Source: Candidatus Brocadiia bacterium (GTDB lineage: Bacteria; Planctomycetota; Brocadiia; SM23-32). Taken from it: a DNA stretch of 21,887 bases. The notes under the pieces were generated by a model. That model saw nothing but the letters and a program-made list of their open reading frames with translations, did not search any database and had not been told where the DNA came from. The stretch spans positions 1 through 21,887 of the forward strand of contig JBKHIT010000069.1 of assembly GCA_046538485.1 (NCBI GenBank), read 5' to 3'. Position 1 is the first letter of the stretch. Each line of letters opens with the position of its first letter. This document shows positions 1-21,887 of this stretch, one piece after another. Position numbers and translations under genes: made by a program.

Positions 1-86
1 ACCAACCACCAGATCGAAAGTGGAAGGATTTTTGTTGCAGATACCTTATGAGAATGAAGTTCATTGGAAGCAGCACGTATGCACAT
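1..86 (-). CDS. possible 5' end of a divergent gene running off the window (MCIRAASNELHSHKVSATKILPLSIWWL...)
   Basis: Minus-strand GGAGGT (96-91) just upstream of GTG(89)/ATG(86); frame stays open to the window edge. No recognisable homology. Confidence 0.3.
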   Translation of the reverse strand, partial: MCIRAASNELHSHKVSATKILPLSIWWL

Positions 87-292
87 CACAACCTCCGAGA
101 ATTGAAGCGGCCGCAGACCCAGTGATCAAGCACCGATATACTCTAACGCTATCGTCATCACCGTTCAATCACCGCCTGATCTCCACTTAATGTGTTCGTT
201 ATCCGGCAAACCCGATATAAACACTAAAATGCGGCGTTTAATCTGTCAGTGCGTATTCATTGCATAATAACAACATCCCCCAATTTTACCCC

Positions 293-321
293 TTGACGCT
301 CGCGAATTCGCGGGGTATCCT
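293..321 (+). promoter_or_regulatory. sigma70-type promoter for the 409..645 gene, with a perfect palindrome in the spacer
   Basis: TTGACG(293-298)-N17-TATCCT(316-321); CGCGAATTCGCG at 301-312. Confidence 0.6.
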
Positions 322-408
322 GCCAGAGGAAAAGGTGTATTTGGCAATTTGTTAGTATTTATTCGTGCCGGTTTATTATTGTCCTGAGCTATTTTGAGGA
401 GTCATGTT

Positions 409-645
409 ATGTCACACATATCAGCCGATCTCGATATGCATGGTCTTTCGGGGCATCGAAAGGATCACGGTGGCTTTCTCGGCTATTTGAGAAATTTGAT
501 TCGAAACAGTCCTTTTCTTTTTGCGAGTCTGGGGATCCACCTGTTTATTCTGATCGTTCTTGCAATCTTAACCGTGGGCAGCATTCACAAAAAGCCCGCT
601 AATGGCATATTTAGCATCCGCCCCTGCGAAATGGAGCTCCCTTAA
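409..645 (+). CDS. 78-aa single-TM membrane protein, paralogous to the N-terminal anchor of the downstream VWA protein
   Basis: GAGGAG (396-401) 7 nt before ATG409; hydrophobic segment NSPFLFASLGIHLFILIVLAILT...KKP closely matches NSPFLCMSLFAHIVVLGILAFFTAKKP of the next ORF. Confidence 0.7.
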   Translation: MSHISADLDMHGLSGHRKDHGGFLGYLRNLIRNSPFLFASLGIHLFILIVLAILTVGSIHKKPANGIFSIRPCEMELP

Positions 646-650
646 AATTC

Positions 651-679
651 TTGACATTTCTCCGGTCCGCCTGTAAACT
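651..679 (+). promoter_or_regulatory. sigma70-type promoter for the VWA gene
   Basis: TTGACA(651-656)-N17-TAAACT(674-679). Confidence 0.65.
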
Positions 680-775
680 GGATTTTGGAGATTCAAAATT
701 GTTTATTCGGTATTTTCTGCAACGTCAAACCAGGCACTTGCCGATAAGATGTTGCGTCCGCAGAGGAGAAACGAT

Positions 776-2710
776 ATGTCGACTGAAACGGATTCCGGTG
801 ATCTGGTTGAAGAAGGAAGTAGCGCCTCAACATTAAACGCTCTCCAAAAAGCGACTGATCCGGTCGCGGAATTTCTTAAAAACAGTCCTTTCCTCTGTAT
901 GAGCTTGTTCGCCCACATCGTTGTTCTCGGAATCCTCGCCTTTTTCACAGCCAAAAAGCCGCCAAATGTCCAGCGAGAAATCAGCCTCTCGCTTGAAGAA
1001 GTCAAGATTGATAAAGTCCAGCACCGGGTCCCGCGAAAAGAAGAAGATTTAACCACGCTTGAAAAAGCGGGCGCGAGCACGAAAGCCGGTGCAGGGGCTT
1101 CGACAGAGAATTACCAAACCGCCAGTGATAGCACTGTAAAAATGGATGTGGCGAACCTGGAAACTATTGGTTTTCAGGCGCCCATTGGAAAAGGCTCTGG
1201 GGGACAGTGGTCCGGACGAGATGGAACGGGCGTGGGGGGACTCGTCACCGGCGACGGAGGCGCGGGCGTGAAAGGCGCTGTTGACCAGTTTGCCGTTATC
1301 ACTATCAACTCCATTCGTCGTGGTGAAACTCTGACTGTTCTGGCAATAGACCGCTCTCCGAGCATTCTCTACGGCGATCTCCCACGCGTCATCGAACGTA
1401 TGAACCACTATTTCAGTGAAATCGACAAGTATCTGCCGAAAAGTATGCGGGCGCGTGGCCGCTGGGTGGTGATGAGCTATGGGGCCAAACCTCAATTCGA
1501 GTGCAAGCCCTCAAGCAACCTCCACTATATCAAAAACGCGCTGAAAAACGTTCAATCAGACCCAACGGGACAGGAGAATCTTGGTAAAGCAATCGAGATG
1601 TTGCTGAACCGTTATGAAAGTAGTTCATTCAAAAATATCCTCATAGCAACGATGACCGACGAAGCCAGCGAGGATCTCCTGAACAAACCGAAAAATCTTG
1701 AGCGTTTGATTCATCGTATGCGCCGGGCAAAGGCACGATTCTTCGTGTTCGGATATGAGAGCACCTTTTGCGCTCAGAAAAAGCGCGTGTCCATCCCCAT
1801 CACAAATATGCGAGGTAAAGATCTGGCTCAATGGAAAGCATATGCTCAGGCCACCGATAAAAAAATCGAAGATATCAAACTCGACGGATGGACTGATGGG
1901 GGTCCGGAATGCCCGGCTCCTGAGCTGTGGTGGACGAAAAGTTGGCATCAATGGCGCCACTGGGGCGGAAGTATCAGTAATATCCCCTCGGGGTTTGGAA
2001 TGTACACTCTGAACCGCCTGGCATTGGCCACAAATGGGATTTATTTCCTGTTGAAAAGCGAATCAAACTACGATCAGAAAAAGCTTTACGGAAAATTCAA
2101 GCCCGACATCTGTTCCGTCCCGCGTTACCAAAACCGCATGAAACAAAGCCATTTGCGCCGCCTTCTCCATGCCATATGGCTGGAATTGAGCAAATATCAT
2201 CTGGATCATCACCTCGACAACCCCAAAGAAGTTGCCAAAGTGATGAAAACGGCACGCCAAGGGCGGGATTATTGTGCGCACCGAATTCGCACGCTACGGG
2301 ACACGCTCAACAATGCCAAACCGGTCGCGAACAACTTTGGGCGATGGGAAGCCCACGCAATGGTGACGCTGGCAGAACTCTATAGAATGCGCTTTATGCT
2401 GGGGCAGTACTATGAAGCGGTATCTGCCAAATGGGATGAAGTTGGCCACACTCTCCAGGGCCGTCAGCGTCTGGTCGTCCGTAAAGGCAAAGCCCCCAGC
2501 GATTTCGTGGGACCCGAGCGGGCAAAACAGGAATTTGAAACGGCACGGGATAATATCCAGTTCGTCACTGAAAAATATAAAGATACACCGTGGGAAATAA
2601 TTTCTAAACGCCTGCGCCGCGGTCTTCACCCATGGCGTTGTTCGGTCGGCAAAAAACCAAAGCATCGCCCTCGCAAACACCGCGCCCATCCGCCCAAAAT
2701 GGGCCTCTAA
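776..2710 (+). CDS. membrane-anchored von Willebrand factor A (VWA) domain protein, 644 aa
   Basis: GAGGAG(763-768) favours ATG776 over 749. N-terminal TM, Gly-rich linker, MIDAS-like LAIDRSPS and later TMTDE, helical C-terminal region, basic Pro-rich tail. Confidence 0.85.
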   Translation: MSTETDSGDLVEEGSSASTLNALQKATDPVAEFLKNSPFLCMSLFAHIVVLGILAFFTAKKPPNVQREISLSLEEVKIDKVQHRVPRKEEDLTTLEKAGASTKAGAGASTENYQTASDSTVKMDVANLETIGFQAPIGKGSGGQWSGRDGTGVGGLVTGDGGAGVKGAVDQFAVITINSIRRGETLTVLAIDRSPSILYGDLPRVIERMNHYFSEIDKYLPKSMRARGRWVVMSYGAKPQFECKPSSNLHYIKNALKNVQSDPTGQENLGKAIEMLLNRYESSSFKNILIATMTDEASEDLLNKPKNLERLIHRMRRAKARFFVFGYESTFCAQKKRVSIPITNMRGKDLAQWKAYAQATDKKIEDIKLDGWTDGGPECPAPELWWTKSWHQWRHWGGSISNIPSGFGMYTLNRLALATNGIYFLLKSESNYDQKKLYGKFKPDICSVPRYQNRMKQSHLRRLLHAIWLELSKYHLDHHLDNPKEVAKVMKTARQGRDYCAHRIRTLRDTLNNAKPVANNFGRWEAHAMVTLAELYRMRFMLGQYYEAVSAKWDEVGHTLQGRQRLVVRKGKAPSDFVGPERAKQEFETARDNIQFVTEKYKDTPWEIISKRLRRGLHPWRCSVGKKPKHRPRKHRAHPPKMGL

Positions 2711-2801
2711 CAAAAGCCGTATCTTCAGCTCTGTTCACAGATAAGCTCCGCACCTGTGCTGCTACCAATCTTACATAGTAAAGCTTACAGGATAGGACAC
2801 C

Positions 2802-3101
2802 GTGTCAGAACCCACAGGAAACGTCCCTGAAAGTCGAGCTGAACTTTTCGTCAGTGGCCGAGTGCAGGGCGTGTTTTTCCGCAGCAGCACCCGTAAAGTG
2901 GCACAGGCCAAGGGGCTTGAAGGTTATGTTCGCAACCTGGCCGATGGCAGAGTGCAGGCCGTGTTCGAAGGCCCTGAAAATGACGTTAGAGATGCGATAC
3001 AATGGTGTCGTAAAGGCCCTCGCCGCGCCAGAGTGAAATCTGTGGATGTGGATTGGCAGGAACCAACCGGGGAATTCAGTGGTTTTTCCGTGCGCTATTG
3101 A
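2802..3101 (+). CDS. acyP: acylphosphatase
   Basis: Signature VSGRVQGVFFR and GYVRNLADGRV; 99 aa; GTG start. Confidence 0.95.
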   Translation: MSEPTGNVPESRAELFVSGRVQGVFFRSSTRKVAQAKGLEGYVRNLADGRVQAVFEGPENDVRDAIQWCRKGPRRARVKSVDVDWQEPTGEFSGFSVRY

Positions 3102-3193
3102 TAGGACCTCGCTCTTTAATGACAAAAAGCGGGAATCTCGAACGTCTTTGCATCCAGAACTAAACGTCCGGTTTGCAAATGTAACAATGCGAA

Positions 3194-4081
3194 ATGAATT
3201 CTGATAAAAAAGCCTGCTATGTGGCACTTACGGTCGATGTGGATCCCGATGCCAATTCCCCTGTTGGGGGGCGGCCCGACGCTATCAGTCGCGGTCAATC
3301 CGGCCGCGTAAAAACCAGGGCATCTCGAGAAGGTCTAAGAATCATACGGAACATTTGCCACGAACTTAGCATCCCTGTCTGTCTATTTTGGGAAGCGAGA
3401 ACTCTGCGTCTTTTCAATAAACTTACCCCCGCTCTCCTGGAAGACGTATTGAGTGAAAACGACTGGGAACACGCACTTCACGGGTTTCGACACGAAGATT
3501 TCGCGGGGGAAGTCTCCGGGCAGCCATTGGGATCCGATGAAACATTCCGTATCCTGCATAAGGCAACTGATATCGTAACTTCTCTCACAAAACGTAATAT
3601 CAGTGCTTTCCGCGCTCCGTATTGTCGCCTGACCGAACCAGTCAAGAACGCGCTGATAAAACTCGGTTTTGCATACGACGCATCTCTCACCCAAACGCTG
3701 GGTACGGACAGCAAACTGAAACCGCTTTGCCTTGCCACGCGAGATTCTGCCCCCCTCTTCGAGTTGCCACTTTGCAGGGGCACCGACCAATCGGGGCATC
3801 CGATCAGCTGCTACCTCTGGCAATTATTCGAAGGGAATCGCCAGCCTGACGACTATATGTACCTGGTCGAAGAGACCCTCCGCCTGTGTCCTGGTGGTTT
3901 GCTGCAAATCGCCCTTCATCCCTGGCACCTGAAAGTAAATTCAAAAGGGGAGCCGACAGGAAAAGAAGATTCTCCATTTGCGACCATTTTTCAGCAACTT
4001 CTCGAAGGAATCAAAGGGCTTTCGACGGTAAGATTTACCACGCCGGGCAAGTTTCTCCATCGCTGGCACCAAACCATGTAA
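3194..4081 (+). CDS. polysaccharide deacetylase (CE4/NodB-like family)
   Basis: Motifs LTVDVD, HALHGFRHE, FRAPY, YDAS, LHPW. Confidence 0.8.
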   Translation: MNSDKKACYVALTVDVDPDANSPVGGRPDAISRGQSGRVKTRASREGLRIIRNICHELSIPVCLFWEARTLRLFNKLTPALLEDVLSENDWEHALHGFRHEDFAGEVSGQPLGSDETFRILHKATDIVTSLTKRNISAFRAPYCRLTEPVKNALIKLGFAYDASLTQTLGTDSKLKPLCLATRDSAPLFELPLCRGTDQSGHPISCYLWQLFEGNRQPDDYMYLVEETLRLCPGGLLQIALHPWHLKVNSKGEPTGKEDSPFATIFQQLLEGIKGLSTVRFTTPGKFLHRWHQTM

Positions 4082-4206
4082 ACGCTTTTGCAAGAAGCTT
4101 TTACAGTAACAACATCGCCCGGTACGCCCCTTGGTTCCCGGAGCGAATAGCAAGTCAAAAAGCGTAACAGTAGCCTACTGCCTGCCGCTCCAAAAGTCGA
4201 GCTAAT

Positions 4207-4235
4207 TTGACGAAATGAAATCGGCCAAATATAAT
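4207..4235 (+). promoter_or_regulatory. near-consensus sigma70 promoter
   Basis: TTGACG(4207-4212)-N17-TATAAT(4230-4235). Confidence 0.75.
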
Positions 4236-4281
4236 ATTATGAACTGGATAGGCTATAGACGATCAGGAAAGAAACCCGCAA

Positions 4282-4731
4282 ATGAGCAACGCTGCGCGCA
4301 ATATAGCTCGGAAACTCTCTAAGATCCAGCATCGTCTCCGATCTGATCTCCTTGATGAGCTCAAAGATCACGAGGGAGAACTCGAAACGATTTTCGACCC
4401 TTACTCGTTTTCCCCGGTCACACAAGAACTCAAGGAAAAATACCTTAATCGCCTTTACATTATCCAAGCCCTCGTCCAGCAGCTGGCCCATCACAACCAG
4501 GGCCGCAAACAGCCGCCGGTTAAAGTCCTGAGCGTGCGGGCCGAAAAAAGCGAAGAGCTGGTCAGCCTTGTCAATAAAAAACTTGCCCGGCTCAATGGTG
4601 CTAAAGTTATGGATGTGGAATTCCTGCAGAACAAACAAGAAGATCAGGATGACGACAGCTGGGTAGCAGTAATCACATATAAGGCAAATCCTTTCCTGGA
4701 ATCTCAGGGCGAAACGGCAGCTTTTATGTAA
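4282..4731 (+). CDS. hypothetical protein, 149 aa; C-terminal half resembles the Cse60/DUF2758 small alpha/beta domain
   Basis: Own strong promoter; helical N-half; C-half VKVL..EEL...VN..L....VMDVEF....acidic..W.AVITYK pattern. Family resemblance judged by eye only. Confidence 0.7.
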   Translation: MSNAARNIARKLSKIQHRLRSDLLDELKDHEGELETIFDPYSFSPVTQELKEKYLNRLYIIQALVQQLAHHNQGRKQPPVKVLSVRAEKSEELVSLVNKKLARLNGAKVMDVEFLQNKQEDQDDDSWVAVITYKANPFLESQGETAAFM

Positions 4732-4744
4732 ATCCTTTTCCCGC

Positions 4745-4773
4745 TTGTTCTATTCCCCGCCCTTGTCTATACT
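4745..4773 (+). promoter_or_regulatory. sigma70-type promoter for the isomerase gene
   Basis: TTGTTC(4745-4750)-N17-TATACT(4768-4773). Confidence 0.45.
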
Positions 4774-4824
4774 GCTCCTTGTCGACTGGAAAGCGGCGAT
4801 TTTTTCATCGGAAGGAGAGGTAAA

Positions 4825-5601
4825 ATGAAGCTCGGGTTGGTTACGTACAATCTTGCCAAAGACTGGGATATTGACACTATTATCGAGATGTGCACAGAGC
4901 ACGGATTCTCGGGCGTTGAACCACGCACCACACATGCTCATGGGGTTGAAGTCGATTTGTCCGCCGAAGAGCGGGAAGCAGTCCGCAAAAAGTTCGAAGC
5001 CAGTTCTGTCCAGCTCGCCGGTCTGGGTAGCGCGTTCGAATACCACAGCCCGGATCCGGAAGAACTAAAACGGAATATCGAAGGAACAAAAGAGTACGCT
5101 CAGCTCGCTGCCGATGTCGGTGCCCCAGGGATCAAGGTCAGACCCAACGCACTCCCCGAAGAAGTACCCGAAGCCGAAACCTTAAAGCAAATTGGCCAAT
5201 CTCTCGCCGAATGCGCAGAATACGCCGACGGCCTCGGCATTGAAGTCCGTCTCGAGGTCCACGGGCACGATACAGCCAACCCCACGCGGATCCGCCGAAT
5301 CCTCGACCATGCCGGTCACTCGAACCTTTACGCTTGCTGGAACTCGAATGCCGGTGAAGTCGTCAACGGCAGCGTCCGAGATAACTTTGAACTGTTATCC
5401 GATTCCATCGGGCTTGTGCATATGCGGGATTTATGCACGGATGATTATCCGTGGCTCGAGCTTCTGGGTCTGCTGCGCACTATTGACTACTCAGGATATT
5501 GCCTGGCCGAAATCCCCGAAAGCGATCAACCTGGACGCATTATGGATTATTACAGATCTCTCTGGGATGCCTATCACAGAATCCTCGACCTGGAAGCTTG
5601 A
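4825..5601 (+). CDS. sugar phosphate isomerase/epimerase (xylose isomerase-like / AP endonuclease 2 TIM barrel)
   Basis: GFSGVE, RLEVHG, LVHMRD, YSGYCLAE motifs; AGGAGAGG ribosome-binding site. Confidence 0.88.
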   Translation: MKLGLVTYNLAKDWDIDTIIEMCTEHGFSGVEPRTTHAHGVEVDLSAEEREAVRKKFEASSVQLAGLGSAFEYHSPDPEELKRNIEGTKEYAQLAADVGAPGIKVRPNALPEEVPEAETLKQIGQSLAECAEYADGLGIEVRLEVHGHDTANPTRIRRILDHAGHSNLYACWNSNAGEVVNGSVRDNFELLSDSIGLVHMRDLCTDDYPWLELLGLLRTIDYSGYCLAEIPESDQPGRIMDYYRSLWDAYHRILDLEA

Positions 5602-5611
5602 GGCAACACTG

Positions 5612-6439
5612 TCAATGTCCAGGCTTTGTCCCCATTACTTTTCCTAACGCCTGTTGCCAGTCTTTGCCTATATTCTCTCGTAGTAGAGAAAGCCCGAACG
5701 GGGTGCCCTGGTAGAGAACTTCCCCATCTGGTCGCACCCACGCTTCCCATATATGAGTGCCCATCTTCATGTCGAGCCGATGCAGTTGATACTGTTCCCC
5801 ATCAACCGTCACGTTTTTGATTTTTGCATGGCGTATCTTCACTGATTTTACCGAGCCCAACAGCGGATTGACGACATGTATCGTCCAGACACGTCCCTCA
5901 TCAACACGTCCCAAATCAGGCAAACCTGCCAGTGGCGAGAAAGTCTGACTTAAAATGGGTTCACTTTCAAAAGGCACTTTCGAATGAATTTTCTGCCCGG
6001 CGACGTTCCCGTCGAGCTTTAAAACATCTTCCTGGCGGCGACCCAGCAGGCTGGTTCCGAGACTTTTTGAGGTCAGGCTGATTGTCCTCAAACCAGTTAA
6101 AGGGGAGATTGTGGCCCGGAAATTGACATCGACAGTTTTGCCCCCGGGGATGACAATTTTCTTCAGATCCCCCAGTTCCAGTTGGGTCAGACTCTCCACG
6201 GTGATCGTCCCGGATTCGGTCTTCTTAAATTCCGTTACCGTCTTTCCCCGCCGCTCACCTGACATGTAGATGCCCATAACAGTCTTTCGTTTTGTCTGTC
6301 CTTCCGGCAGAAGAGATTCATAATCCGGCTTAAGCGTAGTTCCTGTTTCTGTCGGGATATGTTCTCGCAAATACAGACCCCACATCAAAGCAAAAAAACA
6401 CGCCACCAGCAGTATTAGAGCATCCCTCACCGTTTTCAT
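5612..6439 (-). CDS. hypothetical N-terminally anchored exported protein, 275 aa, beta-rich
   Basis: N-terminal hydrophobic helix (LILLVACFFALMWGLYL); MGIYMSGERRG motif; last gene of the minus-strand run. Confidence 0.7.
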   Translation of the reverse strand: MKTVRDALILLVACFFALMWGLYLREHIPTETGTTLKPDYESLLPEGQTKRKTVMGIYMSGERRGKTVTEFKKTESGTITVESLTQLELGDLKKIVIPGGKTVDVNFRATISPLTGLRTISLTSKSLGTSLLGRRQEDVLKLDGNVAGQKIHSKVPFESEPILSQTFSPLAGLPDLGRVDEGRVWTIHVVNPLLGSVKSVKIRHAKIKNVTVDGEQYQLHRLDMKMGTHIWEAWVRPDGEVLYQGTPFGLSLLRENIGKDWQQALGKVMGTKPGH

Positions 6440-6504
6440 AGCCGGCCAACCTGTTCTGGTTGTTTCCTAATTCACCCACGAGTTAAAAGCCGATAAACGG
6501 ACGT

Positions 6505-7008
6505 TCAGTCGTCATCAAAAAAATTTACCCAAAAACTTACTTCTTCATCAGGGACGCCGGTGTATTTTTCGCCGGGTTCGTCAAAACTGGTATCGTTATG
6601 ACCGCCGGTGGTTTCAGCCACGCGATCTGCAAATGTTTTTGGCGTAAGGACACGGGCATCGCTTTTTTGCAGTGCAGAACACAGGCGCTCATCTGCTGTC
6701 ACAACCTGAACCTCCTGCTGTTGGGCCAGCCGGTTCGCGGGACCGGCAATCTGCTTTTGCACCTCTTCATCTGCGTTCAGATTCCGCACCTGCACTCGCC
6801 CCACGGTCTCGAAAGGCGTCACAATTTCCACTGTCTCATTCTCCCCAAACACCAGCTCTAACTCGCAATTCTGATATTCAGCATATCGAGCAAGCCACCT
6901 GGCGATCTTCTTACGGCTCCTCAGGGGATCCTGCTCAACAATAAGTGCCGGCCTGAGTTCCCTCAAAGTTGCCAGCAACCCATTTCCGTCGATAAAAATC
7001 TTCATCAT
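6505..7008 (-). CDS. YacP/Rae1-like NYN (PIN-fold) domain protein, putative RNase
   Basis: IFIDGNGLL, ADEEV, VVTADERL motifs; ATGA overlap with pyrC stop. Confidence 0.75.
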   Translation of the reverse strand: MMKIFIDGNGLLATLRELRPALIVEQDPLRSRKKIARWLARYAEYQNCELELVFGENETVEIVTPFETVGRVQVRNLNADEEVQKQIAGPANRLAQQQEVQVVTADERLCSALQKSDARVLTPKTFADRVAETTGGHNDTSFDEPGEKYTGVPDEEVSFWVNFFDDD

Positions 7009-8333
7009 TCTGCACCTGAGACCGGTGAAAATCGACCGCGAAGTTCATCCGACGCATATACAAGCTGCCCACCGACAAACGTTCCGACCGCTTTACCGCA
7101 CAGTTGCCAACCTTCGAAAGGCGTATTTCGGGACCGCGAAACAAATTCCTCCGGATTCACCGTCCATTCCTGTTCGGGATCGATCAAAGTCAGGTCCGCA
7201 GCCTGGCCGGGAGAGATGGTTCCACCAGGAAGCCCGAATACACGGGCCGGGCCACTGCTCAGGAGCCGCGCGGCATCCATCGGAGAAAGTTTTCCCCCGT
7301 GGATAAATTTCGTCAGGATGACACCAAGAGTCGTTTCCACACCGATAAGCCCGCAAGCGCCCTGTTTCTTATCCTCTTCGGTATGCGGAGCATGATCACA
7401 TGCAATAGCAGCTACTTCGCTTTCCCCAAGCGCCTCCTGGAGACAAGATCGATCCTGAGAACTTCTCAATGGTGGATTAACTTTCGGAACTTCTTGATTT
7501 CTATAGTCTTCCTGCGCGAGAACCAGGTGATGCGGGGTCAACTCGTAACTCACCCGGGCGGATTTTGAAGCCGCGCGGAATTCTGTGATCGTTTCAATGG
7601 TTCTCGCCAAACTGATGTGTGAAAAATGAATCGGGCATTTCCATTTTGCTGCAATTTGCTGGTCGCGACGAACGTAATTGGTTTCGTTCGCGTATGGTTC
7701 AACAGGTTCGAATCCCGGATCGACCCCATCTTCATAATCACGCAACGCACGCTCGGAATCTTCTGGGTGCGGACTCAGAACCAGCCCCGTTTTAGCAGCC
7801 CGGCGTGCGACTTCATTCATAACATCCGGTCTGGTAACAGGATCCCCATCATCGCTGAGTGCAACCACTGAACTTTCCCGGGCCAATGCCGGAATATCCG
7901 TTACAGATAATCCCTGCCTGCCTTGTGTCATAGCCGCCTTGAAATACAGTCTGACCGGACAGTCTCTTTCTGCTTTGACGGACAATTCACGGATCAAACC
8001 AGGCGAATCGAGCGCCGGAACCGTATTGGGTTCACAGACAACGCAGCAGTACCCGCCACGGGCCGCCGCATGCGCTCCTGACTCAAGCGTTTCTTTTTCT
8101 GTGAAACCTGGTTCGCGAAAATGCGCGTGAATCTCAACAAGCCCCGGGAACAACCAAAGACCTTCCCCATCGATTGTGATAGTGTTACTGTCAGCATCGC
8201 CCCCTTCCGTAATGCTCTGGATTTGCCCCTTTTGCACCAGAGCATCCGTTGTCCGATCGATATCCTGAGTGGGATCAACTAAACGCACCCGTCGGATAAG
8301 CCAGTTCTGGACTCCAGAGGCGGTTTCCTTCAC
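7005..8333 (-). CDS. pyrC: dihydroorotase (type I)
   Basis: HAHFREPG, EPNT, SDDG, HPED, HFSHIS, TPHHL, KVNPPLRS, DHAPH, SRNTPF. GTG8333 overlaps the upstream kinase stop (ATGTGA) and follows AAGGGG. Confidence 0.9.
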   Translation of the reverse strand: MKETASGVQNWLIRRVRLVDPTQDIDRTTDALVQKGQIQSITEGGDADSNTITIDGEGLWLFPGLVEIHAHFREPGFTEKETLESGAHAAARGGYCCVVCEPNTVPALDSPGLIRELSVKAERDCPVRLYFKAAMTQGRQGLSVTDIPALARESSVVALSDDGDPVTRPDVMNEVARRAAKTGLVLSPHPEDSERALRDYEDGVDPGFEPVEPYANETNYVRRDQQIAAKWKCPIHFSHISLARTIETITEFRAASKSARVSYELTPHHLVLAQEDYRNQEVPKVNPPLRSSQDRSCLQEALGESEVAAIACDHAPHTEEDKKQGACGLIGVETTLGVILTKFIHGGKLSPMDAARLLSSGPARVFGLPGGTISPGQAADLTLIDPEQEWTVNPEEFVSRSRNTPFEGWQLCGKAVGTFVGGQLVYASDELRGRFSPVSGAE

Positions 8334-9856
8334 ATCGTCCCCTTGGAGATTCCGATTGCCTTTTGCCACTTTTTCAACGCCGGGTATATTTCCTCGTAGC
8401 GTTCGAGCATCTTATTATAAAATGCCGCATTAACGGGATCCGGCGTGAACGTTTCTTTTTCGATAACAACCTCTTCGATAGCCTCATCGAACGACCCGTA
8501 GATACCAGCTCCAACGCCGGCACAAATGGCCATCCCCAGCGAGGCAGCTTCGTCGACCTCCATACGGACGACGGGTCGGTTATAAATATCGGCTTTTAAC
8601 TGGAGCCAAAAATCGCTCTTGGCTCCGCCACCGATAGCGCGAAATGCCTCCACTTCTACTCCTGCTTCCTCCAGAACCTTCAAATTTAGCTTCATCTCGT
8701 AAGAAATACCTTCCAGAACTGACCGGAAGAGTTCAGCGCGTGTCGTGCTGAGATCAATTCCTACGATAGCCCCCACCGGGTCTGGATCCATGTAGGGGGT
8801 CCCCGCCATTGTAAAATGGGGTTGAACGAAAATGTCAGTAGGATTCTCGCTCATCTCTTCGACGATCACATCGTAGACATCCACCCCGCGGGAAATCGCA
8901 TCCTCGTGTTCGGTATGTGCGAGCTTATCTCGGACCCATTTCAAGAGAGCCCCTCCTGTGAAATTGTAGGCCAGAGAAATATACATATCGGGATAGGCAT
9001 GAGGATAGCAAGCAAGGTTGTTATTCAACATCGTCTGGTTAACCACAGGTTCTTCCATAGCAACGGCAAAACATTCTACAGTGCCTGTAGCATCCATTGC
9101 GATTCCGGGTTCGATAACTCCACTTCCCAACGCGCCTGCAGGTTGATCGTGACTGCCGACGCAGACAACGCATCTTTCCGCAACTCCGAGTTCACCGGCT
9201 ATTTTGCCCCGGAGCATTCCAACGACCTCCCCGCTCGCTGCTGCTTCGCCAAAAAGATTAGAGTTGATATCTGCGGAACTGCAGATTTTTTCGCTATAGC
9301 GCTTTTCGTAAATATCAAAGGCCATAGTTCGCGCGGCCATCGAGTATGATATGCGCGGATTCAGTCCCATTTTCCACTGAGCGTATTCCCCGAACGTCAG
9401 GTACTTTTCCATTCTGCTGAACAGTTCTGGCTGTTTCTCCTGAATCCACATTAATTTTGCCAGGGTAAACATCTGGCTCGGAGGCTGTCCGGTGATTTTC
9501 ATGATTTCGGCGGGGTCAGCATTTTTCAGCCAGTACTGGAAAATATCAGCCGCCCGGTTATCAAAACCGATAATGCTGTTATCCAACGTCATGCCCCGAA
9601 TATCCACCGGAACAGCCGCTTCCCCCAGAACACTTATCGCGAGGGCTTTTACGGGATCATCTGCCGCTTTGTCCGTTGCTTCTTTCACCGCCTCCTTGAC
9701 ATTCTCCCAAACTTCGTCGGGATCCAGTTCAATCCAGCCGGGTTGTGGATGCTCAAGCGAATATTCCCGATACGCTGTTGCCATTAACCTACCGTACTCG
9801 TTGAAGACGTTGGCTTTGGTTCCCGTCGTGCCGATATCCAATCCCATAAGACTCAC
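8330..9856 (-). CDS. FGGY-family carbohydrate kinase (xylulokinase-like), 508 aa
   Basis: GLDIGTTGTK, GSHDQ, ATGT, LEGISYE, IGGGAKSDFWLQLKAD. GGAGG 8 nt before GTG9856; the ORF-track extension to 10222 is spurious. Confidence 0.9.
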   Translation of the reverse strand: MSLMGLDIGTTGTKANVFNEYGRLMATAYREYSLEHPQPGWIELDPDEVWENVKEAVKEATDKAADDPVKALAISVLGEAAVPVDIRGMTLDNSIIGFDNRAADIFQYWLKNADPAEIMKITGQPPSQMFTLAKLMWIQEKQPELFSRMEKYLTFGEYAQWKMGLNPRISYSMAARTMAFDIYEKRYSEKICSSADINSNLFGEAAASGEVVGMLRGKIAGELGVAERCVVCVGSHDQPAGALGSGVIEPGIAMDATGTVECFAVAMEEPVVNQTMLNNNLACYPHAYPDMYISLAYNFTGGALLKWVRDKLAHTEHEDAISRGVDVYDVIVEEMSENPTDIFVQPHFTMAGTPYMDPDPVGAIVGIDLSTTRAELFRSVLEGISYEMKLNLKVLEEAGVEVEAFRAIGGGAKSDFWLQLKADIYNRPVVRMEVDEAASLGMAICAGVGAGIYGSFDEAIEEVVIEKETFTPDPVNAAFYNKMLERYEEIYPALKKWQKAIGISKGTM

Positions 9857-9911
9857 GACGACGTCCTCCATGCTTGAGAAAAGCCTCCTCCGCGGAACAC
9901 ACACTACTTTG

Positions 9912-9940
9912 AGATTAGCACGGGCCCCCCGGCTTTTCAA
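9912..9940 (-). promoter_or_regulatory. sigma70 promoter with extended -10 for the kinase-pyrC operon
   Basis: Minus strand TTGAAA(9940-9935)-N17-TAATCT(9917-9912), with TGc immediately before the -10. Confidence 0.55.
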
Positions 9941-9990
9941 GTCGCCTGCTCCCGGTGTGGTCAAACTCAATTTGCTGGCCACCTGGATAT

Positions 9991-10019
9991 TTGCAAAATC
10001 CCGCCCTCTTACGTATAGT
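9991..10019 (+). promoter_or_regulatory. sigma70 promoter for ribH-nusB cluster (divergent from the kinase promoter)
   Basis: TTGCAA(9991-9996)-N17-TATAGT(10014-10019). Confidence 0.6.
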
Positions 10020-10136
10020 ATTAAAGCTTTGCCGCCGGTAACGCTGGAGTGGAACTGTCCTTGATTAGACCACGAAAGTATAAAAGAAAGGTCTTTTGCG
10101 CGTTCCCAACCCAATTTGAGACAGAGGAAAGTAAAA

Positions 10137-10622
10137 ATGCCAGATATAGAGACTACACAGGGCCATCTGAATGCCGAAGGGAAACGATTTGCGATTGTAG
10201 CATCGAGATACAACGAGATCATCTCGAGCCGCCTGATCAGCGGGGCGCAAGATTGCCTTTTGCGTCACGGCGCTCAGGCCGTTGATCTCCACCTTTACCG
10301 GGTTCCAGGGTCCTTCGAAATTCCCCTTGTTGCCCGCAAAATCGCTGACGGCGGGGATTTTGACGCTGTTATCTGCCTGGGCACGATCGTTCGTGGCGAG
10401 ACACCACATTTCGATTTCGTCGCTTCCGAAGCGGCCCGAGGGGTCGGACGGGCCGGGTCCGAATCGGGCGTCCCCGTCATATTTGGTATCGTAACAACCG
10501 ATACAATGGATCAGGCCGTTGACCGGGCCGGCGGCCGAACGGGCAATCGGGGTGCCGAAGCGGCGCTGACTGCAATCGAAATGGCCAATCTTGTGGATAC
10601 GATCGAAACATCCGACGAATGA
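10137..10622 (+). CDS. ribH: 6,7-dimethyl-8-ribityllumazine synthase
   Basis: VPGSFEIP, CLGTIVRGETPHFDFV, PVIFGIVT; GAGGA before ATG10137. Confidence 0.96.
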   Translation: MPDIETTQGHLNAEGKRFAIVASRYNEIISSRLISGAQDCLLRHGAQAVDLHLYRVPGSFEIPLVARKIADGGDFDAVICLGTIVRGETPHFDFVASEAARGVGRAGSESGVPVIFGIVTTDTMDQAVDRAGGRTGNRGAEAALTAIEMANLVDTIETSDE

Positions 10623-10742
10623 GATCGGTGCTTGAATGGCACAAACAACCTGTGCACAGTACTCGGTTAAGCCTCGATCCAATGTTTCAAAAGAGTATTT
10701 CGCCCGAACGGCAAATCGTCAAATTATAGTTAGAGAAACACC

Positions 10743-12080
10743 GTGAATAAGAAAAGTGACGCCAGAGAGTTCGCTCTAACTCGTTTGTACCAGAGGGATA
10801 TCCTGGGCCAGGAAGAATTGGATAAGATCAACGAAGTCGAGAGATCGTCCAAAGCTCCGCCCAGTACTCCCTATGGCCGGGATCTAGCGGGCGGTTGCAT
10901 CAGTGAACAGGAAGAGCTCGATATTATTATCCAGGAAACAGCTGAAAATTGGCGTCTCGATCGCATGCCAGCCATCGATCGGAACATCCTCCGTGTGGCA
11001 ACATACGAACTTCTGCGCAAACCAGAAACTCCCCCCAGAGTTGTTATCAACGAAGCCATTGAAATGGCTAAAAAATACAGCACAGAAAACTCAGCCATGT
11101 TCGTTAACGGCGTGTTGGACAAAATATTCACAGATTATGTCCAGGAACAGGAGGAGCAAAACGGCGCATCCGACTCCATAGCGCTTTCCACATGTGAGAA
11201 TATGGAACCGGACCCTATGCAAAAAGCCGATCTTCACCTCCACACAAAAGCATCAGATGGTACCTGTGAACCTTCCCGAGTTGTTGAACTTGCCGTTCAA
11301 GCTGGTCTCAAAGCCATCGCGGTAACCGACCACGATACGGTAAACGGTGTCGAAACTGCTGCTAAAGCGGGCCAAGAGGCCGGCATCCATGTCATTCCGG
11401 CCCTGGAATTGACCGCATACGGGGAAATTGGCGCTGACAAACAATTTCATGAACTCCATATTCTCGGCTATTTCCTGGATCCCACAGATTCAGAATTGCT
11501 GGATGAGCTTCAACGGCTCAGAGAGATTCGCATACAAAGAATTCGTCAGATGGGAGAAGTGCTCCGGAATATGGGACTGCCGGTTGAGCTCGAAAACATT
11601 TTGGAAAATGAAAGCGGTGAAGCACTGGGACGAATGCATGTCGCCCGGGAAATGGTCAAACAAGGAGTCTGCCAAAACATAAAAGAAGCCTTCGATGATT
11701 ACATTGGCACCGGCAAACCTGGATACGTACCAAAAGAACACCTGACACCACCCGAAGTTATCAAAATCATCCACCAGGCCGGGGGATGTGCGGTTCTCGC
11801 GCACCCCGGTTTTGATGAACATATCCCCGGAATGCTCACAGACCTTATCGATGCTGGGCTTGACGGGTTAGAAGTCCATTACCCCGGTTATTCCGCCGAT
11901 CAGGTAGCGTTCTGGCTCGATCAGGCGCGTGAAAATAATCTCCTTGTGACCGGAGGAAGTGATTTTCACGGAAAGGCAAAAGCTGGCGTTGAAATCGGCC
12001 AGGAATCGGTCTCAATGGTGGAAGTCTGTAAATTGCGTGATCGTTCTCACCTCGGCAACAAAGCCATAAGCCCAACCTGA
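10743..12080 (+). CDS. nusB: transcription antitermination factor NusB fused to a PHP-family phosphoesterase (YciV/TrpH-like)
   Basis: aa 1-130 NusB (AREFAL, NWRLDRMPAIDRNILR, VVINEAIEMAKKY, FVNGVLD); aa ~161-435 PHP (DLHLHT..SDG, AVTDHDT, ELHILGY, GRMHVA, LAHP, TGGSDFHG); one uninterrupted frame. Confidence 0.92.
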   Translation: MNKKSDAREFALTRLYQRDILGQEELDKINEVERSSKAPPSTPYGRDLAGGCISEQEELDIIIQETAENWRLDRMPAIDRNILRVATYELLRKPETPPRVVINEAIEMAKKYSTENSAMFVNGVLDKIFTDYVQEQEEQNGASDSIALSTCENMEPDPMQKADLHLHTKASDGTCEPSRVVELAVQAGLKAIAVTDHDTVNGVETAAKAGQEAGIHVIPALELTAYGEIGADKQFHELHILGYFLDPTDSELLDELQRLREIRIQRIRQMGEVLRNMGLPVELENILENESGEALGRMHVAREMVKQGVCQNIKEAFDDYIGTGKPGYVPKEHLTPPEVIKIIHQAGGCAVLAHPGFDEHIPGMLTDLIDAGLDGLEVHYPGYSADQVAFWLDQARENNLLVTGGSDFHGKAKAGVEIGQESVSMVEVCKLRDRSHLGNKAISPT

Positions 12081-12148
12081 TTCTGGATCCAGTGGCCATC
12101 TGAAACTTTTCCTTCAATTATTTTGAATAGCCAGGAGCCAACTCGATC

Positions 12149-13132
12149 GTGAAATCGTTCGGAAAGGATAATAAAGAATCGCCTGAAATCGAGGAACAAA
12201 AGGAGTCAACTCAGGATGCCAAAAAGGGGTTCTTCGGTAAACTGAAATCAGGGTTGAAAAAAACTCACTGCAAAATCGCAAGTGGCCTCCGCAGTGTTAT
12301 TCCTATTGGCGGCAAACTCGACGAACAGCTACTCGATGATATCGAAGAACAATTGCTCGTGGGTGATGTCGGGCCCAGGGCAGCAATCCGCCTTTGTGAC
12401 CGCCTCCGGGAAGCCCACCAAAAAGGGGAACTCGAAGACACAGACGCGGTCCTGCCTTTCCTCAAAAACACAATCAAAGAGGACCTCCATCAGTGGGATT
12501 CCGCCTTGCACCTGCCGGAAGGGGAAACCGGTATAATCCTGGTGTCCGGTGTGAATGGATCCGGCAAAACCACAAGCATCGGCAAATTGGCACACCGCTT
12601 CCGCAACCAGGGGAAGAGTGTTCTGCTCGCCGCCAGTGATACTTTTCGCGCCGCAGCCGTCGAACAACTCTCCATATGGGCAGAGTGGACCGATTCGGAT
12701 ATCGTAAAAAACGAATGCGCCGACCCCGCAGCCGTGGCGTTTGATGCCACCGATAAAGCGCTCTCAAACGATTACGATGTGCTCATTGTGGATACGGCCG
12801 GGCGAGTCCACACACGCAAAAATCTCATGACAGAACTGCAAAAAATCCAGCGCGTCATAGGCAAAAAGGTCACCGGAGCCCCTCACGAAACCCTCATGGT
12901 TCTGGATGCAAACACCGGTCAAAATGGCATAAGTCAGGCGCTAAGATTCAATGAAGCACTCGAGCTGACGGGTATTATCCTCGCCAAACTCGACGGCACA
13001 GCAAAAGGGGGTATCGTTATTGGTATGCAGGATGAAATTAACCTGCCCGTAAAGTTCGTCGGTGTCGGCCAACAAGCAGAAGATCTCGCTCCGTTCGACC
13101 CCGACACCTTCATCGATGCGCTCTTCGAATGA
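12149..13132 (+). CDS. ftsY: signal recognition particle receptor FtsY
   Basis: GVNGSGKTT, DTFRAAAVEQL, DTAGR, KLDGTAKGG. Confidence 0.96.
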   Translation: MKSFGKDNKESPEIEEQKESTQDAKKGFFGKLKSGLKKTHCKIASGLRSVIPIGGKLDEQLLDDIEEQLLVGDVGPRAAIRLCDRLREAHQKGELEDTDAVLPFLKNTIKEDLHQWDSALHLPEGETGIILVSGVNGSGKTTSIGKLAHRFRNQGKSVLLAASDTFRAAAVEQLSIWAEWTDSDIVKNECADPAAVAFDATDKALSNDYDVLIVDTAGRVHTRKNLMTELQKIQRVIGKKVTGAPHETLMVLDANTGQNGISQALRFNEALELTGIILAKLDGTAKGGIVIGMQDEINLPVKFVGVGQQAEDLAPFDPDTFIDALFE

Positions 13133-13165
13133 CTCTCCAAACCTTAGCCACAAGCAAATATAATA

Positions 13166-14371
13166 ATGGATAAGCTAACTTTTCAACAGATCAAAAAGAC
13201 GTTCGACCACTACGTAATTCCAAACTACTCCCGAAACGACGTCGCGTATGTCCGGGCAGAAGGTTCGTATATTTGGGATAGCGAAGGTAACCGCCATGTC
13301 GACCTGATGCCCGGCTGGGGCACAACAACTGTCGGTTATTGTCACCCCCGAATCGTCAGCTCTATACAGAGACAGGCCGCGCGACTTATTCATGTCGATA
13401 ATACCTTTTACAACATCCCCCAGGGACTATTGGCTGAAAGAATCAGCGAGCATTCCTTCGGCGGACAATGTTTTTTCTGCAACAGCGGAACAGAAGCCGT
13501 AGAAGGTGCTATGAAACTTGCCAGGCTATGGGGCGAGGAAAAAGGCCGATACAAAATCATCACCATGCGTGACTCTTTTCACGGCAGGACGTTTGGCTCC
13601 ATAACTGCCACTGGTCAGGACAAGTATCACAAAGGTTATCTGCCGCTGCTGCCAGGCTTTATACATGTCCCCTTCAACGATTTCGATGCGCTCAGTAATG
13701 CTGTCGACGAGGAAACCTGCGCCGTACTGATGGAACCAGTTCAGGGCGAAGGTGGCATCAACATAGCCGACACGGACTATTTAGAAAACGTTCGCGATCT
13801 TTGCGACAGCGAAAATATACTTCTCATATTCGACGAAGTACAAACCGGTATCGGGCGAACGGGAAAATGGTTTGGGTATCAAAACTTTAACCTCGAACCC
13901 GATATCATTACCCTGGCTAAAGCCCTGGGAGGCGGTTTTCCTATCGGCGCTTTTGCTGCAAAACCGGAAATTGCAGATCATCTCGTTCCCGGCACACACG
14001 CCTCAACGTTCGGCGGGAATCCCCTCGGCTGCGCCGCTGCAATCGCCGTCTTCGATTTGATCGAAGAAGAAAACCTTCTGGAGCAGGGTCTCAAAACGTC
14101 TGCCTACGTTCTCGGGCGATTGGAACAAATTGCCCGGGAATGTCCAATAGTCGAAGAGGTAAGAGGGATCGGCTTGATGATTGGTGTCGAGCTGGATCGG
14201 CCGGGCAAAGCTATATTTGAATATTGCCTGGACCGGTTCGTGAGAATAAATTGCACCCACGATACGGTTCTCAGAATGTTGCCCGCTCTGAACATCGGGC
14301 GTGCCGAGCTTGATGAAGGTCTACAGGTGCTTGAAGAAGCGATCCGGAAAGCCGACAAACAAAACATTTGA
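13166..14371 (+). CDS. argD: acetylornithine aminotransferase (class III PLP)
   Basis: FFCNSGTEAVE, SFHGRT, EPVQGEGG, DEVQTGIGRTG, LAKALGGG, HASTFGGNP; adjacent to argF. Confidence 0.92.
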   Translation: MDKLTFQQIKKTFDHYVIPNYSRNDVAYVRAEGSYIWDSEGNRHVDLMPGWGTTTVGYCHPRIVSSIQRQAARLIHVDNTFYNIPQGLLAERISEHSFGGQCFFCNSGTEAVEGAMKLARLWGEEKGRYKIITMRDSFHGRTFGSITATGQDKYHKGYLPLLPGFIHVPFNDFDALSNAVDEETCAVLMEPVQGEGGINIADTDYLENVRDLCDSENILLIFDEVQTGIGRTGKWFGYQNFNLEPDIITLAKALGGGFPIGAFAAKPEIADHLVPGTHASTFGGNPLGCAAAIAVFDLIEEENLLEQGLKTSAYVLGRLEQIARECPIVEEVRGIGLMIGVELDRPGKAIFEYCLDRFVRINCTHDTVLRMLPALNIGRAELDEGLQVLEEAIRKADKQNI

Positions 14372-14389
14372 GTATCGAAAGATCATACC

Positions 14390-15313
14390 ATGCAAGAAAA
14401 TCACCTTGTATCTCTGCACAATTGGCCAGCGGACGACATTCAAACTGTCCTCAAACATGCTCAATCCCTGAAAACACATGCACAGGAGGGTTCACTCGAA
14501 CTCTCTTTGAAGAACAAGACCCTGGCCCTGTTATTCGAAAAAGCATCTATGCGTACTCGCGTATCCTTCGAAGTCGCCATGATACAGCTCGGGGGCGCTT
14601 CAGTTTACCTGAGTAAAAGCGATGTAAATCTTGGCAAACGCGAACCTGTCAAGGACGGCGCGCGCGTCCTTTCGCGGTATGTGAATTGCATTGCCGCCCG
14701 GGTATTTTCCCATTCCACCATCGAGGAGCTGGCCGAATACTCCGACATCCCGGTCATTAACGCCCTCAGCGATGATACACATCCCTGCCAGGCTCTGGCG
14801 GATGTCATGACCATTAGAGAAGAGTTCCCGGATCGAGACGACATCTCCCTGGCTTATGTTGGCGATGCCAATAACGTGGCACGATCATTGGGATTCGCCT
14901 GCGCGAAACTGGGAATCAATTACCGTATAGCAGCGCCTGAGGGATACGAGTTCGACGCGGAATCAGCCGAGGCGATATCCACTCTTGCCACCGAAGGTGA
15001 GAGCGATTTTGAAATGACGAATTCCCCCGAAGACGCGGTAGCGAACGCGGATGTGCTGTATGCGGACACGTGGATTAGCATGGGCCAGGAAGAAGAATCC
15101 GCCCAGCGGCTGAAAGATTTCCAGGGCTACGGAATCAACAAAGATCTCTGCAATCTGGCCGCTGCCAATCATATCGTCTTGCACTGTCTGCCGGCATACC
15201 GCGGTAACGAGATTACCGATTCAGTTATTGAAGGACCTGCGTCACGGGTCTTTGACCAGGCTGAGAACCGCCTTCATGCCCAGCGCGCGCTTCTGGACCT
15301 GCTTGTGAATTGA
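14390..15313 (+). CDS. argF: ornithine carbamoyltransferase
   Basis: SMRTRVSF, HPCQALAD, DTWISMGQE, HCLPAYRG, QAENRLH. Confidence 0.95.
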   Translation: MQENHLVSLHNWPADDIQTVLKHAQSLKTHAQEGSLELSLKNKTLALLFEKASMRTRVSFEVAMIQLGGASVYLSKSDVNLGKREPVKDGARVLSRYVNCIAARVFSHSTIEELAEYSDIPVINALSDDTHPCQALADVMTIREEFPDRDDISLAYVGDANNVARSLGFACAKLGINYRIAAPEGYEFDAESAEAISTLATEGESDFEMTNSPEDAVANADVLYADTWISMGQEEESAQRLKDFQGYGINKDLCNLAAANHIVLHCLPAYRGNEITDSVIEGPASRVFDQAENRLHAQRALLDLLVN

Positions 15314-15342
15314 CAAACGGAACCTCTTTTGAAGTTTTCCCA

Positions 15343-15371
15343 TTGACGTGCTGGCAAAAATTGGCTATAGT
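15343..15371 (+). promoter_or_regulatory. sigma70 promoter for tRNA-fMet
   Basis: TTGACG(15343-15348)-N17-TATAGT(15366-15371). Confidence 0.7.
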
Positions 15372-15479
15372 ACATCATGGCAGACATGGGGTGCGATTCC
15401 TGTTAATACAATGCGAATCGACCCTCCTGTCGCTCTGCAGTGGTCAATGTGCTTCTGCAGGAGTGAAATCAAAGCCCAT

Positions 15480-15704
<225 letters not shown>

Positions 15705-16105
15705 GCTGGTGAATTTTTTGTTTTCGCGTCGGTCATTAACCCGTGGTTTCTCTACCGTGACCGGGCCGAGGCCCGATTGGATCGCCCGCTCGGGCTGATG
15801 GCCGTTTCTAACCACCAGGCGATGGCCCGTCTGCGGATCGCGCAGATCCTTGTGGCTTTCAATGTAGTCGGCCACCTCTGCTTCCACAGCCAATTGGAGC
15901 ATCTTTTGGGCACCCTCTCGCAGAATCAGATCGAGCGCATCGCGAGATTCCTCTTCCACTCGCTTTTCCAGATCAACTACCTTATCATTACCTGACATGA
16001 GCGTATCCTTTCTATGCCCTCTTTCGAGGGGTTTTCGTTTTAAAAAAAAACTACTTAGACAGGATACGCTCTTTTTATCTCATCCACAACATTCGACAAT
16101 ACCTC
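15705..16105 (-). mobile_element. truncated IS256-family (Mutator) insertion sequence: left end plus first 98 codons of transposase (ATG at 15998)
   Basis: LREGAQKMLQLAVEAEV..., RLVVRNGHQPERAIQSGLGPVTVEKPRVNDR..FTS is an IS256 transposase N-terminus. Putative terminus GAGGTATTGTCGAATGTTGTGGATG (16105-16081); 11-bp inverted repeat GAGCGTATCCT (15999-16009/16061-16071) over the RBS. No DDE core or right end. Confidence 0.85.
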
Positions 16106-16636
16106 CGCCGAATGGTCGGCAGATTCCACTATCTTTTTAAGCTCTTTGGCTAAATCTTCTGTAAGCTTATGTCTCGCCGCTTCCCATAGCAGAAGTTTCT
16201 TTTCTTTTCCTGTGGCAGCACGCCATCCTTCCAACTTGCCCATTAATTGATCTGTTGTCATATGTGGTTCAATCCTTCCGGCCCATCGTGTCCTGACCTG
16301 ACGCCTTTCAGAACTCATAACAAAAGGACAAGCAATTATAAGAACTAAGATCCCGTGCCAGGCCCAAAAGGATATCCACAATTCGAATCTACGCCACATA
16401 AAAACGCTCCCTGCGCCACAAAGGCAGTTTTTTAATGCTTTCGTACAACAACCCCTCGTTCCAACACACCCAAGCGTTCGTTCCGCCCTATGCATGGTCC
16501 ATTCCCCACACTGCCCCATTGTATCAGCAATCACATCTCCAGAAGGACCGTGAAACCAATCGGGAGTCTGAACTTTCAGCCTGTAAAGCCCCTCTGGATC
16601 TACAAAAACGCTGGGGTTGAGGCCAGCCATAAAATA
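16106..16636 (-). pseudogene. remnant of an Rhs core end + C-terminal (toxin) region fused to a possible immunity-like membrane gene, cut by the IS
   Basis: YFMAGLNPSVFVDPEGL matches the Rhs PxxxxDPxGL boundary; Cys-rich segment follows; internal GGGAG-N7-ATG(16399) starts a TM-containing segment that ends at the IS terminus. Confidence 0.55.
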
Positions 16637-16655
16637 CCCGCCGCCGGCCGGTATT
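16631..16655 (-). terminator. possible intrinsic terminator of the lipoprotein gene
   Basis: Minus strand AATACCgGCC-ggc-GGCgGGTATT followed by TT, 40 nt after the 16695 stop. Confidence 0.4.
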
Positions 16656-16694
16656 GGCGTCGATTCGGGTCGTCTTTATCCGGCAAACTGCATT

Positions 16695-17654
16695 TTACTC
16701 TTCCTCTTCCACTCTCCCTTTCCCCCTATTTTTTCCCTTCCCTTTTTCTTCTTCGTTTTCCTTTTCCTGTTCCAAAGTCTTCTCTTTTCCGCCTTTTGCT
16801 TTACCGCGTCCCGGTTTTTCTTCTTCTTTTTTGCCCCGATCTTTATCAGGGCCCCGTCCCCTGTCACTTTTTCCCTCATCCTTTTCCCCCTTGCTTTTAT
16901 CCCCGGGCCTGCCTTCCTTTTTTCCTTTCGCCTCTTCTCTCTTTTCCTCGGCTCTTTTCTGTGCTTCTTCCCTCCTCTTTTTCTCCCGTTCTCGCCTCTC
17001 TTCCAGCTCTTTCTTTCTCAGTTCTCGTTCCCGTCGTCTTTTCTCCGCGGCCCGTCTCGCCTCCTCTTTTCGCTCCTGCGCCTCCCAGCGCTTTACAAGC
17101 GGCACAGGTAAAGTCCTTCGAGGCCTGCGAGAAAGAACCATTTTTTTGTGCAAATTGCACTTGGGCAACCCATTTTCCCTGCCGGTCCTCCAAACATAAA
17201 ATTTGTCCTGCTGCACATAGACAAAATGGAATTCAGTAACGTCGACGAAATTTACATAATCAGGCCACCCATGTTTTTTGACAAACACTCGCAAGGTCGG
17301 GAAAAACTGCATCTGAACTCTGAGCTGATAATATCCCGATGGTTCCCTCATATCCCCCTTTTCCACCTGCAACCATTTCCCTATGTATTGGCCCGGCGGG
17401 GCCCAGGCTTTTTTCCCGCTACTTCCCTTTCGCGCGGGCTCCAGAGGAATTCTGATCGGTTCCAGAACCTGCCGCGTTAATCCCGGAACTGGTGCGCCGC
17501 CAGAAAATGGGCCATAAAACACCTTTTCTCTTTCAACGATCAGGTTTCCTCGTCCATCCGGGGTTATCTCAGTTATATACGGTCCCGATACCGACGTACA
17601 ACCCGCTGAAAAGAGAACGCTCAGCAAACTTACAACTATCAGTATCCACCTCAT
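16695..17654 (-). CDS. lipoprotein with ~130-aa highly charged low-complexity (E/K/R/G) C-terminal tail
   Basis: Signal peptide and lipobox MRWILIVVSLLSVLFSAG-C; AAGGAAG RBS; extreme purine bias on the coding strand over 16695-17080. Confidence 0.8.
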   Translation of the reverse strand: MRWILIVVSLLSVLFSAGCTSVSGPYITEITPDGRGNLIVEREKVFYGPFSGGAPVPGLTRQVLEPIRIPLEPARKGSSGKKAWAPPGQYIGKWLQVEKGDMREPSGYYQLRVQMQFFPTLRVFVKKHGWPDYVNFVDVTEFHFVYVQQDKFYVWRTGRENGLPKCNLHKKMVLSRRPRRTLPVPLVKRWEAQERKEEARRAAEKRRRERELRKKELEERREREKKRREEAQKRAEEKREEAKGKKEGRPGDKSKGEKDEGKSDRGRGPDKDRGKKEEEKPGRGKAKGGKEKTLEQEKENEEEKGKGKNRGKGRVEEEE

Positions 17655-18096
17655 AGTCTTCCTTTCGTTGTATCTGGAGCAACAAGGCTTTTAAAACTGG
17701 ATTGACTCTCATAAATATTATGACATGCTCATCCCGTTTCTACAATCGTTTTTCCGGCGGCTTTCAGATTTTTCAAATCACATTTAAACTAAATATTTCA
17801 GATATTCGAAGACATTCTCACGTTTGCAACTGTGGTTTATCGCCCACCTTTGTGGGTGGGAGGGGAGAGAGTATAGTCGAGTCAAACATTTTTGCAAAGC
17901 AGGTTGCTTGAAATGCGCCCCGATTCGTATCGGGTCGGGAGTCCGCTGCCGGGATACGCTCTACTCTCGCCCGCGTGGGAAGTTTTTGCCAGTTTTCATA
18001 GCAATCGGCTTCAGCGCGATTGACAGACAGGATGGGCGTTCGGCCCGGCGGCAGAGTTACATCTTTATGAGATTCTATGAAAAGCGACAAGAAAAA

Positions 18097-18918
18097 TCAC
18101 TCCTCGGTGGAAGAAGCCGATTGCTGCATGGCCCACTGAAGTTTATTAATCTCACCGGAGGGCACAGCCCGGACTGTACCGTCCCTGAACAAGACCATAA
18201 TCCCCTCCGGGTGCCGCGCCTTCTTCACAGTGTTCTCAGCTCCACCCGCGCCGTTCCATCCGAGGTCCGACTCATAGATAAGCACGGTCTGCGACGGGAT
18301 ATCGGCGGTTTTTATCCCGTCGATTCTGGCGTTAAAAGCATATCCGCATCGCTTTTCGGGGGCTGAGGGACAACAAAAGATAGGCATTTTGCTTCTATTC
18401 TGATCGGCATCCATGTGTTTTAAAAGCGAATCAACCCATGTATCAGCGGGAGGATAGTTGTCTTCCCAATCCATTGAATACATCGTCATGCCGATATAAA
18501 GCTGCCGCAAATGACCTTCGCATACCAGCTGCTCGGCCCGGGCGTTCATCGCCGATATGAAGAGGCTCACGACACAAAAGAGAACAAGAGACGTCCCGGC
18601 CCCAATCACTGAAACCACGGTCCCGCCTATTGCCAAACCCTGACCATCTTCAACTTTCCCCCAGCGCAATTTGCGCAAACCGACCAGTCCCAGAACGACA
18701 CCGAGGCTCGATGCAAGGAAGCCAACGCCTGTCAGTGCTACGGCAAATGTACTCTGAAAAGCGATACCAAGCGCTGCCCCCAGGACGGCCAGAACAAGCC
18801 CAAAAACCCCCAGGAAAACCGAATATTGGGGAAGCTCGGTATTCCCGGAGCGAACGTTTTCATTGCCCTTCCCACTATCGGGGGAGGATTTCAAGGGTAT
18901 GCCTTCTGGCTTTCCCAT
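18097..18918 (-). CDS. DUF4190-like membrane domain + prepilin-processing-associated H-X9-DG domain protein, 273 aa
   Basis: LGLVGLRKL...GQGLAIGG TM hairpin; C..HLRQL..G..MY..D..D.YPP; F.CPS; H-PEGIMVLFR-DG. GAGGA before ATG18918. Confidence 0.82.
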   Translation of the reverse strand: MGKPEGIPLKSSPDSGKGNENVRSGNTELPQYSVFLGVFGLVLAVLGAALGIAFQSTFAVALTGVGFLASSLGVVLGLVGLRKLRWGKVEDGQGLAIGGTVVSVIGAGTSLVLFCVVSLFISAMNARAEQLVCEGHLRQLYIGMTMYSMDWEDNYPPADTWVDSLLKHMDADQNRSKMPIFCCPSAPEKRCGYAFNARIDGIKTADIPSQTVLIYESDLGWNGAGGAENTVKKARHPEGIMVLFRDGTVRAVPSGEINKLQWAMQQSASSTEE

Positions 18919-18986
18919 CGTATCGGTTCCTCTACCATACGATCCACCACACCATCTCGAGTGCGTCCTTTTTTCTGCACTTCTGT

Positions 18987-19014
18987 AGTTTATAGCACAA
19001 ATATCCGGTGTCAA
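18987..19014 (-). promoter_or_regulatory. sigma70-type promoter for the H-X9-DG gene
   Basis: Minus strand TTGACA(19014-19009)-N16-TAAACT(18992-18987). Confidence 0.5.
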
Positions 19015-19076
19015 ACGGTGCGCGCAACAATTGCTAATAATAATGCCAAACTCTTCTTCCTCCCTGCCATTGTCAT

Positions 19077-21836
19077 TTACTGGCGCGAACGTTTTTTTGC
19101 TTCTTCGAAAACGCTTTGGCCGGAGTCTTTTTCCTGATCGCTTTCTTCAACCTGTTTATCTTTCTTCTCTTCCCCGGTTGCTTTCTCTGGGGGCTCATGT
19201 TCCCGTTTTTTGCGGGCACGACGGCGGGCCATGCGTCGTTTTGCCATTTGCCACCATCCGCCGACCTTCAAACGCAACCGTCCGGGCACACGCCAGATTC
19301 TCTCTGGAATTAAATGGCGCCAAAGAGCTTTCCTCGTCGTTATTTCACACAACATAACAACAAGCAGGACAATCGACAGAATCGGTACCAGACTCCGAAT
19401 TTTTCCAAAAGATTTACGACCAGCTATTTTGCCAGAAAAAAGGTCGTCGACGTGCATAATTCGGCCACCATCGGTCTCTTCCGCAAGATTCTTCAGTGTC
19501 TTTGCGCCGGTTTTTGCACGAACTCTCTCGAATTCAGGCGAGTACGGCAAGACAACAGGGGGCAAACTCACTCGCTGTCCACCTCCAGTCCGAATAATCC
19601 CGTGGTAAACCCCCGTACTGGTCAATTTGAACCGAACTTCCCTTTTGCGCGGAGACACCCACTGGAGCGGAAGTTCAGCCGGTCTACTTTCGTCCGGGCC
19701 AATTATCATTGCCGTTGCGCCGGGGCATTTACGGGCGACATCGGAATCCATTTCAAGAGTGACCGTCGCCGTACGTCCTTCTCGCAAGATGCTTCCAAAA
19801 AAACGAATATCCTGGCGCTCACGCTTAAGCCACTTAGCAACAGAGGAAAGAAAGGGTTTGTAATCTTTCCACAGAGCCAGTTCTCCGCTGTAAGGGCCAT
19901 CGGCCTCCGCCGTAAAAGCCGCTACACGTCCCAATCCCCGCCGCCATATAGCCAGCACAGGGGCATTATTCTCATCAATGGTCCGTACGACAGTGGCAGC
20001 TTCCTGCTTGTCGTAACAAAGATTGTAACCATTGATAGACGGAAAATCTTTGATACCTGTCTGTCCAAACATGACCCGCGATGGTGTCATTCTTGCATCG
20101 GTTTTCTGTTCAATAAACGTCCGCCGCGCCACTCGCATAGCATCCTGGCAGAAGACTCGTGGCAGCGAATGGGAATCGGTGGTAAAAAAAACACGGCCGC
20201 CTCCAATTTTGGCGAGATCAGTAAGAAACCCCGAGTCGCGATCTCCCTTAGTGCCAAGCCCGATGACTGACAGGGTATTCCCCCCCTGCTGCCACTTTTT
20301 TATCAGCGGCCGGCATCCCTGTGGCTCCTCGCTGTCCGCCGCATCGGCAAAAAGCACGATATGCCGGTTGGGCGCCTTACTTTTCGTGAGTTCTCTCACG
20401 GCCGCCGCGAGCCCGGTATGGACAAAAATCCCGCCGCCCATCGATTCGATACTCAGGATCTTCCGCTCGATCCTCTCCCGATTGCCCTTCATCAATGTCA
20501 GTCCCACGACCTTATGGGCCTGGCTGTCAACGGCGTGGACAGAGACCTGATCCTGCGGGGCGAGCAGCCGGACGGCCTCCGCAGCTCCACGGTTGGCAAG
20601 ATCCATTTTTTGCAGCCCTCCTTTGACGGACATACCCATGGAACCGGACCGATCCAGAACAATGCCCATTGCCAGAGGTGGGCGGCGGTAATGTTCTTTT
20701 TTCTCCATGGATACAGGAAGAATTTTTTCGAGACGACTTCTGTAATAACCGCCGGCCGCAAAACTGTTTTCACCGCCTGTAATCAGCAACCCTCCGCCCA
20801 TTTCCCTTACGTAATTGCGCAACGCCGCATCCGCTTTGTCGTTGAAAGCACTCAACGAAACGTTTTCCAGCACCACAATCGAAAACGGCTTAAGGCCAGC
20901 CGAAGTTATCGCAGTCCCTTCGCCGCATATCCGAAGCCCCATTCCAGCTGTTTGGAGGGCCCGCGATAAATTGTCAGGCGCACCGCTGGTATTCACCAGA
21001 AGAATAGCCGGGGGGCCGACGGCTTCGGTCACAGCAAGAGCGTGGTTATTCTCGGGAATCGTGTCGCCAGAGACGCTCAAATCGATTGCGTATTGAGCGA
21101 GACCGGCGTGCGGAACAACATCGCGGTAAGAAAAGTTATTCTTGCCTTCCGAGAGTTCTACGTCATTATTTATTTCCCCTTGTGGCGTCGTAATTCTAAG
21201 TTTGGCCGTGGATGCACTGGGTGAAAAAACCGAGAATTCAATTTCGAACGGATGTCCCACCATAATCCTTTCTGGCAACCTGACGGCGGTAACGGCTGCA
21301 TCCATTTCTCTTTCCTTTGTAATCGGCCAGTAATCGACCACAACCCCCTGCTTATGAAGATCGCCCACAAGTTCCGAGGGTTCGGGACCCGTAAATAACC
21401 CGTCGGATATGACGAAAACACGTCCTCCTCTATCGCCGCAGAGAGCCGAGGCAAGCCGCAGACCAGCATGCAGATCGCTTGAATCGTCCAACGAGGAAGC
21501 CGCCAGTTCTACGGCCGATACTACATTCGCCCCATCACCGAACGAAACGACGGATATGGTATCGTTGTCACGCTTTCTGGCCCGACAGGCCTTCACCATC
21601 TCACGTCCCGTCTGGAGAGCTTCGTCCCCTGCAGAAAGCGAACGATCCACAAGGAATATCAGTCGCCGTCCCTCCGCACCAGATTTCAGGCCCGGTCCGG
21701 CCAGAAGCAAAACGCATAAAACGATCATTGCAATGCGCAGAGGCCAGGCACTGCGCGGGCCTCGACCTAACCGCCACCACAGGTACGCCAAGGGAGCGAC
21801 CAGCAGCAACGCCAGAGGTTTCTCAATCACAAACAT
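19077..21836 (-). CDS. large membrane protein with two VWA domains and a GATase1-like region (type found in MoxR/DUF58/BatA operons), 919 aa
   Basis: N-terminal TM pair; LVDRSLS...ISDG; Ig-like segment ending PENN; YVREMGGGLLITGGENSFAAGGY; VLDRSGSM; GLGRVAAFT; C-terminal TM and charged tail. ATG21836 overlaps an upstream stop (TGATG). Confidence 0.88.
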   Translation of the reverse strand: MFVIEKPLALLLVAPLAYLWWRLGRGPRSAWPLRIAMIVLCVLLLAGPGLKSGAEGRRLIFLVDRSLSAGDEALQTGREMVKACRARKRDNDTISVVSFGDGANVVSAVELAASSLDDSSDLHAGLRLASALCGDRGGRVFVISDGLFTGPEPSELVGDLHKQGVVVDYWPITKEREMDAAVTAVRLPERIMVGHPFEIEFSVFSPSASTAKLRITTPQGEINNDVELSEGKNNFSYRDVVPHAGLAQYAIDLSVSGDTIPENNHALAVTEAVGPPAILLVNTSGAPDNLSRALQTAGMGLRICGEGTAITSAGLKPFSIVVLENVSLSAFNDKADAALRNYVREMGGGLLITGGENSFAAGGYYRSRLEKILPVSMEKKEHYRRPPLAMGIVLDRSGSMGMSVKGGLQKMDLANRGAAEAVRLLAPQDQVSVHAVDSQAHKVVGLTLMKGNRERIERKILSIESMGGGIFVHTGLAAAVRELTKSKAPNRHIVLFADAADSEEPQGCRPLIKKWQQGGNTLSVIGLGTKGDRDSGFLTDLAKIGGGRVFFTTDSHSLPRVFCQDAMRVARRTFIEQKTDARMTPSRVMFGQTGIKDFPSINGYNLCYDKQEAATVVRTIDENNAPVLAIWRRGLGRVAAFTAEADGPYSGELALWKDYKPFLSSVAKWLKRERQDIRFFGSILREGRTATVTLEMDSDVARKCPGATAMIIGPDESRPAELPLQWVSPRKREVRFKLTSTGVYHGIIRTGGGQRVSLPPVVLPYSPEFERVRAKTGAKTLKNLAEETDGGRIMHVDDLFSGKIAGRKSFGKIRSLVPILSIVLLVVMLCEITTRKALWRHLIPERIWRVPGRLRLKVGGWWQMAKRRMARRRARKKREHEPPEKATGEEKKDKQVEESDQEKDSGQSVFEEAKKRSRQ

Positions 21837-21887
21837 CACGCTCGTTTCTCCAGCAAAAACCAACAACTAATCAGCAAAACGATAATC
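21836..21887 (-). CDS. 3' end of upstream membrane protein (…IIVLLISCWFLLEKRA*), translationally coupled to the VWA gene
   Basis: Open hydrophobic frame from the window edge ending in TGA 21838-21836, overlapping the next ATG. Confidence 0.6.
   Translation of the reverse strand, partial: IIVLLISCWFLLEKRA

Follow-up and report, generated by a model that had tools for sequence, protein, structure and literature searches.

A NusB-PHP phosphoesterase fusion conserved in a class of Planctomycetota suggests a link of rRNA synthesis to rRNA processing

NusB is ordinarily a stand-alone protein of about 140 aa, and the locus described here raises the question of what it means for a bacterium to make it instead as the first half of a 445-aa protein with a C-terminal PHP domain. 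The question touches on a wider one, as the coordination of rRNA transcription with processing in bacteria is an open question, and recent studies are still devoted to the E. coli complex (bioRxiv 10.64898/2026.03.17.712431). The gene lies in a stretch of 21,887 nucleotides of a Candidatus Brocadiia genome (contig JBKHIT010000069.1), analysed as a whole and called the window below.

A single open frame on the forward strand (10743..12080, GTG start, 445 codons and a stop) encodes a full NusB, a linker and a complete PHP domain, and a public protein with 98% identity (P0002) has the same start. One ORF of this composition, located between ribH and ftsY and with an acidic, Ser-containing linker of about 30 aa, had been claimed in the initial annotation, and the ORF, Pfam, NCBIfam and the structural model bear out every one of these points. 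The upstream neighbour is ribH, the lumazine synthase gene (10116..10622, +; PF00885 with E 2e-52, TIGR00114 above its cut-off), and the downstream one is ftsY (12149..13132, +; TIGR00064 with 324.6 bits vs a cut-off of 260.7). A scan of positions 9700-13300 returned 6 promoters vs 3.4 expected and 6 terminators vs 5.0 expected, which is no excess over shuffled sequences; we name no operon boundary from it.

Along the forward strand, the NusB domain (aa 1-130) occupies 10743..11132, the flexible linker (aa 131-159) 11133..11219, and the PHP phosphoesterase domain (aa 160-426, placed by profile scan), which contains the helical insertion subdomain, 11220..12020; the C-terminal tail (aa 427-445, 12021..12077) is predicted as a helix over aa 425-441 followed by a disordered end (pLDDT <50 at 441-445). 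The predicted model of the entire fusion has a pLDDT of 88.7. The linker is acidic and Ser-rich, with low pLDDT (<50 at aa 137-144, predicted as disordered), and finishes with a PDP motif common to the window's clade; among 107 fused proteins its length ranges from 11 to 53 aa (median 27) and its composition is rich in E/A/P/G/D/S. A prediction of the complex between NusB (aa 1-136) and PHP (aa 156-445), for which the same alignment was supplied for both chains, gave no answer (score 0.00) and is uninformative either way.

The N-terminal module is recognised as NusB by Pfam (PF01029 at aa 6-128, E 3e-33, 115.5 bits vs a cut-off of 23.1) and by NCBIfam (TIGR01951 nusB at aa 4-130, 129.9 bits, above the cut-off of 88.35), and its model (aa 1-136, pLDDT mostly >88 except for the loop 21-40) has the all-helical fold of known NusB structures, with Foldseek TM 0.81-0.84 vs 1eyv, 1tzt, 3d3b and 3r2c. 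Residue Y16 aligns with Tyr18 of E. coli NusB (chain 3imq_A), which we take to be the conserved tyrosine at the S10 interface, and it is invariant in the 107 fused proteins. The N-terminus MNKKSDARE is truly poorer in Arg than that of its relatives, mostly MRKRTxARE; a concern expressed earlier, that RNA binding may be altered for this reason, is confined to this one protein and weak, given these relatives and the invariance of R8 across the same 107 proteins. The NusB half is predicted to bind S10 and boxA RNA and to support antitermination.

The second module was earlier ascribed to the YciV/TrpH (RNase AM-like) group of PHP enzymes, and its active-site residues, fold and profile matches agree with this. 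Pfam PF02811 (PHP) is found at aa 163-226 (E 6e-12), and over aa 159-421 the window protein matches both NF041577 (3',5'-nucleoside bisphosphate phosphatase, 194.6 bits, under the cut-off of 400) and NF047791 (RNase RNM, 167.8 bits, under the cut-off of 375). All 30 aligned fused proteins match both families with similar strength (best NF047791 E 2.6e-55), so that the sequence does not separate a pAp phosphatase from an oligoribonuclease, and we know of no residues that discriminate between the two activities. Each of the claimed motifs is present: H165-x-H167, D196-H197-D198, A353-H354-P355, G405-S-D-F-H-G410 and G296-R-x-H299.

The nine metal ligands of the three-metal site of E. coli RNase AM are all kept in the window protein. 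H13, H15, D20, H45 and E72 correspond to H165, H167, D172, H197 and E222, and H83, H198, D255 and H257 to H239, H354, D407 and H409; the pairing of E72 with E222 was read from the IPxxE motif and the phmmer match because BLAST had put the gap elsewhere. The 5'-phosphate pocket (R107, R110, R141) and the stacking F161 have their counterparts in R263, R266, R297 and F317. All these positions are invariant in the 107 fused proteins, and this suggests that catalysis is under selection. The roles of the active-site, pocket and stacking residues are those described for RNase AM, where Arg201 is further said to contact the active-site sulfate, or scissile-site anion (PMC9410882, consulted in part); its counterpart here is F357, after AHPG, in a column that is variable in the family alignment.

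The structures 3e0f, 2yb1, 9etk and 7ug9 match the PHP part by both sequence and fold, with Foldseek TM 0.79-0.86 vs 3e0f, 9etk and 2yb1. In the chain of Cv1693 (2yb1; phmmer E 8e-36, Foldseek E 1e-19 and TM 0.79), R99, R102, R134 and H136 align with R263, R266, R297 and H299. A phylogeny of the PHP part, proposed earlier as a check, places E. coli RNase AM on a distant long branch, which makes the transfer of its function to the fusion weak. By our analysis the PHP part belongs to the RNase AM / Cv1693 type and its active site is complete, and it may be predicted to act as a 5'-to-3' exoribonuclease on 5'-monophosphate RNA or as a bisphosphate phosphatase.

A single contig could in principle mislead, and one genome of the same family (G504) has an in-frame TAG within the linker, which would speak for a faulty assembly or for an isolated read-through from one gene into the next. 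In G504, however, the stretch from this TAG to the DLHVHS motif contains no start codon, and the case resembles a fused gene that has been mutated or wrongly sequenced. A contig from another study covers the whole gene: it differs by 34 substitutions, 12 of the resulting residues are changed, and it has neither an indel nor a stop. Of 121 genomes from six families of the window's class, a class with anammox bacteria among its members, 110 carry the fusion without interruption, and both Pfam domains are contained in 117 of the 120 best database matches (39-98% identity to the window protein). We consider an artefact practically negligible as an explanation. The checks suggested at the outset, on domain architecture and on stops or frameshifts in the linkers of relatives, thus came out in favour of the fusion with G504 as the noted case, and the NusB-PHP fusion is a real and ancient gene under purifying selection, with both modules intact.

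The window's genome (88% complete) has one PF01029 match in total. Each of five complete genomes from the class has either the fused gene alone or the fused gene and one PF01029 match in a frame of 467-500 aa; an RsmB-like gene aside, the fusion is the only NusB in these five. Within the window's own family, many genomes encode a second, free PHP paralogue.

Gene order and phylogeny indicate that the fusion arose from neighbouring nusB and PHP genes whose linkage predates it. In 9 of 10 genomes from the five unfused families of the class, the gene directly upstream of PHP is nusB, and the same holds for 3 of 7 other sampled families and likewise for families f41 and f59. Adjacency of the two genes was found at 14 loci in Omnitrophota, Hydrogenedentota, Gemmatales and unclassified Planctomycetia, the pair being conserved across three phyla. 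Because family f102 stands apart, the tree requires at least two changes of the fused label, which gives at least two independent nusB-PHP fusions. Neighbouring genes may fuse without mechanistic coupling.

We propose, with modest confidence, a bifunctional protein in which NusB anchors an active enzyme of the RNase AM/Cv1693 type at the rRNA antitermination complex; the fusion suggests that these bacteria link rRNA synthesis to rRNA processing. The N-terminal module would serve as the organism's ordinary NusB, which, together with S10 (NusE), would bind boxA as the pre-rRNA emerges and enter the antitermination complex of RNA polymerase. Attached to it by some 30 flexible linker residues would be the active three-metal PHP phosphoesterase, whose arginine pocket would grip a 5'-phosphorylated nucleotide while the phosphoester on its 3' side is cut, and the enzyme would act as a 5'-to-3' oligoribonuclease or as a nucleoside 3',5'-bisphosphate phosphatase. 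Held by this tether at the transcribing rRNA operon, it may trim 5'-monophosphate ends or, alternatively, remove the small fragments with 5' phosphates that endonucleases produce when they cut the leader and spacers. What the enzyme acts on, any coupling to transcription and the contacts with S10 and boxA are inferred.

The idea of such tethering, already put forward in the initial annotation, gains indirect support from five results on context: the gene pair in three phyla, at least two fusions, the sole NusB, the boxA-like leaders and the separate CysQ; its coupling, binding and activity are likewise predictions from sequence. All 5 leaders examined, four of them from one family, contain boxA-like 13-mers, matched with up to 3 mismatches, at a distance of 115-146 nt upstream of 16S. 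CysQ is encoded in the window's genome (TIGR01331, 263.2 bits vs a cut-off of 228.8), so the removal of pAp is already covered and this role is not vacant, though redundancy is possible.

We may even suggest, tentatively and with rather little confidence, that NusB-PHP is a built-in subunit of the antitermination complex, a 5'-to-3' nuclease that, fastened to boxA and S10, would travel with RNA polymerase over the rRNA operon and trim 5'-monophosphate ends, or degrade pieces of leader and spacer, once endonucleases make them. If this were true, the maturation of rRNA 5' ends would be obligatorily co-transcriptional in these bacteria, and in Omnitrophota, Hydrogenedentota and other Planctomycetota the free PHP encoded beside nusB would be a partner of the Nus complex that has gone unrecognised.

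A simpler possibility, which we hold as doubtful but deserving of attention, is that operon neighbours fused without any mechanistic coupling, the PHP enzyme being engaged in housekeeping removal of pAp/pNp or acting as a nanoRNase/diribonuclease, and the fusion fixing only co-expression and stoichiometry. At 63 of the 80 loci of the closest PHP relatives in other phyla the gene is free-standing, with nusB absent within 3 kb, which indicates that the enzyme does not need NusB; the linker, variable in length, of low complexity and disordered-looking, fits the same reading, and so do the matches of all 30 aligned members to both NCBIfam families and the slightly higher score of the window protein for bisphosphate phosphatase than for RNase RNM. 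The RNase AM of P. aeruginosa, moreover, is described as a diribonuclease (PMC11528712, consulted in part). Yet linkage in three phyla together with at least two fusions amounts to more than one chance event, CysQ above its cut-off is already in the genome, and the fusion has been retained without reversion in the 110 of 121 genomes.

The position of ribH directly upstream could hint at riboflavin synthesis, with PHP as the missing phosphatase for 5-amino-6-ribitylamino-uracil 5'-phosphate and NusB as a bystander. We find this highly improbable: the adjacency of ribH and nusB is widespread among bacteria, the PHP gene stands directly beside nusB at the loci examined, and the window has no rib gene besides ribH and, in an Rfam scan of its whole length that returned a tRNA at 15480-15553 as the sole element, neither an FMN riboswitch nor any other element near the fusion. 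The arginine pocket for a second, 5' phosphate and the base-stacking Phe are kept, which fits a nucleotide with two phosphates rather than a single-phosphate substrate. Equally remote, in our judgement, is a mainly structural role of PHP in the antitermination complex, with catalysis irrelevant, after the manner of SuhB, the protein of inositol monophosphatase fold that is described as stabilising the E. coli complex. SuhB was not found in a PF00459 search of the window's genome, where CysQ is the single match, but this genome is just 88% complete, and the invariance of metal ligands and substrate-pocket residues in 107 proteins speaks against an idle active site. Five complete fusion-carrying genomes of the class have 1-3 genes of the inositol-phosphatase family each, four of them with one at 221-223 bits; the fusion does not replace this family, and a replacement of SuhB, considered as a candidate, was set aside in view of these genes.

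The preferred reading of a NusB-anchored enzyme also bears on how such proteins are catalogued. The impression that the architecture was undescribed stands insofar as our search of the freely accessible literature, that on Planctomycetes and anammox included, found no paper on a NusB-PHP fusion; the architecture itself is not rare, being common in public databases under the annotation of plain NusB. Hundreds of public proteins named as NusB only carry a second, catalytic domain, which constitutes an annotation gap. A conserved fusion of a boxA factor with an RNase AM-type enzyme offers a testable hypothesis, that 5'-end trimming is recruited to the transcribing rRNA operon, and indicates a possible partner of NusB in phyla where both genes merely adjoin. 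The presence of anammox bacteria among the carriers makes it relevant to the nitrogen cycle and to wastewater treatment.

Among known systems, the fusion resembles the NusB proteins of E. coli (3d3b), Aquifex (3r2c) and Thermotoga (1tzt) in family score, all-helical fold and the invariant Tyr, as well as in the upstream ribH and the boxA-like elements of the 16S leaders; however, these proteins end at about 140 aa, where the fusion adds a catalytic domain of about 290 aa, and their basic N-terminal stretch RKR is KK in the window protein. With RNase AM (Rnm/YciV/TrpH; E. coli 7ug9, V. cholerae 9etk) it shares the PHP barrel and the insertion subdomain, the nine metal ligands, the R107/R110/R141 pocket and F161, at 33% identity over 251 aa and Foldseek E 2e-21 to 9etk, and it differs by the score under the NF047791 cut-off, the lack of an Arg201 counterpart and the distance of the E. 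coli branch in the tree; E. coli rnm adjoins yciO, whereas the PHP of the window is fused to NusB. The 3',5'-nucleoside bisphosphate phosphatase Cv1693 of Chromobacterium violaceum (2yb1) ranks with the best matches found by sequence and by profile, and here too the window protein differs, falling under the NF041577 cut-off, being joined to NusB and occurring in a genome with a separate CysQ for pAp.

Two precedents exist for the joining itself. RsmB, the 16S rRNA m5C967 methyltransferase, has a NusB-like domain at its N-terminus and so combines a NusB-type module with an enzyme acting on rRNA, and the NusB part of the window protein gives weak matches to RsmB models; in RsmB, though, the domain is a paralogue in a genome that keeps a separate NusB, whereas here NusB occurs solely as the fused copy, and the partner enzyme is other than PHP. 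Fusions of RNase AM with RNase III, noted for some delta-proteobacteria (PMC7261194, consulted in part), provide a precedent from the other side, in which RNase AM is joined to another rRNA-acting enzyme.

The gene at 10743-12080 on the forward strand opens with GTG and runs on as one frame of 445 codons. It is situated downstream of ribH and upstream of ftsY on the same strand, with an acetylornithine-type aminotransferase and then an ornithine carbamoyltransferase following 3' of ftsY. In its product Pfam recognises NusB at aa 6-128 (E 3e-33) and a PHP match limited to the N-terminal part of that domain (aa 163-226), and the N-terminal part scores 129.9 bits with the NCBIfam model TIGR01951 (nusB), above the curated cut-off of 88.35. 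Two equivalog models, NF041577 (3',5'-nucleoside bisphosphate phosphatase) and NF047791 (RNase RNM), both match aa 159-421 over their full length, with 194.6 bits and 167.8 bits respectively, below their cut-offs of 400 and 375, and each of them matches all 30 aligned fused proteins. The initial annotation, which had read here an in-frame fusion of NusB to a complete PHP phosphoesterase between ribH and ftsY, is thereby confirmed by the frame and by both profile collections, and the PHP metal motifs and the GRxH element which it named are all present.

Among the other genes, an FGGY carbohydrate kinase frame (8330-10222, reverse) overlaps the ribH start region. About 115 codons of this frame precede its Pfam domain, which runs from aa 126, and the actual start codon is probably one further downstream. 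A small YacP-like NYN-domain protein with a predicted RNase fold (PF05991; 6505-7008, reverse) is encoded about 3.7 kb upstream of the fusion gene. A tRNA gene lies at 15480-15553 (forward), two large von Willebrand A-domain proteins at 749-2710 (forward) and 19077-21866 (reverse), and a DUF1559 protein at 18097-19014 (reverse), whose match is weak and below the Pfam cut-off; we take this family to be typical of Planctomycetota.

The fusion is not peculiar to one assembly. When Logan contigs were compared over 10650-12150, one run, the probable source, was identical, and a run of a second study gave one contig over the whole interval with 34 substitutions and no indels, which result in 12 amino-acid changes and no stop in the fusion frame. 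Such a pattern indicates that a sister strain keeps the gene intact and that purifying selection acts on it there. An assembly error, of which the initial annotation had been wary, is contradicted by this contig of a different study, which spans the junction without indel or stop, and we give little weight to the fusion being an artefact. The same architecture recurs in public proteins, where both Pfam domains stand together in 117 of the 120 best matches from a large collection (39-98% identity, 378-484 aa), coming from Planctomycetota, Candidatus Brocadiia, Brocadia, Scalindua and relatives and called, where the source names them, 'transcription antitermination factor NusB'. According to custom profiles, NusB and PHP are both complete in 107 of 121 proteins, that of the window included.

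In a census of all 132 genomes available for the window's class, with some loci read individually, the fusion occurs in six families, and its junction is stop-free in 110 of their 121 genomes: 26 of 30 in the window's own family (f1), 43 of 47 in f2, 13 of 14 in f3, 26 of 28 in f107 and the single genomes of f105 and f108. Of the other 11, G504 has an in-frame TAG, G503 and G251 have fragments cut off at contig edges, and in eight genomes, 58-95% complete, no match reached E ≤ 1e-30. One TGA flagged by the census in G499 disappeared on reading of the locus, where both domains share one stop-free frame. The TAG of G504, a member of f1, stands at 949-951 of its locus (L127) within the otherwise conserved PDPExRADLHVHS junction motif, with no start codon between it and the PHP motif; it may represent a nonsense mutation, an error of sequencing or a case of read-through. 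In many f1 genomes (G480-G499, for example) there is, besides the fusion, another TrpH-type PHP gene that stands alone and has 32-39% identity to the fused copy; the window's genome, at 88% completeness, yielded no such gene.

The five unfused families of the class (f106, f109-f112; 10 genomes) have nusB immediately upstream of the PHP gene in nine genomes, mostly in a different frame; in the tenth (G402) nusB was not found within 1.5 kb of the PHP gene. Outside the class, among 401 sampled genomes of the phylum, an unbroken full-length fusion was confirmed by locus reading only in the family f102 (G355, G368), where the linker is short and the NusB N-terminus divergent. In f41 and f59 the two genes adjoin with one stop between them. 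In f41 (G171, G188) nusB ends in GGAGAA-TAG and PHP apparently starts two codons on, in the same frame, at a TTG preceded by GGAGA, an arrangement that suggests tight coupling of the two genes, with a single stop codon keeping them from fusion; f59 (G221) is similar, with TGA and then TTG. Of seven further sampled families, nusB lies directly upstream of the PHP gene in three (f46, f61, f67) and was not found within 1.5 kb upstream in four (f16, f36, f49, f71). An all-prokaryote scan with the fused alignment, taking one genome per species and biased by its two search patterns, gave among its best 80 loci three fusions (one Planctomycetota MAG, two Scalindua), 14 loci with adjacent separate genes (by label, seven from Omnitrophota, five from uncultured Planctomycetia/Planctomycetales and one each from Hydrogenedentota and Gemmatales) and 63 with PHP and no NusB in the flanking sequence, which extended to at most 3 kb (Chloroflexota, Bacillota, Actinomycetota, Acidobacteriota and others).

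We placed 118 PHP domains in a quickly built maximum-likelihood tree, unrooted and weak in its deep branches. In it the window protein belongs to a clade of 21 fused sequences (SH-aLRT 99), and the fusions of anammox type make up another clade, with 13 members (SH-aLRT 100). Both group with the adjacent f41 genes at a weak support of 81, and the adjacent genes of Omnitrophota are near them (84); E. coli RNase AM, on a branch as long as 1.6, is of unsure placement. The f102 fusions sit elsewhere, near Acidobacteriota and Actinomycetota sequences, so at least two changes of the fused state are needed, and the tree suggests that f102 is probably a second, independent fusion. The simplest reading, which we do not present as an established order of events, has ribH, nusB and PHP standing in this order from early on and the stop between the latter two genes being lost on two or more occasions.

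With 30 fused homologues as its basis, an AlphaFold2 model shows two well-folded domains (mean pLDDT 88.7) and a low-confidence linker at about residues 137-155, and its pTM of 0.67 leaves their relative orientation undefined. By Foldseek, with sequence-level equivalents too, the N-terminal domain matches solved NusB chains, including NusB-S10 and NusB-NusE-boxA complexes, and the C-terminal domain matches 3e0f, 9etk (V. cholerae RNase AM), 7ug9 (E. coli RNase AM PHP domain) and 2yb1 (Cv1693 with Mn, AMP and phosphate). Judged by profile, fold and the invariant Tyr16, the NusB part is a normal NusB; this tyrosine aligns with Tyr18 of E. coli NusB, a residue of the S10 interface. The N-terminus, suspected earlier to be poor in arginine, is so in this protein (MNKKSDARE vs MRKRTxARE in most relatives), but lysine replaces arginine there and R8 is invariant.

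The fusion gene is the one NusB-family match in the window's 88% complete genome. In five genomes of the class that are complete in a single contig, the fused gene is present and no stand-alone NusB of ~140 aa occurs, so in these organisms the fused protein must supply the NusB role; four of them have one extra match in a 467-500-aa frame, which we take to be an RsmB-type paralogue. Five of five 16S leaders contain a boxA-like 13-mer at 115-146 nt before the 16S start. They come from the window's genome and four complete class genomes, the latter all of one family and not independent, and each 1.3-kb leader has one match at up to 3 mismatches against ~0.16 expected by chance. The core of the 13-mer is of the TTCTTTGACAA type in the window's genome (contig 139) and of the CTCTTTTAAAA type in the anammox genomes.

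As described in PMC9410882, E. coli RNase AM binds metals through H13, E72, D255, H83, H198, D20, H45 and H257, buries the 5' phosphate of the first nucleotide in an R107/R110/R141 pocket, stacks F161 on the base and contacts a sulfate at the scissile position through R201. Pairwise, 2yb1 and family alignments assign as counterparts H165, E222, D407, H239, H354, D172, H197 and H409, then R263, R266 and R297, and F317, all invariant in 107 fused proteins; that of R201 is F357, variable among them. The enzyme has thus kept what it needs for a substrate whose 5' phosphate is anchored and whose 3' phosphoester is the scissile bond, a description that both pNp and 5'-monophosphate RNA fit and between which sequence does not separate. 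The genome encodes a CysQ above the TIGR01331 cut-off, by which pAp removal is covered, and RNase AM, according to two reports, matures the 5' ends of 5S, 16S and 23S rRNA (PMC7261194) and acts as an oligo- and diribonuclease (PMC11528712); CysQ and these roles make us lean towards RNA. In the RefSeq annotation of E. coli K-12 (1323220-1327727) the gene after rnm is yciO, whose product is a putative RNA-binding protein, and rluB, for a 23S rRNA pseudouridine synthase, lies two genes further.

We consider it somewhat probable that the NusB tether brings the PHP enzyme to the transcribing rRNA operon. We infer that NusB and S10 would bind boxA early in the pre-rRNA, and the flexible tether, 11-53 residues among fused proteins, would keep the PHP site close to the 5' leader and the RNA exit throughout the operon; newly made 5'-monophosphate ends might be trimmed there, or excised fragments degraded. 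What the analysis establishes is the architecture and its conservation, the intact active site, the standing of the fused gene as the only NusB and the history of the gene pair, while binding, substrate and timing belong to the proposal. That the same enzyme acts instead as a general pNp phosphatase or nanoRNase, with a tether of no functional use, is possible, if rather doubtful in our opinion. Little weight goes to a riboflavin-pathway phosphatase, a role to which the neighbouring ribH might point and the RNase AM-like pocket does not, or to a purely structural PHP part, beside which the invariant metal ligands have to be set.

Returning to the proposed rRNA tether, E. coli NusB, according to a preprint, is kept with RNA polymerase in a stable complex, and this complex also promotes co-transcriptional RNase III cleavage (bioRxiv 10.64898/2026.03.17.712431). 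No published description of a NusB-PHP fusion was found in the literature searched, with most subscription journals outside it. By its N-terminal part the protein is a member of the NusB family. Its PHP part would work like RNase AM or Cv1693, but falls under both equivalog cut-offs and has no counterpart of Arg201, and for these reasons we file it as neither. For the logic of the fusion itself, precedents are offered by RsmB, with its NusB-like N-terminal domain, and by the RNase AM-RNase III fusions noted in PMC7261194.
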